Shown here one piece after another: positions 1 to 64,000 of a stretch of 64,000 bases of DNA. The DNA comes from a virus. Positions within the stretch are counted from its first letter, which is position 1, and each line of letters starts with the position of its first letter. The stretch lies in the IMG/VR virus record IMGVR_UViG_3300008459_000008, positions 42,240 through 106,239 of that record. The stretch is one strand, 5' to 3'. Position numbers and translations under genes: made by a program. A model generated the notes under the pieces. That model did no database searches. It was not told where the DNA came from and was given only the letters and a program-made list of their open reading frames with translations.

Positions 1-116
1 TAAAATTTTAGACATATAACAATTATATGTTGATATGATTAATTGTTATAAAAAACTAATTTTTACATTTTGTTTTTTGTGAAAACGATATATAAAAAAA
101 AAGAAAAAATTAAGTA

Positions 117-3100
117 ATGAAAAACATTTTATTATACCTTAGTTGTTTGTTAATTACATCCAACTTATTTTCTCAAGTAAAGATGGATGTTTGGAATAAA
201 AATCCAAACACATCTCGTACTATAGCAAAAATAAATCCATCCAAATTACCAGTGTCATTCGAATCGACTTTACCAGATGGTTCAACAGAAATTTATGATA
301 AATGGAACGTCTCTGACATTGAAGTAGAAACATCAACAAAGAAAAAATATACTTTCAAACCAAATGCTTATAAAGCAAGAAAAAATTTAAGTATTTTGAC
401 ATATACTGAAAATGGTTGGGAAGGTATGTATCAATCACCTGATGGTTCATCTTATTCAATGAATCCCACCAGTGTTACTAAAGATGATACAAGACCACAA
501 GGAACTCTAGGTGGTTGTGAAACGATGATTCCGGCAAATATTACGATAAACAAAATACCAGAGAGAACTCCACAAACATCAAATTTATTAACAAATACTC
601 AATATTATGACCCTGCTATAACAATAAATAAAAATTTAACAGTGTATGCAGAGGTGACAAATGACTTACACGTTTCACTAGGAAATAATTTAACAACAAC
701 ACAAAACTGGGTCACTAATTTGTTTCTTGCAGTTTCCAATATTTACGCTCAGGAAGGTCTGACAGTCACATTGAATAAAATTTATGTCTGGCAGTCTGTT
801 GATCCGTATGGTTATCAAACCACAACAACTTCGTCATGTATCCTAGGGGGTGGGTCCCTTTATGGATCAGCATTCTGTACCGGTTTTACTGATAATATTA
901 AAAATAATCTACCAGTCAATCCAAATAACACCACGACTAATGTGACATCTCATTTCAAACATCTATTACATGGTAGAGGTTCTTTAGGTGGTATAGCTTG
1001 GTTAGGAGGCAACTCTGATGGATACAATCCTGATACTTGGAATGTAGTCGGAACGAATTTATCAACCGCAGTGTCAGGTTTCACGAGCACGACAATCCCT
1101 TCACAAGCTACCACAGGTTATAACTGGCCAGTATATGTCACCGCACATGAGATGGGACACAATTGTGGTTCCTCACACACACAGTTTTGTAGGTGGAGAA
1201 ATGATCAAGGTGCCTATTTAGGTAGATTAGATAGCTGTTATAAAGGAGAAAATTACAATTCTACGGGATATTGTACTCAAGAAACTGTAGAACCTTGTCC
1301 TGCCAACTGTACTCAAACCACATATCTAACCACTAAACCAAATAATAATGGTACAATAATGAGTTACTGTCATTTGAATGGTTCTGTAAACTTGTCATCA
1401 AGATTTGGTAAATATCCAAGATTTGCTATGAGAAGTTCTGTGGATAGGACCCCATACATACTCAATCCAATCTCAACTTTACCAGAAGTCGCGTCCGCAA
1501 ATGTCACTTCTATAACATCTTTTACAGCTACTTGTGGAGGGAATGTGACATTTGGTGGTGGTTCAGGTGTAACCGCAAGAGGAGTATGTTGGGCCCCTTA
1601 CCCAACAGAGCCTACAACCGCCAACTCTAAAACCCTCGATGGTACAGGAACTGGATCATTCACTAGTGTTATGACTAATTTGACACCAGCGGTGACTCTT
1701 TATGTAAGAGCGTATGCAACTAATTCTGCCGGAACTTCATACGGAGGATTAAGACTTTTCACACCAGGTCCGCCAGTACCACCAGTTTTGACAACAGTGC
1801 CTATCAATACCGTAGGACAAACAACAGCAAAATCAGGTGGTACAATTTCAAGCGGTGGTGGGGGAACTATTACTAGAAAAGGTGTTGTTTGGAGTATATT
1901 CCCCATACCTGATAATACTACTATAAACTCGGAGATTGGTAATACGAATGATGGTACTGGAACTGCGAACTTTACAAGTTCAATAACAGGCCTTACTCTT
2001 GGTGTAACTTATTACGTGAGAGCATATGCAGAAAATGAGTATGGTGTCGGTTGGGGTAGTGAATTAACATTCACAACTAGTACTGCTACTACACCATCAT
2101 TAACAACCAATTCAGTTACTACATTCACAAATACAACAGCAACTATGGGTGGTAATGTAACTGCGTCCGGTGGAGCCTCAGTTTCAAGACGAGGTGTTTG
2201 TTATGCGACTACTCAAAATCCCACAATCGCTAATACTGTAGTAAATATAGGTACTGGTACTGGCACTTTTTCACAAAGTGTGACTGGATTGAGTCAAGGT
2301 GTAACCTATTATGTGAGAGCCTTTGCAGAAAACCAAGCTGGTCTTAATTATGGCACTCAAGTTAGTTTCAAAACATTGACTATCCCATCTGTGTCAACCA
2401 CCGCAGCTACTAATTTAGCAACAACATCATTTACTACAGGTGGTAATGTAACATCTGCCGGTGGTGGCAGTCTTACTGTTACTGCTAGAGGTGTTTGTTA
2501 TTCTACCTCAACTAGTCCGTCTCTGACTAATGGTACTGTGTTATCAATTGGAACCGGAACTGGCACATTCACAACAAACATCACTGCATTGACACAAGGC
2601 GTCACATACTATGTGAGAGCTTATGCAACTAATACTTATGGTACTGCTTATGGAAGTCAAATCACTGTCAAGACACTGACTGTACCAACAGTCACTACTA
2701 CGGCTTCAACAGCTCTGTCTAAGACAGGTTTCACAACTGGTGGTAATGTAACTTCAGCAGGAGGTGGTACCTTATCAGTCACTGAAAGGGGTATTGTTTA
2801 TTCAACAACGGTACAAGATCCAACTACATCCAATACAAAGGTTTTAGCAGCAACACCAACAGGTACGGGATCTTATACAATAAGTTTGACGGGTTTAACA
2901 CCTGGTACAATTTATTATGTTAGAGCTTATGCAATAAATTCAGTAGGTACTGGTTACGGTTCTCGTATAACAGTGACCACTCCAAGTGAACCAGTATTAT
3001 CAACAACTTCGATAACATCTATATCAACTACAACAGCATCATCTGGTGGAACAATTACATCAAGTTCGGGATCAACAGTTACTGCTAGGGGGGTTTGTTA

Positions 3101-4853
3101 TTCCACATCTCCAAATCCTACGACCGCAAACACAACCACAAGTAATGGGACTGGAACAGGTACATTTACAAGTAGTCTAACTGGACTATCTCCTTCTACT
3201 ACATATTATGTAAAGGCATACGCAATTAACACCACTGGTACGGGTTATGGTAATGAATTATCATTTACTACGACATCTTCTGGATCTTTTCCATCACTAA
3301 CAACTACTGCAGCAAGTGGTATATCTCAAACTACTGCATCTTCTGGTGGAAATGTGACTGCTGATGGTGGTTCAACGGTCACCGCAAGAGGAATTTGTTA
3401 CGCAACCACACAAAATCCAACCCTATCAAATACGGTAGTAAATAGTGGTTCGGGTACTGGTGTTTTTACAAGTTCATTATCTGGATTGACACCAAACACT
3501 ACTTATTATATCAGAGCCTTTGCTACAAATTCAAATGGAACAAATTTCGGAACACAAGTTTCTTTTACGACTTTATCCTCAATTACATTTCCCATTTTAA
3601 CAACAAATACAGTGACATCCATAACTTCAACATCAGCAACTTCTGGTGGTAATATTACAAGTGATGGTGGTGCTACTGTCACTGCAAGGGGGGTTTGTTA
3701 TGCCACAACACAAAATCCAACGACCTCAAATACAGTGATTACAAGTGGTTCAGGTACTGGAACATTTTCAGTGTCGATCACTGGTCTTACAAGTGGTGTA
3801 ACCTATTATGTTAGATCTTATGCTACTAATTCAGCGGGCACAAATTATGGAACCCAACAATCTTTTACAACTTTGGTCTTTCCTTCATTATCTACTACTT
3901 CCGCGACTAGTGTCACTTCTACAACTGCGACAACCGGAGGTAATGTAACTTCAGATGGTGGGGCTACAGTAACCGCTAGAGGTGTGTGTTATGCAACAAC
4001 ACAAACCCCAACCCTTTCAAATTCATTCACATCAAATGGTACCGGTGTGGGATCATTTACCAGTAGTTTAACTGGTCTAACTCAGAATACTACTTACTAT
4101 GTAAGAGCTTATGCGACTAATTCAGTTGGTACAAATTATGGTAGTCAAATCAGTTTTACGACTACTACTGGTGAGACTTTACCTACTGTAACGACTACCG
4201 CAGTGACTTCTGTGACTTCGAACAGTGCCTCTTCAGGTGGAAATGTTACAAGTTCTGGTTCACAATCTGTAACATCTAGAGGAGTAGTCTGGTCGACCTC
4301 AATAGATCCTACAGTGTCATTGACTACAAAAACTGTCAATGGTAGTGGAACAGGTACTTTCACTAGTTCAATAACATCACTATCAGCTTCTACTACTTAT
4401 TATGTAAGAGCTTATGCTACGAGTTCTGTTGGTACTGGTTATGGTAATAATGTTCAATTCACAACATCATCATCACCTACAGCATCTTGCACAGTGACTA
4501 CTTTTGCACCATACCAATTAAATGGTTTTTGGAGATTTAAATGGAATTTGAATTCGAATTGTAACAGCTACACTGTCACTGTAAGTAGATATAATTATAC
4601 GAGTTCTTCTGTCCAACCTCCAGTTGGAGCAACACCTGTTGCTACAGGTGCTAGATTGACCAACTATGTTCCCACGACCAATGAAATTTCTCAAGGATTT
4701 ATTGACCAACAAATGAATCCCCAACCTGCTACCACTGGATATTGGTACAGTTTTGATGTAAAATGTAATGCAACTTCTTGTAGTGGTTCAAACACTACTA
4801 GATCACCTTACTTCTATGTAGGTACTACTCCAGCATCGACAATCGGTAAATAA
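117..4853 (+). CDS. Secreted reprolysin/M12B-like zinc metalloprotease with 10 FN3-like repeats
   Basis: Signal peptide (MKNILLYLSCLLITSNLFS-Q); zinc motif HEMGHNCGSSH; Met-turn IMSYC; ten ~100-aa repeats with YYVRAYATN cores; Cys-containing C-terminal domain. Confidence 0.85.
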   Translation: MKNILLYLSCLLITSNLFSQVKMDVWNKNPNTSRTIAKINPSKLPVSFESTLPDGSTEIYDKWNVSDIEVETSTKKKYTFKPNAYKARKNLSILTYTENGWEGMYQSPDGSSYSMNPTSVTKDDTRPQGTLGGCETMIPANITINKIPERTPQTSNLLTNTQYYDPAITINKNLTVYAEVTNDLHVSLGNNLTTTQNWVTNLFLAVSNIYAQEGLTVTLNKIYVWQSVDPYGYQTTTTSSCILGGGSLYGSAFCTGFTDNIKNNLPVNPNNTTTNVTSHFKHLLHGRGSLGGIAWLGGNSDGYNPDTWNVVGTNLSTAVSGFTSTTIPSQATTGYNWPVYVTAHEMGHNCGSSHTQFCRWRNDQGAYLGRLDSCYKGENYNSTGYCTQETVEPCPANCTQTTYLTTKPNNNGTIMSYCHLNGSVNLSSRFGKYPRFAMRSSVDRTPYILNPISTLPEVASANVTSITSFTATCGGNVTFGGGSGVTARGVCWAPYPTEPTTANSKTLDGTGTGSFTSVMTNLTPAVTLYVRAYATNSAGTSYGGLRLFTPGPPVPPVLTTVPINTVGQTTAKSGGTISSGGGGTITRKGVVWSIFPIPDNTTINSEIGNTNDGTGTANFTSSITGLTLGVTYYVRAYAENEYGVGWGSELTFTTSTATTPSLTTNSVTTFTNTTATMGGNVTASGGASVSRRGVCYATTQNPTIANTVVNIGTGTGTFSQSVTGLSQGVTYYVRAFAENQAGLNYGTQVSFKTLTIPSVSTTAATNLATTSFTTGGNVTSAGGGSLTVTARGVCYSTSTSPSLTNGTVLSIGTGTGTFTTNITALTQGVTYYVRAYATNTYGTAYGSQITVKTLTVPTVTTTASTALSKTGFTTGGNVTSAGGGTLSVTERGIVYSTTVQDPTTSNTKVLAATPTGTGSYTISLTGLTPGTIYYVRAYAINSVGTGYGSRITVTTPSEPVLSTTSITSISTTTASSGGTITSSSGSTVTARGVCYSTSPNPTTANTTTSNGTGTGTFTSSLTGLSPSTTYYVKAYAINTTGTGYGNELSFTTTSSGSFPSLTTTAASGISQTTASSGGNVTADGGSTVTARGICYATTQNPTLSNTVVNSGSGTGVFTSSLSGLTPNTTYYIRAFATNSNGTNFGTQVSFTTLSSITFPILTTNTVTSITSTSATSGGNITSDGGATVTARGVCYATTQNPTTSNTVITSGSGTGTFSVSITGLTSGVTYYVRSYATNSAGTNYGTQQSFTTLVFPSLSTTSATSVTSTTATTGGNVTSDGGATVTARGVCYATTQTPTLSNSFTSNGTGVGSFTSSLTGLTQNTTYYVRAYATNSVGTNYGSQISFTTTTGETLPTVTTTAVTSVTSNSASSGGNVTSSGSQSVTSRGVVWSTSIDPTVSLTTKTVNGSGTGTFTSSITSLSASTTYYVRAYATSSVGTGYGNNVQFTTSSSPTASCTVTTFAPYQLNGFWRFKWNLNSNCNSYTVTVSRYNYTSSSVQPPVGATPVATGARLTNYVPTTNEISQGFIDQQMNPQPATTGYWYSFDVKCNATSCSGSNTTRSPYFYVGTTPASTIGK

Positions 4854-4909
4854 GGAATTATCCTCAAATAAAATTTGAATATATACAAAAAAAACATATC
4901 AAATACAAA

Positions 4910-7900
4910 ATGAAAAAGTTTCTGTTCTTTCTAACAAGTTTGATTTTAACGTTGAATTCGTTTGGTCAAGTGAAATTGAACGTTTGGGACAAAAATCCAA
5001 ATGTATCTAAAACAATCAATAATATAAAACCGAATAATTTACCAAAAACATTCGAGTCGTTGACACCGGATGGTGAAAAAACCATCTATGATAGATGGGA
5101 AGTTCCAGCTATAACAGTTGTGTCATCTAAAGGTAAGTCATACACAACAAAACCAGTGGCTTACAAATCAAGAAATGGATTTGGTGTCTTAACCTATTCC
5201 AAAAATGGGTGGCAGGGTTTACATTCTGGTAGGAGTGGTAAATTTTACTCAATGACACCTTCAAAGGTTAATGAGGACACATCGTCATTGAGATCAGTCG
5301 AAGAATATTGTGGAGGTGCAGGTTTACAACCAAGTAGCCAAAATATTGATCAAAAAAAAGACACAAAAAAGACTCCGTCGGTCGGTAGATTAACTAATAG
5401 TGATTTTTATAATCCATTAGTACCAATCAATAAAACTTGTAGTGTTTATGCAGAAATTGCTTTTGATCTACATACTGCGTTGGGTGGAAATCTAGCTACA
5501 ACTGAAGATTGGGTTACGAGACTTTTTCTAGGTATATCACAAATCTATTTGAATGAGGGTATAACAATATACTTGAATAAAGTTTATGTTTGGGAAGCGT
5601 TAGACCCATATGGATATACCACACAAACAGGTACACAGGATGTAGTTAGAAGTAATGTACTCAATCTATTCGGTGGAAAAATTTTAAATAATCTTCCAAC
5701 CAATCCAAATTCAAACTTTAAACATTTACTTACTAATGCTACTTATGGGGGAGTTGCTTACTACGGACCATTCACACCATCAGATGGATACACTCCCGCA
5801 AGCGATTTATTCGGTCCGACCAGTAGAGTAGGTCTATCTAGTATGAGTAACAAACTAGAGATAGCATCAACACCAACAGATTTAAGTGTTTACAACGATA
5901 GAAGATGGTGTTTACTTGTAGTTGCTCATGAGTTAGGTCATAATTTTGGTTCAAGACACACACAGTGGTGTGGTTGGAAAAGTGATGTTGGTACACTAAT
6001 TGGTAGACTAGACTCTTGTACAAATGGTGAAACTTCAAATCCACTAGGACCTAATTGTGGAGCAACTAGCTACCCATCATATAAACCGACCATAATGAGT
6101 TATTGTCAGTTCCATCAGAATGCTCCTGCTTTTTCACAATTTTTATCCAATGGTTTTGGAAAGTATCCTAGATTTAGTATAAGGACTGGATTAGCCAATT
6201 CATCAGACATACCTTATACAAATGCTTCGATACCAACACTTACCACAACCCCAATAGTTACCTATACCGCTACAACTGCTACATCGGGTGGTAACATCAC
6301 AAGTGATGGTGGTGCTAATGTAACCTCGAGAGGGGTGTGTTGGTCAACATCACCAAACCCGACAATATCGGGATCAAGAACTCTTGATGGTTCCTTTTCA
6401 GGGAGTTTTACTAGTAACATCACAGGTCTTTTAGGTGGAATAACTTATTACGTCAGAGCTTATGCAACCAATCAAGCCGGAACTGCTTATGGTAATGAAG
6501 TTAGTTTCACTACATCAGTACCCCTTGTACCAACACTATCGTCAACAACCGCCGCAACATCTATCACCAATAACAGCGCAACATCAGGTGGTAATGTGAG
6601 TGCAAATGGTGGTGGTTCAATTACCGCTAGGGGTGTTTGTTGGTCAACTTCAACAACCCCAACAATATCAAATTCGAGAACTAATGATGCTGTAGGTACA
6701 GGTACAGGCTCTTTCACAAGTAGTTTGACGGGTCTATCAGCTGGTACAACATACTATGTAAGATCTTACGCAACAAACAGTGCAGGAACGGGTTATGGAC
6801 CACAGATAACATTCTCAACATTTTCCGCATCTTCAATACTTATAAACACTACTGCTCTTACGGGATTAGCTCCCAAAAACGTGACGACGGGTGGAACAAT
6901 TACTTCAGACGGAGGTTCTGCAGTGACAGCAAGAGGGGTGTGTTGGTCAACAACAAGCCCACCAACTATATCGAATAGTAAGGTCAATACTGGAACAGGT
7001 ACAGGAACGTATACAAGTACGGTTAGTGGATTATCTCCATCTACGACATATTATTTGAGGTCATTTGCTACAAACTCTAGTGGTACAACATATGGTAATG
7101 AACTCTCCTTTACAACCACATCTGTTCCAACATTCATTAATGGTACTCCTAGTTATGTCTCACAAACATCTATAAAAACCAATTACACTATAAGTTTTCC
7201 AAATCAATCGTTTTCCAGCCATGCTTTGGGTGCTTCAACGACAAACCCACCGGATTCCTATAATCTGAATTCATCATCTTATACTTTTAATTCTGTATCA
7301 GGAACATACCAATCACTTCTCGGTAGAAAATCGACTTCACAAGGTCTTCAACCTTCAACGACATATTTTATTAGACCTATAGCAACAGACATATATGATA
7401 ATTTCTATTACGGACCAATAACACAAGCTACTACGCTTGCTCCTTCTCTACCTGTCTGTACTACGTATGTTGCAACTGAAGTTAGTACCCCGACTACAAA
7501 TGCATCGACCGCTAAATTGAGTGGTAAAGTTACATCAATAGGTGGGGCTATCACAGAAAGAGGTTTTTGTTATTCTACAACACAAAATCCAACCACATCA
7601 AATAGTAAAGTTACTACAACAACTTGTTCATCGGATGATGATTGTTTATTATCATTTACAAACACAGTGGCTAATTTTACTCCTGGTACTACCTACTATG
7701 TAAGATCCTACGCGATAAATCCAAGTGGTGTTGGTTATGGGAATCAAGTATCATTCACAACACCGATTTATGTCTATCAAGGACCACCAATAGTCGTTAT
7801 TGACTCAATCAGAAACATCTCAACTGTTGGTGCTAAACTTTATGGTCGAGTGACAAACAGAGGGGGTTCTGATTGTGTATTGAGTAGTGGATGTAGAGGT

Positions 7901-10900
7901 GTAGTTATAAGTGCAGTCACAAATAGTCCATCGAGTGGATGTGGAGTAGATGCAAACTTTGATCCTATATGTTGGTCATTTGTTGAAACTCCAAATGTTC
8001 AAAGTATAACAGGTGCTTTTGAAGTGGATTTCCAGGCAGGCAATCAATTGATGAAAGCAAATACAACTTATTATGTTAGGGCATACGCCACTAATTTTTT
8101 CGCAAATAACCAAAACAATTACGGATACTCCGCAACAAGTACATTTAAAACATTATTAACTGGAACAACACCCCTACTTTATACCAACACTACTGTGAGT
8201 ATCACAACCACGAGCGCAACAAGTGGTGGATTTATAACTTCACAGGGTGGTGCAAGTGTCACTCAAAAGGGAGTAGTGTGGTCTACATCTCCAAATCCAA
8301 CCACATCACTTTCTACAAAAACTTCTAATGGAACAGGCACTGCAGCTTATTCAAGTAATATGACAGGTCTCACACCTAATACTTTATACTATGTAAGAGC
8401 ATACGCTGTAAATAGTTTTGGAACATCTTATGGTCCTCAAGTACAATTCACTACAAATGCGAGTGCCGGACTAGCCACATTAACAACTACATCAGTCACA
8501 AATTTATCTACAACATCGGTGACATCAGGTGGTAACATTACAAACAGTGGTGGTACAAATGTTACTGCAAGAGGCGTATGTTACTCCACATCAACTAACC
8601 CAACAATAACTAACGGCACAGTTGTCGCGAGTGGTTCTGGTACAGGATCGTTCACAACAAATATCACTGGATTGATTCAAGGTAATACTTATTTTTTAAG
8701 GGCTTTTGCTACAAATACTTCCGGTACAAGTTATGGTAATCAAGTACAAATCACTACACTAACACTACCATCAATAACCACTACCGTCGCAAGTAATGTA
8801 ACCAGCACAACAGTAATTACTGGTGGTAATGTAACATCGGATGGTGGTTCGACTATTACGGAAAGAGGTGTCTGTTATGAAACAACACAGAACCCAACTA
8901 CAGGAAATTTTAAACTAGTATCAACTGGCACGACAGGTACGTTTACATCAAACATAACTGACTTGACACCAGGCACAACTTACTATGTAAGGGCATACGC
9001 TATAAATTCTGTAGGAACTCAATACGGAACTCAAATAAGTTTTACTACCACCGCAGCACAAACAGTACCCACTGTGACAACAACTAATCCAACATCTATC
9101 ACAACTAACACGGTAAGTAGTGGTGGTACTGTTAGTTCGGATGGTAATTCCACGGTTTCATCAAGAGGTGTTGTTTGGTCAACATCTTCGGGTCCAACAA
9201 TCAATCTTACAACTAAAACGGTTAATGGTAGTGGAACTGGTAGTTTCACAAGTTCAGTTGGAGGTCTTTTACCGGGTGTACTTTACTACATAAGAGCTTA
9301 TGCTACAAATTCAATTGGTACATCTTATGGTTCAGAATTCACATTCACCACTTTAACAACTACACCCACATTATCTTCTACCATTACAGCATCAAATATA
9401 ACTCAGACCTCAGCAATCTCAGGAGGAAACGTTACAAGTGATGGTGGGATAACAATTACTGAAAGGGGGGTATGTTGGTCAACATCAAGTAATCCGACTG
9501 TTAGTCTAAGTACAAAAACAATAGATGGATCTGGTGTTGGTAGTTTTGTTAGCGATCTCACAGGATTATCTGCGAGTACTACTTATTATGTTAGAGCTTA
9601 CGCTACTAATTCAAATGGTACTAGTTATGGAACACAAATATCATTTACTACTTTATCATCAACTACGGTTCCTACTGTCACAACCACAACCGCCTCATCA
9701 ATTACATTAACATCGGCCGTATCAGGTGGTAATGTGACTTCGGACGGAGGTACTGTTGTGACTGTGAGGGGGGTAGTTTGGTCTACATCTCCTTCACCGA
9801 CAGTATCTTTAACAACTAAAACTCAAGATGGTACAGGAATTGGTACGTTTACAAGCTCTATGACCGGTTTAACCGCGTCAACAATTTACTATTATAGAGC
9901 ATATGCGACTAACTCTCAAGGGACATCATATGGTAATCAACTATCATTTACCACCACTGCAAACTTACCTGTTGTGACAACAACAAACGTAAGTTCCGTC
10001 ACACTCACAGGTGCTGTTTCTGGTGGTAACGTAACATCAACTGGTGGAGCAACAGTCACAGCAAGAGGGGTATGTTGGTCAACATCACCTAATCCTACAA
10101 TATTGAACTCAAAGACAACTGATGGAAGTGGGACTGGTACATTTACAAGTACTATCTCTAATTTATCACAAAATACAACCTATTATGTCAGAGCATACGC
10201 AACTAACTCATCTGGTACCGCATATGGGACAGAATTACAATTCATCACATCAAACACATCTTTACCAACTGTTAATACAACATCTGTCACATCTATAGAT
10301 TTCACAAGTGCTATATCTGGAGGTAATGTGGTATCAGACGGTAATTCAACAGTGACATCGAGAGGTGTGGTGTGGTCTGAAACACAAAATCCAACCCTTA
10401 GTAATTCATTTACAGTAGATGATAATGGTACTGGTACATTTACAAGTAATCTCACAAATTTGACTGCCGGCGTCACATATTATGTAAGAGCGTATGCAAC
10501 AAATTCCTTAGGTACATCATATGGAAACCAAGTATCATTCGCAACAATACCTGGTCAAGCACCAGAGGTATCAACAAACATTATAAATAACGTCACATCC
10601 ACTAATGCTGAAGTTGTTTATAGTATAAACTCAATAGGTGGTGGAACATTATCATTAAAAGGTATTTGTTATTCTACATCTCCGAACCCCACAACATCTA
10701 ATCAGAAGGTAGAAGAAGTCTGTGCAATTGAGACCCCATGTGAGATCGGTCAATATACAATTACTTTCATAAATCCATTGTCTCCAAATGTGACTTATTA
10801 TGTAAGAGCCTACGCAACAAGTGAATTTGGAACCTCATATGGAGAAGAACTTTCCTTCACAACATTGATTAATTTCCCAACACTCACAACCACATCTATA

Positions 10901-12121
10901 TCTGAAATAACATCAACTACAGCTAGTAGTGGTGGTACTATAGTAGACGTGGGTGGTGGGTCTATAAGTGCGAAGGGAGTTTGTTGGTCAACTTCATCAA
11001 ATCCTACACTTAATAATTCATTCACAACTGATGGAAGTGGTCCGAATTTCTTCTCTAGTCAAATTACAGGATTATTACCTGGTGTGTTATACTATGTAAG
11101 ATCATACGCCACTAATCAAACTGGTACAAATTATGGAAATCAAGTTACGTTCACTACAATATCAGTGTCTGTACCTACACTAACAACAAATAGCGTCACT
11201 TCAATTACTAACTCATCTGCTATATCCGGTGGAAATATCACATCAGATGGGGGGTCTACTATAACAGCAAGGGGAGTTGTTTATTCCACATCACAAAATC
11301 CAACCTTATCAAATAATAGAACGTTTGACGGTTCGGGAATTGGTTCGTTTAGTTCTTCTATAACTGGTTTATCACCTGGTGTTACCTATTATGTTAGATC
11401 ATATGCGACCACATCGGGTGGTACAGGATACGGACAACAAAATATTTTTACAACTTCTGGTTCAATTCCAACTGTATCTACCACCACAATTACAAACATT
11501 AGCTCGTCAGGTGCGACGTCTGGTGGTAATGTAACATCGTCTGGCGGATCTTCAATCACTTCTAGAGGGGTTGTTTGGTCAACATCTCCAAATCCAACTG
11601 TATCTTTATCAACCAAGACATCAAATGGAACAGGAACAGGAATATTTACAAGTACAATAATCGGATTATCCCCATCAACACTTTATTATGTTAGATCTTA
11701 CGCTACAAACAGTACAGGTACTGCATATGGTACAGAGTTAACATTTACAACTTCATTGAGTGGTGGTGGAAGTTGTGCGATTGGTGGTCTAACAGTTACA
11801 AGAGTTAATAATGCTTGGAACTTTACATTTAACATAAATCCAAATTGTACAAGTTATACGGTGAACGTGTGTAGATATTCAAATACTAACCCAGCAATAC
11901 CACCAACTGCAGGTCAAACACCAGTAGCATGTGCGGTTAGAAATAACATGACTAGTTATGTACCAACTTCTTCGGAAATAAGCGCTGGTGTTATAACAAG
12001 AGTGATGAGTCCACCACCAGCCAATACCGGTGTGTGGTACAGTGTTGACGTAACTTGTAATGGTACTTGTACAGGTACCAAAACTACTAGGTCTGCATAT
12101 TTCTATAATCCAATCCCATAA
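4910..12121 (+). CDS. Secreted reprolysin/M12B-like zinc metalloprotease with 18 FN3-like repeats
   Basis: Signal peptide ending SFG-Q; HELGHNFGSRH; IMSYC; 18 repeats; paralog of 117..4853. Confidence 0.85.
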   Translation: MKKFLFFLTSLILTLNSFGQVKLNVWDKNPNVSKTINNIKPNNLPKTFESLTPDGEKTIYDRWEVPAITVVSSKGKSYTTKPVAYKSRNGFGVLTYSKNGWQGLHSGRSGKFYSMTPSKVNEDTSSLRSVEEYCGGAGLQPSSQNIDQKKDTKKTPSVGRLTNSDFYNPLVPINKTCSVYAEIAFDLHTALGGNLATTEDWVTRLFLGISQIYLNEGITIYLNKVYVWEALDPYGYTTQTGTQDVVRSNVLNLFGGKILNNLPTNPNSNFKHLLTNATYGGVAYYGPFTPSDGYTPASDLFGPTSRVGLSSMSNKLEIASTPTDLSVYNDRRWCLLVVAHELGHNFGSRHTQWCGWKSDVGTLIGRLDSCTNGETSNPLGPNCGATSYPSYKPTIMSYCQFHQNAPAFSQFLSNGFGKYPRFSIRTGLANSSDIPYTNASIPTLTTTPIVTYTATTATSGGNITSDGGANVTSRGVCWSTSPNPTISGSRTLDGSFSGSFTSNITGLLGGITYYVRAYATNQAGTAYGNEVSFTTSVPLVPTLSSTTAATSITNNSATSGGNVSANGGGSITARGVCWSTSTTPTISNSRTNDAVGTGTGSFTSSLTGLSAGTTYYVRSYATNSAGTGYGPQITFSTFSASSILINTTALTGLAPKNVTTGGTITSDGGSAVTARGVCWSTTSPPTISNSKVNTGTGTGTYTSTVSGLSPSTTYYLRSFATNSSGTTYGNELSFTTTSVPTFINGTPSYVSQTSIKTNYTISFPNQSFSSHALGASTTNPPDSYNLNSSSYTFNSVSGTYQSLLGRKSTSQGLQPSTTYFIRPIATDIYDNFYYGPITQATTLAPSLPVCTTYVATEVSTPTTNASTAKLSGKVTSIGGAITERGFCYSTTQNPTTSNSKVTTTTCSSDDDCLLSFTNTVANFTPGTTYYVRSYAINPSGVGYGNQVSFTTPIYVYQGPPIVVIDSIRNISTVGAKLYGRVTNRGGSDCVLSSGCRGVVISAVTNSPSSGCGVDANFDPICWSFVETPNVQSITGAFEVDFQAGNQLMKANTTYYVRAYATNFFANNQNNYGYSATSTFKTLLTGTTPLLYTNTTVSITTTSATSGGFITSQGGASVTQKGVVWSTSPNPTTSLSTKTSNGTGTAAYSSNMTGLTPNTLYYVRAYAVNSFGTSYGPQVQFTTNASAGLATLTTTSVTNLSTTSVTSGGNITNSGGTNVTARGVCYSTSTNPTITNGTVVASGSGTGSFTTNITGLIQGNTYFLRAFATNTSGTSYGNQVQITTLTLPSITTTVASNVTSTTVITGGNVTSDGGSTITERGVCYETTQNPTTGNFKLVSTGTTGTFTSNITDLTPGTTYYVRAYAINSVGTQYGTQISFTTTAAQTVPTVTTTNPTSITTNTVSSGGTVSSDGNSTVSSRGVVWSTSSGPTINLTTKTVNGSGTGSFTSSVGGLLPGVLYYIRAYATNSIGTSYGSEFTFTTLTTTPTLSSTITASNITQTSAISGGNVTSDGGITITERGVCWSTSSNPTVSLSTKTIDGSGVGSFVSDLTGLSASTTYYVRAYATNSNGTSYGTQISFTTLSSTTVPTVTTTTASSITLTSAVSGGNVTSDGGTVVTVRGVVWSTSPSPTVSLTTKTQDGTGIGTFTSSMTGLTASTIYYYRAYATNSQGTSYGNQLSFTTTANLPVVTTTNVSSVTLTGAVSGGNVTSTGGATVTARGVCWSTSPNPTILNSKTTDGSGTGTFTSTISNLSQNTTYYVRAYATNSSGTAYGTELQFITSNTSLPTVNTTSVTSIDFTSAISGGNVVSDGNSTVTSRGVVWSETQNPTLSNSFTVDDNGTGTFTSNLTNLTAGVTYYVRAYATNSLGTSYGNQVSFATIPGQAPEVSTNIINNVTSTNAEVVYSINSIGGGTLSLKGICYSTSPNPTTSNQKVEEVCAIETPCEIGQYTITFINPLSPNVTYYVRAYATSEFGTSYGEELSFTTLINFPTLTTTSISEITSTTASSGGTIVDVGGGSISAKGVCWSTSSNPTLNNSFTTDGSGPNFFSSQITGLLPGVLYYVRSYATNQTGTNYGNQVTFTTISVSVPTLTTNSVTSITNSSAISGGNITSDGGSTITARGVVYSTSQNPTLSNNRTFDGSGIGSFSSSITGLSPGVTYYVRSYATTSGGTGYGQQNIFTTSGSIPTVSTTTITNISSSGATSGGNVTSSGGSSITSRGVVWSTSPNPTVSLSTKTSNGTGTGIFTSTIIGLSPSTLYYVRSYATNSTGTAYGTELTFTTSLSGGGSCAIGGLTVTRVNNAWNFTFNINPNCTSYTVNVCRYSNTNPAIPPTAGQTPVACAVRNNMTSYVPTSSEISAGVITRVMSPPPANTGVWYSVDVTCNGTCTGTKTTRSAYFYNPIP

Positions 12122-12136
12122 AAAAACTAAAATTGA

Positions 12137-15100
12137 ATGAAAAAGTTTCTTCTACTAATTCTATTGACACTAACTTCCGTTCTGTCCTTTGGGCAGACGG
12201 AAGTTGATATTTGGAAAAAATCCAACAAAAAAATATTTTCTCAAAGAAAATTTACATTTCCAAAAACATTTGTTTCCAAATCACCATCAGGTAAACAATT
12301 GACTTACCAACGTGTGGAACATCCATATATCAAGATAGAAACATCTAGTGGTAAGAAATGGACAAAGAAACCAATTATTTATCAATCTACTTCAGATTTT
12401 GGTGTAATAACATATGACGGTAAAAATTGGAGTGGTATACATACAGAGGATGGATACAATGTAAGTAACTTGACGAAAGAAAAGGTTACTAATGTCAAAA
12501 TGGATGCTGAAAAATTCAGTTTTGGTGAAGGAGATGTTTTACTCGCGCCCACAAAATCAAATAAAAAGATAGGAAGGTCAATCCAAAACAATCCAAATTT
12601 TTATGATCCTTACATCAGAATTAATAAAACTTGTGGAGTTTATGTGGAAGTAACAAATGATTTATATAAATTTTGGGGTTCAGATACTGGTAGAGTAACA
12701 CAGTATGTTACAACTATACTAACAAATGTTATAGCTCTATATGACAGAGAGGGTATAAATGTCACATTGAATAAAATTTTTGTTTGGGACACACCTGATC
12801 CTTATGGAAACCCATTCGATAATACACAGTATCTAAATCAATTTACAGATAACATCAACAAAAATATACCAACTACACCAGAATCTCATTTTAAACACTT
12901 ATTACACAATAAGAATTTGGGTGGTATAGCTTGGATAAATGGTGAATCAGATGGATACATCACATCTGCAAATCTTGATCCATACTATACCTGTGCGGTC
13001 ACAGGAATTGGTTCAAATATAGTAGTTAATTCTAATGTCACTTATTCTTGGCCAGTAATGTGTTTCACACATGAAATGGGACACAATCTTGGTTCAAAAC
13101 ATACTCATTGGTGTGGATGGAAAAATGAATCCAATCAAGCCATAGGTAGAATTGACAGTTGTTACAGAGGAGAAAGCACAGATGGGCCAGATAATTGCAC
13201 GTCATCTACTTATACAGTAGTTAAATCAAACAACAGAGGCTCTGTAATGAGTTATTGTCATCTGAATGGTGCCATAAGTTTCACAACTGGATTTGGTAGA
13301 TTACCAAGATATTCAATAAGATCTAATCTAAATGATGCACCAGAGGTGCCATTTGACACACCACAAGTTCCAACAGTAACTATTGATACTGGTACTCAAA
13401 AAACAGCTACTTCTGTTTTAATGACTGGAAATATTGTAATGACTGGAGAAACTATAATTCAAGAAAGAGGTTTCGTGTGGACAAATTCACAAATCATAAT
13501 GCCTACATTGAATTTGACAACTAAAATTGCGGTCGGCTCAGGTAGTGGAACATTTCAATCACAAATTACAACATTAACTGCAGGAGGACGTTTTTGGTTT
13601 AGGGCATATGCGAAAAATGCTACTGGAGTTTACTATAGTGATACAGTAAGGGTACAATTGGTCTCAACGTCTGTACCAAGTCTGACGACAAATCCTGTAA
13701 CTCTAATTACAAATATATCGGCTCAAACTGGTGGCACATACATATCGATTGGTAATATTTCAATTCAAGAAAGAGGTATAGTGTACAGCACTTCCAATCA
13801 ACTTCCTACCGTAGATGACACTAAAGTGATCACACCATCACCAAATAACACAAACTTCGTTCAGAATTTGACGGGTCTAACTCCCAACACCACTTATTAC
13901 ATAAGGGCTTTTGCTAGAAATAGTCCGTCAATTTTTTCTTACGGAAATGTACAAACTTTTCAAACTTTACCAAATGAGTCGGTATCTTTTGGAGTACCTT
14001 TAGCTACCGTCAATAGTAGTACACAAATAACCCCTAGTGTTTTTATCACATCTACTGGTAATGGTGGGGTCATATCTGAAAGAGGTTTCTACATAGGAAC
14101 TACACCAAATCCTGAAAATAACATACTTAATAAAAGAGTTGCGGTTTTGGGACAAGCCACTACTATGGCATTAGCTATAATAAATCTAACACCCAATACA
14201 CTTTATTATATCAAAGGTTTTGCGACCACTCAATTTGGTACTTTTTATACACCCGAATTCACATCCACTACACTTAGGAGTATACTAGTGATGGATGAAG
14301 TTAGTGGAATAGAAGCTACTAAAGCTACGTTCAAATATACTATTGGTCCAACTACATCTATCATACCATCATCAGGTGTTTTGTTATCAACCAACATAAC
14401 ACCAACTAGAGCAAACAGTCAGTTCTTTTTTCAATCGACATATGTTGGACAAGGACAAGGCACAATTGTTGGACAAGACCTACTTCCAAATACGACTTAC
14501 TATGCTAGAGGGGTAATACCATTTACTTCTGGTGATTTCTTTTCAACTAATATACTACAGTTTCAAACTACGGGAGTTGTTGGTACTCCATCGGTTAGTA
14601 CTTTGGGATCACCCACAAAAACAAAAAATTCGATTGTAGTTAGAGGTGAAGTTGTGTCAACTGGATCATCACCTGTATTTAACAGGGGAATTTGTTATTC
14701 AACCGCACCAAATCCTACTATAAATAATTCAGTTATTGTATCAGGTCAGGGGATTGGTCAATATATTGTAACTATAAACAATTTAGTACCTAGTACAATA
14801 TATTATATTAGAGCGTATGCTACCAACAAGTCCGGCACTTCTTATGGTTCAGAAATTAATATTTCAACCAGTGGTGATATCCCAACAATCATAACAAACT
14901 CAATCAACAACATTTCATTAACCACTGCTAATGGAGGTGGTGAAATAACTCTTTCGGGTGGACGTGTTGTTACATCTAGGGGTGTAATTTGGTCAACCAA
15001 TCCCAATCCAACAATAAATTTGTCTACAAAAACAGTAGATGGTAGCGGAATTGGCATATTCACAAGTGCAATCACTGGATTGGTACAGAATACGAAATAT

Positions 15101-16153
15101 TATGTCAGAGCTTATGCCATAAATGATAATGGGGTTGGATATGGTAATGAAATTAATTTCACTACTTTGCCTAGTCCAACTACAGCAAATGTAATAACAA
15201 ATATTGTCACAAATATTTTACCAACATCAGCGACATCCGGTGGTAATGTTACTTATGATGGTGGAACACCTGTGGTATCCAAGGGGATTTGTTGGTCGAC
15301 TTCTCAGAACCCAACAATCGACCTTACCACAAAAACTATGGACGGTAGTGGATTGGGTCCCTTCGTTAGTCAGATATCCAACTTGACCCTCGGCAACACT
15401 TACTATGTAAGGGCTTACGCTGTTAATTCTACTGGAACTAGTTATGGTGTACAGTATTCATTTACAACTTCGTTAGGCATCCCAATCGTTTTGACTAATC
15501 CGGTAAGTGGGATTACAATAACATCAGCGAGTGTTGGAGGGAATGTAACTTCTTCTGGAAATGCACCTGTAACTCAGAGAGGAATTTGTTGGTCAATAAA
15601 TCAGAACCCAACAACAAGTGATAATATAGTACCAAGTGGAAACGGAACTGGAGTTTTTTCCGGAAATATATTAGGACTATCCTCCTCCACAACATATTTT
15701 ATCAGAGCTTATGCTACAAACTCTTTGGGAACTTCCTATGGATCACAGATTTCATTTACCACTTCACCACAATCTGGAGGTACTTGTCAAATATCTGGAC
15801 TAACATCCTATCTAAATCAAACGAACAAATGGGAATTTAATTACAATATAAATTTAAAATGTGCTACATATTCTGTAAATGTGTGTAGGTATAATTACAC
15901 AGATCCTAATAGTCAACCACCTTCAAATTTACAACCAACAAGTTGTGGAGTAAGAAATAGCATGAATGCTTATGTACCAACAATCCAAGAAACAAATAAT
16001 GGGTACATCCAAAAAGAAATGATACCTCAACCGACGGCTTCGACAAAATCTGGTTTTGGTGGATATTGGTACAGCATAGATGTCAGATGTTCATCACAAA
16101 ATTGTTTGGGATCAAATTTGACTAAATACTATTTTTATGTACCAGGTATGTAA
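12137..16153 (+). CDS. Secreted reprolysin/M12B-like zinc metalloprotease with 8 FN3-like repeats
   Basis: Signal peptide ending SFG-Q; HEMGHNLGSKH; VMSYC; 8 repeats; same C-terminal domain as the two upstream paralogs. Confidence 0.85.
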   Translation: MKKFLLLILLTLTSVLSFGQTEVDIWKKSNKKIFSQRKFTFPKTFVSKSPSGKQLTYQRVEHPYIKIETSSGKKWTKKPIIYQSTSDFGVITYDGKNWSGIHTEDGYNVSNLTKEKVTNVKMDAEKFSFGEGDVLLAPTKSNKKIGRSIQNNPNFYDPYIRINKTCGVYVEVTNDLYKFWGSDTGRVTQYVTTILTNVIALYDREGINVTLNKIFVWDTPDPYGNPFDNTQYLNQFTDNINKNIPTTPESHFKHLLHNKNLGGIAWINGESDGYITSANLDPYYTCAVTGIGSNIVVNSNVTYSWPVMCFTHEMGHNLGSKHTHWCGWKNESNQAIGRIDSCYRGESTDGPDNCTSSTYTVVKSNNRGSVMSYCHLNGAISFTTGFGRLPRYSIRSNLNDAPEVPFDTPQVPTVTIDTGTQKTATSVLMTGNIVMTGETIIQERGFVWTNSQIIMPTLNLTTKIAVGSGSGTFQSQITTLTAGGRFWFRAYAKNATGVYYSDTVRVQLVSTSVPSLTTNPVTLITNISAQTGGTYISIGNISIQERGIVYSTSNQLPTVDDTKVITPSPNNTNFVQNLTGLTPNTTYYIRAFARNSPSIFSYGNVQTFQTLPNESVSFGVPLATVNSSTQITPSVFITSTGNGGVISERGFYIGTTPNPENNILNKRVAVLGQATTMALAIINLTPNTLYYIKGFATTQFGTFYTPEFTSTTLRSILVMDEVSGIEATKATFKYTIGPTTSIIPSSGVLLSTNITPTRANSQFFFQSTYVGQGQGTIVGQDLLPNTTYYARGVIPFTSGDFFSTNILQFQTTGVVGTPSVSTLGSPTKTKNSIVVRGEVVSTGSSPVFNRGICYSTAPNPTINNSVIVSGQGIGQYIVTINNLVPSTIYYIRAYATNKSGTSYGSEINISTSGDIPTIITNSINNISLTTANGGGEITLSGGRVVTSRGVIWSTNPNPTINLSTKTVDGSGIGIFTSAITGLVQNTKYYVRAYAINDNGVGYGNEINFTTLPSPTTANVITNIVTNILPTSATSGGNVTYDGGTPVVSKGICWSTSQNPTIDLTTKTMDGSGLGPFVSQISNLTLGNTYYVRAYAVNSTGTSYGVQYSFTTSLGIPIVLTNPVSGITITSASVGGNVTSSGNAPVTQRGICWSINQNPTTSDNIVPSGNGTGVFSGNILGLSSSTTYFIRAYATNSLGTSYGSQISFTTSPQSGGTCQISGLTSYLNQTNKWEFNYNINLKCATYSVNVCRYNYTDPNSQPPSNLQPTSCGVRNSMNAYVPTIQETNNGYIQKEMIPQPTASTKSGFGGYWYSIDVRCSSQNCLGSNLTKYYFYVPGM

Positions 16154-16255
16154 TAAAAGTTATTTTATCAAAAGAATATATAAATAGATTAATAGGAATA
16201 AAAACCGAAATAATATATAATTAAACAAAAAGATTTAAAAAAATATAAATAAGTT

Positions 16256-16879
16256 ATGGCACTTCCACATTTTACCCAACTTCAAATGACCGGTTCACCT
16301 GGTGGACCTGGGTCTAGACCACAAGAACCAGTATATTTGAACCTGTTTGAGTGTACATTTGTCCTTCCAACAATTGTTGCAGCTCGTTATGGAACAGATG
16401 CTGGACCGGGTCTACTTTTACAACAAGCTACAAAAATAACTTTTGACGTAACTCCATCATTGGAATCAGTTGAACAGAAATTCAAATATTCTGGTAGAGC
16501 TTTTATGAAAACCCCAACAAAAACCACTACAGACTTAACTCTTGGATTCAATGTTAACGTTAATGATACTGGTAGTATGGAGACTTGGAACATTCTTAAA
16601 TCATGGTATGATTTAGTCTGGAACTCTCAAAACGGATATTTGCACTACAAAGCAGATATTGTTGGAACTATCATCGTTAACCAACATGATAAAAAGGGGG
16701 TTGTTTTAAGGAGATTAACCTTTCAGAACTGTCAAATCAAATCAATTGGTAATCCAGCCTTAACTTGGGATGGTGGTGAAATTTGGAATTTTGAATCAGC
16801 ATTTATAGCTGATTACTGGATTGATGAATACATCGATCAGAACTTCACAATTGTGCCGCCACTTGTATCAGGATATTAA
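16256..16879 (+). CDS. Tail tube protein (T4 gp19-like)
   Basis: 207 aa with a gp19-like pattern (NLFECTF...LKSWYDLVWN...IIVNQHDKKG...TFQNC...F.ADYW); preceded by TAATATATA; next to baseplate hub genes. Confidence 0.7.
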   Translation: MALPHFTQLQMTGSPGGPGSRPQEPVYLNLFECTFVLPTIVAARYGTDAGPGLLLQQATKITFDVTPSLESVEQKFKYSGRAFMKTPTKTTTDLTLGFNVNVNDTGSMETWNILKSWYDLVWNSQNGYLHYKADIVGTIIVNQHDKKGVVLRRLTFQNCQIKSIGNPALTWDGGEIWNFESAFIADYWIDEYIDQNFTIVPPLVSGY

Positions 16880-16881
16880 TG

Positions 16882-16910
16882 AAAAAAGGACCTTAAAAAG
16901 GTCCTTTTTT
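16882..16910. terminator. Bidirectional intrinsic terminator
   Basis: AAAAAAGGACCTT-AAA-AAGGTCCTTTTTT perfect inverted repeat between convergent genes. Confidence 0.8.
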
Positions 16911-17174
16911 ATTTAAATTGATTTCTTTTTTTCCCAATCTTTCCTCTTCTAATTGTTTTCTAGATTTTTCCTCCTCTTCAAATATTTCATTTACTATCTT
17001 AATATTTTCTTCAAACATCCAAAATGGCCACTCATCCATCGAGGGTTCATGTGTATTGAAATTTTTTTGTAAAAGTAATTTATTTTTTAATAAATTGGTC
17101 AAATGCGTTGTGAACAACGAAAATAGCTGACGGTCCGTTGGGAAATGACATAGGAGTGTGGATCTCAAGACCAC
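16893..17174 (-). CDS. Baseplate hub assembly protein (T4 gp51-like), probably reached by +1 frameshift from 17080..18024
   Basis: LTNLLKNKLLLQKNF...SMDEWPFWMFEENIKIV resembles gp51-type helices; overlaps the upstream gene by 95 nt and has only a weak GTG start. Confidence 0.55.
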   Translation of the reverse strand: MVLRSTLLCHFPTDRQLFSLFTTHLTNLLKNKLLLQKNFNTHEPSMDEWPFWMFEENIKIVNEIFEEEEKSRKQLEEERLGKKEINLNKKGPF

Positions 17175-18024
17175 ACTGACAATATTTTATTAATTTTTCG
17201 ATACCGAAAGTCATCATTTCTACTGCTGAATTCAAAAACTGAAAAGATACATCATCTATCTTTTGAAACTTCTCCAACTCAGACTTAATTTCTTCTTGAG
17301 TTATTGATGTTTTTCCAATCAATGTAAAAGGGATAATTTTGAGAAAAGAAAGATTAGGTTTTCTTTTTTGAATATTTTCACGAATGACATATTCGGTAAA
17401 AGCTTTTTGAATACCTATACTTGGAGGTATCAAGTAAAATATCCTATCATTTGTTAACTCGAACCTAAATGAAGATGTACGTGTGTCGAAATATTGTATC
17501 AACTTTTCATTGATGTCATATTTTTTGAAGTGATTACGTACTAATTCTATAGAATTTTCTTCACCACAAGAACACTTCGCATTAGTAGATAATATTGTCC
17601 CCTTCTGGAAAGTTAATTCTCTTATTAAAAAAATTAAGTAATACCTATCTGGATCCTTGATTTCAAGATATGAACTGATTGTACCATCAATATGTTTCAT
17701 TCGAACACAAGATGAAAGCATGTCATTCATTTTTTCTATAATATCATAATAATTATTATCATCAACCATAGAATATGATTGAATTTCTTTTACTTGAGCA
17801 GATCTGACTTGAATTATTGTTCCTTTCGGGTAAAAATAACCACACGGAAATTCTTGTACATCAAATGAAAAATAGTGTAAATCACTTGTTTTATTTGTGT
17901 TGAAATTATTTGTATATTGTGGGGATGGTGGGATATCTAGTTTTTCAACTTTTATATTGTTGTCAAGATTTTCTAAATGAATTCTAAGATAATCCTCTTC
18001 AGTCAAAACTTTTGAGTCAGACAT
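17080..18024 (-). CDS. Baseplate hub subunit/assembly chaperone (T4 gp26-like)
   Basis: DRYYLIFLIRELTF motif followed by CSCG and a C-terminal CQCG; adjacent to tail tube. Confidence 0.65.
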   Translation of the reverse strand: MSDSKVLTEEDYLRIHLENLDNNIKVEKLDIPPSPQYTNNFNTNKTSDLHYFSFDVQEFPCGYFYPKGTIIQVRSAQVKEIQSYSMVDDNNYYDIIEKMNDMLSSCVRMKHIDGTISSYLEIKDPDRYYLIFLIRELTFQKGTILSTNAKCSCGEENSIELVRNHFKKYDINEKLIQYFDTRTSSFRFELTNDRIFYLIPPSIGIQKAFTEYVIRENIQKRKPNLSFLKIIPFTLIGKTSITQEEIKSELEKFQKIDDVSFQFLNSAVEMMTFGIEKLIKYCQCGLEIHTPMSFPNGPSAIFVVHNAFDQFIKK

Positions 18025-18086
18025 ATGATATATTTACTTTTTTTTTATAGTAAATTATATATCAATAGTTCATGGGCTTCGTGAAA

Positions 18087-18779
18087 TTAACCAATGACTG
18101 TTATCCTAGCGTCGGTAAAAGTAGTATGTGATGAAACCAGTATTTGATTTGAATTTAAGATTTCAACATTCACAGTCACAAAATTATTAATTTGTCTTAC
18201 GGAATATACTATATCTTGTGTGTTCAAATTATGTGAGACGGTATAACCAGTCGGTGTGCAAACAAAAGTTTCTTTATACTTGGTGGGTACTGTAACATAA
18301 TTATATTCACCAGTTCCCGAGTAAGTACCATCAGATACAGTAGAAATTGTACCATTTATAAAATAAGCCTTACCGTCATTAACAAATGAACCAGAAGCAC
18401 CTACTGTCATATTACCCCATATCAAATATTCATAGTTTACAGGCACAGATATTGTTTCACCAGTGATGTTATATTTGACAGGTATGGCATTTGAACCGGT
18501 AAAAGATGTGAAAAATCCATACCAATTTGAAGTCATGCCAACAGACCAAGTCACACCATTACCTTCAGGTTTCAAAGCATAATATACAGCTGTATTACTT
18601 GAGGTATTTGGTATAGATACAACCATACCAGCTCTTCTTTTTTCCAGTGGTAAATCATACATCTCTTGTGTGTTTTCCAACCCACGCATTCCATCTATCC
18701 CCAACCTCGGGTCAATTACTGGATATTTATCCGTTTCATATACAGGAGTTATCAGTCCGGTTACAGGTATTTTATTCAT
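18087..18779 (-). CDS. Putative virion structural/fibre-associated protein
   Basis: RRAGMVV...YYAL N-terminal module shared with 20588..23386; C-terminal VSHNLNT module of a kind seen in phage tail proteins. Confidence 0.45.
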   Translation of the reverse strand: MNKIPVTGLITPVYETDKYPVIDPRLGIDGMRGLENTQEMYDLPLEKRRAGMVVSIPNTSSNTAVYYALKPEGNGVTWSVGMTSNWYGFFTSFTGSNAIPVKYNITGETISVPVNYEYLIWGNMTVGASGSFVNDGKAYFINGTISTVSDGTYSGTGEYNYVTVPTKYKETFVCTPTGYTVSHNLNTQDIVYSVRQINNFVTVNVEILNSNQILVSSHTTFTDARITVIG

Positions 18780-18780
18780 C

Positions 18781-20550
18781 TTAATTTGTAATATTTACAC
18801 TTAATGTACCAGAAATTTGGTTCAATGTTCTATATATTTTATACGTAGTATTTTGACTGTAAGAGTTTGTAATACTCAACGTACCAAAATTGTTACCAAA
18901 ACTATCCATAGATGTATAACTGTTTGTAGCTAAAACAACCGGTAATCCAAAATAACTAATTGACTTGAAATTATAATTAGAACTTTCCGGAAAAGCGATA
19001 TATTTATATCCTTGAGAACCACCTATATTATAAGAACCAAGTGAGTATGTTACCAATTGACTTGTCAAATTTGTCACACCACCAGCAGTCATAGTTGAAT
19101 ATGTAGATGATCCATAGTAAGATCTCCAAGTCCATTGGATCTCACCATACTTTCTTATAGTAGTATTATTTTTACGAAGTCCAGAGATTGAAAAAATTCT
19201 TTTATCTGGAACAATAGATGTTACTGACTGTGTATAAGAAAAAGTTCCCCCTAAATCAGTATAATTATAAGTCAAATTTGCTGTCATCGGAGCAGGCCAA
19301 ACATTAGTTGGACTAGATACTGGTGTCACGTCAGCTATAGTAACAGATGTGGCTCCAAAATCAGTTCCTTTATCGTAAGTCCAAGAAAATGTTAGGGTAC
19401 CAATCAATGTTCTACCCACATCAATAAATTTGTATTGATTGTCATTTGTTGAAGATATATTAGGATGAACAAAATTTAAAGAGGTAAAGTTTGCTAGTTT
19501 TTCCGGATAAAGTAAATCGGAAAACATATCCTGAAGACTAACATCATTAAATGATGAACCACGATCAATTCCACCGACAGTGTTTATTGTTGGAGTTTCA
19601 TCTTTGAAAAGTCCCGGTGTTTGATTTGGATTAGATTCAAAAAATAAAAAATATCCAGGATTTATATCCACCGCCGGATTCCAAGTCAAATAGTATAAGG
19701 GACCCGCAGTCGAACCAGTACCACCTCTAATATCACCTGAGGACAATTCGTTAAGACCGGTCAGCCCATATTTGTATATACTATTTGTACCTAAATAATC
19801 TATATTCAACTTCACTGATGATGTATTACCAAAAGCAAAATCAATCAAATATAAATGATTTACTGAATATGTAGATATAAATGGTGTAGAATTTGTTGCA
19901 TAATAAGAAAGACTTGTATCTGGACCCGTAGCCGAAACTCTAATAATTTCCGGTCCTGTTGAATCCAAGGATGATAGTCTATTTCCAATATAATAATACC
20001 CAACTACTTTTGTAGGAGCTTGGTAACCACCAACTGTTACGTTATCTTGATAAAGAATTCCCGAATTATATTGGAACACCCATTCTCTAAGATCCCCTGG
20101 TGATATTTGAGTTGTGGGATAGGTTGTATAAACTTTGACTGCGTAATCTAGACCATAACTATCTGGAACCAAATCCACAATATTATTACCCGCTGTAATA
20201 TCTTTAAGAGTTCCCTCACCATATTTGAATGGTTGGTTTGTCTTTGGGTCCTTCAAATCACCTTGTACAGACGGTGTGGATCCCCAAACTGTCTGATATG
20301 AAAGAAATTGTCCACTAGCAGCACTATCTTGTATACCAACTAAATCTGCAACTATCTGAACAGCTACTTGGTTTTGTACTGCTAGAGCAGGATCATTGGT
20401 TGGAATCTTACTACTCCAAACATTCGTTGAAGGTACGTTGAATAAATATCCATAGAATTCGTTACCAACACCAAAATTCTTTTGTACCTGAGATTTTCCA
20501 AGTAGGTTTTTAAATGCTATTTGCGATTGTCTATCAGAACTTAAAGGCAT
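18781..20550 (-). CDS. Putative virion structural/fibre-associated protein
   Basis: Beta-rich, S/T/G-rich; shares modules with 23403..24404 and 20588..23386; TATATA motif upstream. Confidence 0.45.
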   Translation of the reverse strand: MPLSSDRQSQIAFKNLLGKSQVQKNFGVGNEFYGYLFNVPSTNVWSSKIPTNDPALAVQNQVAVQIVADLVGIQDSAASGQFLSYQTVWGSTPSVQGDLKDPKTNQPFKYGEGTLKDITAGNNIVDLVPDSYGLDYAVKVYTTYPTTQISPGDLREWVFQYNSGILYQDNVTVGGYQAPTKVVGYYYIGNRLSSLDSTGPEIIRVSATGPDTSLSYYATNSTPFISTYSVNHLYLIDFAFGNTSSVKLNIDYLGTNSIYKYGLTGLNELSSGDIRGGTGSTAGPLYYLTWNPAVDINPGYFLFFESNPNQTPGLFKDETPTINTVGGIDRGSSFNDVSLQDMFSDLLYPEKLANFTSLNFVHPNISSTNDNQYKFIDVGRTLIGTLTFSWTYDKGTDFGATSVTIADVTPVSSPTNVWPAPMTANLTYNYTDLGGTFSYTQSVTSIVPDKRIFSISGLRKNNTTIRKYGEIQWTWRSYYGSSTYSTMTAGGVTNLTSQLVTYSLGSYNIGGSQGYKYIAFPESSNYNFKSISYFGLPVVLATNSYTSMDSFGNNFGTLSITNSYSQNTTYKIYRTLNQISGTLSVNITN

Positions 20551-20587
20551 CGTGTTTTATTTTGTTTGACTTAGTATATATATTTTT

Positions 20588-23386
20588 TTACACTGTCAGT
20601 CCAGTGCAAGTTATGTTCTGAATGTGTCCAGTCCAAGACGATGGAGCTGTAATTCTAAATAAAATATAACCTTCGGAATAACGTGTGCTCCTACCGGATC
20701 TGAAATCCACCTCAATTACTGATGGATTGACCAAACTCGGACTACCTCTGAATGCTCCACCACCATTGAATTGTTGATTATCAAAGGCTGGTTTTGATAA
20801 ATCTAACCATCCTGTAACAGCACCACCTATAAGTCCAGCTGGAGGATTAGCTCTGTTATTACTTTTTGGTAATTTTACTTCACACCAACACTCATTACCC
20901 TCCAATGTTGTATTTACCGGTACAAAAGTAGTATCTGTAAGTGTAAAACTAAATCTCAAAATAGCAAAAGTTGATGAAGCATCGACTTGAAAATATCTTG
21001 TAAATGTTCTATAATTTCCAAAAGATGTATCAGTTGTTCCAAATCCAACAGTTGTTGTATTACAAAAATCATATCTTACCGCAAGGCCAACACCTTTGTT
21101 TGGATTTGTTTCTGTAGTACCAGGATCACTATAATTAAACTTAGGGTAAACCAATTGACCATTCAATATTTGTAAAGCATTTGTATAGCCAGATGTTTGG
21201 TTCAAACTCGAAGCACTATTCCAAGCTAAGTTAGCTAATACACTTTGTATATTATCGGTAGAGAGATCATATTTACTTGATCCATTTCTTAATCTATAAT
21301 TTTCAGAAAGAAAACTCTCTGTCAATAATGATGAGGTTTCTGGATAATTATCTACAAAAACATTTGTTATTGTAGTAGATCCACTTGGATCCACACCCTG
21401 GACAGTCCTTAATACAGAAGTGGAAAATGAAACTGACTCATTTAGTCTTCTTACATTGGCATTCAGTGCATAATTCCAAGTGATTAAATGTGACGTACTA
21501 GGTGATGTAACACTTGGTATAACTTTATCATCAGGTGGTCCCATTACAGGGAGTGTAGTTGTAGTGGGTTTTGAATTTATACCATTGTTTCCACCAGGAA
21601 CCACGCTGGAAGAACTCAATGCGCTAGAAGAAGAATTATATGTGTTTCTTACATGGTTTTGTAGAGTAATTACATAATTTAAACCAAAGTTTTTCCAATA
21701 TTTAATACCTGATAAGGTTTTTGGATTACTTCCGACAACTGTATTGATTATTGGTAATGTAAACGTAGTTGCTGTTGTACTTGGATCTGCAACCCATGAA
21801 TAACTAGCCAGTGTTAAAGTTTGTGATGGTAATATATGTGATAAATCCAAGTAATTAAACCCTTGACGCAAATTCCCATCATCTCTTTTGATCAAAAACG
21901 AACCGGTTCGGTGCCAGAAAAACTCAAAAGGTACTCCAGATGGAAACTTTGATGAAGTAGCAGCGGATATAATTAAACCACTTTGAGCACCACCTGATGT
22001 AGTATTAATAGCTGATTTATTTGCTAAACTTTCATTTGATATAGTAACACCATTTAGTTTCAATACTAAAGATCCTGTAATGCCATTCCCAAAAGCATTT
22101 GTAGCATAAGCAGGTGTTGGATCACCAGGTCCTTCTTGAACACCAAAATTTAGTGTCCCCACATAATCCTTATAATAAGTATCACCAGTAGTAAGAGTTT
22201 GATTGAAAAAAGAATTTATTCCCTTTCTAAATCCACTTGGATTAAAATCCCCATTTATTCCAACGGTAGGTGAAGCTGATAGACCAGCGATTGAACTATC
22301 AAAAGATAATTTTCCACCCACAAAACTAGGACCACCCAAACTCCAAGAGTTTAAATCAGGTGCTGGTGGTGGTACAAGAGCTAATAAAATTTCATTAAAT
22401 CTATCAATAGGCACACCTATCGGAGTACTGTAGGTAAAATCAGTAAATAAACCATCCTCATACGTACCATCCTCAGCGGGTCCTATTGTCAGTGAAACGC
22501 TTCCACCCCCACCAAGATTATGAATTAAAAAATTATCAATGTTCCAACTCATATGATATTGGACATTTGGGACTAAATCTTGAGCACCTAGATCAATTAA
22601 TGAACCACCATTTAATTTTTTAATCGGATAGTATCCAAGACCGTCTATTTCCAATGTAGATGAACCTGAATTTGTAAATCCAAAATTAGCATAATAAACA
22701 CTATAGCTATATGCATCTAAGGCAACTAAGTCAGAAGAAGTTGTGAATGAATATGTCGTACCATCTGTGGATGTTGGTTGAATATATCTTATCTGTGAGA
22801 GATATTCCTTTTGCCAAAATCCACCCTCACTCCAAGTGCCAGAAAATTTATAAATTGCATTAGCAATGTTATCCACCCTAATCGTAGCTCCATTTGTAGG
22901 TGTTGTATAGACCCAATCACCTGATCCTGATAATGCTGAAGAATTCCATTCAGCAACTCTGTAGGATTGTGTAGCAAATCCAGCGAAACTCGGTGATGTG
23001 ATAAGGAACCTGTCACCATTGGTCATCCCAGTTGGAGGTGTATCCACAATTGATAAAGCTGATGGTAACCATTCTCCACTCACAGATATAGATTGGGGAG
23101 ATCCTGAGAAAACCACCCAGTTCAAATTGTCTGTAATAGAAGTACTCGATGAGTTATATACTAGTTGATATGTTCCATTTTTAGTTGGATCTGTTGTGTT
23201 ATTATAGACTGTACATAACATACCCCATTCCCTTCTTGCTTCGATTATTGCATCTCTTTTGTCAAGAGTATCATACATATGGTGACCACCTTGTATATCA
23301 ATTGCAAGAGCCGATGGAATTGGGTCATTCAAATCATTGGGCCTAACTGGGTTTGTTATTAGAGTTGCATTTTGTGGTTGTGCCAT
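20588..23386 (-). CDS. Putative virion structural/tail fibre protein
   Basis: 932 aa, beta-rich; GDRFLI...AEW...W.Y..P..G segment typical of tail-fibre modules; located in the structural cluster. Confidence 0.5.
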   Translation of the reverse strand: MAQPQNATLITNPVRPNDLNDPIPSALAIDIQGGHHMYDTLDKRDAIIEARREWGMLCTVYNNTTDPTKNGTYQLVYNSSSTSITDNLNWVVFSGSPQSISVSGEWLPSALSIVDTPPTGMTNGDRFLITSPSFAGFATQSYRVAEWNSSALSGSGDWVYTTPTNGATIRVDNIANAIYKFSGTWSEGGFWQKEYLSQIRYIQPTSTDGTTYSFTTSSDLVALDAYSYSVYYANFGFTNSGSSTLEIDGLGYYPIKKLNGGSLIDLGAQDLVPNVQYHMSWNIDNFLIHNLGGGGSVSLTIGPAEDGTYEDGLFTDFTYSTPIGVPIDRFNEILLALVPPPAPDLNSWSLGGPSFVGGKLSFDSSIAGLSASPTVGINGDFNPSGFRKGINSFFNQTLTTGDTYYKDYVGTLNFGVQEGPGDPTPAYATNAFGNGITGSLVLKLNGVTISNESLANKSAINTTSGGAQSGLIISAATSSKFPSGVPFEFFWHRTGSFLIKRDDGNLRQGFNYLDLSHILPSQTLTLASYSWVADPSTTATTFTLPIINTVVGSNPKTLSGIKYWKNFGLNYVITLQNHVRNTYNSSSSALSSSSVVPGGNNGINSKPTTTTLPVMGPPDDKVIPSVTSPSTSHLITWNYALNANVRRLNESVSFSTSVLRTVQGVDPSGSTTITNVFVDNYPETSSLLTESFLSENYRLRNGSSKYDLSTDNIQSVLANLAWNSASSLNQTSGYTNALQILNGQLVYPKFNYSDPGTTETNPNKGVGLAVRYDFCNTTTVGFGTTDTSFGNYRTFTRYFQVDASSTFAILRFSFTLTDTTFVPVNTTLEGNECWCEVKLPKSNNRANPPAGLIGGAVTGWLDLSKPAFDNQQFNGGGAFRGSPSLVNPSVIEVDFRSGRSTRYSEGYILFRITAPSSWTGHIQNITCTGLTV

Positions 23387-23402
23387 TTCTTATTATATTG
23401 AT

Positions 23403-24404
23403 TTAATAAAGATTCAATTCGGCTATAGGTGAAGCAGATGTTGAGAAAGTTACCCAAACATCATAATCATGTTCATAACCATAAATATTTTTATATTTAA
23501 AATTCGATTGAATTTTTTGAGCTATAGTGACAATACCAGTCGCAGTTCTAAACACAGGATTTCCAAAACTACTAGGCCAAGCCCAACAAAGATATTGTCC
23601 TTCACCATCAATGTTTGGAAATGATAATTTAATACCTTGGGTAGTGTTACCAGTAAAAGTGAGTGATCGATGTAAACCATTTCCTAAAACATCAGCACCA
23701 TCAAGTAACCTTATCTCAGCAGATGTTAGGTCTGACCTATTTAATCTCCTACCCCAATAAACTCTATGTCCATAGGAAACAGAAATCTCTGCAGATGTAG
23801 CAGGTTTTCCCTTATCATCTGTACATTTGAAAGTGTAAGAGTTAGTAACATTCAATATTGGTTTAATCGTCGGTGTTTTTTCACTTCCACCACCAGCAGG
23901 AACCGGTACTGTATATAATATAGTAGATGGTAAAGGTGCTGTCCTAGTGATTGTTCCAGTAGGTTGGAAATCGTAAGTACCTTTAGTAGCAGTCCATTCC
24001 AATTGATATGATACCAATTCATCAAAACCAGTATCGTATGGATAGTCTATTGGTGTATTTGGTTGTTTGTAATCCAAAGTGACTTGAGATGGTACAAATT
24101 TGAGACTAGCGGATGGATCAAAAACATCATGAAACAATTTATTGAAAATTGTGAAAAGTGACATACTAGCAAAATTCTGACCTTTTGGGACACCACCCAC
24201 TTTTAAATTTGAAGGGGTGTCGGTATAAACAAACTCAGAAAAACTTGCACCTTGAATATCATCATATAGAGTAAGGACTACATTCCGCATATCCTGAGCC
24301 GAAATTTCATTAAGTGTGTTATCTGGTAACACATCCATCATCTCGGATATACCTGAGAGTGTTACAGCATATGTAGCTGATCCATATAGTCCTAATTCTG
24401 CCAA
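23403..24404 (-). CDS. Putative virion structural protein
   Basis: LPDNTLNEISAQDMRN N-terminal motif; C-terminal half paralogous to 18781..20550; start moved to TTG at 24404, downstream of a TTTATATATAC motif. Confidence 0.45.
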   Translation of the reverse strand: MAELGLYGSATYAVTLSGISEMMDVLPDNTLNEISAQDMRNVVLTLYDDIQGASFSEFVYTDTPSNLKVGGVPKGQNFASMSLFTIFNKLFHDVFDPSASLKFVPSQVTLDYKQPNTPIDYPYDTGFDELVSYQLEWTATKGTYDFQPTGTITRTAPLPSTILYTVPVPAGGGSEKTPTIKPILNVTNSYTFKCTDDKGKPATSAEISVSYGHRVYWGRRLNRSDLTSAEIRLLDGADVLGNGLHRSLTFTGNTTQGIKLSFPNIDGEGQYLCWAWPSSFGNPVFRTATGIVTIAQKIQSNFKYKNIYGYEHDYDVWVTFSTSASPIAELNLY

Positions 24405-24479
24405 AACTTCAAATAATTTTAAGGTATATATAAAATTCCAAAGTCCCAAGAGTAATATGATATCATGATGTTACATGAC

Positions 24480-25202
24480 TTATACCTCCCAAATGTAATA
24501 ACCTTTATAAATTTCCTTCATCTTTACATTTGATGCATTGCCAACATCTAACATCGAATTTGGAATTAATGTGGTGATCATTTTGATCAACAAACCATCA
24601 TCCAATTTTGAATTTATATTTTCTTTTAATAAATCTGGTGAAACAATTGACTTAAGTAAAAAATCCATTTTTGTATCTAGAATTTGTCCATATAGTGAGT
24701 TTAATTCAACTTCTTTTTCCATAATCTCATCAGAAATCTTTTGTTGAATTTTATTTTTCAGTAATCCAATTTCTTCAATTGAAAAAATTATAGATTTTTT
24801 TATATTATCAAAATCCCTTATTTCATATAGGTGCAAATCTGGTTCTAAAATGTTGATGTGACCAAGACTTGTATTGTAATAGTCTGATAAAACTTTTTCG
24901 TGATCAATTCCACTTGGAGTTAAAGATATAAGTGATTCATTGAGACCGTTAGAAAATTGTTCAAACTTGAAAATTTTATCTCGTTCCATATTTTTACGAT
25001 GTTCAACAACGTCCTTCACTACAATTTGAATATTTTCTATATCACTAATTCCGATATTTTCCAAAAATCTACTCATATTTTTATTTATATAACGATATAT
25101 TTCACTAGGAGTGACATTATAAGACTTAATATATTCATCGATATGTTTATTTATTTTACCATAGTATTGATTGAGTTCCGATGAATTTGTAATTTTTCTC
25201 AT
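24480..25202 (-). CDS. Hypothetical protein with internal KFEQF..LNES motif
   Basis: Long ORF; start moved to ATG 25202, just downstream of AATATATATAC. Confidence 0.6.
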   Translation of the reverse strand: MRKITNSSELNQYYGKINKHIDEYIKSYNVTPSEIYRYINKNMSRFLENIGISDIENIQIVVKDVVEHRKNMERDKIFKFEQFSNGLNESLISLTPSGIDHEKVLSDYYNTSLGHINILEPDLHLYEIRDFDNIKKSIIFSIEEIGLLKNKIQQKISDEIMEKEVELNSLYGQILDTKMDFLLKSIVSPDLLKENINSKLDDGLLIKMITTLIPNSMLDVGNASNVKMKEIYKGYYIWEV

Positions 25203-25285
25203 ACCGTATATATATTTTTTTTCAAAACTGACTAAACTTTGATTTTTAAATTTCATATATAAAAAGAAACAAAAAAAAATATACT

Positions 25286-25465
25286 ATGAAAAAATTATTC
25301 GTAATGTTTGCAGTATCAGCTCTTCTAGTATCTTGTGGTGAAGCTACAAAGTCTGGAGAAGCGTGTGATTCTACAAAAGCTTGTTGCAAAGACTCTACAA
25401 AATGTGACACTACCAAGGTTTGTACTGATACTACTGCAGTTGACACTTCAAAAGTAAGTCATTAA
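25286..25465 (+). CDS. Small Cys-rich lipoprotein (59 aa; not in the ORF track)
   Basis: MKKLFVMFAVSALLVS-C lipobox, then GEATKSGEACDSTKACCKDSTKCDTTKVCTDTTAVDTSKVSH; A-rich leader; terminator downstream. Confidence 0.8.
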   Translation: MKKLFVMFAVSALLVSCGEATKSGEACDSTKACCKDSTKCDTTKVCTDTTAVDTSKVSH

Positions 25466-25533
25466 AATTTTAAGTTTACTTGTTTTTCTTAAAACAAGTT
25501 GGTGGAACAATGACCAAATCGGTCGACCTCTTG

Positions 25534-25569
25534 AGCCAGACGCAAATTGTGTCTGGCTTTTACTTTTTT
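25534..25569 (+). terminator. Intrinsic terminator
   Basis: AGCCAGACGCA-AAT-TGTGTCTGGCT followed by a T-rich tract. Confidence 0.75.
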
Positions 25570-25580
25570 ATATATACTGT

Positions 25581-26483
25581 ATGAATTTAAAAGAACTTAG
25601 AGCCTTTTATAACACAAAACCTGTTGAATTCGTAGTAAGAAGAAAACACGAATTGAATGAAGATAATTCATATGTACCAAGATTCAATCTAAGAGACACT
25701 ACACAGATTGTTGGTGTACCAATCAATGAACCAATAAAGCCAACACAAGAACTTTTAGTAAAGGCTATAAAATATGGTATGATTTTTCTTATCAACTATA
25801 AAGGTGAAGAAGATACTCACTTTGCTGGTCATGAACGTGTAATATATCCAATGGTATTGGGTAGATCATCAAAGGGTAAATTTTTGATAAGAGGATATCA
25901 CTTAAACGGTTGGTCAGTTTCTTCCAATAGACACGTAAATAAAATTTGGAGGATGTTTAGATTTGACAGAATTCTATCGATGACATTTACTGGTTCATTT
26001 TATAGATTACCACCACAAGGTTATAACATGAATGATAAAGGTATGAGAGGTGGGATTATTGCTAAAGCTGACTTCAATGAAATTAGAAAAAATCAACAAT
26101 CCCTTCTAAAAACACAAGAAATTCAAAATAAGGAAGAAATTACTCTAGCTGAAGAAAATAAAAGTATGGTTTCAATAAAAGTGAAACCAACAGAAACTAA
26201 GATTGATTTGAACAATCCACTAGATAACGCTTATGTTAATAATATGAAAGACATAGCTAATATTAGAATATCTTTTTTGAAGAGTTTATACGGAAATAGA
26301 TATATTGCTGTTGTTGGTGCACTTGGTCAACCAGGCAACACTGTTAAAGTTATGACTGATAAAGGATCTAATCTTGGCATCTATAAGGTTTTAGATTCGA
26401 TATCCGGTGACACTTTGAAAAAAATAAAACGTGTCAAAGGAAATACTATATTTGAAGTATTTTTATTTGATTCCAAAATTTAA
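25581..26483 (+). CDS. WYL-like domain protein
   Basis: INYKG...ERVIYPMVLG...LIRGY...WRMFRFDRI matches the WYL-domain pattern. Confidence 0.55.
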   Translation: MNLKELRAFYNTKPVEFVVRRKHELNEDNSYVPRFNLRDTTQIVGVPINEPIKPTQELLVKAIKYGMIFLINYKGEEDTHFAGHERVIYPMVLGRSSKGKFLIRGYHLNGWSVSSNRHVNKIWRMFRFDRILSMTFTGSFYRLPPQGYNMNDKGMRGGIIAKADFNEIRKNQQSLLKTQEIQNKEEITLAEENKSMVSIKVKPTETKIDLNNPLDNAYVNNMKDIANIRISFLKSLYGNRYIAVVGALGQPGNTVKVMTDKGSNLGIYKVLDSISGDTLKKIKRVKGNTIFEVFLFDSKI

Positions 26484-27431
26484 TATTTCCTCCACAATTT
26501 GATCTGTAGGATCTTTCCAATAAATATTTTTTTGTGTTCTAGGTAAATTAATAAGTGTATTTATATCTTGCATACTACCAACTTTTACACCTAACCCTTT
26601 CAAAGACTCAGCATTACAAATTTGTTCGTATTGGTTATTAATAGGTATTACTATCAATTCTTTATTCAAGAAAAGTGTTTCAGCACAAGTCTGAAAACCA
26701 CCAGCAGTGATGACACCCATACAGTTTTTCAAGCTTTCATCAAACAAAGATTTATCTATTGGTTTCAGAAAACAATTGCCATATCTGATTGGTCTTTTGA
26801 TGTCTGTAAAAATTTCAAATTTATATTGTATTGGTTTTAGAAACTTCAAAATGTTTGTACTGTTCCAATTTGACAAGTAAACAGTATAATGACCTCTATT
26901 TTCAACATTAAAATTATAAATATTGTCTCTCAAAATAGGAGTTTTAATAAAATTATCATACTCTTCAAAGTGAATTCCTATAGGATGTTTTACAGGTGCC
27001 ATCCATTTAAGTAAAAATTCCCCTAAAAAACTCCTGTCAGTTGGTCTCGGTGTGTTTTTTGACAAAAAAGAATATTGATTACTAATTCCAACAGATACTT
27101 TATCTTGAAATTCAGCGGCCCAAGCACTTATTGGTTCAAAATCACTAATAATTAAATCATATGATGAGATGTCCAACTTTACATCCCCCATCAACTGTAA
27201 TAATCTCAATTCTTTGAAAGTTTTCCAATAATCAATTTGACCTTCACCATCATAATAAAATGTAAGACCTTTGAAGTTGTATTTTATTGGAAATGGAAAA
27301 TTCACTTTAGAATTATTTCCTGAAGTTATTATATCAACCCTACAACCAGATTTGGATAGTCTCTGTACAATTTTCGAAGATCTTGTAATATGTCCATTAC
27401 CAGTAGATTGTACACCATATAAAATCTTCAT
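26463..27431 (-). CDS. GT-B glycosyltransferase (MJ1255/VC2487-like)
   Basis: MKILYGVQSTGNGHITRS, DLIISDFEPISAWAA, ITAGGFQT..E, P..NQYEQICNA. Confidence 0.85.
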   Translation of the reverse strand: MKILYGVQSTGNGHITRSSKIVQRLSKSGCRVDIITSGNNSKVNFPFPIKYNFKGLTFYYDGEGQIDYWKTFKELRLLQLMGDVKLDISSYDLIISDFEPISAWAAEFQDKVSVGISNQYSFLSKNTPRPTDRSFLGEFLLKWMAPVKHPIGIHFEEYDNFIKTPILRDNIYNFNVENRGHYTVYLSNWNSTNILKFLKPIQYKFEIFTDIKRPIRYGNCFLKPIDKSLFDESLKNCMGVITAGGFQTCAETLFLNKELIVIPINNQYEQICNAESLKGLGVKVGSMQDINTLINLPRTQKNIYWKDPTDQIVEEILNFGIK

Positions 27432-28156
27432 TTTACAAACTTTAATTCGATATTACCATCCAAATCTTCGATGATATAAGAACAACTTTCACAAAAATCA
27501 CCAGTGTTGTAATATTTACCCTCAATTATTTCTGGACTATGTGTGTGGCCTATCATAATTGAATCACATCCTTTTTCATTAATTGTTGCTTCTGATATTT
27601 TTTTATATTCTGATAAAAATTTTATGGCTGATTTAACCCTCGATTTCATATAGGCAGAAAATGACCAATATTCCAATTTGAATAATCGTCTGAACCAGTT
27701 ATAAACCTTATTGATTGAAATTGATAATTCATAAGAAACATCACCAAGCCAGTATAACCAAGGACTAATTCTCACAAAACCATCAAAACAATCACCATGT
27801 GTTAAAAAAATAACTTCTCCTTTCAAAGAAGTATACATGTATTCATTACAAATCAGTATCTTACCAAAGTGTACATCCTCTTCATCAATTACTGTTCTTA
27901 TATAGAAATCGTGGTTACCTACTATATACACGACATTGCAATCTTTTCTTGATAATCTCAAAACCTTCTGTATAACCGTTGAATGATCTTGATTCCAGTA
28001 AAATTTACGTTTCAAATAAGTCATATCGATAAAATCACCTATGATAAATAAATTATCAAAATCATATTCCTTTAAAATTTTTAATAATTTATCAGCTTGA
28101 GAATTTGGATTACCAAGATGAATATCACTAATGAAAAGTGTTTTAATTTTGTTCAT
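27428..28156 (-). CDS. Metallophosphoesterase, UDP-2,3-diacylglucosamine diphosphatase (LpxH)-like
   Basis: FISDIHLG, GDFID, GNHD, HGD.FD, GHTH, YYNTGD motifs; overlaps the glycosyltransferase start by 4 nt. Confidence 0.85.
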   Translation of the reverse strand: MNKIKTLFISDIHLGNPNSQADKLLKILKEYDFDNLFIIGDFIDMTYLKRKFYWNQDHSTVIQKVLRLSRKDCNVVYIVGNHDFYIRTVIDEEDVHFGKILICNEYMYTSLKGEVIFLTHGDCFDGFVRISPWLYWLGDVSYELSISINKVYNWFRRLFKLEYWSFSAYMKSRVKSAIKFLSEYKKISEATINEKGCDSIMIGHTHSPEIIEGKYYNTGDFCESCSYIIEDLDGNIELKFVK

Positions 28157-28200
28157 AACTTCGTCTATATACCTATATATAATTAGAAATTTGGAATTTT

Positions 28201-28695
28201 ATGAACGCTTATACCCAAGAGGAAATTGATAGGATTAATAAAGTCAAAGAAACTAATGATAAATTAGAAGAATATTTCCTTCAACGAAGAGAAGAATGGA
28301 ATAATAATCTTTCACCACTTTTTGATGTTATAAAAATGAGTTTAACTACCGAAAATTCTCAGAAAATTTTGGAAGTTCAATCACTTGCATTAAGCTATAG
28401 ACAAGCTTTGAACGAACAAATTTCATTCTTTTTAAATAAAAGAAGTAAAGAAGAAGTAAAAAATAAAAAAATCAGACAAGATAAGTTTGTTTTCTATGCA
28501 ACCGGATTTGGATTGAAAACAAACACTGGTGAAAAATCAATTTTGATAGATGCTCACCTTGCAGAAAATGATAGAAATATATTACTAATCGAAAACCATA
28601 TTGAGTTTTTGAGAAACAGTTCAAAAAATCTTGAAAGTCTTGGATATACTATCAAGAACATTATTGAATTGATGAATTATTTAGGAGGACGATAA
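28201..28695 (+). CDS. uvsY: Recombination mediator UvsY-like
   Basis: Helical 164-aa protein with C-terminal IDAHL...IEFL...LESLGYTIKNIIELMNYLG, like T4-family UvsY. Confidence 0.55.
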   Translation: MNAYTQEEIDRINKVKETNDKLEEYFLQRREEWNNNLSPLFDVIKMSLTTENSQKILEVQSLALSYRQALNEQISFFLNKRSKEEVKNKKIRQDKFVFYATGFGLKTNTGEKSILIDAHLAENDRNILLIENHIEFLRNSSKNLESLGYTIKNIIELMNYLGGR

Positions 28696-29823
28696 GTGTT
28701 CTAAGGCTTTTTCAACCAAATCTCTATAACCTTGATAATCATTATCATTGAGTATGTCATTTAACATAGCCTTCAACAACGTCCTTCTACTTTCAAAACC
28801 AGGATCATAAATGTCTCCACTGGTCGAGGTTAACTCTATACAATTCTTACCTGGTGCATTATGCAATTTACCGTTTTTTTCATTCAATAAAGCTAATGTA
28901 TCCACAAATGGATAAAAGGCAAAATTCCACTTAGTTAATTGAACATTTATGTGTGACAAATAAACCTTGTCATTGTAATTGAAAAATAGTGATTCCAAAC
29001 CATCTGAAACATTTTTATTTTTCATCACCCAACCTTTATCTTTTGCGTAATTTTTGAACTTTATCATATCACTGTCATTTGCACAATATATCCTATCCAT
29101 AAAATATTCAGCAGGACATCCATCTACCTTTTTATCAAGTTTCCATATAAGAGCTCTACCTAAAACTTTATTATCTTGATTTACATAAGCTAATAATTGA
29201 CATACTTCTGGATTCTCTTTATAAATTCCGAAGTATCTCTGACAAACTGTATACCTCATACAAGAAGCACCCAACTGACCTTTATCAGGATAAGCATAAT
29301 TCATAAAATCATAATAGTAAGGAATTTCATCACCACTTATCAATTTGAATTCATTAGAAACTACAACAAATTCTGATTTGTATAAATTTACAAAATCTTC
29401 ATAATCCTTCTGAGTTAATCCTTGAATATGATCTTCGACAAAAGACAAATCTAAATCTTCAATTACATTGGGGTCACTTAGTAATGCTTGAGCAAATCTA
29501 CCAATCCTAATTTGGCCTCTGCCTGAAACATCATAATATTTTGAATTATCTTCATCCCACTGCATGGGTGTTCTTTTAGCTCTTTGATCGGATAAAAATG
29601 AAACCATTTCTGGTTCATTTGTAACATCAATCCAGTTTTGTGGAAGGTCTTTTACAATATAATATTCTTCACCAAAAAGAACATATAATATTTCAGCTAC
29701 TTTACTTTTATCTCTTATCTTATTTAATCTTGATAAAAATTCAGGTGATGCATTCAAATCGTTTTCTAGTATCAAAGAAATGACTTGTTTTTCAAGAATA
29801 AACCCATCAAAATTATTTATCAT
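28681..29823 (-). CDS. Unknown conserved-domain protein (SCM/GRALIW/YPxxDT family, copy 1)
   Basis: LGASCMRY...GRALIW...MDRIY...YPFVDT; start moved to ATG 29823 (MINNFDGFILE). Confidence 0.7.
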   Translation of the reverse strand: MINNFDGFILEKQVISLILENDLNASPEFLSRLNKIRDKSKVAEILYVLFGEEYYIVKDLPQNWIDVTNEPEMVSFLSDQRAKRTPMQWDEDNSKYYDVSGRGQIRIGRFAQALLSDPNVIEDLDLSFVEDHIQGLTQKDYEDFVNLYKSEFVVVSNEFKLISGDEIPYYYDFMNYAYPDKGQLGASCMRYTVCQRYFGIYKENPEVCQLLAYVNQDNKVLGRALIWKLDKKVDGCPAEYFMDRIYCANDSDMIKFKNYAKDKGWVMKNKNVSDGLESLFFNYNDKVYLSHINVQLTKWNFAFYPFVDTLALLNEKNGKLHNAPGKNCIELTSTSGDIYDPGFESRRTLLKAMLNDILNDNDYQGYRDLVEKALEHLSSS

Positions 29824-29873
29824 AAGTTTATATATATTTTTTGTTATATTGAATAATATTCTTACATTTGTAT

Positions 29874-30803
29874 ATGGTAAAATCAATCTTTCTGATAGTT
29901 ATATTATTTGTCACCACAAATTCAAATTGTCAAACTTTTATCCAACCCAACAGCCACTGGCACCGTATGTGGGACTTCGTATCTTGTCCAGGTTTAGGGT
30001 ATGATCACCACAGGTATGTAGGAGACACTCTATTCAACAATAATTCCTATTCCAAAATAGAAAATAAACAATATTCTGTATACTTGGACCAAATGAATGG
30101 GACACAAAATTATTATATTCATCAAAAAAAATCAACTTACTTGAGACAAAGCTTTGACACAATTTTTATTTTTGATGAAGAGTATTCTGAGGATAGATTT
30201 GGGTGGTCTCAAAACCCAAGTGTTGGTGAATTATATTATCTTGGTAAGGTCAAAAATTTTATCTCTCAAAACGATATTAAAGTTTATTCGAGGGTAGATT
30301 CTATTTCAACCGAAATCATACAAGGGCAGGAAACTAAATGGATTTATTCAACTACGAATTTAGATTCTTTAGGCAATCCAATAAATTATTATACCACAAA
30401 ATTTAATTATATTATCAAATTAAACACTTTGATGGGTCCAATAACTGAATGGATAATTCCAAGTACAACTTCTCTTTCTTGTTTTGAGTCATCAATCACC
30501 ACCAAGATAAATTATTCTGGTCTAGATTGTAATGCTGGACTTGATTTTGATTGTGAGACTACAACTCATAGTCACGAAAATAAACTGAATGATATAAAAA
30601 TATATCCAAATCCGATTATTGATTATTTTACAATCACGAATTGCAAAAATAAAATTATTAGTTTGAGAAACACTGATGGTAAACAATTATCTAAGACAAC
30701 GATTATATCTGACAATCATAAGATAGATCTGAAATTTTATCCCAATGGAACGTATTTTATTTTTTTGGATGAAAAATTTTTACAAAGAATTGTAAAAATT
30801 TAA
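29874..30803 (+). CDS. T9SS type A sorting domain-containing secreted protein
   Basis: Signal peptide ending SNC-Q; C-terminal IKIYPNP...IDL..YPNGTYFI...RIVKI; TACATTTG at 29863-29870. Confidence 0.8.
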   Translation: MVKSIFLIVILFVTTNSNCQTFIQPNSHWHRMWDFVSCPGLGYDHHRYVGDTLFNNNSYSKIENKQYSVYLDQMNGTQNYYIHQKKSTYLRQSFDTIFIFDEEYSEDRFGWSQNPSVGELYYLGKVKNFISQNDIKVYSRVDSISTEIIQGQETKWIYSTTNLDSLGNPINYYTTKFNYIIKLNTLMGPITEWIIPSTTSLSCFESSITTKINYSGLDCNAGLDFDCETTTHSHENKLNDIKIYPNPIIDYFTITNCKNKIISLRNTDGKQLSKTTIISDNHKIDLKFYPNGTYFIFLDEKFLQRIVKI

Positions 30804-30833
30804 ACTTTGGTTATTCTACTTATTATAACTCTT

Positions 30834-30987
30834 GTCGATTGAAGTAGTGTAATATAGTTCTCGGAAACTAACGGAATATAAAAAGCACAGACCGCCTGAC
30901 CCTGGCAATAGATCTTACATCATGCTTGTAAGAACGGTAAAGTTGAGGTGAATGCCGTTAATCCTCAGAATTCAATTGAGCCCCGAC
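30834..30987 (+). ncRNA. Candidate structured non-coding RNA with pseudoknot
   Basis: GC-enriched intergenic segment closed by CGATTGAA/TTCAATTG; GAAA- and GCAA-capped hairpins; TCTTACA/TGTAAGA hairpin; ACGGTA/TGCCGT stem whose loop TGAGG pairs with downstream CCTCA; own promoter-like motif and terminator. Confidence 0.65.
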
Positions 30988-30992
30988 CCTCT

Positions 30993-31024
30993 AAAAAAGT
31001 CCGAATTTTTTCGGACTTTTTTTT
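30993..31024 (+). terminator. Intrinsic terminator of the candidate ncRNA
   Basis: AAAAAAGTCCGAA-TTTT-TTCGGACTTTTTTTT. Confidence 0.85.
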
Positions 31025-31044
31025 GTTTTAGTATAAAATTGTTA

Positions 31045-31052
31045 TATCTTTG
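31045..31052 (+). promoter_or_regulatory. Bacteroidota sigma-A-type -7 element
   Basis: TATCTTTG (TAnnTTTG) with TTTG ~20 nt upstream; 22 nt before ATG 31075. Confidence 0.7.
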
Positions 31053-31074
31053 TAACACTAAATCAAAATACAAT

Positions 31075-31950
31075 ATGTCAACATTCCTATTCTCTCGTGG
31101 TTATAAAAAGTATAACAAAGTAGATCTGTTCAAAAAAATTGATGCAGTTGAAATCTTTCGTGAAGGCAGCCAAATCATCACTAAATATTTCAATCGTGTA
31201 GTGAATAATACACCGGTTTCTGACCGTTATGAGGTATTTGACATTCGTTCCTTTATGAAATCTAAAATTGAATTGTTGGAGGCAAATTTCAACATCAGTT
31301 TCTATAATTTCCGTATGAAAGGAGGTATCCAAGAACTCATTCTTCTCTCAGATGAAGTAGAAATCGCTGGTTCTAATTACTATAAAGCTTTCTTTATTCT
31401 TAATTCATCAGACAAATCTCGTCGTCTCAATATGAACCTCGGTCTTTATCAAGCTGATAATGGTGTTTACCTTGTCAATTCCATTAAGAATTTTTCACTT
31501 ACTACCAAACACCTCAAGGGTATTACCGATAAAGCTGAAGTTGCTTCCACACACATTGATGTTGAAACTTTTGACGAACAAATCCAATCCATCCGTTCAT
31601 TGGTAGGGGAAAGAGTGATGATGTCCCAAGTTAGAAATATCATCATCGATAAAGACCAAAAGGTAAACCATAATAAGTTTGACGCACTTAAGAATGTGCT
31701 ACGTTGGAACTATTCTAAAAGTTTTACTAAAGAACAAATTGGTATAATTTTAACACCTAGTGAGAAATTAACTATCAATACATCTAATGACTTCTCTATT
31801 GATGCTTTCACTGTGTTTCTAGCTTATATGAACGTGTTCCGAAACCAAGATTCGTATGTTGTTAGGAAAGAAACTGAGAAGATTTTGAAAATCACACAGT
31901 GCTTCATTCGTGAAGAAAAGTTAGCACAGCTTTTGGATATGTTGGATTAA
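31075..31950 (+). CDS. DUF932-like protein
   Basis: VSDRYEV...ILNSSDKS...NLGLY...KH pattern; start moved to ATG 31075 because the upstream part of the ORF overlaps the ncRNA and terminator. Confidence 0.5.
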   Translation: MSTFLFSRGYKKYNKVDLFKKIDAVEIFREGSQIITKYFNRVVNNTPVSDRYEVFDIRSFMKSKIELLEANFNISFYNFRMKGGIQELILLSDEVEIAGSNYYKAFFILNSSDKSRRLNMNLGLYQADNGVYLVNSIKNFSLTTKHLKGITDKAEVASTHIDVETFDEQIQSIRSLVGERVMMSQVRNIIIDKDQKVNHNKFDALKNVLRWNYSKSFTKEQIGIILTPSEKLTINTSNDFSIDAFTVFLAYMNVFRNQDSYVVRKETEKILKITQCFIREEKLAQLLDMLD

Positions 31951-31955
31951 AATTG

Positions 31956-31963
31956 TACCTTTG
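31956..31963 (+). promoter_or_regulatory. Bacteroidota sigma-A-type -7 element
   Basis: TACCTTTG 8 nt before ATG 31972. Confidence 0.65.
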
Positions 31964-31971
31964 TAAGACTT

Positions 31972-33219
31972 ATGGCATACACAAGAAAAACATCTGATAT
32001 AATTACCTCACACGATTTGGATTATATCCTTCATCAAATGAAGGATAAATCTGAAGTTGCTAGACTACTTATTAAGCAAAGACACCCGATTGAAAATTTA
32101 GTTGATGATCACATTAATTATATTTCGATATCAAGTTCTGATTGTACTAAAATTTCTTACTTAACATCAGAGAGAATTGATGCCCTATTATCCAATGGTG
32201 AAGATCTTTGGACATCTAGTAAAAGATTTCATATCAAACCAGGTGCCTTTATTGGTAAAATATTTAAAAATATCCCACCACGCGAGGTAGAATTATTTTC
32301 TACTTTATTCAGAAATATTCAAACTAAAATAGAAATGGAATTCCGTGTGGTGAGTGGATCGTATATTTACCCCTACTATCATCATTCATCCTACCTAAAT
32401 GAAAATGGTTCATTAGGTGCCTCTTGTATGAAGTATGACCAATGTCAAGACTACTTAGACTTATATACACTGAATTCCAATACGGTTAGTCTTTTAGTTC
32501 TGTTGAATAATAGAAATAAACTCATAGGCAGAGCCTTACTCTGGTCAATTGGAGACACTAAAATTATGGATAGAATTTATACAGTCAATGATGAAAACTA
32601 TCAATACCACTTTAAAAAGTGGGCTGATGATAACGGTTATTGGTATAAAAAAGAACAAAGATGGAATAACACACTTTATTTCGAGCAGAAGGGAAAAGTA
32701 GACTATAAAGAACTTGAAATACAACTTAAGAATTTTGATTTTGAATATTACCCATATATGGATACTTTCAAATTTGTCGATTTGAAGAATGGTGTATTAT
32801 ACAACTATCAGCCAAATGGTGTAAAATTCAATACTATTTCCTCAGCAGAAGGTAAAGTTCAATCAGATAGTATTTATTCAATGTGTGAAAAAACAAAAAC
32901 TTTCCATTCAAGTGATTATATTAATTATGTACCAAATAGAGGAATAAGAGTTTGTGCTGATTTGACTGTTTATTCGGATATCTATGACATTTATATTCTG
33001 AGAGAAGATGCTAGATATGATCAAGATTTGGGTGATTGGATTTATCAAGATGACGATTTAAACAATGATATTTTAATTGAAAAGAAAAAATCTGAAGTTA
33101 AGTCAAACTCACGTTGGGTAGATTTATCAAACGTTCCAATTGAATATCATCTGATTTCGGAGGAAGACAACGAAGAGGTTCCTCCTCCACCACCACAAGA
33201 GGAATATTCACCCTTTTAA
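31972..33219 (+). CDS. Unknown conserved-domain protein (SCM/GRALLW/YPYMDT family, copy 2)
   Basis: LGASCMKY...GRALLW...MDRIY...YPYMDTF. Confidence 0.7.
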   Translation: MAYTRKTSDIITSHDLDYILHQMKDKSEVARLLIKQRHPIENLVDDHINYISISSSDCTKISYLTSERIDALLSNGEDLWTSSKRFHIKPGAFIGKIFKNIPPREVELFSTLFRNIQTKIEMEFRVVSGSYIYPYYHHSSYLNENGSLGASCMKYDQCQDYLDLYTLNSNTVSLLVLLNNRNKLIGRALLWSIGDTKIMDRIYTVNDENYQYHFKKWADDNGYWYKKEQRWNNTLYFEQKGKVDYKELEIQLKNFDFEYYPYMDTFKFVDLKNGVLYNYQPNGVKFNTISSAEGKVQSDSIYSMCEKTKTFHSSDYINYVPNRGIRVCADLTVYSDIYDIYILREDARYDQDLGDWIYQDDDLNNDILIEKKKSEVKSNSRWVDLSNVPIEYHLISEEDNEEVPPPPPQEEYSPF

Positions 33220-33227
33220 ACAAAATT

Positions 33228-33262
33228 AAAATCCCTCATATAAATTTGATATGAGGGATTTT
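33228..33262 (+). promoter_or_regulatory. 14-bp hairpin/terminator sequestering the start codon of 33251
   Basis: AAAATCCCTCATAT-AAATTTG-ATATGAGGGATTTT; the ATG lies in the 3' arm. Confidence 0.6.
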
Positions 33263-33979
33263 GTTTTAAATAAGTTGGAAGTTTTCAATGATTCAAAATT
33301 CATATTTGATCCAAAGTGGCATAAATACACTTACGATGGTAAACAGTTTGAATCTGTAACTAAATTTATACAGAGATTTCATAAACCATTTGATCAAGAT
33401 TATTGGTCAAAGAAGAAGGCTGAGAAAACAGGTGTTGAACAATCGGAAATTCTAGAACAGTGGAAAATAATAAATGAAAGGGCTAATTTCATAGGAACAT
33501 CAACACATAATTGGATAGAAAACTATTTCAATAAAATACATCAAGATATACCAAGTGACTTAGATGTCGTTGATAGAATAAACAAATTCAATCTAATTTA
33601 TGCTAAACATTTATACAAATTGGAACCAATTAAATTCGAACAGCGAGTATTTTCCGTAGATTGGGGATTAGCTGGGACATTTGACGCATTGTTTGTTTAT
33701 AAAGATAAATTAGTAATTTTAGATTGGAAAACCAATAAAAATTTTGCCACCTCAAATTCTTATGGTGAGAAATTACTAGAACCATTTCAGGATTATGATA
33801 AATGTCATCTTAACGAATATTCAATCCAAATATCAATGTATAGTCTCATTCTAAGTAAAATTGGATTAGATGTAAAGGTTGGATATATTCTATACATCGG
33901 ACCAGAGGGAGATCCACAAATTCATAAATGTCATGATTTTAAGGATTTACTTGAAGAATATCTCAAAAATCAAGCATAA
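33251..33979 (+). CDS. PD-(D/E)XK family exonuclease
   Basis: SVT, GT..H..IE, E...LAGTFD, ILDWKTNK, Y..Q...Y motifs. Confidence 0.8.
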   Translation: MRDFVLNKLEVFNDSKFIFDPKWHKYTYDGKQFESVTKFIQRFHKPFDQDYWSKKKAEKTGVEQSEILEQWKIINERANFIGTSTHNWIENYFNKIHQDIPSDLDVVDRINKFNLIYAKHLYKLEPIKFEQRVFSVDWGLAGTFDALFVYKDKLVILDWKTNKNFATSNSYGEKLLEPFQDYDKCHLNEYSIQISMYSLILSKIGLDVKVGYILYIGPEGDPQIHKCHDFKDLLEEYLKNQA

Positions 33980-35220
33980 ATTCCAGCGGCCCCCAAAACT
34001 TGAACCCAATCATTATTAGACCTCAATATATTAAATGTGAATGCGGTTACAGTTGTTGGTAACGTAGTCGGTGGTGTCCCACCTATCCATCTGATTACTT
34101 TTGGTACACCATCTATCTCAAAACCTATTATTGTAAAATTCGTAATACCTTGATCTACAAAAACAGTAATATTTATAGCTCTTGAGTCGACAAGTGGTAA
34201 ATTAATAATATTAAGGGTGAAATCATTAGATGGTGACGATACGTAAAACACTGAACCAAGATTGAAATCAAAATTAACCGTAGCGTTTGTAACAAGGATT
34301 GAGTCAACCAAGACAGTTGTTATATTCTGTAATGTTGTATCACCTTGTAAAATTGCATAATTTAACGTAGGGGTGTCGATACTAGGAGATTTTATTATTG
34401 GTTGATCGAGAGATCCGAATATTTTTACATCACCAAGTATAGAAAATGTTAATCCATCGTAAGTTAAATCATCTTGACCAATTAGTCCATTTTCGGTTCC
34501 ATCGCTAAGTACAAATTTATTTTGACCAAAGTTATTTATAATGTAACTAGGACCAGTCGAACCTTGAGGACCATCATTTCCAGCCGGACCAGAAGGACCA
34601 GTCACACCAGGACCAAAATTTACCTGTTTCCACTCACCACCAATTCTAACATTCAGAGTTGGTTGTCCCAAATTATTCGGATTCCAATTCACACCATCTG
34701 AAAAGGCTATACAACCATCATTATCAACAGGTTCGATGGTATTATATGGTAAAATAACACCACCTTGGTAAAATTTATAATCAAATTCTACACCGGATTG
34801 TGTTCCACTTGTCCAATCAAATGATTTAAAAGACAAGGAACTTTTTTCAAGATCTTCCATAATGAAAGATATTTGTGCTCTTTCATTATACACAACTTCT
34901 TCATTTTGGTATGGAGTTGCTGGGGCTGAAGATGGACCATCCCAATCCCAAGCTCTGAAGAGATAATTAGGACCCCCCTCATTTACGTGATTAGTAAATC
35001 TTATGGTATATGGACCATCTATATACAGGTGGTGACTATTGAATTTTACTTCTTTTGTAGTATTCCATCTGTCCAAATTATCTATAACAAGAGGTTTGTT
35101 TTGTAATTGAACATAATCTCTGAGTTGGGATGTAGCGAGACCTTCTAGGTAAGTCAAATTACCATCCATTTCCTCTATCGAAAGTTTACTACCTTTGAGT
35201 GTTCTTGTTATAAGTGGCAT
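33970..35220 (-). CDS. Tail fibre-like protein with a short collagen-like segment
   Basis: N-terminal R..KG..L...EMDGN; GPGVTGPSGPAGNDGPQGSTGP repeat; beta-rich C-terminal domain. Confidence 0.6.
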   Translation of the reverse strand: MPLITRTLKGSKLSIEEMDGNLTYLEGLATSQLRDYVQLQNKPLVIDNLDRWNTTKEVKFNSHHLYIDGPYTIRFTNHVNEGGPNYLFRAWDWDGPSSAPATPYQNEEVVYNERAQISFIMEDLEKSSLSFKSFDWTSGTQSGVEFDYKFYQGGVILPYNTIEPVDNDGCIAFSDGVNWNPNNLGQPTLNVRIGGEWKQVNFGPGVTGPSGPAGNDGPQGSTGPSYIINNFGQNKFVLSDGTENGLIGQDDLTYDGLTFSILGDVKIFGSLDQPIIKSPSIDTPTLNYAILQGDTTLQNITTVLVDSILVTNATVNFDFNLGSVFYVSSPSNDFTLNIINLPLVDSRAINITVFVDQGITNFTIIGFEIDGVPKVIRWIGGTPPTTLPTTVTAFTFNILRSNNDWVQVLGAAGIYA

Positions 35221-35236
35221 CTATAAAACTTCTTTT

Positions 35237-35968
35237 TTATTCGAAATATTCATCAATATAGTTTGGTTCAGTGTAATTATTACTTGAATATTCAATAAAG
35301 TAATATTCACGTAGTATATCTATTGATGTTGAATATCTATCTATCAAACTTATATTTTGGTTATCTACTGTATGAAAAGATGCGGTTCCTGGATAAACTC
35401 CAACCCAATAATTCGAAAAAGTAGGAGTAATTCTATTTTCTTTACTCCAAGTATACTCTTTGACACATTGAAATAATTTATCACCATAGTAAACGATAGA
35501 ATCTTTTTTGTATACCAAAGTCATAAGTGGACTTGAGATAAATTTAGGTATAGCAACTCTTAGATACTCGGGATAAAATGTAATTACATCAAGAATATCC
35601 GATGTGGTGGATGTGTTATATTGTTTGATATCACCTAAATATTTAGTTGATGTCAAATCAAAAAATTGGGTCCCAAGTGTATAAACACCTTTGGATAAAA
35701 ATAAAGATTGTAAATTTTTATTAGCTTGTGATTCTGTGAAATTTGATATTTTTTTGAAAGTTGTTTTCTTTAGATCATCAATAGATTTGTAGGTTCTTGT
35801 GTCGATTTTGAATTTGGTGTACATCACATCTTGTAACATTCCAGATTTACCATATTCAATTACCTCATCTATCAAATCATAATAATTTTGTAAGTAAGAT
35901 TCTCCCTTACTCACAATTTTAATGATTCTTTCATATAATTTTTCAATATCTTTTCTATATTGATTCAC
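35237..35968 (-). CDS. Hypothetical protein with a CBM5/12-like segment
   Basis: YKKDSIVYYGDKLFQCVKEYTW...P....YW. Confidence 0.45.
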   Translation of the reverse strand: MNQYRKDIEKLYERIIKIVSKGESYLQNYYDLIDEVIEYGKSGMLQDVMYTKFKIDTRTYKSIDDLKKTTFKKISNFTESQANKNLQSLFLSKGVYTLGTQFFDLTSTKYLGDIKQYNTSTTSDILDVITFYPEYLRVAIPKFISSPLMTLVYKKDSIVYYGDKLFQCVKEYTWSKENRITPTFSNYWVGVYPGTASFHTVDNQNISLIDRYSTSIDILREYYFIEYSSNNYTEPNYIDEYFE

Positions 35969-35989
35969 AAAAACTAATTATTTTTTTGT

Positions 35990-36316
35990 TTATTTGGTCT
36001 CATCTGTCTCAACATCCCCTACTATCTCATCTTTTGTTTTTTTGATTGTAGGATTTCCATCTTTATCTAAAAAGAAATAGTTATTTCCTTCTATTTTTTC
36101 TATTGGTTTTATACCAATAACCTCAGAAGCTGGTTTTTTGTCTGGACTTGACTTTTCATCATCACTTAATCCATTCCAATCTTCGATAGTTTTACCCTTT
36201 CTGAGATAAATTACTGTGTTACCAATTTCAAATTTTTTTTCTTGTTTTTTATCCTCAAAAAATAAATTTTCGTTAGTTATAAATTCCAAATAACTTACTA
36301 TCTTTTGAAATCTCAT
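35990..36316 (-). CDS. Hypothetical protein with capsid-targeting-like N-terminus
   Basis: MRFQKIVSYLEFITNE; TAATATATA upstream. Confidence 0.6.
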   Translation of the reverse strand: MRFQKIVSYLEFITNENLFFEDKKQEKKFEIGNTVIYLRKGKTIEDWNGLSDDEKSSPDKKPASEVIGIKPIEKIEGNNYFFLDKDGNPTIKKTKDEIVGDVETDETK

Positions 36317-36390
36317 AGAGATAAATTTTATTTTATATATTAAAAATCAATTTTATAAACTTGAAACAAACGTTTCCATATAAAACTATT

Positions 36391-36936
36391 ATGAATTGGA
36401 ACGAATATAAAGAATTATCAGAAAAAACTCTATCTACTGAATTCCACTGCGGTAAACAAGTAGAAAATTTATTACATGGAGTTATTGGTGTACTAACTGA
36501 ATTAGAAGAATTGATCGGTTGGAATGATGAAATCAATAAAAAAGAAGAAGTCGCGGATATTTTTTGGTATATCGCTCTTTTGGATAGAGAATTGGATTTA
36601 AATCTTGAAATAAAAAAGTTCGATAAAGGTATCTATCAATTGACAAATGAAACTTTGATAATGCAATCATTTAAAACAACTTGTTTACTATTAGATTATC
36701 TTAAGAAGAAAATTTATTACAACAAACAAATATCAATTGAAGATTTTTCAACACAAACTTTAAACCTTTTTGAGACAGTCTGTCTTTTTTGTGAAGCTAA
36801 TTCAATAGAAATAGAACATATTTTGGATACTAATATATCAAAATTAAAAGCCAGATACGGTGATAAATTTTCAACAGACAAAGCCATCAACAGGAATTTA
36901 GATTTAGAACGGACTATACTTGAACATAGTAAATAA
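36391..36936 (+). CDS. MazG-like NTP pyrophosphohydrolase
   Basis: G...E..EL...KEEVADIFWY...NISKLKARY; start moved to ATG 36391. Confidence 0.75.
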   Translation: MNWNEYKELSEKTLSTEFHCGKQVENLLHGVIGVLTELEELIGWNDEINKKEEVADIFWYIALLDRELDLNLEIKKFDKGIYQLTNETLIMQSFKTTCLLLDYLKKKIYYNKQISIEDFSTQTLNLFETVCLFCEANSIEIEHILDTNISKLKARYGDKFSTDKAINRNLDLERTILEHSK

Positions 36937-36980
36937 ACATACTAAATTCATTAGACTATAATAAAAAATAAAAACAATTA

Positions 36981-38141
36981 ATGAAAAAAACGTACAGATT
37001 AGCAATCTCACAGATTGTAAAAAATGAAGCCCACGTAATTGAAAGAATGTTGAATTCAATAAAAACTATCATAGATTGTGCTGTATTTGTTGACACAGGT
37101 TCTACCGATGGTACACAAGATGTCATTAAAAATTGGGGTGAGAAAAATAATATACCTGTCTTTGTATATGATAGACCATTCGATAATTTTGAAAATTCAC
37201 GAAATTATGCAATGCAAATGGTTAAAGATAAATCGGATTATGCATTCTGGTTGGATGCTGATGAAACAATAGATATAGATCCTAATTTCGATAAACACAA
37301 ATTAGATAAAGACCTTTATATGTTTAATACTTATATCGGTAATATGAAATATACTAGGAACGAATGTTGGAACACAAATAAAGCATTTAGATGGTACGGA
37401 CCAGTACATGAATTTATTGTTTGTGATGATAGAGATATTACATCAGGTCTCATGGATGGTATCACAGTGAGAGTTAAAATGGATGGTGGATCTTGGAAAG
37501 GCAATATTCCAGATAAGTATAAAAAGCACTCTATGATTTTAGAGGACTATATCGATAATAAAGATAGAAACGCTAGATGGGTATTCTACACAGCACAATC
37601 TTATCACGATTCTGCTACTATACCAGATAACAAATTTGAAAATGATGAGCGTCTTAGAAGGTCATTGAAATACTATAAAGAGAGAGTAAGCAGGACCGAT
37701 GGATATGAGGAAGAAAGATTTTATTCACAATTCCGTATTGGTACAATAATGAGAGCTCTAGAAGAACCTTGGTACATTGTTCAACAAGAGTTATTGAAAT
37801 CTTATAGTATGGACACATTAAGAGCAGAACCAATAAAAGTTATTGTTGACCATTACTTAAGTGTTGGTGAGTGGAATTTAGCCTATCTTTATTCAACCTT
37901 TGCTATTAACAGTTTACACGGTAAAAATCCATACCCAACTAGACTACTTTTCGTTGATGAGTCTCTATACGTTTGGAGGTTCTTAGAAGTCCACGCAGCT
38001 GCTTGTTTTTATACAAATCGTAAAGATGAAGGTAAGAAAGCGTATCAAGAACTTCTTGAAAAAATCAAAACACATCCTCAATATTTCACTCAAGAGGATA
38101 TCAATAAAATTCAACAAAATGCACCTTTTTTCGCTAACTAA
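36981..38141 (+). CDS. Glycosyltransferase family 2 with TPR-like C-terminus
   Basis: IVKNEAHVIERML, VDTGSTDGT, WLDADE, GPVHE motifs. Confidence 0.85.
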   Translation: MKKTYRLAISQIVKNEAHVIERMLNSIKTIIDCAVFVDTGSTDGTQDVIKNWGEKNNIPVFVYDRPFDNFENSRNYAMQMVKDKSDYAFWLDADETIDIDPNFDKHKLDKDLYMFNTYIGNMKYTRNECWNTNKAFRWYGPVHEFIVCDDRDITSGLMDGITVRVKMDGGSWKGNIPDKYKKHSMILEDYIDNKDRNARWVFYTAQSYHDSATIPDNKFENDERLRRSLKYYKERVSRTDGYEEERFYSQFRIGTIMRALEEPWYIVQQELLKSYSMDTLRAEPIKVIVDHYLSVGEWNLAYLYSTFAINSLHGKNPYPTRLLFVDESLYVWRFLEVHAAACFYTNRKDEGKKAYQELLEKIKTHPQYFTQEDINKIQQNAPFFAN

Positions 38142-38143
38142 TC

Positions 38144-38695
38144 ATGTCGAAATTGGTGAGTTTGATTGGAGCACCTGCTAGTGGTAAGTCAACTTTAGCT
38201 AGTTCGGTTCACACCGAACTTAAAAAAATGGGGAAGAACTCCATATTCATAAGTGAAGTAGCAACAGACTACATTGCAGAATATGGAGTTCCCAATACCC
38301 CGCAAGACCAAATAGTCATATTTTATAAACAATGGAATCGTGAGAAGATGTTCATAGGTTCCAAAGACTACATTATTTGTGATTCTTCTGGTATACTCAA
38401 TTACTTTTATTTCAGGGGTTTATTTGACCATAAGTTATCTAATAAGGATATTGCTATTATAAACCATTTACAAAAAGAAATTCTCAAAACCATTAATCAG
38501 TGGGATTTTCTTTTTTACATACCACCAATTCTTGATAATGTTGAAGATGGTATAAGATATCAAGATAAAAATCAAATATTATCACTTGATAGAAAAATTA
38601 AATCTTATTTAGAGCTTGAAAATATACATCATTACGATTTGAGTGATGTATCATTACAAAAAAGGACTGATTATATAATTGATAGAATAGTTTAG
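38144..38695 (+). CDS. P-loop nucleotide kinase/ATPase (AAA_28, NadR-like)
   Basis: GAPASGKST, E.A..Y, IICDS, EDGIRY. Confidence 0.7.
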   Translation: MSKLVSLIGAPASGKSTLASSVHTELKKMGKNSIFISEVATDYIAEYGVPNTPQDQIVIFYKQWNREKMFIGSKDYIICDSSGILNYFYFRGLFDHKLSNKDIAIINHLQKEILKTINQWDFLFYIPPILDNVEDGIRYQDKNQILSLDRKIKSYLELENIHHYDLSDVSLQKRTDYIIDRIV

Positions 38696-38696
38696 A

Positions 38697-39293
38697 TTAT
38701 TTACTCAACAACCTTACTAAATCTTCAGTGATTTTAGAAATCATTTTTCTACCATCAACCTCAATCATGGGTATATTCTTAATCCAAGAATATTTATCAT
38801 TACCATCTACTTGAATATTTTCAATTAATCTGATAACATCTTTATTATTCTTATACTTTGTTATGTAATAAGATTTTAAATCTGATACAAATTGACCAAG
38901 ATCTACACCTTTTTTGTAATTATACTTAACCATTTGTAATTCATTCTCTTGTTTTTCAATCATCAAATACCAGATTGAAGACTTAGAAACTTTAACATTT
39001 TCTAGAAAATTATAAGCTTTAGACGCCTTAATTCCTTTAGGTAGTTTTGCTATTTTACCAATAAATTCGACACTTGATTCCAAAATATTTAGAGGATTAT
39101 CTACCAATTCACCTTTTTCCGGTTTCATGTAATCCGTGCTCATACCGTTCTGAACTCTGTTCGGTTTCTCAGTGGGTAAATTTGGAACGTACGGTGGTTC
39201 ACTTTGAGGCATCACTGGTAGTTGCGCATCATCCTCTTTTTTGAGTTTCGACTTTTTAGAAAGTTCAGAAAATTTTTCAAACGATTTTAGCAT
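38697..39293 (-). CDS. Hypothetical protein with capsid-targeting-like N-terminus
   Basis: MLKSFEKFSE; TAATATATA upstream. Confidence 0.6.
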   Translation of the reverse strand: MLKSFEKFSELSKKSKLKKEDDAQLPVMPQSEPPYVPNLPTEKPNRVQNGMSTDYMKPEKGELVDNPLNILESSVEFIGKIAKLPKGIKASKAYNFLENVKVSKSSIWYLMIEKQENELQMVKYNYKKGVDLGQFVSDLKSYYITKYKNNKDVIRLIENIQVDGNDKYSWIKNIPMIEVDGRKMISKITEDLVRLLSK

Positions 39294-39340
39294 TTATTGA
39301 AATATTTTTTTTATATATTAATTTTAGATAATCAAATTAT

Positions 39341-39595
39341 TTAGTTTTTGTGTTTGTAGTAATATTTGTCTACGTTATAATTTTTAAAATTTTTAATTAT
39401 ATTAACATTGTCAAATAATATGGCTACAAGCCTTTGCAATTTGGATAAGAAATGAAACATTCTATCATTTTCAAATAATTTGGGACTTAGAGTTCTATTC
39501 AATATGTCTTTTTCATAATCCACAAACTTATTATCATCATCGTGACGATGTTTTAATTGGTAGAGTTCATCTAAGTGTTGTTCTTTATAATACAT
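39341..39595 (-). CDS. Small hypothetical protein, probably baseplate-associated
   Basis: Directly downstream of and co-oriented with the baseplate wedge gene. Confidence 0.5.
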   Translation of the reverse strand: MYYKEQHLDELYQLKHRHDDDNKFVDYEKDILNRTLSPKLFENDRMFHFLSKLQRLVAILFDNVNIIKNFKNYNVDKYYYKHKN

Positions 39596-39599
39596 ATAA

Positions 39600-41324
39600 T
39601 CAAATAGTTTGTCTATACTTTACGTCTATAGTACCTTTCTTTATTATATTTATTGATTTGAGACTACCATCATCAATGTGGTTGGAAAAATAAGTGTTAT
39701 TTCTATCATACCAACCTCCTCTGATCACAGGTATCTCGTTAGGTTCAAAGACTATATCCCCCAATAATGGGTCCAAACCAGTATAAATCATAGGATTATA
39801 ATCAAGATCTACATTCACAGTTTCGGTTCCAGAAAAAGTATTGTTATTATTGCTAGCTCTATTCTGTTGTTGAAGTAGGGCTTGTTTATGAAAATCTTCA
39901 TTTTTTTTCGAAATAAAACTTATTTCTACAGAATGGATTTCTTTAATTGTGGATATTTGACTGACCAAATCACTTTTTGGTATACGGTCCAATCTATTGA
40001 AATTCAAAAAATACTCTGATACTTTGTCATATATTTGTGATGTTACAGCATCATCCATAGCATCAGTATAAGTCATAATGAATACATTCATTATATAAAG
40101 TGAAATTTTAGGTGAGGTGATAACATATCTTTTTGTCAATTGTATATTTCCAGCAATCCTCAAATATTGATCTATTTTGGATTTTTCATCATCATCTAAC
40201 TCAAAAGCACCGAGGTCAACACTGAAGTAGTCTGCATTTGTACTTTTAAATAATTTGATATTTGGTGTTGCGACAATATAAATTACTCCACCATCATCTG
40301 TATAAGCATTCACATGAGAAAATACACCCAACCTCTTGATTTGATAAGCATATTGTTGTGGAAGTCCTATCACAAAATTATTACTCACTATTGGTAGTAT
40401 ATTCTTTGTGAAATCTAATTTTTCTCTATCAGCTCCAAAATTGATATCTGATACTATTGTGAGGTCAAAAACTCTTGTTGGATCAATTGTATTACCTTGA
40501 CCATCTTGAGGTAGGTCATTGAATGTCCAATCATTCGGTGTTCTACGAAATATTGAACCACTAGAACCATCACTAGTCAAGTAATTGATTTCGATTGGTG
40601 CACCAAGTGTTGGTACCGCTCCAAATCCACTATTCCCAAAAATAACATCTATACCACCATTAAATCCAGTTCTGACAACACAGGCTTGTTCATCCGGTAA
40701 AAGATCATATAGATGTTTTTTTACAGTCCAAAATTCACCATTCACAGTGACTTCATAGTTAAAGTTTTCAACATCTCTTTGATTGTTTCTAAGGTTTACT
40801 TGGAAAGTTTGGTTTTCATTACCATCACTTGTAAATGTTGTTTTCTCCCATTTTCCTTGAATGATGGGTATAAAAAATTGTGTTGAAGAATTAATCTTGA
40901 AGGTTTGTACATCTGTTCCAAAATTCAAACTATATTCCAAACCATTTGTTTTATTTTTCAAAGCAGCCTTATTAAAAAAAGTAATTCTTCCACCAGGTAT
41001 ATCACTTTCAACATCAGATGATGTCTTTACAGTGAATTTAATAGTACCGGTCGCACTTATGTTTCTACTCGGTAAATGCCCCACATAAATTGCAGCATTT
41101 CTAATTACTCTAGCATTTGCAGAATTAGCCTCAGATAAATCGAATTGTCTTATCGAATTCTTTAAGTATAATATTGATAATTGATATAAATTTTCTACCA
41201 CCAATAGAATTTGTCCATATGGACTAGCAGCGGAAAATAAAATACCAGCTTTTGAATATTCTTGTTTTAAATAAAGCTCGATTTCAGCTTTTACTTTATC
41301 AAAACTTATTTCGGTTAAGTTCAT
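39600..41324 (-). CDS. Baseplate wedge subunit (T4 gp6-like)
   Basis: N-terminal EISFDKVKAEI..YL, A...G..P.R..SA, IFGNSGFG..P, YL.SDG..G, GADRE motifs. Confidence 0.75.
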   Translation of the reverse strand: MNLTEISFDKVKAEIELYLKQEYSKAGILFSAASPYGQILLVVENLYQLSILYLKNSIRQFDLSEANSANARVIRNAAIYVGHLPSRNISATGTIKFTVKTSSDVESDIPGGRITFFNKAALKNKTNGLEYSLNFGTDVQTFKINSSTQFFIPIIQGKWEKTTFTSDGNENQTFQVNLRNNQRDVENFNYEVTVNGEFWTVKKHLYDLLPDEQACVVRTGFNGGIDVIFGNSGFGAVPTLGAPIEINYLTSDGSSGSIFRRTPNDWTFNDLPQDGQGNTIDPTRVFDLTIVSDINFGADREKLDFTKNILPIVSNNFVIGLPQQYAYQIKRLGVFSHVNAYTDDGGVIYIVATPNIKLFKSTNADYFSVDLGAFELDDDEKSKIDQYLRIAGNIQLTKRYVITSPKISLYIMNVFIMTYTDAMDDAVTSQIYDKVSEYFLNFNRLDRIPKSDLVSQISTIKEIHSVEISFISKKNEDFHKQALLQQQNRASNNNNTFSGTETVNVDLDYNPMIYTGLDPLLGDIVFEPNEIPVIRGGWYDRNNTYFSNHIDDGSLKSINIIKKGTIDVKYRQTI

Positions 41325-41419
41325 TTTGTAAAATAATTTGTATTTTATATATTAATTATATAATTATCTGTAATGTTTTTATGGGTTTATATTTATATAT
41401 ACTAAAATTGGTAATATTA

Positions 41420-42145
41420 ATGAATTTTGAACACATTTTTGGTTTACTCGCCGATCATAGTTTACAAGGTATAATTTTTGCTCTTGGTGCGATAATTTTT
41501 TGGATAATTGACTCGACATTTGGTCTTCCTAAAATTTTAAGTAGGATTTTTTACTCTATAATTGAGGTAGTTATCAAAAGAAAAGTCACTGATGATGGAA
41601 TTGAACCACATATGAAACACATAAGTGAATCTGACATCAATAACCACGATATATTTAACTACCTTAATTTTTGGATCTATTCAAAAATACCAACACTAGA
41701 ATTTTCTTCTGAATTCAGAACTGTTGTTTTTAGAAAATATTTGACTATATACCTAAAAAAACATAAAGAGTGTTTCAGAAAATTTATCGAAGATAAAAGA
41801 TTTACTGAAATGGATGATACTCAATTGTGGAACTGCTTACTTTCATTGATTAATGAAATAATTTTTGATTATGAAACTGAGATGACTGCCAGTGGAATAC
41901 CTAGAATTATCATAGAAAAAATGAAAGCTAGAAACAATGATAGGATATCACTAACGATAGATCTAATAGAGGGTATATGTAACAGTTCTTTTTATAACTC
42001 AGAAAAAAATTATCTTAAAGTATATTCTATACTGAATATTTATTTAGCCATTTTAGAAAATACAATAGCAGGTTCAGTAAAAGTTTGTGATTCAATAAAT
42101 GGACAATTAAAAGGTATGTCTATGGATGGTAAAACAGAGAATTAA
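41420..42145 (+). CDS. Hypothetical membrane protein
   Basis: N-terminal hydrophobic helix (GIIFALGAIIFWII); start moved to ATG 41420. Confidence 0.55.
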   Translation: MNFEHIFGLLADHSLQGIIFALGAIIFWIIDSTFGLPKILSRIFYSIIEVVIKRKVTDDGIEPHMKHISESDINNHDIFNYLNFWIYSKIPTLEFSSEFRTVVFRKYLTIYLKKHKECFRKFIEDKRFTEMDDTQLWNCLLSLINEIIFDYETEMTASGIPRIIIEKMKARNNDRISLTIDLIEGICNSSFYNSEKNYLKVYSILNIYLAILENTIAGSVKVCDSINGQLKGMSMDGKTEN

Positions 42146-42675
42146 TACATCAAATCGTAAACCATTTGAGGTTCAAACTCATGGTCAGTTAAACAAAGAT
42201 CATAATCACAAAATTCATTGAAATCTTTTTCATCAGATTCCACTCTCCTTATTATTGAATCATTATAATCCCTTCTCTCAGATAACCTTTGTGTTCTGAT
42301 TTCTTTATCTATATTGAGATAAACTACAAAACACTTATTTCTATCCTCCATACTTATCTGTTTTAATTCTTCAGTTGTCATTATAAAAACTTGGTTATTA
42401 TCCCAATTTTCTTTTGTTATTCCATAATACCAATTGACTCCGTTTATTACAAAACATTCCGATGTTTTAATTTTACCTTGTTGATGTAACAAACTATAAA
42501 GATTATGATCTATAAAATCATAATCCTCACCATCAATTTCATTAGTTCTTTTTGGTCTGGTGGTAAATTTTGGTACATATTTTAGACCAAAATTTGTCAA
42601 TTCTCGTCTGAGATAATCTTTACCACTCCCAGATTTTCCCAAAATTATAATTTTTTCTTGTTTTTCACTCATCAA
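42142..42675 (-). CDS. gmk: Guanylate kinase-like
   Basis: GKSGSGKD, TTRPKR..EIDGEDYDF, WYYG motifs. Confidence 0.85.
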   Translation of the reverse strand: MMSEKQEKIIILGKSGSGKDYLRRELTNFGLKYVPKFTTRPKRTNEIDGEDYDFIDHNLYSLLHQQGKIKTSECFVINGVNWYYGITKENWDNNQVFIMTTEELKQISMEDRNKCFVVYLNIDKEIRTQRLSERRDYNDSIIRRVESDEKDFNEFCDYDLCLTDHEFEPQMVYDLMY

Positions 42676-42696
42676 ATATTTATATTGATAAGTTTA

Positions 42697-43254
42697 TTAT
42701 TGTTTAACTTTGGTGACTTGTGATAATTTTTCTTTATCAAACTGATCGAAACTCATCACCTTAGACTTTTGTACACTACCTTGATTGGAAGTATAATCTT
42801 GTTTCTGTGAGAAAATATTTTTTAAACCCCTCAAAATTTTATTTTTTCTCCTTTTATTTGTACCTCTCCTATCAGATAGGGGCGCTGGCAATTTTTGAAA
42901 AACTTTTTTCTTACCACCAGGATTATAAGGGACACTTATATCACCTGATCCAACTGTACCACCACCAGCGGTAAAAGAAGAACCACTTGTTGAACCTGCA
43001 TATGCCGAAGGTTGAGCAGAAACCACTGAACCCATACCACCAATCGATGCATTTGCGTATCCTACACCACCCCCACCAACACCAATACTAGCAGCAGCCG
43101 CTGCGCCACCTGGTCCATCTTCCAGTATAGAATTAACATAAAATTCTTCCTCTAAGAGTATAAGTTCGGATAATTTATCCACGTTCAATCCCTCATTCAA
43201 TAGAGTACCACGTAATTCAAATAGATCTTCCAAACTCATTTTATTTTTATTCAT
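42697..43254 (-). CDS. Gly/Ala-rich hypothetical protein, possibly a head internal protein
   Basis: ILE-DGPGGAAAA Gly-rich linker, basic tail, C-terminal VMSFDQF motif. Confidence 0.55.
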   Translation of the reverse strand: MNKNKMSLEDLFELRGTLLNEGLNVDKLSELILLEEEFYVNSILEDGPGGAAAAASIGVGGGGVGYANASIGGMGSVVSAQPSAYAGSTSGSSFTAGGGTVGSGDISVPYNPGGKKKVFQKLPAPLSDRRGTNKRRKNKILRGLKNIFSQKQDYTSNQGSVQKSKVMSFDQFDKEKLSQVTKVKQ

Positions 43255-43307
43255 ACAATATATATCTTTTTTTTAGGACGAAAAATATCTATTCGATATA
43301 TAATTCA

Positions 43308-43907
43308 ATGGACTTTTTCTTGAAATTAGAATTCAATCGTTTGATAAAAGAATTAGATTTTATTGATTCGGATCTGGTTTATAAATCAACCTTGTTGAAG
43401 GTAGCTGATGAACACTTCATCAAAAATGTAAATGATGTCCTAGAAACTTTTCCCCAACTTAAACAGATAGTAGATGATAGGACAAATCAAAGATACAATT
43501 TGATTAATGATGATCCTATTATCATCACACCAATAGACGAGGTAGATGAGACCGAAATTGTCTTTGAGACAAAAGACCAAAGATTAAAAACATTATATAG
43601 ACAAATAGCCAGATCTACACACCCAGATGTGGCATCTCAATCAAATCTACAAGAAGTTTATCTGGAAGCTCAGAAGGCTTATGATTCCAACGACCTAGTT
43701 CAAATAATGTCAATTTGTGAAAAACTAAAAATAGATTATGAGATCACAAATGAAGAATTTCAACTTATTAAAGATGAAATAAACACAAAAAAACAACGTA
43801 TAAAATTCTTAGAATCAACATATACATGGAAATGGTATCAAGTTTCCAGTACCGAGGAAAAAAATAAAATTATTTTGAACTATTTAGAGACTCAAGTATC
43901 TAAATAA
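43308..43907 (+). CDS. J-domain (DnaJ-like) protein
   Basis: LKTLYRQIARSTHPD...AQKAY: helix II plus HPD motif. Confidence 0.7.
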   Translation: MDFFLKLEFNRLIKELDFIDSDLVYKSTLLKVADEHFIKNVNDVLETFPQLKQIVDDRTNQRYNLINDDPIIITPIDEVDETEIVFETKDQRLKTLYRQIARSTHPDVASQSNLQEVYLEAQKAYDSNDLVQIMSICEKLKIDYEITNEEFQLIKDEINTKKQRIKFLESTYTWKWYQVSSTEEKNKIILNYLETQVSK

Positions 43908-44532
43908 TATTAATCGTTACTTTACGATCATTCAATAAATTTTGAAAATCATCCTTCCTGAAGTATTTCTGATAAACATCAGTTTCACTTTCTTGATTTT
44001 GTAAAAACCATTCGTTTCCATTCGTAGTAGAGTAAATGTAATTTTGTCCACCATCCTCTACTTCAATTACCTTTGATGATAATTTATCATAGAATTTTTT
44101 AATATCACCATTTACTTTGAACATCCTAAGAGTTTCCCATTTTGAAAGACTATCATTCCAAGATTGAAACAGAATAAAATCCGGATTTTCTAATTCACTA
44201 GAATCAACTTTATGGATCAACATAAATCTACAAGGTTTATTAAGAAATGTTTCAAAATCTTCACTATTAGTAACATTTGATTTTCTAAAACCCATACTAG
44301 ATAGTCTTTGAATAAAATCCGAATTTGAAGTTAAGGTATCTAAATTCAATTTGTCTTGGAATTCTTTTTTTGATAAATCAAATATATTGAAGAAGTTTAC
44401 CTCCTCTGCTCCAATAGATTTCATTATACTATCATAAAATAAACCCAAAGATTCATTGATGTCTATCTCAATTAATCTAATGTCAATTTGTATGGATTCT
44501 TGGAATGATCTATATTGTTTAACGAATTTCAT
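43900..44532 (-). CDS. Hypothetical protein with capsid-targeting-like N-terminus
   Basis: MKFVKQYRSFQES. Confidence 0.6.
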   Translation of the reverse strand: MKFVKQYRSFQESIQIDIRLIEIDINESLGLFYDSIMKSIGAEEVNFFNIFDLSKKEFQDKLNLDTLTSNSDFIQRLSSMGFRKSNVTNSEDFETFLNKPCRFMLIHKVDSSELENPDFILFQSWNDSLSKWETLRMFKVNGDIKKFYDKLSSKVIEVEDGGQNYIYSTTNGNEWFLQNQESETDVYQKYFRKDDFQNLLNDRKVTINII

Positions 44533-44591
44533 CTTGAACTATAAAATACTAACAGAATTTTAATATATATTAAAAATAGAAAACATTTTGA

Positions 44592-46022
44592 ATGAAGTGG
44601 TTACGTCCATATGAAATATTTTTAGAGCAACAAAATCAATTTTTACCACAAAGTCAAATTGAAATCAAATCACCCATCAAATACAATCCAAAAAATTTGA
44701 TTGGAGAAATTTGTGTCGGAATGTTATTATTGAATAATAATTTTTTGGATGATTTATTAGATAGGGGTCTCAAAGCTAGATATTCTGAAAACTCACAAGT
44801 TTTTTTGAATGATTTGAAAACCATGTTAATCAATAAAAACAGATTACAACTTGGAAAATTTGATGGTGGGACCTGTGTTCAAGACGATGATACATCAAAA
44901 TTTACTAACATTTTTGATAATATTGATTTTGAAATAGAAAAAGATTGGAATGTATTAATTGACTCAAGGATTACATCAAGAAACATTTGTGATAAAATAC
45001 TACAAGAGGAAAAACTGACACCAGAAATGGTAAAGTGTGTATATTGGGTTGGTATCACTGATGATAAATTGTATCCAGAAGACCTTGTAATTGAGCTTCA
45101 AAATGGTAAACAACTTGGCATAGTACTTAATAAAGGGTTATCTACACAAAAAACCTCTTCATTCAATACCTTTGGGGATGAAATTTTAGGAGTTGATTTG
45201 GACCAACTGTACAAAGAAGAGTATAGTAGTAAATGGGATAAATTAATTCAGAATTGGGTTAAAATTACATATGAAAATGCAAATAAAAATATTCAAATTC
45301 ATATTGAAAAATTTATAGATCCACAAAGAATAGATAGTTTGGGGTACTTCGAATATTTCGATTTAAAACACAAAGACATCAGGTTTAAAAACATTGGTGA
45401 ACACATCAAAGAATTCAACAAAAACATATTAACATTTTCCGATTTACTGAATGAAGTTTGGAAGAATAAGGAAACTTGTTTTATAGATCCCAAAAGAGTT
45501 CAAAAGGACTGGATGGAGAAAAAAATATTTATTTTAAATTCCAGAATTTTGGAGCATTTATTTACCGAATCGTTATTAAAAAATTATTCTGGTCAAATTA
45601 CCAAACAGGAGGACGGTCTAAAGAAAACTGATGGTGACATCAAAATGAGAATTATGAAAGTAATAGTTCAAAAAATGGGGTGTCTTGAAAGACCATTATA
45701 TTTTTTCTCCAATAAAGGTAATAATATGGATTTTATACCAAGTAGAGATTTGTTCCGTAGGACATATGATGATTTCGAAGTTTTATTTAATTATCATGTT
45801 AAGATGGTTGTTGATAATTCTGAAGATGATGATGTAAATGATTTCAAGATAAACGTTTTTGTAAATCTTGATGGGAAAAAATTACTAGACCTAATAATCT
45901 CAATTGATTTTACTGGAGGTGAAATGTCTAGTAGATTATCATCAAAGTTTAAATTCATTCCCGTGGCAGATTTTAATTTGATTTTAACCAATAAAATGAG
46001 GGAAACAATAAATGAGGATTAA
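44592..46022 (+). CDS. Hypothetical protein with capsid-targeting-like N-terminus
   Basis: MKWLRPYEIFLE; divergent from 44532 around a shared TAATATATATTA palindrome. Confidence 0.6.
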   Translation: MKWLRPYEIFLEQQNQFLPQSQIEIKSPIKYNPKNLIGEICVGMLLLNNNFLDDLLDRGLKARYSENSQVFLNDLKTMLINKNRLQLGKFDGGTCVQDDDTSKFTNIFDNIDFEIEKDWNVLIDSRITSRNICDKILQEEKLTPEMVKCVYWVGITDDKLYPEDLVIELQNGKQLGIVLNKGLSTQKTSSFNTFGDEILGVDLDQLYKEEYSSKWDKLIQNWVKITYENANKNIQIHIEKFIDPQRIDSLGYFEYFDLKHKDIRFKNIGEHIKEFNKNILTFSDLLNEVWKNKETCFIDPKRVQKDWMEKKIFILNSRILEHLFTESLLKNYSGQITKQEDGLKKTDGDIKMRIMKVIVQKMGCLERPLYFFSNKGNNMDFIPSRDLFRRTYDDFEVLFNYHVKMVVDNSEDDDVNDFKINVFVNLDGKKLLDLIISIDFTGGEMSSRLSSKFKFIPVADFNLILTNKMRETINED

Positions 46023-46323
46023 AAAATTCAACGAGATGTTGAAAGATAGATTTGATTATGATAAGATAATCAAATTAATGAAGACATATGGTTGGGGATT
46101 GGGTGTGGTGACTTCAATTGATGAATTTGAAGAAAATACGGAGTATTTTTTAAATCCTCAAAATGAGGATGATTATATTGAACAATTTCACATTTTTTTG
46201 ACTGACAAATCATCGAATAGATTAAGAGGACAATTCAGAAATGATCATAGTCTAAGGTTGGGTAAATGGAAATTGGGTATCCAAGTAGATAAACCCACAT
46301 CTATTTACAATAAATTAACTTGA
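46012..46323 (+). CDS. Hypothetical protein with capsid-targeting-like N-terminus
   Basis: MRIKKFNE. Confidence 0.6.
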   Translation: MRIKKFNEMLKDRFDYDKIIKLMKTYGWGLGVVTSIDEFEENTEYFLNPQNEDDYIEQFHIFLTDKSSNRLRGQFRNDHSLRLGKWKLGIQVDKPTSIYNKLT

Positions 46324-47766
46324 ACCAGCAGCTCCTTGTATTGCTTGGGATACGGCATTAACATATTTCAAAATATAATTTTGTTTGTAAAACTCCACAC
46401 CCTCTTCAGTTATATTTTGAATGATCGTTCCATCAGGTAATTCAATATCATAAATAAAACCATCATCAGATTCAGTTTCCACCTCAACTTCAACTTGTGG
46501 TAGTTTTTCGAATTGGTCAGCTATGGATTCAAAATCGAAACTTTCAAAATCCAAATCTTCTCCTAGTCCTAATAGTGATGCTTTCGCTAGGTCAGTTGCA
46601 TCTTGTGATGGTTTCCTTCTGTAAGCCACAACCCTATTTGATGGTCCTCCCTCAAACCCAACTATGAATGTATCCAATAAACCTTGTATCTCATCAACAT
46701 CTTCTTCTTCGAAAGCATAACAAGGATATTCTCTTTCAGAATTTGATGGGTAGAAATCGCCTCTTAAACTACCAGGAAAAAAAGGTTGTGGTATTTCAAT
46801 TCCAACTATACTTATTTTACCTTTCATTTGAGGATGTAATAACCAAGTCTTATATAAGTGACCCAATTTCTTTAATTGTTTTGTAGCTTTTCTAAAAATG
46901 CCTGGCTTCCTTTTATTCAAAAAATCTTGTATCCATTTTAACAATTTTAAGATCAATTCGTTGAATTTTTTGATAGGTATGAAAAAAGCACGTAAACCAA
47001 CTATGATAGGATTAAAAATAGTAGAAATAACTTTTAATTTTTCTTTTGCAATAAAAGTTGGCATTATATCAAATATTCTAAAATAAGGATTTAAATCTTG
47101 TATTGATTTGATTATGTTCAAATAACATTCTATAATTTTCATCGTTTGTGTGATGGCATTGGCCACGTTCCAAGGTGGGGCTACAATAATTTGTATAATA
47201 CCAGCTATGCCTGAAGCTGTGGTCACAATTGCGGTAATTAATCTTTTAACAATATCAATAAAACCTGTAAAAATAGCTAATAATGAATCTTTAATTGCTT
47301 TTAATTGTTCTCTGGCATATTTTTTCCACTCTTCAATTTTTTGATCGTATATCTTTTTATATTCTTTAATTTTTCGCCTACGCTCCTCTCTTCTTTTAGC
47401 TCTTCTTTTGTCCCGTTCTTCCCTTCTTTTTTGTTTTTCAGCTTCAGATATAGCCTCTTGTTGTTCTTTTGGTAAAGCTTTGAATTCTTCTTTTTCTCTT
47501 CTCTTTTTTTCCTTCTCTTCATCTTTTGCCTCTATCTCCTTTTCAGAATCAAATATTAAATCTGCTTGGTCTTTTGTGATCTCTGGATTTTTTTGTCTTA
47601 ACATTTGTTTAGCAGCGTCTTTCAAACTAGGAAAAAAACTTGCTGTGCCTCCTTTTAAATCAATTGGCAATGGGGGTATAGCATCGAAATTTATACCCGA
47701 TGTAGCTAGATCTTGTCTGAGACCTTCTAATTGTTTTTGAAATTTATCATAGGTTACTGATGCCAT
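46315..47766 (-). CDS. Hypothetical protein with charged coiled coil and hydrophobic helices
   Basis: K/E/R-rich helix followed by long amphipathic/hydrophobic segments; TAATATATA upstream. Confidence 0.6.
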   Translation of the reverse strand: MASVTYDKFQKQLEGLRQDLATSGINFDAIPPLPIDLKGGTASFFPSLKDAAKQMLRQKNPEITKDQADLIFDSEKEIEAKDEEKEKKRREKEEFKALPKEQQEAISEAEKQKRREERDKRRAKRREERRRKIKEYKKIYDQKIEEWKKYAREQLKAIKDSLLAIFTGFIDIVKRLITAIVTTASGIAGIIQIIVAPPWNVANAITQTMKIIECYLNIIKSIQDLNPYFRIFDIMPTFIAKEKLKVISTIFNPIIVGLRAFFIPIKKFNELILKLLKWIQDFLNKRKPGIFRKATKQLKKLGHLYKTWLLHPQMKGKISIVGIEIPQPFFPGSLRGDFYPSNSEREYPCYAFEEEDVDEIQGLLDTFIVGFEGGPSNRVVAYRRKPSQDATDLAKASLLGLGEDLDFESFDFESIADQFEKLPQVEVEVETESDDGFIYDIELPDGTIIQNITEEGVEFYKQNYILKYVNAVSQAIQGAAGSS

Positions 47767-47843
47767 GATTTATATATTATAAATTACTTATTTCTCAATA
47801 ACTTTTGAAATAGGTCTAATATAATAAAAAAACAAAATGGATT

Positions 47844-48086
47844 ATGGGAAAAAAAGCAAAAGAACACAGAAAAAAAGTCGCTAAACGAAATAGGATAATT
47901 CAACAAGAACGTAAAAGATTTGAAAAACAATCACAAGAATTGTTCAACCAAATTTATAATGAACAAATGGGTTCTACAAAACCACTAGAAAGTTCATTCA
48001 ACTTTCCAAATATGAATGGACCCCTTATTGTTCCTCAAACAGAACCAATCATCAACTCGACAATACTGAACGGCCCGCAAATATAA
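47844..48086 (+). CDS. Small basic hypothetical protein
   Basis: MGKKAKEHRKKVAKRN; A-rich leader. Confidence 0.6.
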   Translation: MGKKAKEHRKKVAKRNRIIQQERKRFEKQSQELFNQIYNEQMGSTKPLESSFNFPNMNGPLIVPQTEPIINSTILNGPQI

Positions 48087-48304
48087 ATCCAAGTACCCAA
48101 AATAATAAGTTGGGTTTTGATTTATTTGTTATTACAGAATTTATTTTTGATTCTATAATTTTTCTAATAAAAAAACAATATTCGTGATCATTTTTTTTCA
48201 GAACTAATAGTTTGTTCATCTCTAAAATAGAATTAATATCTTTCCTTTCCATATTCATTTTTAAATTAAAACTATTTCTATATATAATTTTTTTTTCAAT
48301 TTTT

Positions 48305-49384
48305 ATGATCAAGCAAAATAAAATCAATATCAACATAAATAAAGACGACCAGAATATAAATGATTTTCTATTAGTTTGGTCTGAAATTGGATTCAGACCG
48401 TCCAAAATTGTAATTTACAAAAATTTTGAAGCGAATAATTTTTTGAATTATATAAATCCAATCATAATTGAAAAAGCTATTCAAAAAGATATAATACCAT
48501 TCGATGCTGTTGATATGGTAAATGAAAGGAATTTTTGTAAGATAGGAGATAATATTTGGATTAGTTTTGCTACTTATGATGTTTTGAATGAAGAATCTTT
48601 CATAGGAGAAGTTGTATTCTATTATGATTTGAAATCTGATGTGGAAGTACAATCACATATAGAATTAATCTGTGAGTTTGAGGTAAAGGATGATTTAAAA
48701 AACAACCCTACTTCAAATCTTTATACTGTTTTTGTAGGACAATCTGGTTTTGAATTGGAACCGGTATCCATAGATAATGATAAATATGAAAATTACGATT
48801 TATTCTATAATGATCAAGTTTTAAAAAAAGTAGATAAATTATCAAAAAAAATAACAAAATCAAAGAAAGGACTATCAGTAATTTTTGGTGAAAGAGGAAC
48901 TGGCAAAACATCTCTAATTAAATATATTTGTAATAAAATCACGTCCAAAGATTTTATATTCATACCTACTACTTTATTTGATTCAAGTATTAATAATTCA
49001 GAATTTAGAAATTTTATAAAAAAATATAAAAATTCAGTAATAGTTTTAGATGATTGTGAGATATATTTCAGTGATCTTTATTCGAAATCTAATATATTTA
49101 CAAACAACCTCTTACAATTAGTCGATGGTTTGGATTCTGACGAATTATGTTTGAATTTAATTCTTGTTTTGAATTGTGATAATGAAAACGATATAGACTC
49201 ACATTTGATGGAATCAAATAATTTGTTAGATGTAATTCACATAGATTACTTGAAAAAGGAAAAAATATCTGAGTTATCAAAACATTTGGAAAAGAAAACA
49301 AAATTCAAATCTCCAACCAAATTGATAGATGTTCTCAAAAATAAACCCACATCTGGAAATAATTCTGATTTAGGATTTAATTGA
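48305..49384 (+). CDS. AAA+ ATPase
   Basis: Walker A GERGTGKT, Walker B IVLDDCE, NLLQLVDGL; start moved to ATG 48305. Confidence 0.8.
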   Translation: MIKQNKINININKDDQNINDFLLVWSEIGFRPSKIVIYKNFEANNFLNYINPIIIEKAIQKDIIPFDAVDMVNERNFCKIGDNIWISFATYDVLNEESFIGEVVFYYDLKSDVEVQSHIELICEFEVKDDLKNNPTSNLYTVFVGQSGFELEPVSIDNDKYENYDLFYNDQVLKKVDKLSKKITKSKKGLSVIFGERGTGKTSLIKYICNKITSKDFIFIPTTLFDSSINNSEFRNFIKKYKNSVIVLDDCEIYFSDLYSKSNIFTNNLLQLVDGLDSDELCLNLILVLNCDNENDIDSHLMESNNLLDVIHIDYLKKEKISELSKHLEKKTKFKSPTKLIDVLKNKPTSGNNSDLGFN

Positions 49385-49385
49385 A

Positions 49386-49718
49386 ATGAAAAATTGGACC
49401 AACGACGACTTTTTAGAATATTTAATGACTTCTGATTATGAGGATAATCTATCACCAGAAGATTACAAAACTCTGTTATCAAAATTTAGAACTTTTTACC
49501 GTATTGTGTCTTCAAGATCAACTAATATAGAAATAGAAAAAAAGAAATTCAATTTTGAGATCGAACAATTAAATACAAAATATACACAAGATTTACAACA
49601 TCTAAATGACCAAATTCAACTGATTACAATCAAATATCAATCTCTGGTTACTAGAAAACTTTCTTTCAAAGAAAGATTGTTAGGTAAAATATCATTGAAT
49701 AAAAATGAAGAAATTTAA
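49386..49718 (+). CDS. Hypothetical coiled-coil protein
   Basis: ORF immediately after the AAA gene. Confidence 0.6.
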   Translation: MKNWTNDDFLEYLMTSDYEDNLSPEDYKTLLSKFRTFYRIVSSRSTNIEIEKKKFNFEIEQLNTKYTQDLQHLNDQIQLITIKYQSLVTRKLSFKERLLGKISLNKNEEI

Positions 49719-49792
49719 CCAAAATTCTCCAAAATTTCAAAAAAAGGGGGGAATGGTGGGTTCGATATATAATTAAAAATAAATTTCTGATC

Positions 49793-50023
49793 ATGGAAAA
49801 AGAAAATATGGATTACTCTGATAAGTACGATTACTTATTAAAAGTATTGACCGAAGTGATTGAAATTGATGGAAAAAAAACAACTCTCAAAGATGATTTT
49901 GATAAGTTTTTTATAAAGTCAAATAAAACTGCTGGCGTAAGAATTAGGAAAGTTATGCAAATCCTCAGAAGATCGGCAGAGGAAATCCGAAATGATGTAC
50001 AGAACTACAAAAGAAATTTCTGA
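49793..50023 (+). CDS. Histone H1-like (Hc1-type) small protein
   Basis: DFDKFF.K.NKTAGVRIRK.MQ.LR..A.EIR..VQ matches the Bacteroidota Hc1-like family pattern. Confidence 0.7.
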   Translation: MEKENMDYSDKYDYLLKVLTEVIEIDGKKTTLKDDFDKFFIKSNKTAGVRIRKVMQILRRSAEEIRNDVQNYKRNF

Positions 50024-50028
50024 AAATT

Positions 50029-50058
50029 AAAACTTCACTTTTAGTGGAGTTTTTTTTT
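50029..50058 (+). terminator. Intrinsic terminator
   Basis: AAAACTTCACT-TTT-AGTGGAGTTTTTTTTT; the T tract runs into a TATATA motif. Confidence 0.75.
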
Positions 50059-50088
50059 ATATATACAACAAATACTTTTATATGAAAA

Positions 50089-50709
50089 ATGAACAAATTT
50101 AGTAAAATTTCGGGTCAGAAAGTTAGTGATTTACCCAAATTGATTAAATCACCTGAAGAGATGGAAATCGAACAATTAAAATTTGGTCTACTCAAATTAA
50201 TGGATAGTTGTTTGACTATTAGGTCATATGGATCAGCTAGAAGAAATATTCTGGAAGATACAGTGAAAATAGCAGGTAAAGAAATGTTTATTGAGGCTCT
50301 GATTGATTTTATGGCTGATAAATCATACAAAGAACAAATTGTACTTTTGGAATCAATGAAATCTGACACAAAAGATTGGAAATCGATTGATAATAAAATC
50401 AATGAAGTAAACGAAAAAATTCAAAATGTTAGAAATTTGACTGTAAATAAAAATCAAGTAAAGAAAATCAAAATGTTTTTGGAAACATATGGTGAAGATG
50501 AAAGGTTTGAAACACTATTGGAAAACTATGTTGCAAAATTAGATGATGGTAAAATGGCTTATTCAAGCTCTTTACTAGTGAGAGAAATGATGAGAAATAC
50601 TAAATTTTCTATTTACCCTAAAAAACAACTTGAAAATATTGCTAGGCAATACTTGATTAGGGCTACTCAACTTGGATATAACCCAAATGGAACAGACATT
50701 AACATTTGA
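50089..50709 (+). CDS. Hypothetical protein
   Basis: 206-aa ORF starting MNKFSKI; TATATAC upstream. Confidence 0.6.
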   Translation: MNKFSKISGQKVSDLPKLIKSPEEMEIEQLKFGLLKLMDSCLTIRSYGSARRNILEDTVKIAGKEMFIEALIDFMADKSYKEQIVLLESMKSDTKDWKSIDNKINEVNEKIQNVRNLTVNKNQVKKIKMFLETYGEDERFETLLENYVAKLDDGKMAYSSSLLVREMMRNTKFSIYPKKQLENIARQYLIRATQLGYNPNGTDINI

Positions 50710-51430
50710 AGAAACCCTAATTAGTAGAATATCAAAGATGACTATCTTTGATCAATTTGCTCAAACTATTTTTGTAGACCACAATCATGGAGTAATTGAG
50801 GTTGAAAATTCATTCAGAGAAATGAATACAATCAAATTTATCAGAACTGAAATTGCATATGAATTAAAAGGTCATAGAGTAATATCGAAGAAAATGAAAT
50901 TTAATGACATCGTAATTTCAGACTTGATGGAGGGGTCAACAATATCAGTTGATAAATCAATTTGTAAATGTGTTTCTTCGGATTTGAACAAATTGTTCAT
51001 TCAAGAATTAAATCGTTTTGAAAAAACAGAACAACATAAATTTAGATTATTTGACCAAAATTTTATTCAAAAGATTTTTATACCTAATAAAAATGTAGAT
51101 TTAATTCAAAAATTTTTAGAGGTTAGTAATGGTATGAGTTGGGCAATAATACCATATAAGTTGTCGAATATTTTTTACCAATCAGAAAAATTGGAATTGA
51201 ATAAGGACGAAAATGAAAAATTGATTTATCATCTAGGAAAAATAGAAAACACCAATATCTATATCAACCCAGATGATCAATCCGGAAAAATTTTCTTTGG
51301 TAATTTTGATTCTATGATAATTTTGGCAAAAAATGATATGAATATCTTTGACAACGATCAAGGAAGAAATTATAATTTCGAGTATTTATTCATTGAACAG
51401 TCACCGATAAAGTCGTTAGATGTCATTTAA
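50687..51430 (+). CDS. Degenerate major-capsid-protein (gp23-like) paralog
   Basis: WAIIPYKLSNIF...YHLGKIENTNIYINP...IFFG resembles the gp23 A-domain segment; only ~247 aa. Confidence 0.4.
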   Translation: MEQTLTFEETLISRISKMTIFDQFAQTIFVDHNHGVIEVENSFREMNTIKFIRTEIAYELKGHRVISKKMKFNDIVISDLMEGSTISVDKSICKCVSSDLNKLFIQELNRFEKTEQHKFRLFDQNFIQKIFIPNKNVDLIQKFLEVSNGMSWAIIPYKLSNIFYQSEKLELNKDENEKLIYHLGKIENTNIYINPDDQSGKIFFGNFDSMIILAKNDMNIFDNDQGRNYNFEYLFIEQSPIKSLDVI

Positions 51431-52297
51431 TAGTTCATCCAAAGCAGAATTTCTTAGATTACTGACTGTTTCGAATATCCTATAAGGATACGATCTTGTA
51501 AACCCTAAGTCATTTTCAATCTGAACATTTAACCTACCAGAGCTAATTTCTTTTGATTTAACAGTATAGACCTTGTTGTGGGTTAATCCACTATAATAAT
51601 CTGTTGTCTCTATCAATTTAACAGATTCTCCTTCTTCAATCGTTTTCATTTTCCTTTCAATTTCATACTGAATGAATTTGGTGATATTTTCAACATTAAT
51701 TTTTCTGAAGTCATAATCTTGTTTTGATAAAGATGTAAACATAAATCCCACCAAATCATTAGTTAATTCTATTTCTTTTCTAACACTATTATCAATTGGA
51801 TAAAGTGGCGTACGATAATAATCTGAAATTCTTGAACTATCTTCTATTTCAATTTCATTCTGAATACAAAAATTAGCAATTATAGCAGCAGAATTAACAA
51901 AATTGTCATTGTATCTCACACCACCTCTTCGGCGTCTATTACCGGAGTATAAATCCCATCTTTGGGAATTGATAAATTTTTCAAATGAGACTTTACCTTT
52001 GGATTTCAAAATTTTCTTGACCGACTCATCTGTCGCATTTTTTATGAGAACTTCTTTAAAGTCCTTCAACTTAATTTTTTTGTTATAAAAAACTTGTTGA
52101 TTGATTTTTTCTGTGTGTCTGATGAAATCTATGAAAATAAGATAACTTATTAATCCATAATTTCTTCCTTCGGAATACATCTGACGTAATTTATCATTAT
52201 CAGTTTCTTTAGAATAGTCATCAAGTATTTTGAATTCCTTTTTCAAGGTTTCCAATTTATCGATATTATTCTGAATTATCTCCGAGGTCAGTTTCAT
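51416..52297 (-). CDS. Hypothetical protein with C-terminal SH3-like barrel
   Basis: LTHNKVYTV...IENDLG....YP..IF..., ending LRNSALDELL. Confidence 0.55.
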   Translation of the reverse strand: MKLTSEIIQNNIDKLETLKKEFKILDDYSKETDNDKLRQMYSEGRNYGLISYLIFIDFIRHTEKINQQVFYNKKIKLKDFKEVLIKNATDESVKKILKSKGKVSFEKFINSQRWDLYSGNRRRRGGVRYNDNFVNSAAIIANFCIQNEIEIEDSSRISDYYRTPLYPIDNSVRKEIELTNDLVGFMFTSLSKQDYDFRKINVENITKFIQYEIERKMKTIEEGESVKLIETTDYYSGLTHNKVYTVKSKEISSGRLNVQIENDLGFTRSYPYRIFETVSNLRNSALDELLNDI

Positions 52298-52302
52298 AAG
52301 TA

Positions 52303-52310
52303 CAAATATA
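52303..52310 (-). promoter_or_regulatory. Bacteroidota sigma-A-type -7 element
   Basis: TATATTTG on the minus strand, 5 nt before ATG 52297. Confidence 0.6.
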
Positions 52311-52361
52311 ATAAAAACTTCTAAAATAATATATACAATATTATAAATAAAATTTTAAATT

Positions 52362-52700
52362 ATGCAAAAATTTACTAGAATTGATGAAGCGAAACGATTT
52401 ATGCCAGATCCGAGTTTATTAAAACGATATGCTTCATTCATAATGCCTCTTTATATAAATGGTAATCTAAAATTGGACGAAGCTTTGTTAGATGAATATC
52501 TTGAAATGTTCAAAAAAACAAATAAATACCAAACTTCAAACGTCGTTTGTGATGCGGAAATCGAGGCAGTAAAAAACATTCTAGAAAATCCAACCACAAT
52601 AAATGGTTTTAACCAATTGAAAAAAGAAATTGAAGATGGTTGTCCCAAACTTCAATTATTTTTGAAAAAATTTGTCCAAAATAAGGATACATTCAAATGA
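52362..52700 (+). CDS. Hypothetical protein
   Basis: MQKFTRIDEA; TAATATATAC upstream; coupled to the amidoligase gene by an ATGA overlap. Confidence 0.6.
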   Translation: MQKFTRIDEAKRFMPDPSLLKRYASFIMPLYINGNLKLDEALLDEYLEMFKKTNKYQTSNVVCDAEIEAVKNILENPTTINGFNQLKKEIEDGCPKLQLFLKKFVQNKDTFK

Positions 52701-54085
52701 GAAAATACTCTGAAAAGTTTTTAAATGATACTGAGTTTTTAAAATTTGCTCGTATAGGATTTGAATTTGAATTCTATATGAAAGATTTATCTTTTTATAA
52801 AACTCTGGAATTGCTAAATCAATATTTATCACCAGTTAAAGTTTGGGGGTTTAGGAAATATCACTCAGATATGACACCAGATTCGAAAAATTTCAAAATT
52901 GAACCAGATTTATCAGGTGGTGCTAACATGGTTGAATTAGTAACTGGTCCACTTGATTATTTTGAGGCTAAATTTCATCTCAATAAACTTCTGAAATTCA
53001 TTCAGACCTATGGATACACTAATGATAAATGCTCAATCCATTTTAACGTTTCTTTTAATCAAGAATCCGATAAAAATTTGAATGATTTGAATGTATTAAA
53101 GTTGATTTTGACTATGGATGAGGATGAAATTTATTATGTATATCCAATGAGGAAAAATAATGTATATGCTAAAAGTGTCAAAAACATTATTCCTTACAAA
53201 GATTATGATTTCAATAATGTTCCTATAGAAATTATCAAAAACAATTTGATGTTGCCAGATGACAAGTATTATGGTATAAATTTTCTCCATGTTAATAATC
53301 CAAGAGAAACACAAAGACTAGAATTTAGATATATCGGTGGTAAGGACTATGAGAAAAACATAGGGGATATAAGTTATTTTTTAGATTTGTTTATCAAAAA
53401 TGTTTACAATTCAATCGATGCTGGTTTTAATACTGAGGATATCGAAAAAATCGAAACATACTTAGAAGATAATATTACTAATTTTAAGAATTTTTCAAAG
53501 TATGATAATTTCCTAATAGAATTTCCAACAATTACTCTACAAGTTGACCAAACCTATGATTATAACACCATAAATGCTTATTATGATAGAATGTATACAA
53601 AACTATTTGAAATAGTTCACTGTATAGACTCTTTAGGAGATTGTATAATAAATTTCGTTACCGAAACACAAAGATTTGAATTAATTGATGCTCAGTTCAA
53701 AGCAATTAAAAATATAAAAGGTATAGATTTTATTAATTGTACTACCACAGAGGCCATTTTTCAAGAGTGTGGAATCATTAACTCTAATCTAACTAATTGT
53801 CAAGCAATAAAATCAAGTATATGGGGCTCTGAATTGACAAGTTCTAAGGTGTTGAACTCATCAGTGGAATCCTCCGAATTACATAACTGTTATTTTATGG
53901 GTGGGTATATGAATGGTGATATGATTGGTGGTGTGTTGAGAAGTGGTAAACTTGGACCATACGCAAATGTTAGTTCAGAGACTAAAATAATTTCGGAAAC
54001 CGATAATTTCTTCGATACATCATTTGACGAAGATAGACCTTCAGGTGGAAAAAAGATGTTAGATTTGAAATCTTTTAAGAAATAA
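52697..54085 (+). CDS. Putative amidoligase (COOH-NH2 ligase, Amidoligase_2-like)
   Basis: GFEFEF, D.S...ELVT, CSIHFN, KYYGINF, LEFRYIGG; repetitive beta-helix-like C-terminus. Confidence 0.7.
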   Translation: MRKYSEKFLNDTEFLKFARIGFEFEFYMKDLSFYKTLELLNQYLSPVKVWGFRKYHSDMTPDSKNFKIEPDLSGGANMVELVTGPLDYFEAKFHLNKLLKFIQTYGYTNDKCSIHFNVSFNQESDKNLNDLNVLKLILTMDEDEIYYVYPMRKNNVYAKSVKNIIPYKDYDFNNVPIEIIKNNLMLPDDKYYGINFLHVNNPRETQRLEFRYIGGKDYEKNIGDISYFLDLFIKNVYNSIDAGFNTEDIEKIETYLEDNITNFKNFSKYDNFLIEFPTITLQVDQTYDYNTINAYYDRMYTKLFEIVHCIDSLGDCIINFVTETQRFELIDAQFKAIKNIKGIDFINCTTTEAIFQECGIINSNLTNCQAIKSSIWGSELTSSKVLNSSVESSELHNCYFMGGYMNGDMIGGVLRSGKLGPYANVSSETKIISETDNFFDTSFDEDRPSGGKKMLDLKSFKK

Positions 54086-55790
54086 ATTGATTGAATTTCA
54101 AGACAAAATTCTCATTTGTATCTTGTCCTAACAATTCTACACCTTTAGTATCATATTCAATTGGTCCACCTTGATTAGCTATGTCAATCTTCTCCTTGAG
54201 ATTGTTCACAAAGTCTTTAGCTAACATTTTCAAAACATTCACATACTTATCAGTATTGAAAGCCATTTCCAAGGCTGGTTTATTATATTTCAAAAAATTC
54301 AGACCAGATATATTGGTAATGGATGGGTGACCACCAGAATTTCTTATAATTAATTCCCAAGCTGGTACTTTGATATTACTCAAAAATCCTTTTTGTTCAT
54401 CACTCAAGTCACCGTGTAGTGTGTCCATTGACGATTTCAACTTAGGTTCACTAATATCAACACTCACTATTTTACCGTCTTTCTTTGTGTATAAACAATC
54501 TTTGTAGAAAGCCTCCAAGTCACTAAATCTGAAACCAACACCCTCATAATCTTCACCTTCAGCTTTAGCCATAGCCTTCCAGTCTTGTGAAGTTTCAAAT
54601 TCATTTTTGATTGATTCCAAAGAAACAAAAAACTTCTTCAACGTTGGTTCATATTTAGCTAAAACTTCTTTAGCAATTTCACCAAGATTGATTGATTTTA
54701 ATTTCTTTTCTTTGAATGGATTGCAAGACACTTGGAGTAAACCCATTGGCCAAGCTATACAATTGAAATCAGCTTCTGGGTTGTTTTTAAATACCACATA
54801 TCTGTCATAGGATCCAGGTTTAATCATTGAACCACCACCATATTGAGTTACAATTTTATAATCTTCATCAAAATTAACACCTTTACCAATTTGTGAACCA
54901 GCAGCTAACATCTTCTTATGTCTCCAATTACTGGGATCAAATTCTGATACATCACCAGTCTCAGGATCTTCAATAAAACTATAATTTTTCATTCTATCGA
55001 TATAGGCATTCAAATTATCAGTAATTTCTTGTGGTGTAGCTAACCTACCAAGTTTATCTGTGGTTTTACCGTTATTGATATAATGTTTCAAATTACTAAA
55101 CATTGAATATAAACTAGGTGAGGAATCCAAGACTAAGCACTCTAGGATATTTCTATTGTTATGAGTTCTTTTACCATCTAAAGACTTACAGGAAATTCGT
55201 TTATTTTTGTAAGCTAATAGTAGTCTATTAACCACAAATCCCATCATAAATCTATTCTTGACACCTGATACATCTTTTGATACTGAGAAAATTGAATTCT
55301 GAACATCCTCAGGTTTGATGTTATGTGTCAAAAAGTTAGCTGAGTCAACCGTTTTGATAAGTTCGATATCTTGTGGAGTAAAAATGTCAGAATAGGCAAT
55401 TTCACCAGAAATAATTTCAACATTGGACCTAGCAGATTTGAAATATGTAGATTCAGTATCTTCTGCACCAACTTGTTTATCGTGGTGATCAGACTGAATT
55501 TGGAACATTGGTTTTCCGTGTGCAAAATCAACCAGTACACATAAGTTTTCGGGTTGATGGTGTTTGATTGCGTACTCTAATCCACCGTATTGAATGATGT
55601 GACAATCCACACACTCAATTTGATAGTAAGTTTTTAGAAAACCTTTCATGGCTAGTGCTGATGTCACACCATCCAAGTCTTTGTGAAAATAAATTTCACA
55701 AGTTTTATGTAATTTAGCAAATTTAGCTATATTTCTTAAACCAACTTCCTCGTTAGTCTTGCTCCAGTTATTGAATTTTGAAATTTCCAT
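54075..55790 (-). CDS. DHH family phosphoesterase
   Basis: H.DLDG, LVD, DHH and C-terminal GGH motifs; KFNNW..NEE at the N-terminus and LKFNQF at the C-terminus. Confidence 0.75.
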   Translation of the reverse strand: MEISKFNNWSKTNEEVGLRNIAKFAKLHKTCEIYFHKDLDGVTSALAMKGFLKTYYQIECVDCHIIQYGGLEYAIKHHQPENLCVLVDFAHGKPMFQIQSDHHDKQVGAEDTESTYFKSARSNVEIISGEIAYSDIFTPQDIELIKTVDSANFLTHNIKPEDVQNSIFSVSKDVSGVKNRFMMGFVVNRLLLAYKNKRISCKSLDGKRTHNNRNILECLVLDSSPSLYSMFSNLKHYINNGKTTDKLGRLATPQEITDNLNAYIDRMKNYSFIEDPETGDVSEFDPSNWRHKKMLAAGSQIGKGVNFDEDYKIVTQYGGGSMIKPGSYDRYVVFKNNPEADFNCIAWPMGLLQVSCNPFKEKKLKSINLGEIAKEVLAKYEPTLKKFFVSLESIKNEFETSQDWKAMAKAEGEDYEGVGFRFSDLEAFYKDCLYTKKDGKIVSVDISEPKLKSSMDTLHGDLSDEQKGFLSNIKVPAWELIIRNSGGHPSITNISGLNFLKYNKPALEMAFNTDKYVNVLKMLAKDFVNNLKEKIDIANQGGPIEYDTKGVELLGQDTNENFVLKFNQFIS

Positions 55791-55812
55791 AAACTATATA
55801 TTAATTCATGGA
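55786..55812 (-). promoter_or_regulatory. Start-codon-sequestering hairpin with TAATATATA loop
   Basis: Minus strand TCCATGAAT-TAATATATA-GTTTATGGA; the ATG lies in the 3' arm. Confidence 0.55.
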
Positions 55813-55880
55813 CTCATTTATTTAAATGGTTATTTGTCACATTATTTTAGTTTAATATATAATAATAAATATTCTTTATT

Positions 55881-56105
55881 ATGAATTTGGGTGGTCCGAA
55901 AATATATGTATTAGCAACTGGTGAAGTTTATCAAAAGTTAAAAGATAAAAAGATTATAGTAGGTTTGAAAGGTATTGATATGACTAATACCTATGGAATT
56001 GGCGGACCATTAGACCATTGCGCGACAACTCGTTTTGTGGGTACAGATGAGTGGCAATGTTTTGACACATTAGAAGAAGCTAGGGAAGCTGCTTCTAAGT
56101 TGTAG
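55881..56105 (+). CDS. Hypothetical protein
   Basis: 74-aa ORF with TAATATATA upstream. Confidence 0.5.
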   Translation: MNLGGPKIYVLATGEVYQKLKDKKIIVGLKGIDMTNTYGIGGPLDHCATTRFVGTDEWQCFDTLEEAREAASKL

Positions 56106-58068
56106 ATTTTAACATTATAATCTGAGCCAAGAAGTTTTTATCAGAAATAAGATTACTTAATTGAGCATCTACAAGTTCAAACATTAGTTCAACTGTGGAA
56201 TTTGATAGGGGTTCAATTTTATATTTATCAATAAATTGATTAACTAAGGATTGGTTATCATTAAGATGTTGTGGTCTATTCTTCCTTCTTGGTTTACCAA
56301 ATTCATTTCTCTCAGATTCTTTATATGAGAAATAGATTAACATTTTCATTAATTCTCCAATAGTTTCATTTGTATTGTCCCCAAAGAATCTTCTAAGGTC
56401 ACTTCTAAATCCACCCCTTAATGATACAATGTCTTTGAATCTATTTATTTGTGTATCAGCAAAATTAAACTCTTTTAATTTAGTAAGTAAGTCTTCTTGT
56501 GTAATTTTTTCAACCTTAGACATATACTCATCTAAATCAACATAAAAAGAGTCACCTAATTTGTTGATATCATAGTCCTGTTCATCTGCTTCTTGTTCTG
56601 TTACCATAGATCCATCTTCTAATTTGTAAACTAAAAGTGTTCCATTTCTGAATAGATATTCATTAGCAAATGGACTTTTGAACACACAAGCAGATAAACA
56701 TATCTTATTTTTATATTCAATAAAGTATTCATCAGCTAAACCCCTTGTCATAAAGTTATCAGGTACCCAAGTTTGATCCTCAGAACTATAATATACTTCC
56801 ATAGCATCATTTGCATATACCCAATCACCTAAGTAATCAGAGTTTACCGCATCTTCTTCTAAATAATAGTTACTGTCATATTCAGAATAAACTACATCAG
56901 CTTCATTACTTACATACTCGTCTTTGTATTCCAAGTAATAAGCATCATCTGAATGTATATAAGACTGCAAATCTTCAGCAAAAACAGCGTATTCTTCATC
57001 AATATATTCACCAAGGTATTCCGAATAGATGCCAGTTTGTGCTTCTTCATAATCACCACCAGTGCTTTCTAATCTAATCCAATCTTGATTGTTATCATCA
57101 AATTCATTTGAATCAGTGCTTAATACTTTCAAATCTCTGTTTAGATATTTGAATGTATCCATATAAGGATAGTACTGGAAATTAGATTTATCCAAAGTAA
57201 CTTGCTTATGTTGATAACTATCTCCATAAACCATATAACCTTTATCTTTACCCCACTGCTTGAAAAGATTAACATCTTCATCATTATTAGCATAAGGTCT
57301 ATCTAAATAAGTTGAACCGTTATCTAATTTCCAAATAAGCGCTCTACCAATGATTTTATCAGGATCTGTTCCTTTCATAATAACCATAGATACCTGGTTT
57401 GTGTTTTCTGTATAAATGTTTAGATATCTCTGACATCTATCATAACGCATACAAGAATTAGCTAAGTGGTACTGAGGGTCTTCATAATTATTTTCATCAT
57501 ACCACTTTCTAATATCTTCCCCTTGAACTACCTCGAACTTATCTTTTTTAGTTGTTTGGAAATCTCTATAAGCTTTGAACTTATCAACAAAAGCATTTAT
57601 ATCATTTTGATCTATCTTAATTAGGGCATCAGTTGTTTTCTGAAGGACTTTTGTAACAAACCTACCAATTTGAAGTTCGGTTCTTTGTTGATTCCAAACA
57701 GCGTTAGTTTGACTGTTTTTTAATCTGTACATTTTATTCAAGTAGTCTTCTGGTAATTGTCCTTTTAATTGACCTTGGTTTTTAGATTCAGGATCTCCTG
57801 CTTCTTTATCTAACATTCTTAAGACACGATTGACTTGGATAAATGTAACCTTATCATTACCAGTACCTAAATCAACATAAGTCATATCTGTTTTATACTC
57901 ATCACTTTGTTCAGCGTAGTATAAAACCTTAGCTACTTTATCACCCTTATTGGATAAAGCATATAAAGTGTCTTTAAAAGCTTTTGAATAGTAAAGTGGT
58001 GCGTCTAATTTCAAATATTCCTCTAGTAATAACTCTAGAAAATCACTGTATTTACTTGCAAATTTCAT
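56095..58068 (-). CDS. Unknown conserved-domain protein (SCM/GRALIW/YPYMDT family, copy 3) with acidic Tyr-rich repeats
   Basis: LANSCMRY...GRALIW...LDRPY...YPYMDTF; AVYSEY-like repeats; start moved to ATG 58068 (MKFASKYSDFLE). Confidence 0.7.
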   Translation of the reverse strand: MKFASKYSDFLELLLEEYLKLDAPLYYSKAFKDTLYALSNKGDKVAKVLYYAEQSDEYKTDMTYVDLGTGNDKVTFIQVNRVLRMLDKEAGDPESKNQGQLKGQLPEDYLNKMYRLKNSQTNAVWNQQRTELQIGRFVTKVLQKTTDALIKIDQNDINAFVDKFKAYRDFQTTKKDKFEVVQGEDIRKWYDENNYEDPQYHLANSCMRYDRCQRYLNIYTENTNQVSMVIMKGTDPDKIIGRALIWKLDNGSTYLDRPYANNDEDVNLFKQWGKDKGYMVYGDSYQHKQVTLDKSNFQYYPYMDTFKYLNRDLKVLSTDSNEFDDNNQDWIRLESTGGDYEEAQTGIYSEYLGEYIDEEYAVFAEDLQSYIHSDDAYYLEYKDEYVSNEADVVYSEYDSNYYLEEDAVNSDYLGDWVYANDAMEVYYSSEDQTWVPDNFMTRGLADEYFIEYKNKICLSACVFKSPFANEYLFRNGTLLVYKLEDGSMVTEQEADEQDYDINKLGDSFYVDLDEYMSKVEKITQEDLLTKLKEFNFADTQINRFKDIVSLRGGFRSDLRRFFGDNTNETIGELMKMLIYFSYKESERNEFGKPRRKNRPQHLNDNQSLVNQFIDKYKIEPLSNSTVELMFELVDAQLSNLISDKNFLAQIIMLKSTT

Positions 58069-58080
58069 ATTATTATATAT

Positions 58081-58107
58081 AAAAAAAATAGGGGTTAAAA
58101 TAACCCC
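58081..58107 (-). terminator. Intrinsic terminator
   Basis: Minus strand GGGGTTA-TTT-TAACCCC then TATTTTTTTT, after 58114..60366. Confidence 0.7.
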
Positions 58108-58113
58108 CACTTT

Positions 58114-60366
58114 TTATTCGAGTATTAAAACTTTTTCACATTCAAACTCGTTTCTTCTAATTAAAAATTTATTTTTTTCTAAAGTATTTAATTTCTTACC
58201 GTTTAAATCATAATATCTAAATTCAGATTTACTTGGTTCAAATCCCATTTCATTTACAACATAAATCGGATTACTAATTGTATTATTTGAAACAATTCTA
58301 TAATAACTTATTCCCTTATAAGGATTTGTATCAAACCAAACATTATTTTCAGTCTGACCAACCACTTCCCATACTCCGTTGATATATTTTTGAATTTTAA
58401 CTTGACCCCAATCACTTAAAGTCCATTCCAATCTATTTTGTGAACCAAATGTTTTACCTTTGAATGAAATGATATTTAAAGGAAGAGGAATATCTAAACT
58501 ACCAAACATCGTAAAGTTATCAACTCTTGAAGTGCCAGCAGTTTGAATAGTACCACCCAATAAAGCATCTGTGGATGTATTTGTGACTCTGAAATAAACC
58601 GCAGGTTGGTCATTTATTTCAGTTACACCAGTCAAATCAAAAGAAATTGTGGATTCAGATTGATTGGATGTTGAAGACCAAGAATAAGCAGTATTGGATG
58701 TATTATTAAATGGAACGGAGTAATTTGATATATCTGTGAAATCTACACCATTTATACTCCATTGTAATTTGAAATTCTTTGGACCAGTTCCACTGGATGT
58801 TTGGTCGAAAGTTAATTTGATGATAGTAGTATATTGAGTATTAACTTGAAATTGAAAATAATCTCCTACTCCCCAATGAGTTGAACCGATGGATTTAGTA
58901 CTACCATTACCAACTAATGACGACCATACTGTTGATGATGAATTGTGAAATCCACTAATAGATGTATTTGTTGTTTGTTCACCTAGATCTGCTTGAGAAT
59001 TTGTCACTGTTGGTGTTTGACCAGTACCAGAAAAACTCAAAGCCTCAAATGACCATCTTGATACAGGATCATCAACCATCAAATCCTTTGAAATACTTAC
59101 AGCGGCATTGAAATTACCATCACCGTTTTGTATAGCAGTTATTGTAGTAATTCCTATACCTACTATATGAATATTCCCATTAACTATTGTAGCCACATTC
59201 ACATCAGAACTCGTATAAGTTACTGGTAGACCAGAACTTGAATATCCCTCTGGTAGAAAATCCAAATCATAAATTGACTTATAAGGTAAATCATCAAAAG
59301 TTATAGTTTGATTTGCCTTAGATACGAAATTACCTGAAGAAGGTGTTGTAATATTAACATTAGACGCGCCAGTTGAACTTAAAACAATATTCACATTATT
59401 GTAGTTTCCTGACACGTTTGCGGTTGATGACAACCTAATTCTAAGTGTGCCGGAAGCAGATCCACTTGACTGTGTGAAAGTTGCGGTATTACCATAATTA
59501 TTACCATCACTTGAAACCTCAAACCCAATTGGTGCAGTTGCTGTAATATTAGCATTGAGATTTGATCCAGATATAGAAAAACTTTGGATTGATGATGGTG
59601 TCCCATATGTAGTTGTGAATGGTTGTGTAGTTGCAGATCCAGTAATGACTGGTGATGGATACGTAGCAGTAACAGAAATATCATCAATTCCGATTGCTTG
59701 TGAATTAGATCCATTAGCCGCCCCAACAGTTAATTGCCATCTAAGATAGATTGAAGAGTTTTGAGGAATATTCAGACTACTAATATTAAAAGCTGATTTT
59801 TGAATTATTCCACAATTTGTAGAGTTTGGATTACCTGTTGGATTGAAACTATAAGTAGAAGAACCTGTTGGTAACAAAGATGATGAAATGTCACCTGATG
59901 TAAAGGCAGTCCAAGTGGAACCGTTTGTAGAATAAAAGAATTGTACAGAGGCCGCGGTTGATTGTATTCTATATCTTTCTAGATTATAGGAGATTGATAA
60001 AGAAATAATATTTTTTGTATTAGTATTCCTATACATCCCCATAAGACTAAAAGGACCAGTCAGGCTTGTAGAAGACATAGCGCCAGGACATCTTTCACTA
60101 CTTGAAGAACCAAAGTTGTATGTACCACCAGTTGTCGGTGAACCAGAAGAGGATTGTACATTTACAGATCTTGTACCACCTGAAAAAGTTGGTGTTGTAC
60201 TTCTTTGAACTCTCCAGTTTGTAGATAATGCATTCGAAGTCAAAGTAGACATCGAATTAAAATTTTCAACCACGGGAGTTGAATTAGCAAGGTTTATCTG
60301 TGAATAACTTTGCGTGAACAAAAGACTTAAAATGAATGTGAAAATAGATTTTAACAAGTTTTTCAT
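58114..60366 (-). CDS. Secreted multi-domain beta-sandwich protein with Ig-like domain and T9SS-like C-terminus
   Basis: Signal peptide ending SYS-Q; ANQTITF...SSGLPVTYTSSD Ig-like segment; PLPLNIISFKG...LEW...YYRI; terminal YYDLNGK...KVLILE. Confidence 0.7.
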   Translation of the reverse strand: MKNLLKSIFTFILSLLFTQSYSQINLANSTPVVENFNSMSTLTSNALSTNWRVQRSTTPTFSGGTRSVNVQSSSGSPTTGGTYNFGSSSSERCPGAMSSTSLTGPFSLMGMYRNTNTKNIISLSISYNLERYRIQSTAASVQFFYSTNGSTWTAFTSGDISSSLLPTGSSTYSFNPTGNPNSTNCGIIQKSAFNISSLNIPQNSSIYLRWQLTVGAANGSNSQAIGIDDISVTATYPSPVITGSATTQPFTTTYGTPSSIQSFSISGSNLNANITATAPIGFEVSSDGNNYGNTATFTQSSGSASGTLRIRLSSTANVSGNYNNVNIVLSSTGASNVNITTPSSGNFVSKANQTITFDDLPYKSIYDLDFLPEGYSSSGLPVTYTSSDVNVATIVNGNIHIVGIGITTITAIQNGDGNFNAAVSISKDLMVDDPVSRWSFEALSFSGTGQTPTVTNSQADLGEQTTNTSISGFHNSSSTVWSSLVGNGSTKSIGSTHWGVGDYFQFQVNTQYTTIIKLTFDQTSSGTGPKNFKLQWSINGVDFTDISNYSVPFNNTSNTAYSWSSTSNQSESTISFDLTGVTEINDQPAVYFRVTNTSTDALLGGTIQTAGTSRVDNFTMFGSLDIPLPLNIISFKGKTFGSQNRLEWTLSDWGQVKIQKYINGVWEVVGQTENNVWFDTNPYKGISYYRIVSNNTISNPIYVVNEMGFEPSKSEFRYYDLNGKKLNTLEKNKFLIRRNEFECEKVLILE

Positions 60367-60451
60367 ATGATTATTTTTATGTTTTTATTTTATATATCAA
60401 AATAAAAACATAAGTTTAATCTTACAAAAATATTAAAATAATACAATTTTA

Positions 60452-60916
60452 TTAATTTTTTTGATTAAATGGGTCATTCTTTAGACTATCAACTATTTTT
60501 CTGATCCTTTCTTTCATGGTATTGCCATATTCTTTAGGTAATTTTTTTTGAAAAATAATTTCATATTCGTGGCAAAGTAGATCCCTTTCCTTTTGATTTA
60601 GTTGTTGAGCCACTTCATCAAGTCTCAATTTATAGGATTCTCTTACAATTGTTGATGCTAAAAGATTAATAGATGGGGCACCAACAGTCCTCAAAGGTAT
60701 GTTGATAATACCATCATCGGATTTTGGGATGGTATCAGCAGAAATCAAAATTTTATCACAATAATCACTCACAAGCACGAAAGATGTAGCATCAGATTCT
60801 TTGATCAAATCAATCGCAGCTTGAATTTTCAAAGAAAACGTTTCATCGACTATAACTTTAAACTGAGCATTTGAGATATTTACTAGAAAGATAAAGGGTA
60901 GAAATAATTTTTTCAT
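60452..60916 (-). CDS. Secreted hypothetical protein
   Basis: Start moved to ATG 60916 (MKKLFLPFIFLVNISNA-Q). Confidence 0.6.
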   Translation of the reverse strand: MKKLFLPFIFLVNISNAQFKVIVDETFSLKIQAAIDLIKESDATSFVLVSDYCDKILISADTIPKSDDGIINIPLRTVGAPSINLLASTIVRESYKLRLDEVAQQLNQKERDLLCHEYEIIFQKKLPKEYGNTMKERIRKIVDSLKNDPFNQKN

Positions 60917-60949
60917 AATAAGTTTATGTATAAATCTAGGATAAGTCCA

Positions 60950-60957
60950 CAAATGTA
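60950..60957 (-). promoter_or_regulatory. Bacteroidota sigma-A-type -7 element
   Basis: TACATTTG on the minus strand, with TTTG upstream. Confidence 0.55.
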
Positions 60958-60992
60958 AAAATATTATTTTGATATACAAATAAATATCAAAA

Positions 60993-61154
60993 TTAATTAC
61001 AATGAAAAAGGTCACCATCGGTGACCTTTTTATCTTTTTTTCGACAATATTTCTTTTTTGAAACAACAACCCTCGTTGTGAAACGAGCATCATTACCCGT
61101 ATCCCTAATCAAAAGGTCTCGTTTTATTTTTTTGAAATTAATTGTCTGTTTCAT
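60993..61154 (-). CDS. ArfA-like alternative ribosome-rescue peptide (53 aa)
   Basis: MKQTINFKKIKRDLLIRDTGNDARFTTRVVVSKKKYCRKKDKKVTDGDLFHCN; D..F..RV...KK.Y.RK.K core; terminator inside the CDS. Confidence 0.6.
   Translation of the reverse strand: MKQTINFKKIKRDLLIRDTGNDARFTTRVVVSKKKYCRKKDKKVTDGDLFHCN
61005..61031 (-). terminator. Intrinsic terminator inside the ArfA-like CDS
   Basis: AAAAAGGTCACC-GAT-GGTGACCTTTTT; the U-tract ends 9 nt before the TAA. Confidence 0.75.
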
Positions 61155-61323
61155 TTTTTGATTTGTTAATTTTCTGCCCCACTTTTTCGAAAGAATCCTC
61201 AAGAATGTAGAGGCACAACATAGTTGTGACCATATCAGTAACACCAAGAAGATAGTACATAAAAGCCCCAATCAGCCATACAAAGTGACCGTAAATTTTA
61301 ATAAAGTTTAGTATATTTTTCAT
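61138..61323 (-). CDS. Small membrane protein
   Basis: Two hydrophobic segments; overlaps the ArfA-like start by 17 nt. Confidence 0.55.
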   Translation of the reverse strand: MKNILNFIKIYGHFVWLIGAFMYYLLGVTDMVTTMLCLYILEDSFEKVGQKINKSKNETDN

Positions 61324-61327
61324 AATA

Positions 61328-61335
61328 CAAATATA
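61328..61335 (-). promoter_or_regulatory. Bacteroidota sigma-A-type -7 element
   Basis: TATATTTG on the minus strand, with TTTG ~20 nt upstream; 4 nt before ATG 61323. Confidence 0.65.
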
Positions 61336-61365
61336 CGACTTTTTTTGATAATGGTTACAAAAAAT

Positions 61366-61839
61366 TTAATATTTCCATTCAATTTTTTGAAGAGACTTAA
61401 ATGGTTTTTTAGTAACTCTTTCTAAAATGGCTATTCCATAACAACCTTTGACTACTCTTTTCTCTTCGTCGAGAACTTGTTTTGTTTCAATCATTAAAAA
61501 GTAATTTTCAGTCCTTTTCATAGGCTGATATCTTAACATATAATCATCCTTTGTTATTAGTTTTTTTGTTAAAACGTGTCTATTTAAAGTGATCAAAGAA
61601 ACTTTCAAGGTATCTCCTAAATCTTTTGATTGAAATAAAAACGCTAATTTGGTTTTGTAACTAACATCGTTTAATTTGACGTAAGTCGTTTGACCAGATT
61701 TTACTTGAAAAACTACTTTGTCATATAAAACATAAGGGATTATATCAATACTATCCAATTTATTAGATAGTAAATCAAAACACTGTGAGTATAAGGTGTT
61801 TGTAATTAAAAATAATGTTAAAAATAAAAAAACCCTCAT
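61366..61839 (-). CDS. Secreted hypothetical protein
   Basis: Signal peptide MRVFLFLTLFLITNTLYS-QC. Confidence 0.65.
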   Translation of the reverse strand: MRVFLFLTLFLITNTLYSQCFDLLSNKLDSIDIIPYVLYDKVVFQVKSGQTTYVKLNDVSYKTKLAFLFQSKDLGDTLKVSLITLNRHVLTKKLITKDDYMLRYQPMKRTENYFLMIETKQVLDEEKRVVKGCYGIAILERVTKKPFKSLQKIEWKY

Positions 61840-61864
61840 AATCTATTTATTAAATTATGAGGGT
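61826..61864 (-). terminator. Terminator after the tRNA; its 3' arm contains the ATG of 61366..61839
   Basis: Minus strand ACCCTCATAAT-TTAATAAATAG-ATTATGAGGGT-TTTTTT. Confidence 0.7.
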
Positions 61865-61878
61865 GGGATTTTGGTGTG

Positions 61879-61984
61879 TGGGCCCTGTTGGATTCGAACC
61901 AACTACCTGCGGTTTATTTCTTCCAAGTGAATAAATACTATTCAAAAATGAGACCGCTGCTCTGACCGATTGAGCTAAGAGCCC
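61879..61984 (-). tRNA. tRNA(CAU), probably Ile2, with a 32-nt insert/intron in the anticodon loop
   Basis: GGGCTCT/AGGGCCC acceptor stem with A73; D-arm AGCTCAATCGGTCAGAGC; anticodon stem GCGGT/ACCGC; CT-CAT then 32 extra nt (61916-61947) then AA; T-arm GTTGG-TTCGAAT-CCAAC; no adjacent encoded CCA. Confidence 0.85.
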
Positions 61985-62020
61985 TTTATTTTGTTATATT
62001 TAAAATTAAATGATTGTTTC

Positions 62021-62059
62021 GAACTTGCGTTTTTAATACATAAAAATAAATGCGAGTTC
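62021..62059 (+). promoter_or_regulatory. Hairpin occluding the translation start region of the GIY-YIG gene, with a late-promoter-like loop
   Basis: GAACTTGCGTTT...AAATGCGAGTTC ends 1 nt before the ATG; the loop contains TAATACATA. Confidence 0.6.
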
Positions 62060-62060
62060 A

Positions 62061-62702
62061 ATGTTTTATACTGTTTACAAAATTACAAACAAAATAAATA
62101 ATAAAATTTATATTGGTGTTCATAAAACAAAGAATTTGGATGATAATTATATGGGATCCGGTAATAAAATTAAATTAGCAATAAAAAAATACGGAGTTGA
62201 AAATTTTGTCAAAGAATATCTCGCAATATTTGATAATCCTGAAGATATGTTTGATATGGAATCCAAAATTGTGAACGAAGAATTTATTTCTAATAAAGAA
62301 ACTTATAATATGACTATTGGTGGAAATGGATCCTGGGATTATGTAAATAATAACTTATCGATGGAAGAAAAAATAAATCACGGCAAGTGGTTGAGTGATA
62401 ATTATGCATCAAAGGGAGGTTCTTGGAAGAATTATGAAAAAAGAATTAAGGTTTGGAGTGTAGTTCCACTCGAGATTAGGCAGGAAAATGCCAGAAAAAT
62501 GGGTTACAAATTTGGTGGACAAAACAAATTCGAAAAAATAGAAATAGACAAAAGATTGGGATTGATTAAGGATATTGATCTGACAGAATTTGGTTGGGTC
62601 AAAAAGGTTGCAGATATTCTTCAAATATCACATACACAAGCCAAAAGATTTATAAAGAAGTATTATAAGGGGGAATATTATCAACGCAAAAGTCCAAGTT
62701 GA
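62061..62702 (+). CDS. Free-standing GIY-YIG homing endonuclease (Seg-like)
   Basis: YTVYKITNKINNKIYIGVH...YMGSG...AIKKYG.ENF...E...YNM..GG; C-terminal HTH-like segment; inserted antisense between two tRNA genes. Confidence 0.85.
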   Translation: MFYTVYKITNKINNKIYIGVHKTKNLDDNYMGSGNKIKLAIKKYGVENFVKEYLAIFDNPEDMFDMESKIVNEEFISNKETYNMTIGGNGSWDYVNNNLSMEEKINHGKWLSDNYASKGGSWKNYEKRIKVWSVVPLEIRQENARKMGYKFGGQNKFEKIEIDKRLGLIKDIDLTEFGWVKKVADILQISHTQAKRFIKKYYKGEYYQRKSPS

Positions 62703-62709
62703 TATTGTG

Positions 62710-62785
62710 TCGGCAAGATGGGGATCGAACCCATATGCACCTATTACCCTTTCGACACTTTATAAGAGTGAGGGGATACTCGCCG
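62710..62785 (-). tRNA. Atypical tRNA-like RNA with UAU anticodon and no canonical D-arm
   Basis: Acceptor CGGCGAG/CTTGCCG with A73; U8-A9; anticodon hairpin CACT-CTTATAA-AGTG; T-arm ATGGG-TTCGATC-CCCAT; only 6 nt in place of the D-arm and a 21-nt 3' connector. Confidence 0.7.
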
Positions 62786-62800
62786 AAGTGATTTGTTATA

Positions 62801-62808
62801 CAAAGATA
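62801..62808 (-). promoter_or_regulatory. Bacteroidota sigma-A-type -7 element driving the tRNA-like gene
   Basis: TATCTTTG on the minus strand, with TTTG ~20 nt upstream; 15 nt before the RNA. Confidence 0.7.
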
Positions 62809-62837
62809 ATACAAAAATGTTTAGTTACAAAGAAAAA

Positions 62838-63587
62838 TTAACTTTTTCTCCTACCAAAACTATCTACACTCCCATCGTGTTTAAAAGAACCATCCATATT
62901 ATACATAGTTCCAAAGTGATAACCCTTATCATCAAATAGATCCCATGATACATCATTTCCAATTTTTCTATATCCATACATTAGAGTTCTGTACTCATTT
63001 GTTTTTTTACCAACTAGCAAAGCCCTTTTGTTTCTGGAATAATCATTAATTTCGTATTTTAGTAAGTCATAGTTATTACTCTCGTTTATAGGACTTGAGT
63101 TAACCCAATCAGTAAAACCATCCCAACCATCTATAAACCAGTTAATACTTTTTAAAAAAATATCATTATCTTTCATTGGATATCTTACCTCAAATGCTTT
63201 CCTTGGAGTATTACCACTTACTGGAACCCCATCAGATTTTATGAAAAAGTAATCATCTTCATACTTTGTTACTGTTACATCAAATCTCATTTCGTTGGGA
63301 TATTCCAATTTCCAATTTACCCTACACATTATATCTTTTGGGTCTAATCTACCAAGTGAGTAAACACTCCTATATTTTAATTCAACACCAGTAAGTTCCG
63401 GTTTAAAATATTTGAGTAATAATCTTTCTATTTTTGGGTAATCACTTTCAGTAAGTGCTGATGGACCAGGATATTTAGCCAAATCATCTAATAGGTTCCA
63501 AGTATCACCTGGATCAAACTCTTGAAATGACTGACCTTCAAGGTAATCTTCAATATGAGATTCGTTAAATCTTTTCAAGTATTTCAT
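62838..63587 (-). CDS. Hypothetical protein with capsid-targeting-like N-terminus
   Basis: MKYLKRFNES plus internal INES; TAATATATAG upstream. Confidence 0.65.
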   Translation of the reverse strand: MKYLKRFNESHIEDYLEGQSFQEFDPGDTWNLLDDLAKYPGPSALTESDYPKIERLLLKYFKPELTGVELKYRSVYSLGRLDPKDIMCRVNWKLEYPNEMRFDVTVTKYEDDYFFIKSDGVPVSGNTPRKAFEVRYPMKDNDIFLKSINWFIDGWDGFTDWVNSSPINESNNYDLLKYEINDYSRNKRALLVGKKTNEYRTLMYGYRKIGNDVSWDLFDDKGYHFGTMYNMDGSFKHDGSVDSFGRRKS

Positions 63588-63599
63588 AGATACTATATA

Positions 63600-63821
63600 T
63601 TAAGTATCTAAAATAGTATCTATTTTCTCATCCCTAACCACAGATTGAGCTAAAACAGCACCATCTTCAAGTAAAGTATTTAAGTATAACCTTGAATCGT
63701 GTTCACCATTTATAAACCACCTTTGACAACCCATAACACCCGTTTCAGTAAGGACTTCATATTCCTTACCTTGAATCAAAGAATGATTATACCTTTTATT
63801 ACTCACACAAACTACTTTCAT
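63600..63821 (-). CDS. Small SH3-like barrel protein
   Basis: MKVVCV...LIQGKEYEV..., ending VRDEKIDTIL. Confidence 0.55.
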   Translation of the reverse strand: MKVVCVSNKRYNHSLIQGKEYEVLTETGVMGCQRWFINGEHDSRLYLNTLLEDGAVLAQSVVRDEKIDTILDT

Positions 63822-64000
63822 ATAGTAATTGATTTAAGATTTCTTCTCTACGTTCATAAAGTGGTTTAAACAACTTCATAGGATAATGTCCAATTCTTTT
63901 TTCATCATGGAAAACCAAACACCATTTATCATTGTCATAAGAGTCTAATTCATATACTTTACCAATAGTAAAAGGTGTTACTCTGTCTTCATCTAATGGA
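63799..64000 (-). CDS. Small SH3-like barrel protein (5' end outside the window)
   Basis: Open frame ...PFTIGKVYELDSY...HYPMKLFKPLYERREEILNQLLYESSLCE*. Confidence 0.55.
   Translation of the reverse strand, partial: PLDEDRVTPFTIGKVYELDSYDNDKWCLVFHDEKRIGHYPMKLFKPLYERREEILNQLLYESSLCE

What the first reader, a model, noticed from the sequence alone, without database searches (positions are those of the whole stretch)
30802..31024. Stand-alone ~155-nt structured RNA with an H-type pseudoknot
Seen: a promoter-like AAACTTT...TATTATAA, then a GC-richer segment closed by CGATTGAA(30836-43)/TTCAATTG(30971-78). Inside are an irregular hairpin capped by GAAA, a CTG-GCAA-TAG hairpin, TCTTACA/TGTAAGA (30913-33), and stem ACGGTA(30934-39)/TGCCGT(30953-58) whose loop TGAGG(30944-48) pairs with CCTCA(30963-67). 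A strong terminator follows. TAACGG near 30869 offers an alternative partner for CCGTTA. The next gene has its own promoter, so this is unlikely to be just a leader. I cannot assign it to a known family. Inference: a phage ncRNA, such as a ribozyme, decoy or antitoxin-like RNA.
Basis: partly seen in the sequence, partly recalled or inferred. Interest (0 to 1): 0.72.

Follow-up and report, generated by a model that had tools for sequence, protein, structure and literature searches.

The report
New structured small RNA of huge phages
This is a real, separately transcribed gene for a roughly 150-base folded RNA with a pseudoknot, conserved in huge freshwater phages of Bacteroidota-type hosts; it matches no known RNA family and its function is unknown.

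Summary
The finding holds, with one stem rewired. Window 30832-~30985 (+) encodes a ~150-nt RNA. I found 18 distinct homologues, all in viral or metagenome contigs. Five phage records were searched whole: one copy each. There was no true match in a pattern scan of 185,579 prokaryote species genomes or a model search of 151 Bacteroidota genomes.

Covariation supports a closing stem P1, hairpin P2b, long-range helix P5 enclosing hairpin P3 and an 18-nt largely conserved loop, hairpin P4 (TGAGG/CCTCA), and a pseudoknot between the P4 loop (CCGTT) and AACGG upstream. On the model alignment, 86.8% of cells pair against 71.9% in shuffles, and 19 pairs change on both sides.

A conserved AAACTT-N16-TATAAT promoter and a terminator flank the gene. 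The flanking genes differ between lineages, so it is not a leader.

Rfam 15 gives no match. Contigs from three independent metatranscriptomes cover this stretch. One contig closes on itself as a 150-nt cycle, which hints at an end-joined, possibly circular, form.

Function is unknown. My best guess is a stable trans-acting RNA that binds a protein or ligand. The scan also flagged a relative on another genome (e1-5966931).

The parts
30802..30829 (+). Promoter-like element: AAACTT (30802-07), 16-nt spacer, TATAAC (30824-29). It ends 5 nt before the P1 stem.
   Evidence: The same AAACTT-N16-TATAAT/TATAAA layout precedes the RNA in 8 relatives (sequences). In this phage it stayed with the RNA after a 0.9-kb gene was inserted upstream. 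The pattern AAACTT-N15-18-TATAAW occurs 4 times elsewhere in the window against 0.81 expected. That it works as a promoter is inferred.
30832..30985 (+). The structured RNA core. The ends are approximate: 5' about 30832, 3' about 30979-30987.
   Evidence: Covariance models R1 and R2 match 30831-30990 at 163-167 bits. RNA-library contigs cover 30832-30979, 30848-30984 and 30856-30987. G-U pairs lie on the + strand.
30835..30843 (+). P1 5' strand (TCGATTGAA); pairs with 30971-30979.
   Evidence: All 8 modelled pairs change on both sides and 79.9% of cells pair. The mean best stem is 5.9 against 4.7 in shuffles, with a shuffle maximum of 5.3.
30844..30855 (+). J1/2, with the near-invariant motif (A/G)T(A/G)GTGTAA. 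GTGT 30847-50 could pair with GCAC 30885-88 (P2).
   Evidence: The motif is invariant in 17 of 18 sequences, so the pairing is neither supported nor refuted.
30856..30869 (+). P2b hairpin: AGTT, loop CTCGGA, AACT.
   Evidence: 93.1% of cells pair. The inner pair is U-A in 9 sequences, C-G in 6, G-C in 1 and U-G in 1.
30870..30874 (+). Pseudoknot 5' strand AACGG; pairs with CCGTT 30955-59 in the P4 loop.
   Evidence: 83.9% of cells pair; the middle pair is G-C in 15, U-G in 2 and C-G in 1. L051 has GCCAT/ATGGT and L091 has CCGT/ACGG at the same place.
30891..30894 (+). P5 5' strand ACCG; pairs with CGGT 30935-38.
   Evidence: Nine different strand pairs keep this helix across relatives, for example ACTGT/ACGGT, ACATTGT/ACGATGT, TACTATT/GATAGTA, CACTAC/GTAGTG and ACACTAT/GTAGTGT. 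The mean best stem is 5.8 against 4.1 in shuffles, with a maximum of 4.8 in 2000 shuffles.
30895..30912 (+). Largely conserved asymmetric internal loop CCTGACCCTGGCAATAGA; the CCCTGG..ATAGA part is the near-invariant portion.
   Evidence: CCCTGG and ATAGA are invariant or nearly so in 17 of 18 sequences. The CTG/TAG mini-hairpin predicted by RNAalifold does not vary.
30913..30933 (+). P3 hairpin: TCTTACA, loop TCATGCT, TGTAAGA.
   Evidence: 93.7% of cells pair and three pairs have 5-9 double changes each. Positions 1, 2, 5, 6 and 7 of the loop are invariant in 17 of 18 sequences; L091 differs.
30935..30938 (+). P5 3' strand CGGT.
30944..30967 (+). P4 hairpin TGAGG/CCTCA with a 14-nt loop that holds the pseudoknot 3' strand CCGTT (30955-59).
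   Evidence: 100% of cells pair. The outer pair is U-A in 15 sequences, U-G in 2 and A-U in 1; the A-U case is L091 with AGAGG/CCTCT.
30971..30979 (+). P1 3' strand (TTCAATTGA).
30980..30992 (+). C-rich, variable linker between P1 and the terminator. It may be partly or wholly absent from the mature RNA.
   Evidence: It varies in sequence and length among relatives. The RNA-library pieces end at 30979, 30984 and 30987, which is only a hint.
30993..31025 (+). Intrinsic terminator: 13-bp stem, loop TTTT, then a T run.
   Evidence: Terminator scan. A comparable hairpin plus T run follows the core in nearly all relatives, with unrelated stem sequences.
31046..31077 (+). Separate host-type promoter box TATCTTTG (31046-53) and the ATG (31075) of the downstream DUF932-like gene. 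This is not part of the RNA.
   Evidence: The box is conserved as TA(T/C)CTTTG in relatives. The same box precedes the gene in phages that lack the RNA. Reading TAnnTTTG as the Bacteroidota -7 box is from my own knowledge.

Best explanation
This is a gene for a stable, roughly 150-nt structured RNA of a previously undescribed family, carried once per genome by some huge (about 0.25-0.5 Mb) freshwater phages with Bacteroidota-type hosts.

Shown:
- It is conserved.
- It folds into a four-helix junction: P1 clamps the two ends, and P2b, P5-P3 and P4 are the arms.
- The junction is locked by a pseudoknot between the P4 loop and the strand just 3' of P2b.
- Long unpaired stretches are almost invariant.
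- In the window's lineage it has its own promoter-like element and a terminator.
- It travels independently of its neighbours.

Inferred:
- Transcription starts a few bases before P1 and ends at the terminator.
- The 3' tail is then trimmed back towards P1.
- The compact fold acts in trans. It most likely offers its invariant unpaired core as a specific binding surface for a host or phage protein, or a small ligand, as a decoy, sponge or RNP scaffold. It probably does not act by antisense pairing or by controlling the next gene.

My confidence that it is a real trans-acting structured RNA gene is about 0.85. My confidence in the binding-surface mechanism specifically is about 0.35. The confidence figure of this field is a compromise between the two.
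For: - Homologues: 18 distinct sequences score 99-172 bits to the covariance model, plus one distant member at 41-46 bits.
- Copy number and range: one copy in each of G000-G004. No true match in a pattern scan of 185,579 prokaryote species genomes or in 151 genomes of the phylum.
- Covariation: 86.8% of cells pair against 71.9% in shuffles. 19 pairs change on both sides. The covariation score is 0.427 against 0.151, reached by 0 of 500 shuffles. Sliding the partners gives at most 44% paired.
- P5 was tested separately.
- RNAalifold independently recovers P1, P2b, P3 and P4.
- Strand: the fold z-score is -2.65 on + and -0.90 on -, and the G-U pairs are on +.
- Independence from neighbours: the upstream genes differ. 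They are a divergent paralogue gene, a T9SS-tail gene, an SPFH gene, a DUF6782-like gene and small ORFs.
- In one 476-kb phage the DUF932-like gene lies 47 kb from the RNA.
- Expression: contigs from three independent RNA libraries cover 30832-30987. Two are bounded by sequencing adapters, so they come from short inserts.
Against: - No partner protein or ligand is identified.
- The RNA sits directly upstream of the DUF932-like gene in many lineages, so a functional link to that gene is not excluded.
- Three near-complete related phages (G006-G008) show no homologue, so it is dispensable or replaceable.
- The RNA-library evidence rests on assembled contigs, which by themselves cannot prove transcription, strand or exact ends.
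- In several lineages no promoter is evident and the RNA abuts or overlaps the end of an upstream ORF. There it may be cut out of a longer transcript.
Confidence: 0.55

Rival explanations
1. It is a self-processing or enzyme-joined circular RNA. The RNA is released from its transcript at both ends next to P1. The ends held together by P1 are then joined by the RNA itself (a ribozyme) or by a phage or host RNA ligase. The result is an exonuclease-proof circle, and that circle is the active form.
For: - One metatranscriptome contig (run X18) reads 30895-30979, then two letters, then 30832-30924. The same 30 nt stand at both ends, so it is a closed cycle of 150 nt.
- The junction falls exactly at the outer ends of P1.
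- In several lineages the RNA starts at or inside the end of an upstream ORF, so its 5' end would need processing.
- Invariant junction nucleotides plus a pseudoknot are typical of ribozymes (my own knowledge).
- Among records at least 90% complete, Rnl2-type ligase genes (PF09414) are in 3 of 3 with the RNA and 0 of 3 without it.
- A bacterial ncRNA with both linear and circular forms is on record: DucS (PMC10504365, abstract seen).
Against: - There is only one such contig, from one run. A reverse-transcriptase template switch on an abundant small RNA would give the same cycle.
- The two other libraries give pieces that run 5-8 nt past the junction, to 30984 and 30987.
- No known self-cleaving ribozyme family matches.
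- No RtcB or splicing endonuclease gene is found in the phages.
- The Rnl1-type ligase does not track the RNA.
- The ligase profile has n = 6, two of the negatives are close kin, and an incomplete record has the ligases without a detected RNA.
Confidence: 0.2
2. It is a terminator-proximal 3'-end element or a 3'UTR-derived regulatory small RNA. The fold protects the transcript end, or a C-rich tail or loop base-pairs with target mRNAs.
For: - The core is followed within 5-20 nt by an intrinsic terminator in nearly all members.
- In about half of the lineages it directly follows a co-directional ORF.
- The linker after P1 is C-rich in the window's group.
Against: - In the window's group the upstream gene is on the other strand, so there is no mRNA to protect.
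- The conserved parts are the folded core and its internal loops. The linker varies in sequence and length.
- Such elaborate covarying tertiary structure is more than a 3' stabiliser needs.
Confidence: 0.1
3. It is a tRNA-like or Y-RNA-like module that engages RNA repair, quality control or translation factors such as Ro60, a CCA-adding enzyme, RNase P or a synthetase.
For: - The layout resembles a cloverleaf: a closing stem plus three arms, with a tertiary pairing between the region after arm 1 and the loop of arm 3.
- RNA-metabolism genes lie nearby in some phages: an HD domain, a cytidylyltransferase and an Rnl1-type ligase in L012; a weak poly(A)-polymerase head in L018; a Glu/Gln-tRNA synthetase in L052.
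Against: - ARAGORN and the Rfam tRNA, tmRNA and Y RNA models find nothing here.
- A TROVE/Ro60 gene is in only 1 of 5 RNA-bearing records.
- The neighbouring RNA-metabolism genes are not conserved neighbours.
- There is no conserved CCA-like 3' end.
Confidence: 0.07
4. It is a cis-acting leader or riboswitch for the downstream DUF932-like gene.
For: The RNA lies directly upstream of that gene in the window's group, in L041 and in L051, and about 3 kb upstream in L052.
Against: - A strong terminator and a separate conserved host-type promoter box stand between them.
- The terminator does not overlap P1.
- Seventeen relatives' loci have the gene with that promoter and no RNA in front.
- In G003 the two are 47 kb apart.
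Confidence: 0.03

Closest known systems
phi29-type packaging RNA (pRNA, Rfam RF00044)
   Same: Both are phage-encoded, separately transcribed structured RNAs of about 120-170 nt. In both, the 5' and 3' ends pair in a helix, there is a multi-helix junction, and two loop/strand segments show covarying complementarity. In pRNA that complementarity was first read as a pseudoknot and later shown to act between molecules (my own knowledge).
   Different: There is no Rfam match. The phages here are huge, with T4-like recombination genes such as UvsY, not small phi29-like phages. Nothing links this RNA to packaging. The complementarity here can form within one molecule; whether it forms in cis or in trans was not tested.
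T4 'species 1 and 2' (RNA C / RNA D) stable RNAs
   Same: These too are small stable non-coding RNAs of unknown function encoded by a large lytic phage (my own knowledge).
   Different: The T4 RNAs lie in the tRNA cluster and mature with the tRNAs. Here there is no adjacent tRNA, and blastn against 50,697 phage records gives nothing.
Junction-plus-pseudoknot riboswitch aptamers (for example SAM-I, THF)
   Same: Both have a closing P1, several arms, a loop-to-junction pseudoknot and invariant unpaired nucleotides.
   Different: No expression platform overlaps P1, the terminator looks constitutive, no regulated gene follows, and no Rfam riboswitch model matches.
DucS of Bacillus altitudinis (a linear and circular ncRNA; PMC10504365)
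   Same: It is a bacterial-world small non-coding RNA reported in both linear and circular form (abstract seen). Here one RNA contig closes on itself.
   Different: There is no sequence relation, this RNA is phage-encoded, and circularity rests on a single assembled contig.
6S RNA
   Same: Similar size, paired ends, and a stand-alone gene with promoter and terminator.
   Different: 6S is a long rod with a central bubble. This RNA is a branched junction with a pseudoknot, and no 6S model matches.

Membership tests
Any Rfam 15 family (4227 models) | A match at the family's gathering score | tested here: not met
   The whole window yields only a tRNA at 61879-61984. In the region up to E = 10 there are only terminator-driven hits far below gathering score. 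Six homologous loci give no consistent family.
H-type pseudoknot (structural motif) | The loop of a hairpin pairs with a strand outside it, and both helices are supported | tested here: met
P4 pairs in 100% of cells, with one compensatory and two wobble changes. The loop-to-upstream helix pairs in 83.9% of cells, with compensatory changes in L051 and L091.
Riboswitch / cis leader | An aptamer coupled to an expression platform that controls the gene downstream | tested here: not met
   The terminator is separate from P1, the gene has its own promoter, the gene occurs without the RNA in 17 relatives' loci, and the RNA occurs in other contexts.
6S RNA | An extended rod with a central bubble, and a match to the 6S models | tested here: not met
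   The covariation-supported structure is branched, and there is no Rfam 6S hit.
tRNA / tmRNA / tRNA-like | A cloverleaf with T- and D-loop signatures, detected by ARAGORN or Rfam | tested here: not met
Y RNA / YrlA | Co-occurrence with Ro60 (TROVE), a Ro-binding stem, and an Rfam match | tested here: not met
   TROVE is in 1 of 5 RNA-bearing records and lies far from the RNA. There is no Rfam match. Binding to host Ro60 is not testable here.
Known self-cleaving ribozyme classes (hammerhead, twister, hairpin, HDV-like, pistol, hatchet and others) | A match to the class model | tested here: not met
   No hit up to E = 10.
Ribozyme (any, including new) | Self-cleavage or self-ligation activity | not testable with these tools
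   There is only an indirect hint: the closed 150-nt cycle in one RNA contig.
Circular RNA | A covalent 3'-5' junction present in RNA but not in DNA | tested here: inconclusive
   One contig in one RNA run joins about 30979 to about 30832. Whether the joined form stands in DNA runs was not given, and no raw reads were available.
Stand-alone small RNA gene | Its own promoter, an intrinsic terminator, independence from neighbours, and a discrete transcript | tested here: met
   The promoter-like motif is conserved in 8 relatives, there is a terminator, the contexts change, and short RNA-library pieces cover the core. The transcript ends are only hinted at.

The most novel reading that the evidence does not exclude
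A DNA-encoded phage RNA whose ends, clamped by P1, are joined into a 150-nt circle, either by its own catalytic core or by the phages' Rnl2-type ligases. That would be a new class of circular structured RNA, or a new ribozyme, in huge phages, and possibly a natural substrate for phage RNA ligases whose targets are unknown.
Probability: 0.2. Interest if true: 0.9.

Novelty: categorically new. Interest (0 to 1): 0.7.

Why it matters
Huge phages carry much unexplained non-coding sequence. Very few phage-encoded structured RNAs with riboswitch- or ribozyme-grade architecture are known outside tRNAs, tmRNA, pRNA and self-cleaving motifs.

This RNA has a well-defined fold supported by covariation, its own transcription unit, a single copy per genome, and signs of accumulation in lake metatranscriptomes. 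It is therefore a concrete, testable candidate for a new RNA function in phage infection, such as a decoy against a host factor, an RNP component or a catalyst.

If the end-joined form is real, it would also give phage RNA ligases a natural substrate.

Tried and rejected
- blastn of the region against 50,697 phage records gave no match.
- The pattern GTTCTCGGAAACTNACGG hit three coding regions (L006-L008) that are not homologues.
- The genome contigs pattern scan gave 7 hits, none confirmed by the model. The model found nothing in 151 genomes of the phylum.
- P2 (GTGT/GCAC) is invariant, so it is uninformative.
- A crude best-stem test for the pseudoknot over a wide 24-nt window was not significant: 5.2 against 4.7, with a shuffle maximum of 5.5. 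The position-specific counts were used instead.
- The model alignment puts P5 one column out of register for the L012 group, which lowers that helix to 69%. P5 was therefore tested separately.
- The Rnl1-type ligase next to the RNA in L012 looks like coincidence. It is 117 kb away in G003, absent from G001, and present in phages without the RNA.
- TROVE, RtcB and tRNA splicing endonuclease genes show no association.
- An apparent tRNA 3' end upstream of the L091 copy was confirmed by neither ARAGORN nor Rfam.
- In the RNA runs no contig covers the flanking genes.
- X19 and X20 give an identical contig and may be one data set, so I count them once.
- The DUF932-like gene gave no PDB, Pfam or NCBIfam match. 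The only lead is from the protein atlas.
- Literature searches found no description of this RNA.
Full report
**Where it lies.** The window is bases 42240-106239 of a 106-kb IMG/VR virus record estimated to be 42% complete. Nearby genes include a UvsY-like mediator, a PD-(D/E)XK exonuclease, a metallophosphoesterase and glycosyltransferases. There is also an ORF with a type IX secretion C-terminal sorting domain. Together with TAnnTTTG promoter boxes, this points to a large phage of a Bacteroidota host; reading TAnnTTTG as the Bacteroidota -7 box is my own knowledge.

**The observation.** On its own, the + strand folds better than shuffles (z = -2.65). The - strand does not (z = -0.90). A 13-bp terminator with a T run follows at 30993-31022.

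**Homologues.**
- The downstream protein led to two syntenic loci. There the RNA stretch is better conserved than its flanks and already shows compensatory changes.
- Pattern scans of viral and metagenome contigs, checked with nhmmer and then with a covariance model, gave 17 distinct sequences at 99-172 bits.
- A search of whole phage records added one distant member at 41-46 bits.
- The five records G000-G004 hold exactly one copy each, including 464-kb and 476-kb genomes rated 97-98% complete.
- Three near-complete related phages show none.
- A pattern scan of one genome for each of 185,579 prokaryote species gave only chance hits. A model search of 151 genomes of the phylum gave nothing.
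- As far as searched, the family is confined to these phages.

**Structure.** On the model-based alignment of 18 sequences, with the pseudoknot written in, 86.8% of cells form standard pairs against 71.9% in shuffles. Nineteen of 33 pairs change on both sides. The covariation score is 0.427 against 0.151, reached by 0 of 500 shuffles. Sliding the 3' partners by 1-3 columns drops pairing to 33-44%.

By helix:
- **P1** (30835-43 / 30971-79): all eight modelled pairs covary.
- **P2b** (30856-59 / 30866-69): 93% of cells pair and three pairs covary.
- **P3** (30913-19 / 30927-33): 94% of cells pair and three pairs have 5-9 double changes each.
- **P4** (30944-48 / 30963-67): always paired. It is nearly invariant, but has two U-G changes and one full U-A to A-U swap.
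- **Pseudoknot** (30870-74 / 30955-59): 84% of cells pair. L051 has GCCAT/ATGGT and L091 has CCGT/ACGG in place of AACGG/CCGTT.
- **P5** (30891-94 / 30935-38): a long-range helix I had not been told of. It is kept through nine different strand pairs. The mean best stem is 5.8 bp against 4.1 in shuffles, and none of 2000 shuffles exceeds 4.8.

P5 encloses P3 and an 18-nt, largely conserved, one-sided loop (CCTGACCCTGGCAATAGA). RNAalifold on the same alignment independently returns P1, P2b, P3 and P4.

Its two strands belong to P5 and to the pseudoknot. The net fold is a four-helix junction closed by P1 and locked by a loop-to-junction pseudoknot. J1/2 (GTGTAA), the P3 loop and the P5 internal loop are almost invariant.

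**A gene of its own.**
- Eight members of the window's group share AAACTT, 16 nt, then TATAAT or TATAAA, ending 5 nt before P1.
- In most of those phages the upstream gene is divergent, so the RNA needs its own promoter.
- In the window's phage a T9SS-tail gene has been inserted between that divergent gene and the RNA. The motif stayed with the RNA.
- The motif recurs 4 times in the window against 0.81 expected.
- Nearly every member is followed by a terminator whose stem sequence is unrelated between lineages.
- Other lineages carry the RNA behind quite different genes, often abutting or overlapping the stop codon.
- The DUF932-like gene downstream (family lead) keeps its own TAnnTTTG box. 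In 17 relatives' loci it stands without any RNA in front. In one phage it lies 47 kb from the RNA.
- A leader or riboswitch role is therefore very unlikely.

**Expression hints.** Sixteen DNA runs, nearly all from freshwater or lake metagenomes, hold the stretch, and three to four metatranscriptome runs hold a small share of it. When laid on 30500-31400, each RNA run contributes a single contig that lies on the RNA:
- 30848-30984, identical to the window, with adapter sequence on both sides.
- 30856-30987, a relative, with adapters on both sides. It appears in two runs that may be one data set.
- A 180-nt contig that reads 30895-30979, then two letters, then 30832-30924. The same 30 nt stand at both ends, so it is a closed cycle of 150 nt whose seam lies at the outer ends of P1.

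Contigs cannot prove transcription, strand or ends. Even so, short inserts that coincide with the predicted RNA in separate studies fit a small, stable, abundant RNA.

The cycle could be a circular or head-to-tail RNA, or a template-switch product. At a mean word depth of about 5.6 the junction words still had to be seen more than once if the assembler drops single words. That last point is my recollection of the Logan pipeline and is not checked.

**Comparison with known RNAs.** Rfam 15 gives nothing on the window, on the region at E up to 10, or consistently on six homologous loci. ARAGORN finds nothing.

The nearest analogies are functional rather than familial:
- phi29 pRNA, a stand-alone phage RNA with paired ends, a junction and covarying loop complementarity.
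- The T4 species 1 and 2 stable RNAs.
- Junction-plus-pseudoknot aptamers.
- For the possible circle, DucS (PMC10504365).

Literature searches found no description of this RNA.

**Function.** No gene is a constant neighbour.
- Rnl1-type ligase, Ro60/TROVE, RtcB and splicing endonuclease genes do not track the RNA.
- Rnl2-type ligase genes (PF09414) are present in the three near-complete phages that have the RNA and absent from the three that lack it. The sample is six, two of the negatives are close kin, and one half-complete record has the ligases without a detected RNA. I treat this as a lead only.

I therefore commit, with modest confidence, to a stable trans-acting RNA whose invariant unpaired core is a specific binding surface for a protein or ligand. 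A self-processing or ligase-joined circular RNA is the main rival and also the most novel reading.

**Limits.**
- The alignment has only 18 sequences, several of them close kin, and part of it was fitted to the model.
- The search patterns required parts of P4 and of the loops, which inflates their apparent invariance. Members found through other patterns and through the model still keep them.
- No raw reads were available.

Noticed in passing
window 61879-61984 (-): A tRNA gene (Rfam 57.9 bits, anticodon CAT) has about 32 extra nt in the anticodon loop just after the anticodon, like a short intron. ARAGORN does not call it. No splicing endonuclease gene was found in the phage records searched.
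   Followed up: partly
window 29868-30803 (+): An ORF with a T9SS C-terminal sorting domain (Por_Secre_tail, E = 3.8e-8) is an insertion specific to this phage. Relatives have the RNA directly beside the divergent 401-aa gene, with no such ORF.
   Followed up: partly
window 28681-29886 (-) and 31972-33219 (+): These are two paralogous genes of unknown function (about 27% identity; no Pfam, PHROG, NCBIfam or PDB match). They flank the RNA and the DUF932-like gene and are followed by a PD-(D/E)XK exonuclease. The module is conserved in L051 and L052.
   Followed up: partly
window 21944, 25234, 36357 (+) and 60389-60417 (-): The pattern AAACTT-N15-18-TATAAW occurs 4 times against 0.81 expected. 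It may be a phage promoter class shared with the RNA gene and distinct from the host-type TAnnTTTG boxes.
   Followed up: no
phage records G001, G003, G009 against G006-G008: Rnl2-type RNA ligase genes (PF09414) are in 3 of 3 near-complete records with the RNA (2-3 copies each) and in 0 of 3 without it. The half-complete G005 has 5 copies and no detected RNA.
   Followed up: partly
L091 1380-1440: A direct repeat of about 33 nt (GTATATGGAAGT..AACGCAAAACAG) lies some 60-120 nt upstream of the distant RNA homologue in the 508-kb phage. That copy has no evident terminator and abuts a convergent ORF.
   Followed up: no
window 30891-30894, 30934-30938, 30870-30874, 30955-30959: In the window's group only, the two ACGG-type and two CCGT-type segments could pair in swapped combinations (an alternative fold). 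This is not conserved in the other groups.
   Followed up: partly

Follow-up and report, generated by a model that had tools for sequence, protein, structure and literature searches.

Comparative evidence identifies a 53-aa open reading frame (ORF) in the analyzed stretch of DNA (hereinafter the window, the final 64 kb of an IMG/VR virus record that spans 106 kb and has a completeness estimate of 42%) as a genuine gene, one that belongs to a small family of basic mini-proteins absent from the catalogs. The carriers of this family are Bacteroidota-type phages and some uncultured freshwater bacteria. We consider it somewhat probable that the gene codes for a real small basic protein, probably a nucleic-acid-binding one, whose C-terminal codons overlap the terminator at the end of its transcription unit in one lineage through terminator turnover. 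The original prediction had viewed the same ORF as an ArfA-like ribosome-rescue factor made from a non-stop mRNA; an ArfA-like function of the 53-aa protein appears rather unlikely.

The window is AT-rich, with no Pfam family for most of its proteins, and the gene is part of the following arrangement:

61366 to 61839, minus strand: 157-aa secreted-type protein of cluster c10, a recurrent upstream neighbor of family c0 (neighbor clustering)
61328 to 61361, minus strand: Bacteroidota-type promoter-like motif TTTG-N22-TATATTTG, 5′ of the two-gene unit (pattern search and sequence)
61138 to 61323, minus strand: 61-aa hydrophobic ORF, the first cistron (92% identity in L003, 84% in L006)
60993 to 61154, minus strand: gene of the 53-aa basic protein, family c0 (homologues, third-position substitution bias, AlphaFold2 model)
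61005 to 61031, minus strand: intrinsic-terminator hairpin (A5, 7-bp G+C core, 3-nt loop, T5) in codons 42–50 of the 53-aa gene
60993 to 60995, minus strand: TAA stop of the 53-aa gene, 9 nt past the T tract and by prediction not included in terminated transcripts
60950 to 60980, minus strand: separate promoter-like motif TTTG-N19-TACATTTG of the next gene (pattern search; conserved in L003/L004)
60452 to 60916, minus strand: next gene, for a 154-aa protein whose N-terminus resembles a signal peptide, outside the unit (88% identity in L003/L004)

The 53-aa ORF is present as first described, running on the minus strand from the ATG at 61154 to the TAA at 60995–60993 and including the core that had been quoted for it. 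The Bacteroidota promoter pattern TTTG-N18-23-TAnnTTTG occurs at 14 sites in the window against 5.2 expected, a count reached in 0 of 100 shuffles, and two of these sites bracket the unit (61361–61328 and 60980–60950). The host-type promoter claimed for the 53-aa ORF corresponds to the first of these, a Bacteroidota-type motif, but the 61-aa ORF comes first; as this upstream promoter drives the conserved 61-aa ORF first, the 53-aa gene comes second in a two-gene unit, its start overlapping the 3′ end of the 61-aa ORF by 17 nt. The second site bears out the further claim of a separate promoter for the next gene. No Pfam or PHROG family was found for the 61-aa ORF and, more generally, PHROGs and Pfam provided none for the 53-aa ORF or its neighbors, with the sole exception of a GIY-YIG endonuclease. 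Likewise, megablast of 6 kb against GenBank phages and a query of IMG/VR with the neighbors of the 53-aa gene gave no matches. The linkage of c10 to c0 recurs in the window and in the family loci L003, L006, L007 and L011, with c10 identities of 51–85%.

Upstream of the unit, the window contains a tRNA(CAT) at 61879–61984 on the minus strand (Rfam tRNA, 57.9 bits) that is interrupted by a 32-nt insert after the anticodon and is detected by ARAGORN solely with introns allowed. A GIY-YIG homing-endonuclease gene at 62061–62702 on the plus strand (PHROG 314, E = 1.8e-40; region 62061–62808) sits between this tRNA and a weak tRNA-like match at 62710–62785 on the minus strand, whose 26.3 bits are under the Rfam threshold. 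At L003:1023–1173 there are an intact tRNA-Ile(TAT) and an adjacent tRNA-Met(CAT) only 3 nt apart, and hence the endonuclease in the window looks like an insertion. Past the interrupted tRNA, a 14-bp terminator-like hairpin at 61832–61864 on the minus strand overlaps the ATG at 61839 of the 157-aa gene, its T tract encoding the start of the signal peptide of that protein. The family copies of the window, L003, L006 and L028 show a loose association with tRNA regions; the divergent member at L028:420–1263 is found in a tRNA cluster with a Met tRNA upstream and Tyr, Asp, Tyr and Asp tRNAs downstream.

A word-indexed search recovered six close clusters of the 53-aa protein at 73–96% identity, and a profile search of 1.8 billion representative proteins recovered 24 clusters (at 50% identity) of 44–123 residues. 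The family loci comprise 2 from IMG/VR and 35 from JGI metagenomes, mostly from lakes. When about 58 distinct sequences are aligned, the frame is seen to be open down to ~35% identity across differing genomic contexts. This 58-sequence alignment has invariant I10, R12, D22 and R24 within a core of the form VNY-x-KIKR-x4-RDT-x2-D-x-RFTTKV, which is followed by a Lys-rich tail. Substitutions between the window and L003, L005 and L006 fall mainly at third codon positions; against L006 they number 3, 2 and 16 at the first, second and third positions, with 14 synonymous and 4 non-synonymous changes.

An AlphaFold2 model built from 30 sequences (mean pLDDT 72.6) has a single helix at residues 7–19 and an extended tail; Foldseek with this model found no PDB match, a single-helix model being uninformative in such a search. 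In the ESM Atlas only viral hypothetical clusters were recovered, one of them with DUF7230 on 23% of its members, but Pfam gave DUF7230 no better than E = 0.58, and this for a single member of the family. A search of 401 Pseudomonadota genomes gave no family match. We also considered an identity as a ribosomal protein (bS21 and similar), which was rejected as there is no Pfam match. Based on the modeled amphipathic helix, the strand-prone RFTTKV segment and the Lys/Arg tail, nucleic-acid binding is the most likely role of the protein, and the ribosome would be a plausible target.

Neighbor clustering and scanning show that many loci of the family have a phage-like context, being stretches of small unknown ORFs. 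Eight further loci are chromosome-like (L008, L009, L012, L016, L020, L021, L025 and L026) with a conserved arrangement of a phosphoribosyltransferase (hpt), OMP decarboxylase (pyrF) and a convergent 821-aa ABC transporter. There, the family gene is preceded by a cassette of two ORFs, one of 53 aa that contains Cys and one of 65 aa that is disordered and has the C-terminus NPNSRSSY-x-GIFG. The L007 copy, on a contig of 464 kb, has IspD and a DoxX protein as neighbors, together with the 157-aa secreted neighbor seen in the window. The occurrence of the family in both phage-like and chromosome-like contigs indicates that it is not phage-specific.

The 12-bp hairpin with a U5 tract that had been reported inside the coding sequence was recovered at 61031–61005, with a 3-nt loop, 5 G–C pairs and a T5 tail; 9 nt (61004–60996) separate it from the stop, as originally stated. 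It folds with a minimum free energy of −15.8 kcal/mol (z = −4.7 versus shuffles), and its build, namely an A-tract, G+C core and T-tract, is the same as that of the other terminators of the record. When the 106-kb record was surveyed by script for strong terminators, 11 distinct sites emerged, of which that of the 53-aa gene is the only one with the associated stop downstream of the stem; at the other strong sites the stops of long ORFs lie 21–43 nt upstream of the 3′ end of the stem. Intrinsic terminators usually release RNA 7–9 nt past the G+C stem. With this release distance, the 3′ end of the transcript is predicted at ~61003–61001, which would leave an mRNA without a stop codon. The residues past that point are only His-Cys-Asn.

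The position of the terminator in homologues, chosen beforehand as the point on which a conserved non-stop design would stand or fall, speaks against such a design. The terminator is 5′ of the stop in just 3 of 38 loci (the window, L003 and L004, which form one lineage), the other 35 being without this layout, and its position is unconstrained family-wide. L003 and L004 are near-identical in the gene region and keep the hairpin, there with a T7 tract. Five further protein clusters at 79–94% identity retain the amino-acid sequence KKVTDGD and, by that token, probably have the same layout. Given that the layout is unique among the strong terminators of the record and is kept in these further clusters, it is no one-off sequencing accident.

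The sister loci L005 and L006 are 92–100% identical over the first 37 residues and have one Lys codon fewer. In L006 a 6-bp hairpin is retained via a compensatory change and the T tract is gone, and L005 has only a degraded remnant of the hairpin. Both loci have a different, stronger terminator (−16 to −19 kcal/mol), with the stop as its 5′ edge, and are followed by a downstream gene other than that of the window. The replacement of both the terminator and the downstream gene indicates that the 3′ end of the gene is a mosaic junction. Elsewhere, terminators lie 3′ of the stop (L001, L027 and L024), the stop falls within an AT-rich stem (L012 and L016), or there is no terminator and the next gene begins within a few bases (L015, L017 and L030–L037); the chromosome-like copies have ordinary stops. 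Judged across these loci, non-stop feedback control as a family-wide property fails.

Hence, the reading we prefer is one in which transcription would start at the promoter at 61361–61328 and proceed through the 61-aa membrane ORF and the 53-aa gene to the intrinsic terminator. In the lineage of the window this terminator falls within the last 12 codons, such that many transcripts would end ~2–3 codons short of the stop. Most likely, the terminator came to lie there as a by-product of its turnover at a mosaic junction, on an unconstrained C-terminus; it probably does not represent a conserved feedback device of the ArfA type.

The likeliest of the rivals, though we regard it as unlikely, posits a lineage-restricted, ArfA-like, release-factor-dependent rescue factor made from a self-truncated non-stop mRNA, the product of which would be tmRNA-tagged and removed unless trans-translation is saturated. 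In gamma- and betaproteobacteria, ArfA (YhdL; PF03889) serves as an alternative ribosome-rescue factor that depends on RF2. Like the window protein, it has ~50 residues, a short helix, a strand-prone F-x-x-[KR]-V and a Lys/Arg tail with Y-x-R, so that size and basic tail fit this reading; and, as in ArfA, the in-frame hairpin of the window’s lineage should yield a stop-less mRNA. Indeed, the window, L003 and L004 have the terminator 5′ of the stop, as do the five further clusters judging by amino-acid sequence, and this reproduces the layout of arfA and brfA, with a terminator inside the reading frame and an mRNA without a stop (PMC8012679). However, neither the sister clade nor the chromosomal copies have this layout, and most phage copies lack it as well. 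Moreover, the ArfA read-through product has a hydrophobic destabilizing C-terminal extension, whereas read-through in the window protein adds just 2–3 residues and no such tail.

Direct searches for ArfA were negative. Membership in the ArfA family was not borne out by its Pfam model: PF03889 gave no match at E ≤ 10 for the window protein, 30 family members or the six-frame translation of the genome, while the E. coli positive control scored 89.7 bits. The family profile matched no ArfA or BrfA chain among PDB chains at E ≤ 10, and BLASTP against E. coli ArfA (from NC_000913.3) found nothing at E ≤ 100. To compare profiles, we used ArfA alignments of 116 enterobacterial sequences, of sequences from 30 diverse Pseudomonadota genomes, and of 15 sequences from 17 viral IMG/VR loci; a contig scan with the enterobacterial alignment yielded near-identical Enterobacteriaceae only. 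In hhalign, the 58-sequence family gave a probability of 3% against enterobacterial ArfA (P 0.015, score 15.2), 4.9% against diverse cellular ArfA (P 0.008, score 15.9), 9.2% against cellular plus viral ArfA (P 0.0035, score 19.2) and 14% against viral-only ArfA (P 0.002, score 20.1). The last two alignments are collinear over 42–48 columns, with a 3-residue gap at the GKG of ArfA, and column-shuffled profiles matched the observed score in 1/150, 2/250 and 3/250 cases (~1%). Thus, hhalign returns as its top local match the alignment with ArfA that was originally drawn by eye, but the match is statistically non-significant; a P of ~0.01 is moreover inflated, since the ORF was picked for its ArfA-like look.

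Two further observations on the alignment point in different directions. On the one hand, hhalign pairs ArfA F25, V29, Y39 and R41 with residues that the family conserves, and F25 with the following strand is the segment that docks on RF2 (PMC8012679); the correspondence makes a functional analogy possible. On the other hand, KGKGS(Y) in the tail is part of the segment of ArfA that enters the mRNA channel, and KGKGSY is present in 30/30 cellular and 15/15 viral ArfA sequences extracted (45/45) as opposed to 0/58 family members, which have KK-x-Y with the 3-residue gap in its place and lack an HMM match; membership in ArfA is therefore unsupported. The phyletic distribution also disfavors it: the promoter motifs of the window are of the type found in Bacteroidota, a group without known ArfA, the protein being recorded in 0 of 1,956 Fibrobacterota–Chlorobiota–Bacteroidota genomes (PMC11633108). 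No tmRNA or RF-1-domain gene was found in the 106-kb record, which is weak evidence as the record is only ~42% complete.

Other rescue factors provide similarly partial parallels. BrfA (YqkK) of Bacillus subtilis also has a rho-independent terminator 5′ of the stop of a small basic gene (PMC8012679, PMC6881298), a resemblance displayed by the window’s lineage only. Unlike BrfA, the family lacks a match in the PDB at E ≤ 10, although the PDB should include the BrfA chain 6SZS (PMC8012679), and the Lys-His motif common to ArfA and BrfA is unconserved in the family and missing from the basic tail of the window protein. ArfT of Francisella tularensis resembles the family in being tiny and basic with a Lys-rich C-terminal segment, and resembles most of its members in that it is not regulated via a non-stop mRNA (bioRxiv 10.1101/465609); in a comparison by quoted motif alone, its KKGGSTNKK (10.1101/465609) is missing from the family, and nothing ties the two families together.

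True viral homologues of ArfA do exist in IMG/VR, on 17 contigs (L150–L166) matched by tblastn. They are ~40–60 residues long, several having only ~40 residues and ordinary stops, while in L154 and L164 the stop is directly preceded by a hairpin and T-rich tract. Like the present family they are small phage-borne genes, some with ordinary stops, but unlike it they have the full KGKGSY and a tblastn match to ArfA. Given that viral ArfA genes often have ordinary stops and that ArfT is not controlled in this manner, the missing non-stop design counts against feedback control rather than against rescue activity as such. One may conceive a broader version, which we likewise treat as a doubtful possibility: the family would be a very diverged or independent release-factor-recruiting rescue factor of Bacteroidota and their phages, with the F-plus-strand segment docking the release factor and the Lys-rich tail probing the empty mRNA channel, and the lineage of the window would have acquired non-stop autoregulation in the style of arfA and brfA.

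Somewhat less plausible still is that the in-frame hairpin acts as a translation-sensitive attenuator: a close-following ribosome would mask its 5′ arm, resulting in read-through and a normal stop, while uncoupled transcription would lead to termination, with non-stop products as a minor side effect. The hairpin lies fully within translated codons 42–50, its T5 tract is shorter than the T6–T9 of the other terminators of the record, and the stop is only 9 nt further on, all of which fit such a device. However, with a promoter motif of its own in front of the next gene, read-through would serve no obvious purpose, and transcription–translation coupling is unestablished in Bacteroidota. Finally, that the 53-aa ORF is no gene at all, with the hairpin merely terminating the transcript of the 61-aa gene ~105 nt past its stop, might be entertained for a short ORF that overlaps the end of the 61-aa ORF and is devoid of Pfam or PHROG families, but is rejected as highly improbable, being contradicted by the open frame in 58 distinct homologues to ~35% identity in varied contexts and by the third-position substitution bias.

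In returning to the reading we prefer, a small basic protein with a terminator that turned over into its last codons, we see a cautionary case: an in-frame terminator may be the product of one lineage only and, taken alone, is no evidence of ArfA-type control. We know of no release-factor-dependent rescue factor in Bacteroidota. Further small, hard-to-find rescue factors have been anticipated by reviews (PMC8012679), and if the family were to be a release-factor-dependent one in Bacteroidota, it would constitute a fourth independent solution, and a phage-carried one. As it stands, the result offers a defined, testable small-protein family common to phages and cells.

What the first reader, a model, noticed from the sequence alone, without database searches (positions are those of the whole stretch)
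60993..62808. Compact translation-resilience island: two unconventional AUA decoders and a rescue factor
Seen within 1.8 kb on one strand: the UAU tRNA-like RNA, the interrupted CAU tRNA (GGGC start and A73 suggest Ile2) and the ArfA-like gene; ATA codons are frequent in this AT-rich phage. Known: bacteria read AUA with one lysidine-modified tRNA, a vulnerable single point. Inference: the phage backs up AUA decoding by a TilS-independent route and a processing-dependent route, and clears stalled ribosomes. This could be a coordinated counter to tRNA-cleaving abortive infection.
Basis: inference. Interest (0 to 1): 0.7.

Follow-up and report, generated by a model that had tools for sequence, protein, structure and literature searches.

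The report
Phage AUA-tRNA pair split by endonuclease
A freshwater T4-like phage carries two linked isoleucine tRNA genes for the codon AUA, one with a non-cloverleaf "rewired" core and one interrupted by a 32-base insert, with a selfish SegB-type endonuclease gene between them; the supposed ArfA-like ribosome-rescue gene shows no detectable likeness to ArfA.

Summary

- **UAU element (62710-62785, minus).** This is real. It belongs to a conserved, mostly unannotated phage family of tRNA-Ile/Arg-like genes with no D-arm hairpin. A short helix (11-13:37-39) encloses the anticodon arm instead. My model scores it 87.5 bits; 97% of cells pair and 15-17 of 19 pairs show compensatory change. This scan has found the family before on other DNA, and I found no paper describing it.
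- **CAU gene (61879-61984, minus).** This is a true tRNA of the lysidine (Ile2) type with a 32-nt insert after the anticodon. The insert is present in the DNA of two independent studies. It matches neither a group I nor a bulge-helix-bulge intron. Relatives carry the same gene uninterrupted. Whether the insert is removed or kills the gene remains open.
- **Linkage.** A UAU tRNA beside an Ile2-type CAU tRNA recurs in relatives. ATA makes up 37% of Ile codons.
- **Overlooked by this finding.** A SegB-family GIY-YIG homing endonuclease gene (62061-62702, plus) lies between the two tRNA genes.
- **"ArfA-like" ORF.** This is a conserved 52-53-aa basic protein with no ArfA signal. Its hairpin is an ordinary bidirectional terminator.
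- **Anti-nuclease role.** This is untested speculation.

The parts
62710..62785 (-). Non-canonical ('rewired D-arm') tRNA-Ile(UAU) gene, 76 nt, A73, no encoded CCA. Layout: acceptor 7 bp, U8 A9 U10, helix 11-13:37-39 enclosing the anticodon arm (loop CUUAUAA), GAAA, UAAUAGG linker, T arm.
   Evidence: Sequence. Family model R1 scores it 87.5 bits, E 4.6e-25. Family covariation. Missed by ARAGORN and by Rfam at E<=10.
62061..62702 (+). SegB-family GIY-YIG homing endonuclease gene, antisense to the tRNA genes.
   Evidence: Pfam GIY-YIG and SegE_GIY-YIG give weak matches. PHROG 314 'homing endonuclease' matches at 1.8e-40. tblastn gives 39.5% identity over 92% to RB18 segB and 57% over the N-terminal half to T6 segB. 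Homologues sit inside phage tRNA clusters.
62021..62058 (+). Inverted repeat (GAACTTGC ... GCGAGTTC) ending 2 nt before the endonuclease ATG. It may be a translation-masking hairpin of the kind proposed for T4 segB.
   Evidence: Read from the sequence; a perfect 9-bp version is present in relative L009. The T4 analogy comes from PMC2330249. The function is inferred.
61879..61984 (-). tRNA-Ile2-type (CAU) gene with an intact acceptor, D and T arms and anticodon stem, interrupted in the anticodon loop.
   Evidence: Rfam scores it 57.9 bits. ARAGORN -i reports (cat)i(36,32). Identity assigned by similarity. Pair 27:43 is G-C here and A-U in relatives.
61916..61947 (-). 32-nt AU-rich insert. An AU repeat at the junctions lets it sit at 34/35, 35/36 or 36/37.
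   Evidence: On its own it folds weakly (-2.8 kcal/mol, z -0.35). In the precursor it extends the anticodon stem, with AUUUUU pairing AGAAAU. It is not repeated in the genome or elsewhere in IMG/VR.
61832..61864 (-). Intrinsic terminator 15 nt after the 3' end of the CAU gene; it overlaps the start of the next ORF.
   Evidence: 14-pair stem followed by a T run.
60993..61154 (-). Conserved 53-aa basic ORF of unknown function (the 'ArfA-like' gene).
   Evidence: ORF. Six related clusters at 72-96% identity, 47-52 aa, with conservative substitutions. No Pfam, PHROG, PDB or PF03889 match.
61005..61031 (.). Bidirectional intrinsic terminator: 12-bp hairpin with T runs on both strands. It lies inside the 3' end of the small ORF, and its U tract ends before the stop codon.
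   Evidence: sequence.

Best explanation
The locus is a two-gene AUA-decoding tRNA module of a freshwater T4-like phage. It holds a TilS-independent tRNA-Ile(UAU) and a lysidine-type tRNA-Ile2(CAU), and a SegB-type free-standing homing endonuclease gene sits between them. In this allele the UAU gene belongs to a widespread phage family of 'rewired' tRNAs. In that family the D-arm hairpin is replaced by a 3-bp helix whose strands flank the anticodon arm, and a D-loop-like UAAUAGG linker leads to the T arm. Most likely it is a working Ile tRNA. It would be transcribed from the minus strand, trimmed, given its CCA after transcription, charged by IleRS, and would read the abundant ATA codons. The Ile2 gene carries a 32-nt insert after the anticodon. 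The insert cannot self-splice, so the gene is either disabled (which I think somewhat more likely) or matured by an unknown protein-dependent route. The endonuclease probably cuts tRNA T-arm sequences in endonuclease-free relatives and copies itself and the adjoining tRNA gene across. That would explain the alternative alleles found at this exact site. The neighbouring small basic ORF is a real conserved gene of unknown function, not a recognisable ArfA. Shown: the structures, the family membership, the covariation, the Ile2 class by similarity, the allelic variation, and the homology to SegB. Inferred: aminoacylation, decoding, the homing target, and the fate of the insert.
For: Family. 42 of 80 IMG/VR hits to a 15-base motif are 77-nt look-alikes with different acceptor, anticodon and T stems. 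Across 21 distinct sequences, 97% of cells pair, 15 of 19 pairs change on both sides, 0 of 500 shuffles reach this, and slid controls give 30-53%. With 26 distinct model-found sequences, 17 of 19 pairs change on both sides. Pair 11:39 is C-G, A-U or G-C, and pair 12:38 is C-G or U-A. Family members sit 2-10 nt from ordinary tRNAs, on the same strand, in phage tRNA arrays. In the 20 arrays examined no canonical tRNA-Ile(UAU) was called near a UAU-type member, and no canonical tRNA-Ile(GAU) was called in three of the four arrays with a GAU-type member (L257, L266, L315; the fourth, L259, ends 9 nt beyond the element, so its upstream side is unseen). 77 cultured Streptomyces phages carry an unannotated copy; in the one examined, Mildred21, it lies beside a phage tRNA nucleotidyltransferase gene. 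E. coli translation accepts a D-armless tRNA (PMC11551756). Ile2 class. Relatives. L027 has a canonical UAU tRNA directly followed by an uninterrupted CAU tRNA. L009, L025 and L026 have the endonuclease between them. L005 and L024 have the UAU gene collapsed. Alleles. In run X1 a contig with an identical flank (62786-63600) continues into the 5' half of a canonical tRNA-Ile(UAU)-like gene. Endonuclease. T4 SegB recognises GGTTCRANTCC, cuts at the 3' ends of tRNA genes and carries flanking tRNA genes along (PMC2330249). Its association with tRNAs is general (PMC13096335). ATA use. Terminator after the CAU gene.
Against: There is no RNA evidence of any kind for this locus. Nothing has been shown about aminoacylation or decoding for any member examined here. 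The family alignment was gathered with a fixed motif and with paired acceptor and T stems as entry criteria, so only the anticodon stem and helix 11-13:37-39 count as unbiased covariation; alignment A3 is fitted to the model. The window's copy is 1 nt shorter than all the others. Ile2 identity rests on overall similarity, not on tested TilS or IleRS determinants. The endonuclease's target was not determined, and SegB cuts near 3' ends rather than in anticodon loops, so it does not explain the insert. The contig is about 42% complete, so other tRNA genes, an RNA ligase or a splicing enzyme may lie elsewhere in the genome.
Confidence: 0.68

Rival explanations
1. The two tRNAs and an ArfA-like rescue factor form one co-selected 'translation-resilience island' that counters tRNA-cleaving abortive-infection systems.
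For: The two AUA decoders are linked in several phages. Phage tRNAs and SegB-driven tRNA amplification can defeat a tRNA-cleaving defence in T6 (PMC13096335). The small ORF is conserved and basic, and its terminator U tract ends before the stop codon, so terminated transcripts would lack a stop. This is the regulatory logic known for ArfA (the ArfA part is from my own knowledge).
Against: No ArfA signal appears at E<=10 in Pfam for any of the 7 homologues, in a six-frame PF03889 scan, or in a profile search of PDB chains. The hairpin is an ordinary bidirectional terminator. Two unrelated ORFs separate the small ORF from the tRNAs. Relatives that have the tRNA pair (L009, L027) have different neighbours. 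No defence or counter-defence evidence exists for this locus.
Confidence: 0.07
2. The 32-nt insert is a genuine mini-intron. It is removed by proteins (an endonuclease plus a ligase such as RtcB or a phage Rnl), yielding a working tRNA-Ile2.
For: All four arms are intact and a compensatory 27:43 change is kept. The insert is identical in two studies. A terminator follows the gene. Short inserts recur in phage tRNA anticodon loops: L210 has 44 nt and L229 has 35 nt. Lak megaphage tRNAs have 'enigmatic introns' (PMC6784885). Removing the insert restores a perfect CU-CAU-AA loop.
Against: Close relatives carry the gene uninterrupted. Unlike the L210 and L229 inserts, this one has no significant structure of its own (z -0.35). 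The fold shows no bulge-helix-bulge geometry. No Rnl1, Rnl2, RtcB or PNK-like gene was found in the 106 kb held. No second, diverged copy of the insert exists that would allow a conservation test. A variant contig in run X5 skips 118 nt covering most of this gene, which suggests the gene can be lost.
Confidence: 0.3
3. The rewired UAU RNA is not a decoder. It would be a tRNA mimic, for example a decoy for tRNA-targeting nucleases, a regulator of IleRS or TilS, or a processing signal.
For: It lacks the D-arm hairpin, which the literature I read describes as universal in bacterial tRNAs (PMC11551756). Rfam's tRNA model scores family members at or below threshold. In this phage population a canonical tRNA-Ile(UAU) allele exists at the same site, so the two forms need not be equivalent.
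Against: The 7-nt loop keeps U33, the anticodon, A37 and, in the Ile-type members, A73; the one Arg-type member has G73. The acceptor/T branch is the standard 7/5. Members occupy regular slots in tRNA arrays, and where one is present ARAGORN called no canonical gene with the same anticodon nearby. Anticodons are restricted to Ile and Arg and vary sensibly.
Confidence: 0.12
4. Both odd tRNA genes are scars of endonuclease cutting and sloppy repair. This was my own first reading.
For: Degenerate tRNA pieces do lie beside related endonuclease genes: L174:2106, L173:2133-2201, and the collapsed UAU gene in L005/L024.
Against: For the UAU element this is rejected by family membership and covariation. 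For the CAU gene it remains only as the 'disabled gene' option. SegB-type enzymes cut near the 3' end, not in the anticodon loop.
Confidence: 0.03

Closest known systems
AUA-reading tRNA-Ile: bacterial lysidine tRNA-Ile2(CAU) and the rare TilS-independent tRNA-Ile(UAU) (Mycoplasma mobile, PMC3575796)
   Same: The anticodons are CAU and UAU. Both genes have A37 and A73 and a 7/5 acceptor/T branch. The CAU gene is 81% identical to a Bacteroidota Ile2-like tRNA and 71% to E. coli ileX.
   Different: The UAU gene has no D-arm hairpin. The CAU gene has 32 extra nucleotides in the anticodon loop. Both are phage-borne and sit side by side.
Rewired / split-D-arm phage tRNA-Ile and tRNA-Arg family. I found it in no paper; this scan has noted it on other genomes, e.g. 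e1-5952555, e1-5632159, e1-5904520.
   Same: The window's element has every conserved feature of the family and scores in the family range (87.5 bits against 79-101).
   Different: It is one nucleotide shorter in the linker (GGU-GCAU). It lies next to a homing endonuclease gene rather than in a long array.
Phage T4 SegB homing endonuclease in the tRNA gene cluster (PMC2330249; PMC13096335)
   Same: It has a GIY-YIG N-terminal domain and full-length similarity to segB of RB18 (39.5% over 92%). It lies between tRNA genes, a hairpin sits at its start, and alleles with and without the gene exist at the same site.
   Different: It is antisense to the tRNA genes. The host is not enterobacterial. Cleavage specificity and homing were not tested.
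'Enigmatic' introns of Lak megaphage tRNAs (Devoto et al. 2019, PMC6784885)
   Same: A short, non-self-splicing insert lies in the anticodon loop of a phage tRNA, and alleles of the same tRNA exist with and without it.
   Different: There is no sequence relation. Here the insert is weakly structured and only one version of it is known.
Azoarcus pre-tRNA-Ile(CAU) group I intron (PMC13168695)
   Same: An insert lies in the anticodon loop of a tRNA-Ile(CAU). The exact match of position is from my memory, not from the paper text I read.
   Different: The Azoarcus intron is a 205-nt ribozyme. This insert is 32 nt with no ribozyme core and no terminal G.
ArfA, alternative ribosome-rescue factor A (Pfam PF03889)
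   Same: Both are small basic proteins. In both, a hairpin inside the 3' end of the coding region could yield stop-less transcripts.
   Different: No sequence or profile similarity was found. No function has been tested.
D-armless mitochondrial tRNAs and the engineered mini HisT (PMC7609411, PMC11551756); allo-tRNAs (PMC5389517)
   Same: These are tRNAs that work without a standard D-arm or cloverleaf.
   Different: Mitochondrial forms shrink, whereas this family keeps 77 nt and a D-loop-like GG linker. Allo-tRNAs have 8/4 or 9/3 branches, a long D-stem and a V-arm; this family has a 7/5 branch and neither of those features.

Membership tests
Canonical tRNA (Rfam RF00005) | Cloverleaf scoring at or above the 29-bit gathering threshold | tested here: met
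   The CAU gene scores 57.9 bits, with the insert treated as a loop insertion.
Canonical tRNA (Rfam RF00005) | The same criterion applied to the UAU element, including a D-arm hairpin at positions 10-25 | tested here: not met
   No match at E<=10 in a 2.2-kb scan. ARAGORN finds nothing. Only 7 nt separate the acceptor stem from the anticodon arm.
Rewired (split D-stem) phage tRNA family | 7-bp acceptor stem, U8 A9, helix 11-13:37-39 around the anticodon arm, GAAA, UAAUAGG linker, 5-bp T stem, about 77 nt | tested here: met
   Model R1 scores it 87.5 bits, E 4.6e-25. Every invariant column is present.
Rewired (split D-stem) phage tRNA family | The family itself is a structured RNA: its helices are supported by covariation | tested here: met
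   97% of cells pair, 15-17 of 19 pairs have double changes, 0 of 500 shuffles reach this, and slid controls give 30-54%.
Rewired (split D-stem) phage tRNA family | Acts as a charged, decoding tRNA | not testable with these tools
   No RNA or biochemical data are available.
tRNA-Ile2 (lysidine type) | CAU anticodon without initiator marks (1:72 mismatch, three G-C pairs in the anticodon stem) | tested here: met
   G1-C72 is paired. The anticodon stem is GCGGU/ACCGC, not GGG/CCC.
tRNA-Ile2 (lysidine type) | Closer to Ile2 than to elongator Met tRNAs | tested here: met
   81% against 68% within one Bacteroidota genome, and 71% to ileX against 58% to metT. In 201 Bacteroidota genomes, 29 of the 30 best-matching loci examined carry the CAU tRNA class that best matches annotated E. 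coli ileX; the other is a tRNA-Val.
tRNA-Ile2 (lysidine type) | C34 converted to lysidine by TilS, and charging by IleRS | not testable with these tools
   No tilS-like PP-loop gene was found in the 106 kb held; a host enzyme would be needed.
Group I intron | Ribozyme core of roughly 200 nt or more, with a terminal G | tested here: not met
   The insert is 32 nt. It ends in U or A in all three possible registers. No Rfam intron match was found.
Archaeal/eukaryal spliced tRNA intron | Bulge-helix-bulge at the splice sites and a splicing endonuclease | tested here: not met
   In the predicted fold the two junctions face each other across a 3x2 loop and a 6-bp AU helix. The endonuclease was not searched for specifically, and no ligase was found.
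SegB-type GIY-YIG homing endonuclease | GIY-YIG catalytic domain with full-length similarity to SegB | tested here: met
SegB-type GIY-YIG homing endonuclease | Sits among tRNA genes, with presence/absence alleles | tested here: met
SegB-type GIY-YIG homing endonuclease | Cuts the endonuclease-free allele and homes | not testable with these tools
   This needs enzyme assays or phage crosses.
ArfA (PF03889) | Match to the ArfA profile or to solved ArfA chains | tested here: not met
   No match at E<=10 or at E<=1.
ArfA (PF03889) | Recruits RF2 to stalled, stop-less ribosomes | not testable with these tools

The most novel reading that the evidence does not exclude
This phage secures AUA decoding with two tRNAs built so that host tRNA-targeting enzymes cannot treat them as ordinary tRNAs. 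One is a non-cloverleaf tRNA-Ile(UAU). The other is a tRNA-Ile2 precursor that becomes functional only after protein-dependent removal of a 32-nt insert, which would be a tRNA splicing route unknown in bacteria and their viruses. The module would spread between phages by SegB-type homing.
Probability: 0.1. Interest if true: 0.9.

Novelty: new variant of a known kind. Interest (0 to 1): 0.66.

Why it matters
[quoted passage not shown] A conserved phage tRNA family with a different strand topology would therefore widen what counts as a working tRNA on bacterial ribosomes. The family is present in freshwater, gut and Streptomyces phages and is missed by standard gene finders. It would also mean that phage tRNA inventories and codon-supply analyses are systematically incomplete, notably for Ile and Arg codons. 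This locus shows the rewired form and the canonical form as alternative alleles at one site. It therefore offers a natural pair for testing whether the two forms are equivalent. The interrupted Ile2 gene adds one more case to the unexplained short inserts in phage tRNAs. The locus is also a clear example of a SegB-type endonuclease shaping a tRNA module outside the enterobacterial phages.

Tried and rejected
- **Endonuclease scars.** My first reading was that both odd tRNA genes were endonuclease scars. For the UAU element this was rejected once the family appeared.
- **Close relatives by neighbouring genes.** The 249-aa neighbour has no relatives in IMG/VR. An exact 24-nt 3' part of the UAU element was not found.
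- The three contigs encoding the identical endonuclease (P0001) and the contigs encoding the small-ORF homologues could therefore not be fetched. As a result, linkage of the small ORF to the tRNAs in relatives was not tested.
- **RNA evidence.** No RNA holder was listed by the look-up of sequencing runs.
- **Insert origin.** It is not repeated in the genome. The only two IMG/VR hits to a 19-mer are chance matches inside an ORF. No insert-free allele with this lineage's exact exons was found in IMG/VR.
- **Unresolved variant.** Run X5 has a contig that skips 61853-61970. I could not tell whether this is a deletion or a replacement.
- **Unexplained match.** The inner 42 nt of the UAU element matched another contig in runs X1 and X3, but was not found in 401 Bacteroidota genomes.
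- **RNA repair or splicing genes.** Rnl1, Rnl2, RtcB and TilS-type domains were not found in the 106 kb held. The Rnl1 search had no positive control, and the contig is about 42% complete. A weak P-loop hit turned out to be an AAA_28 kinase, not PNK.
- **Host codon comparison.** The Bacteroidota genomes at hand are 52-54% GC and are unlikely hosts, so the ATA contrast says nothing.
- **E. coli comparison.** BLAST of the uninterrupted relative against E. coli was inconclusive on its own.
- **ARAGORN intron calls.** Most intron calls in other loci are artefacts of class II tRNAs or of adjacent tRNA genes.
Full report
**Setting.** The window is the last 64 kb of a 106,239-bp IMG/VR viral contig. 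The contig is linear and CheckV rates it about 42% complete. It has 32% GC. Public runs that hold the stretch are freshwater and lake metagenomes from many studies. The locus lies 1.2 kb from the end of the contig, so statements about what the phage lacks are weak.

**The CAU gene.**
- Rfam's tRNA model matches 61879-61984 (minus strand) at 57.9 bits, with 36 letters where the model has 4. ARAGORN finds the gene only with introns allowed: anticodon CAU with a 32-nt insert after position 36.
- The insert is 61916-61947. An AU repeat at the junctions lets it sit at 34/35, 35/36 or 36/37, and removing it restores CU-CAU-AA.
- Logan contigs of two runs from different studies span the whole gene with no difference. 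The insert is therefore in the DNA and is not an assembly artefact.
- The insert is far too short for a group I ribozyme and does not end in G. In the predicted fold the two junctions face each other across a small internal loop next to a 6-bp AU helix, which is not a bulge-helix-bulge.
- On its own the insert has no significant structure (z -0.35). By contrast, the strong hairpin inserts I came across in two other phage tRNAs (L210 with 44 nt, L229 with 35 nt) fold well.
- The insert occurs nowhere else in the genome or in IMG/VR.
- A strong intrinsic terminator follows the gene.

**Identity of the CAU gene.**
- The 3' half is shared with CAU tRNAs of many bacterial phyla.
- In 201 Bacteroidota genomes, the best matches of the uninterrupted relative were read in 30 loci. 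In 29 of them they are one class of CAU tRNA; the other is a tRNA-Val. That class best matches the E. coli gene annotated tRNA-Ile between mug and nfeF, which is ileX.
- One Bacteroidota genome has three CAU tRNAs. The spliced window sequence is 81% identical to the Ile2-like one, 68% to the Met-like one and 57% to the initiator-like one. It is 71% identical to ileX and 58% to metT.
Lysidine modification and charging remain untested.

**Relatives and the endonuclease.**
- Exact-match scans found the same tRNA uninterrupted in related contigs.
- L027 has a canonical tRNA-Ile(UAU) followed after 3 nt by the CAU tRNA.
- L009, L025 and L026 have a 67-68% identical homologue of the window's ORF 62061-62702 between the two tRNAs, also antisense to them.
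- L005 and L024 have the UAU gene collapsed to its acceptor halves.
- The window differs from these relatives at pair 27:43 by a compensatory change (G-C against A-U).
- The ORF is a GIY-YIG endonuclease in PHROG 314. It is 39.5% identical over 92% of its length to segB of RB18 and 57% identical over the N-terminal half to T6 segB.
- Its homologues sit inside tRNA clusters in nearly every locus fetched.
- T4 SegB recognises the T-loop motif GGTTCRANTCC, cuts at the 3' ends of tRNA genes and carries neighbouring tRNA genes with it (PMC2330249). The association of SegB with tRNAs is general (PMC13096335).
- In run X1 a contig with a flank identical up to 62786 continues into the 5' half of a canonical tRNA-Ile(UAU)-like gene. 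Alternative alleles therefore exist at exactly this site in the same lake population.

**The UAU element.**
- On the minus strand, 62710-62785 has a 7-bp acceptor stem, U8 A9, a perfect T arm, A73 and a hairpin with the loop CUUAUAA. Only 7 nt lie where the D-arm belongs, and 20 nt lie between the anticodon hairpin and the T arm.
- ARAGORN and Rfam at E<=10 both miss it. Its minimum-energy fold is no better than shuffled sequence.
- I first took it for a scar. A script then looked for a paired acceptor stem plus T arm outside ARAGORN's calls, in loci chosen only for the endonuclease. It turned up the same layout with other anticodons.
- A 15-base motif scan of IMG/VR gave 80 hits, and 42 of them are clear look-alikes of 77 nt.
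- 21 distinct sequences align without gaps except for the window's single missing base.
- For the structure with the acceptor stem, helix 11-13:37-39, the anticodon stem and the T stem, 97% of cells pair and 15 of 19 pairs change on both sides. No shuffle out of 500 reaches this, and slid controls give 30-53%.
- The acceptor and T stems were entry criteria, so they carry bias. The anticodon stem and helix 11-13:37-39 were not. The anticodon stem has three pairs with double changes. Pair 11:39 is C-G, A-U or G-C.
- A covariance model scores the window's copy at 87.5 bits. It also finds further copies that lack the motif, including GAU-type copies with U12-A38.
- Family members lie 2-10 nt from ordinary tRNAs on the same strand. 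In the 20 arrays I examined, no canonical tRNA-Ile(UAU) was called near a UAU-type member. No canonical tRNA-Ile(GAU) was called in three of the four arrays with a GAU-type member (L257, L266, L315). The fourth, L259, is cut 9 nt beyond the element.
- Anticodons seen are UAU, GAU, ACG, UCU and UCG.
- Rfam's tRNA model gives family members 25.6-31 bits or nothing, against 45-73 bits for their neighbours.
- 77 cultured Streptomyces phages carry an unannotated copy. In the one examined, Mildred21, it lies beside a phage tRNA nucleotidyltransferase gene. A ~98-kb gut phage record has an unannotated copy too.
- I found no description in the papers I could search. A 2024 paper states that all known bacterial tRNAs are cloverleaves, and it shows that E. 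coli HisRS, EF-Tu and ribosomes accept a D-armless tRNA (PMC11551756). Allo-tRNAs differ in their branch lengths, D-stem and V-arm.
- After I had reached this point, I found that the scan's own notes describe the same family on many other genomes. They also record short hairpin inserts in phage tRNAs and give a lead to the Lak megaphage 'enigmatic introns', which I checked.

**Linkage and codon use.**
- The rewired UAU gene is adjacent to a CAU tRNA in L274 and L278 (5 nt apart) and in L285 (95 nt apart). The CAU tRNAs of L278 and L285 are Ile2-like, and that of L274 leans that way.
- Together with the canonical pairs in L027 and L009, this makes a UAU tRNA plus an Ile2-type CAU tRNA a recurring module.
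- ATA makes up 29 of every 1000 codons and 37% of Ile codons in the phage.
- The host is unknown, so no contrast between phage and host could be made.

**The 'ArfA-like' gene.**
- ORF 60993-61154 (minus strand) has six related protein clusters of 47-52 aa at 72-96% identity, with conservative substitutions. It is probably a real gene.
- Four searches give no ArfA match: Pfam on each of the seven sequences, a six-frame PF03889 scan of the genome, PHROGs, and a profile search of PDB chains. None matched at E<=10, or at E<=1 for the first Pfam call.
- The hairpin at 61005-61031 scores as an intrinsic terminator on both strands.
- Its U tract does end before the stop codon, so terminated transcripts would lack a stop. 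This resemblance to ArfA regulation is real, but it is also what a terminator overlapping a short ORF would produce.

**Verdict.**
- The locus is best read as an AUA-decoding tRNA pair invaded by a SegB-type homing endonuclease.
- The UAU member is very probably a working tRNA of an undescribed non-cloverleaf class.
- The Ile2 member carries an unexplained insert. My estimate is about 50% disabled, about 30% spliced by an unknown route, and the rest some other role.

Noticed in passing
L173:2831-2884 and L195:1289-1342: Two 54-nt elements have a 7-bp acceptor stem, one D-arm-like hairpin (loop GGTTATAGGTG or similar) and a T arm, but no anticodon arm. They look like mini tRNA-like genes inside phage tRNA clusters.
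   Followed up: no
L210:2422-2541; L229:898-1017: Two phage tRNA genes have strong hairpin inserts in the anticodon loop. One is Asn GUU with a 44-nt insert. The other is a class II tRNA with a 35-nt insert. The cloverleaf is otherwise intact, and the folds are better than shuffled sequence (z -2.0 and -3.5).
   Followed up: partly
L005:about 5690-5733 and L024:about 6737-6780: In a relative without the endonuclease, the tRNA-Ile(UAU) gene is collapsed to GGACAG-ATACA-CTGTCTA (acceptor halves only), directly upstream of the intact CAU tRNA.
   Followed up: partly
L335:694-770 (Streptomyces phage Mildred21, MF155946.1 73703-73779): A rewired GAU-type tRNA-Ile sits in an unannotated gap between a phage tRNA nucleotidyltransferase gene and an FtsK-like gene. 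BLAST finds the same element in 77 Streptomyces phage records; under the 15 hits listed no feature is annotated.
   Followed up: partly
L258:2392-2468 and 2645-2721 (also L273, L277, L303, L305, L318, L324, L330): Contigs of about 97 kb with large tRNA arrays carry two rewired Ile genes about 180 nt apart, one GAU-type and one UAU-type.
   Followed up: partly
L174:1367-1445, 2213-2291, 414-502; L172:1364-1443; L189:417-493; L195:2064-2153; L233:879-954: Arg-type elements (UCG, UCU, ACG) and a longer UAU element share the same split-D-stem layout. They lie in tRNA clusters that also hold SegB-like genes.
   Followed up: partly
window 61853-61970 (run X5): A variant contig is 98% identical over the endonuclease gene and joins 61852 to 61971, skipping most of the CAU tRNA gene. 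I could not tell whether this is a deletion or a replacement.
   Followed up: no
window 62738-62779 (runs X1, X3): Another abundant contig matches only the inner 42 nt of the UAU element, with 3 mismatches, and has different flanks. It is probably a further family member in another phage.
   Followed up: partly
L174:2106 region; L173:2133-2201: tRNA fragments abut related endonuclease genes. One is a lone T arm plus 3' acceptor strand just after the stop codon. The other is a tRNA-Ile(UAU)-like gene whose 5' acceptor strand is replaced by the end of the endonuclease gene.
   Followed up: no
window 38144-38695: A 183-aa P-loop protein of the AAA_28 family (NadR-like kinase type) lies next to a family 2 glycosyltransferase gene. 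It is not a polynucleotide kinase.
   Followed up: partly

What the first reader, a model, noticed from the sequence alone, without database searches (positions are those of the whole stretch)
61879..61984. tRNA(CAU) interrupted at the anticodon by a 32-nt non-self-splicing insert
Seen: an intact cloverleaf with TTTTGAATAGTATTTATTCACTTGGAAGAAAT between CAT and AA. Removing it restores CT-CAT-AA. An AT repeat at the junctions places it at 34/35, 35/36 or 36/37; the canonical 37/38 site would leave U37. The insert folds (TGAATA/TATTCA; ATTTTT/AGAAAT) and is far too short for a group I intron. Known: bacteria lack the archaeal/eukaryal splicing endonuclease, and tRNA introns have been noted in some huge phages. 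Inference: an unknown nuclease and ligase route matures it, or the insert shields the RNA from anticodon nucleases or the gene from the neighbouring endonuclease.
Basis: partly seen in the sequence, partly recalled or inferred. Interest (0 to 1): 0.75.

Follow-up and report, generated by a model that had tools for sequence, protein, structure and literature searches.

The report
Phage tRNA gene split by 32-base insert
A large freshwater phage carries an otherwise perfect isoleucine-type tRNA gene with 32 extra bases in its anticodon loop, next to a selfish DNA-cutting-enzyme gene; close relatives lack both, so the insert is recent and is either damage that silences the tRNA or a rare intron removed by an unknown route.

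Summary
A tRNA(CAU) gene on the minus strand (61879-61984; Rfam 57.9 bits; ARAGORN with introns) has 32 extra bases in its anticodon loop. Removing them restores CU-CAU-AA.

The insert is not a group I intron: it is 32 nt, has no terminal G and gives no Rfam hit. It has no archaeal bulge-helix-bulge motif and matches no known self-cleaving ribozyme.

Three syntenic or orthologous relatives carry the same gene uninterrupted. Two of them have it 3 nt after a normal tRNA-Ile(UAU). In the window, the whole tRNA pair has been replaced by a cassette: an odd UAU tRNA-like RNA, a SegB-like GIY-YIG homing endonuclease gene, and the interrupted CAU gene. In other phages, group I introns occupy the same 36/37 site in this tRNA family.

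No second copy of the insert was found, and no expression data could be obtained.

- **Best reading (about 0.4):** a young by-product of homing-endonuclease traffic that leaves the gene unable to decode.
- **Main rival (about 0.3):** a real mini-intron cut and religated by proteins. Rnl1/Rnl2-type RNA ligases occur in the clade.

This scan has noted similar short inserts in phage tRNA genes on other DNA.

The parts
61948..61984 (-). 5' exon of tRNA(CAU): acceptor 5' strand, D arm, anticodon stem 5' strand, loop CUCAU
   Evidence: Rfam RF00005 57.9 bits; ARAGORN -i. BLAST matches to uninterrupted family members stop exactly at 61948.
61916..61947 (-). 32-nt insert (placement 36/37; it can be shifted 1 or 2 nt because of the AU repeat)
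   Evidence: ARAGORN intron call. No other copy in the contig, and no match in any fetched locus or in INPHARED phages. Folds pair A35-U36 of the anticodon with the last two insert bases.
61879..61915 (-). 3' exon: AA, anticodon stem 3' strand, variable loop, T arm, acceptor 3' strand, A73; no encoded CCA
   Evidence: The 3' end is 87-88% identical to the uninterrupted orthologues in L086 and L012.
61891..61899 (+). GATTCGAAC, a match to the T6 SegB cleavage motif RAWTSGAAC, in the T-loop coding part of the gene
   Evidence: motif taken from PMC13096335
61832..61864 (-). Terminator-like hairpin plus T run just after the tRNA; it overlaps the start codon of the 157-aa gene
62061..62702 (+). Free-standing GIY-YIG (Seg-like) homing endonuclease gene, on the opposite strand to the tRNA genes and lying between them
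   Evidence: Pfam GIY-YIG E 2.7e-4 (21.6 bits, cut-off 22.6) and SegE_GIY-YIG. blastn hits are annotated as Seg-like homing endonucleases. All 13 nearest IMG/VR homologues lie inside tRNA clusters. The gene is absent from syntenic relatives L086/L095/L087.
62710..62785 (-). UAU tRNA-like RNA at the place where relatives have a normal tRNA-Ile(UAU): acceptor stem, T arm and a hairpin with loop CUUAUAA, but no D arm
   Evidence: RF00005 26.3 bits, below the 29-bit cut-off. Fold z = -0.85. Comparison with L012 and L086 tRNA-Ile(UAU).
62801..62831 (-). Bacteroidota-type promoter (TTTG-N19-TATCTTTG) 15 nt upstream of the UAU-like RNA; probable promoter of the whole tRNA unit
   Evidence: pattern enriched: 10 against 3.7 expected. 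The region is conserved upstream of the tRNAs in L086 and L087.
61366..61839 (-). 157-aa gene that follows the tRNA(CAU) gene in three relatives; it marks the right edge of the replaced cassette
   Evidence: 52 homologues. Synteny in L086, L095 and L087. Nucleotide homology to L086 resumes at window 61878.

Best explanation
The 32 bases are a real, young, lineage-specific insertion in a phage tRNA gene of the tRNA-Ile2(CAU) type. The insertion belongs to a cassette built around a SegB-like GIY-YIG homing endonuclease gene. In the ancestral layout a host-type promoter drives tRNA-Ile(UAU), then tRNA(CAU) 3 nt later, then the 157-aa gene. In this phage everything from the first base of the first tRNA to the last base of the second has been exchanged, as expected for gene conversion around an endonuclease-induced break. 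The new version holds a D-armless UAU RNA, the endonuclease gene on the opposite strand, and the CAU gene with 32 extra bases at the site that group I introns use in this tRNA family. I take the insert to be a by-product of this endonuclease-driven break and repair traffic, joined at a 2-nt AT microhomology. The locus is probably still transcribed, and its ends can probably still be trimmed. With a 39-nt anticodon loop, however, the RNA cannot decode, so the gene is most likely a recently silenced tRNA gene. Shown: the insert, its site, the uninterrupted alleles in relatives, the cassette boundaries, and the endonuclease family's habit of living in tRNA clusters. Inferred: the origin by repair and the loss of decoding.
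For: Uninterrupted orthologues: L086 and L095 have flanks about 84% identical in DNA and carry tRNA-Ile(UAU), 3 nt, then tRNA(CAU) with loop CTCATAA. L087 has promoter, tRNA(CAU), then the 157-aa gene. G002/L012 has the same acceptor stem and T arm. Homology to L086 breaks exactly at window 62786 and 61878, the outer ends of the two tRNA genes. The GIY-YIG gene is absent from these relatives, and all 13 of its nearest IMG/VR homologues sit between tRNA genes. SegB cuts inside tRNA genes and drives microhomology-based rearrangements of tRNA loci (PMC13096335). The partner UAU gene in the same cassette is below the Rfam tRNA cut-off and is weakly structured. No second copy of the insert exists in the contig, in 109 fetched loci or in INPHARED, and no other interrupted allele with this anticodon stem exists in IMG/VR. 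ARAGORN -i gave 225, 212, 92 and 5 tRNA predictions on the fetched loci (many loci overlap). The only other short intron call (21 nt, L077) looked spurious on inspection. No splicing endonuclease, RtcB or RNase III gene was found in six clade fragments. The fold of the insert is only marginally better than shuffles (z = -1.82).
Against: The exons show no decay at all, so any inactivation must be very recent (roughly under 3% divergence by my estimate). The insert sits in the anticodon loop, about one tenth of the gene, at the classic intron site, and pairs with the anticodon as true tRNA introns do. ATA is a heavily used codon here (28 per 1000, 37% of Ile codons). The tRNA(CAU) gene upstream of the 157-aa gene is conserved down to 62% protein identity, so loss should cost something. 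The source of the 32 bases is unknown. A relative (G004) also has odd tRNA genes beside an HNH endonuclease gene, which could mean such variants are maintained rather than accidental.
Confidence: 0.4

Rival explanations
1. It is a true mini-intron removed by proteins. The pre-tRNA is cut on both sides of the insert at the base of the helix formed by the anticodon's A35-U36 and the insert's last bases. The nicked anticodon loop is then sealed by an RNA repair ligase (phage Rnl1/Rnl2 type, or host RtcB), giving a working tRNA-Ile2. The insert would travel together with the free-standing endonuclease gene, as in collaborative homing.
For: The exons are perfect and the restored loop CUCAUAA is canonical. 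The insert occupies the same 36/37 site as the group I introns of L076 (Rfam 55.9 bits) and L063 (with an HNH ORF) in the same tRNA family. The anticodon is paired with the insert. A cut after U36 and after the last insert base would leave a 2-nt 3' overhang and a nicked loop, the kind of substrate T4 Rnl1 repairs (my own knowledge). Rnl1 (PF09511, 80 bits) occurs in G001, and four PF09414 ligase-like genes occur in G004, two of them next to its tRNA cluster. There is high ATA demand. A host-type promoter and a terminator frame the unit. Lak megaphages provide a published precedent of conserved, unexplained tRNA introns (PMC6784885).
Against: No nuclease candidate was found. No conservation or covariation is available because no second example was found. 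Relatives without an insert have the same ligases, so the ligases are not specific evidence. The helix is too short and too interrupted for a normal RNase III site. No such pathway has been demonstrated in bacteria.
Confidence: 0.3
2. The RNA is made and kept unspliced and serves another purpose. It could be a tRNA-shaped processing signal (RNase P and RNase Z cuts) that frees the downstream 157-aa gene's mRNA, or a decoy that binds tRNA-targeting host nucleases or modification enzymes without being consumed.
For: The acceptor stem, T arm and D arm, which are what RNase P and RNase Z recognise (my own knowledge), are intact. The gene lies 40 nt upstream of the 157-aa gene in a conserved promoter-tRNA-gene unit. 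Phage tRNAs are known to counter tRNA-cleaving defences (PMC13096335).
Against: This does not explain why the anticodon stem and a precisely restorable loop are kept. Uninterrupted tRNAs in relatives would serve equally well as processing signals. There is no direct evidence.
Confidence: 0.1
3. It is the stump of a group I intron, or of a larger endonuclease cassette, that once sat at 36/37 and lost its middle by deletion.
For: Group I introns do occupy this exact site in the same tRNA family in other phages. The 5' exon ends in U, as group I splicing requires.
Against: With any of the three possible boundaries the insert ends in U or A, not the universal terminal G. Its ends show no similarity to the ends of the L063 or L076 introns. 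No Rfam intron hit appears even at E up to 10.
Confidence: 0.05
4. It is an assembly artefact of the metagenomic contig.
For: tRNA clusters with endonuclease-driven variants are hard to assemble. Two artefactual duplicated tRNA pieces were seen in other public assemblies. Reads could not be inspected.
Against: The insert is unique sequence, not a repeat of neighbouring tRNA sequence. It is flanked by the two halves of one tRNA in perfect register. Assemblers do not normally invent 32 unique bases.
Confidence: 0.04

Closest known systems
'Enigmatic' introns in tRNA genes of Lak megaphages (Devoto et al. 2019, PMC6784885, Table S6)
   Same: Phage tRNA genes are interrupted in the anticodon loop by inserts that are neither recognised group I introns nor archaeal-type introns. 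The removal mechanism is unknown. They were found by running tRNA finders in intron mode.
   Different: Lak inserts are longer (for example 93 nt in tRNA-Tyr), some are tRNA-shaped, and they are identical across cohorts, so they are conserved. The insert here is 32 nt and no second copy was found. It sits beside a homing endonuclease gene.
Group I introns in the anticodon loop of bacterial and phage tRNA-Ile(CAU), e.g. Azoarcus pre-tRNA-Ile (205-nt intron, PMC13168695) and the IMG/VR examples L076 and L063
   Same: Same tRNA type and same insertion point (CUCAU|AA, 36/37). The 5' exon ends in U. There is an association with homing endonucleases (HNH ORF inside the L063 intron).
   Different: 32 nt against about 190-790 nt. 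No catalytic core, no terminal G and no Rfam RF00028 match. It cannot self-splice.
T4/T6 SegB, a free-standing GIY-YIG homing endonuclease in the tRNA gene cluster (PMC2330249 as cited in PMC13096335)
   Same: A GIY-YIG gene lies between phage tRNA genes. It is present in some relatives and absent in others. The neighbouring tRNA genes are replaced together with it, as in co-conversion. The SegB motif RAWTSGAAC is present in the adjacent tRNA gene.
   Different: The catalytic domain is only distantly related (Pfam score just under the cut-off) and the C-terminal half is different. Cleavage specificity is untested. SegB loci are not reported to carry anticodon-loop inserts.
Archaeal and eukaryal protein-spliced tRNA introns (bulge-helix-bulge, EndA/Sen plus RtcB or Trl1)
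   Same: A short insert in the anticodon loop that pairs with the anticodon. Removal would need a nuclease and a ligase.
   Different: No bulge-helix-bulge geometry. The site is not 37/38. The host is bacterial (Bacteroidota-type promoters), and no EndA homologue was found in the phage fragments or in the bacterial controls.
Collaborative homing of an endonuclease-less intron with a neighbouring free-standing endonuclease (cyanophage psbA; recalled from memory, Zeng, Bonocora and Shub 2009)
   Same: An interruption at a conserved site, with a free-standing endonuclease gene right next to the interrupted gene.
   Different: There the interruption is a self-splicing group I intron, and the endonuclease is shown to cut the intron-less site. 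Here neither splicing nor the cleavage site is known.

Membership tests
tRNA (Rfam RF00005) | Cloverleaf with conserved D-loop and T-loop residues, scoring above the gathering threshold | tested here: met
   57.9 bits against 29, full-length model match with a local insertion in the anticodon loop. ARAGORN -i also calls it.
tRNA-Ile2(CAU), lysidine type (as opposed to elongator or initiator tRNA-Met) | Closer to annotated tRNA-Ile(CAU) than to tRNA-Met; acceptor pairs C4-G69 and U/C5-G68; no initiator features | tested here: inconclusive
   With the insert removed, 58/74 identical to E. coli tRNA-Ile(CAU) against 47/74 to metT/metU. A family member (L065) best matches annotated E. coli tRNA-Ile. 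G1-C72 is paired and the anticodon stem has no GGG/CCC run, so it is not an initiator. The comparison crosses phyla, so this is suggestive only.
tRNA-Ile2(CAU), lysidine type | C34 converted to lysidine by TilS | not testable with these tools
   No TilS (PF01171) in the six phage fragments; the host enzyme would be needed.
Group I intron | Catalytic core, total length of about 200 nt or more | tested here: not met
   32 nt. No RF00028 hit at the gathering threshold or at E up to 10. The positive control L076 scores 55.9 bits. The Azoarcus intron is 205 nt.
Group I intron | Intron ends in G (omega G) | tested here: not met
   The last base is U, A or A for the three equivalent placements.
Group I intron | 5' exon ends in U | tested here: met
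   The 36/37 placement ends the exon in U36.
Archaeal/eukaryal endonuclease-spliced tRNA intron | Bulge-helix-bulge: two 3-nt bulges separated by a 4-bp helix at the splice sites | tested here: not met
   For every splice pair that restores a 7-nt loop, at most 2 of the 4 central pairs can form. With the same script, 75 of 88 archaeal interrupted tRNA(CAU) genes gave 3 or 4.
Archaeal/eukaryal endonuclease-spliced tRNA intron | A splicing endonuclease (EndA/Sen, PF01974) is available | tested here: not met
   No hit in G000, G001, G002, G004 or G005. In the control genomes only the four archaea ring, none of the ten bacteria. The phage fragments are incomplete.
Small self-cleaving ribozymes (hammerhead, twister, pistol, hatchet) | Match to an Rfam ribozyme model | tested here: not met
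   No ribozyme family among the matches up to E = 10 in 60500-64000.
RNase III processing site | About one or more turns of near-continuous double helix around staggered cuts | tested here: not met
   Only 5-6 A-U/G-U pairs, then a junction with an 8-nt single-stranded stretch and a 5-bp hairpin. The 2-nt 3' overhang register fits, but it follows from the palindromic AU repeat.
SegB-like free-standing GIY-YIG homing endonuclease | GIY-YIG catalytic domain | tested here: inconclusive
   PF01541 at 21.6 bits against a 22.6 cut-off (E 2.7e-4), and PF19835 SegE_GIY-YIG at E 1.2e-3. DNA-level hits to genes annotated as Seg-like homing endonucleases.
SegB-like free-standing GIY-YIG homing endonuclease | Lives between tRNA genes and is present or absent among close relatives | tested here: met
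   13 of 13 nearest homologues lie in tRNA clusters. A 40% identical homologue lies in the G008 tRNA cluster. The gene is absent from L086, L095 and L087.
SegB-like free-standing GIY-YIG homing endonuclease | Cuts alleles that lack it, with co-conversion of flanking markers | not testable with these tools
   Only indirect evidence: both flanking tRNA genes differ from those of L086, while the outer flanks are about 84% identical.
Lak-type phage tRNA introns | The same insert is conserved in the same tRNA across independent genomes | tested here: inconclusive
   No second example in IMG/VR, in the fetched loci or in INPHARED.

The most novel reading that the evidence does not exclude
The 32-nt element is a working intron of a kind not described in bacteria or their viruses. 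It would be cut out by a protein nuclease at the anticodon-insert helix and resealed by an RNA-repair ligase. It would be inherited together with a free-standing GIY-YIG homing endonuclease because it occupies the same site in tRNA-Ile2 genes that mobile group I introns compete for.
Probability: 0.27. Interest if true: 0.85.

Novelty: new variant of a known kind. Interest (0 to 1): 0.45.

Why it matters
Bacteria and their viruses are thought to remove tRNA introns only by self-splicing. If this 32-nt insert is spliced, that would point to a protein-based tRNA splicing route in the bacterial world. It would also give RNA-repair ligases of large phages a routine job, and it would link mini-introns to homing-endonuclease traffic.

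If the insert is not spliced, the locus is still useful. It is a clean, dated example of how SegB-like endonuclease cassettes rewrite and damage phage tRNA genes that decode a heavily used codon (AUA). It also warns that 'introns' called by tRNA finders in phage genomes may be insertion scars.

Tried and rejected
- **IMG/VR searches that found nothing:**
  - Relatives of the 750-aa neighbour.
  - Relatives of the 157-aa protein alignment.
  - An interrupted allele with the same anticodon stem.
- **Lost scan:** my last IMG/VR scan had one N too many and could not match even the window, so it says nothing.
- **Bacterial and archaeal genomes:** Most hits were archaeal introns, and the 23 bacterial hits were duplicated T arms, assembly joins or coding sequence.
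- **Origin of the insert:** a search for a source inside the contig gave only chance matches of 14 nt or less.
- **Self-splicing and known motifs:** group I, bulge-helix-bulge and ribozyme readings were rejected (see the membership tests).
- **Own promoter for the CAU gene:** no Bacteroidota-type or sigma-70-type site lies upstream of it. The shared TATAACAAA string is not enriched in the window (5 against 3.3 expected).
- **Base rate of interrupted tRNAs:** the RF00005 survey of 25 phage records listed only the 150 best of 272 matches, all 71-91 nt. It could not show lower-scoring interrupted genes.
- **Eukaryotic or archaeal virus origin:** rejected. The contig has T4-like baseplate and tail genes, Bacteroidota-type promoters and no bulge-helix-bulge motif.

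Full report
**1. What is there**

On the minus strand at 61879-61984 lies a 106-nt sequence that Rfam scores as a tRNA at 57.9 bits (cut-off 29). The match covers the full model, with a local insertion in the anticodon loop. ARAGORN finds nothing in default mode. With introns allowed, it calls tRNA-Met(cat) with a 32-nt intron, and this is the only tRNA on the 106,239-bp contig.

All stems are paired and the universal residues are present. The insert occupies 61916-61947 if placed between positions 36 and 37. An AU repeat makes 34/35 and 35/36 equivalent. A 37/38 placement would leave U37.

With the insert removed, the loop is CUCAUAA. That is the loop of 36 of 40 uninterrupted members of the same tRNA family in IMG/VR.

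**2. What the genome is**

The contig is an IMG/VR virus record that CheckV rates about 42% complete. It has 32% G+C and carries T4-like baseplate wedge and tail genes. Its relatives are fragments of very large phages.

Bacteroidota-type promoters (TTTG-N18-21-TAnnTTTG) are enriched, with 10 found against 3.7 expected and no shuffle reaching 10. The host is therefore bacterial and probably a freshwater member of the Bacteroidota.

ATA is a major codon: 28.3 per 1000, or 37% of Ile codons.

With the insert removed, the tRNA is nearer to E. coli tRNA-Ile(CAU) (58/74) than to elongator tRNA-Met (47/74). A family member best matches annotated E. coli tRNA-Ile. It has no initiator features. It is therefore probably a lysidine-type AUA reader, although this is a cross-phylum inference.

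**3. What the insert is not**

- **Not a group I intron.** It is 32 nt, whereas the compact Azoarcus tRNA-Ile intron is 205 nt. It ends in U or A rather than G. It gives no Rfam intron or ribozyme match even at E = 10.
- **Not an archaeal-type intron.** No splice pair that restores a 7-nt loop can form more than 2 of the 4 central pairs of a bulge-helix-bulge. The same script gave 3 or 4 pairs for 75 of 88 archaeal interrupted tRNA(CAU) genes.
- **No matching enzyme.** No EndA-type endonuclease is found in six clade fragments or in any bacterial control genome.
- **Not a good RNase III site.** Only 5-6 weak pairs are followed by a junction.
- **Not a repeat.** It has no other copy in the contig, in the fetched loci or in INPHARED phages.

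**4. The comparative context, which is the main new result**

The downstream 157-aa gene has many homologues. Metagenome contigs L086 and L095 (85% protein identity, flanks about 84% identical in DNA) carry this layout: a conserved host-type promoter, a normal tRNA-Ile(UAU), 3 nt, an uninterrupted tRNA(CAU), an HTH/HNH-like ORF, and then the 157-aa gene. L087 (62%) has promoter, uninterrupted tRNA(CAU), then the 157-aa gene. Phage G002 has the same tandem pair, with an identical acceptor stem and T arm.

In the window, homology to L086 stops exactly at the first base of the first tRNA (62786) and resumes at the last base of the second (61878). Between these points lie:

- an odd UAU tRNA-like RNA with no D arm, at 26.3 bits, below the Rfam cut-off;
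- a GIY-YIG gene on the other strand;
- the interrupted CAU gene.

The 13 nearest homologues of the GIY-YIG domain all sit between tRNA genes. This is the arrangement known for T4/T6 SegB, which cuts inside tRNA genes and drives microhomology-based rearrangements there (PMC13096335). So the insert came in with, or was made by, a SegB-like homing cassette.

**5. The site**

Two of the 40 family members in IMG/VR are interrupted at the same point (CUCAU|AA). One, L076, carries a group I intron that Rfam recognises (55.9 bits). The other, L063, carries an intron of about 790 nt with an HNH_3 endonuclease ORF. Position 36/37 of tRNA-Ile2-type genes is thus a contested homing site in phages. The 32-nt insert sits on it, yet it shows no similarity to the ends of those introns.

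**6. Weighing the readings**

*For a silenced gene:*
- The insert is unique and lineage-specific.
- The partner tRNA in the cassette is also aberrant and weakly folded (z = -0.85).
- No bacterial route is known for removing such an insert.
- No nuclease candidate was found.
- The fold is only marginal (z = -1.82).
- SegB-type enzymes are known to scramble tRNA loci.

*For a working mini-intron:*
- The exons are flawless.
- The insert is in the anticodon loop at the classic intron site and pairs with the anticodon.
- AUA demand is high.
- The tRNA is a conserved part of the unit upstream of the 157-aa gene.
- Rnl1 and Rnl2-type ligases occur in the clade, two of them beside a tRNA cluster.
- Lak megaphages show that unexplained, conserved tRNA introns exist in phages.

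The ligases are also present in relatives without inserts, so they are permissive evidence only. The published SegB motif is still intact in the T-loop part of the gene, which gives no support to the idea that the insert shields the gene from its neighbour.

I put the silenced-gene reading at about 0.4, protein-mediated splicing at about 0.3, an unspliced functional RNA at about 0.1, an intron stump at about 0.05 and an artefact at about 0.04.

**7. Limits**

- Records very close to the window's genome are withheld by the search tools.
- One IMG/VR scan was wasted on a mistyped pattern.

The absence of a second example is therefore weak evidence.

**8. Relation to earlier notes of this scan**

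Other windows have yielded short hairpin inserts in phage tRNA anticodon loops. Others have yielded endonuclease cassettes that wreck or replace tRNA genes. Those notes are unchecked. I used them as leads: the Lak paper, the RNase III idea (which I tested and found a poor fit here) and the SegB comparison. The present case joins the two themes, because the insert and the endonuclease cassette occur together and are absent together in relatives.

Noticed in passing
window 62710-62785 (-): UAU tRNA-like RNA with a perfect acceptor stem, T arm and a 4-bp hairpin with loop CUUAUAA, but no D arm. The string AAUAGGUG, which is the D-loop of the tRNA-Ile(UAU) in relative L012, lies after the anticodon hairpin. 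RF00005 gives 26.3 bits and the fold z is -0.85. It replaces a normal tRNA-Ile(UAU) of relatives.
   Followed up: partly
G004 (IMGVR_UViG_3300020048_006428) 17553-17635 (-); L024 595-1413 (-): An 83-nt RNA with the same odd layout: acceptor stem and T arm, no D arm, a hairpin with loop CUGAUAA (Ile GAU), and a later AAUUGGUAAG segment. RF00005 gives 35.4 bits and ARAGORN does not call it. It lies directly downstream of a 272-aa ORF with an HNH motif. D-armless Ile-type tRNA-like genes beside homing endonuclease genes may be a recurring design in this phage clade.
   Followed up: partly
G004 17455-17544 (-): A 90-nt tRNA-Pro(UGG) with about 16 extra AU-rich bases in the variable region, next to the RNA above. 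This is another enlarged tRNA beside an endonuclease gene.
   Followed up: no
L086 2323-2880 (-): In the closest syntenic relative, a 185-aa ORF (HTH domain by Pfam, HNH-like motif by eye) sits between tRNA(CAU) and the 157-aa gene, and its 3' end overlaps the tRNA gene by 36 nt. The same locus is therefore occupied by a different putative homing endonuclease gene in different relatives.
   Followed up: partly
window 61832-61864 (-): A 14-pair hairpin followed by a T run lies just after the tRNA and contains the ATG of the 157-aa gene. It could act as a terminator or attenuator, or as a translational block. It is conserved in L086.
   Followed up: no
window 61990-61998 and 62792-62800 (-): The string TATAACAAA lies 5-6 nt upstream of both the CAU tRNA gene and the UAU-like RNA. 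It is not enriched in the window overall (5 against 3.3 expected). It may be a duplicated leader or processing element.
   Followed up: partly
whole window: The T6 SegB motif RAWTSGAAC occurs 16 times against 6.4 expected, and no shuffle reaches 16. Most copies are AAWTGGAAC, and they lie outside tRNA genes.
   Followed up: no
G005 13229-13315 (+); L161 (Tenacibaculum sp.) 3275-3336 (-): CAU tRNA-like genes with a long extra arm in the variable region: 87 nt in phage G005, and a similar layout in a Flavobacteriaceae genome. This is unusual for Met or Ile2 tRNAs.
   Followed up: no
L001 8640-8716, L002 7503-7579: Two unrelated, GC-richer IMG/VR contigs carry a tRNA(CAU) whose D arm and anticodon arm are identical over 36 nt to the exons here, but with a different acceptor stem and T arm. 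This suggests modular exchange, or a shared host-type Ile2 design.
   Followed up: no
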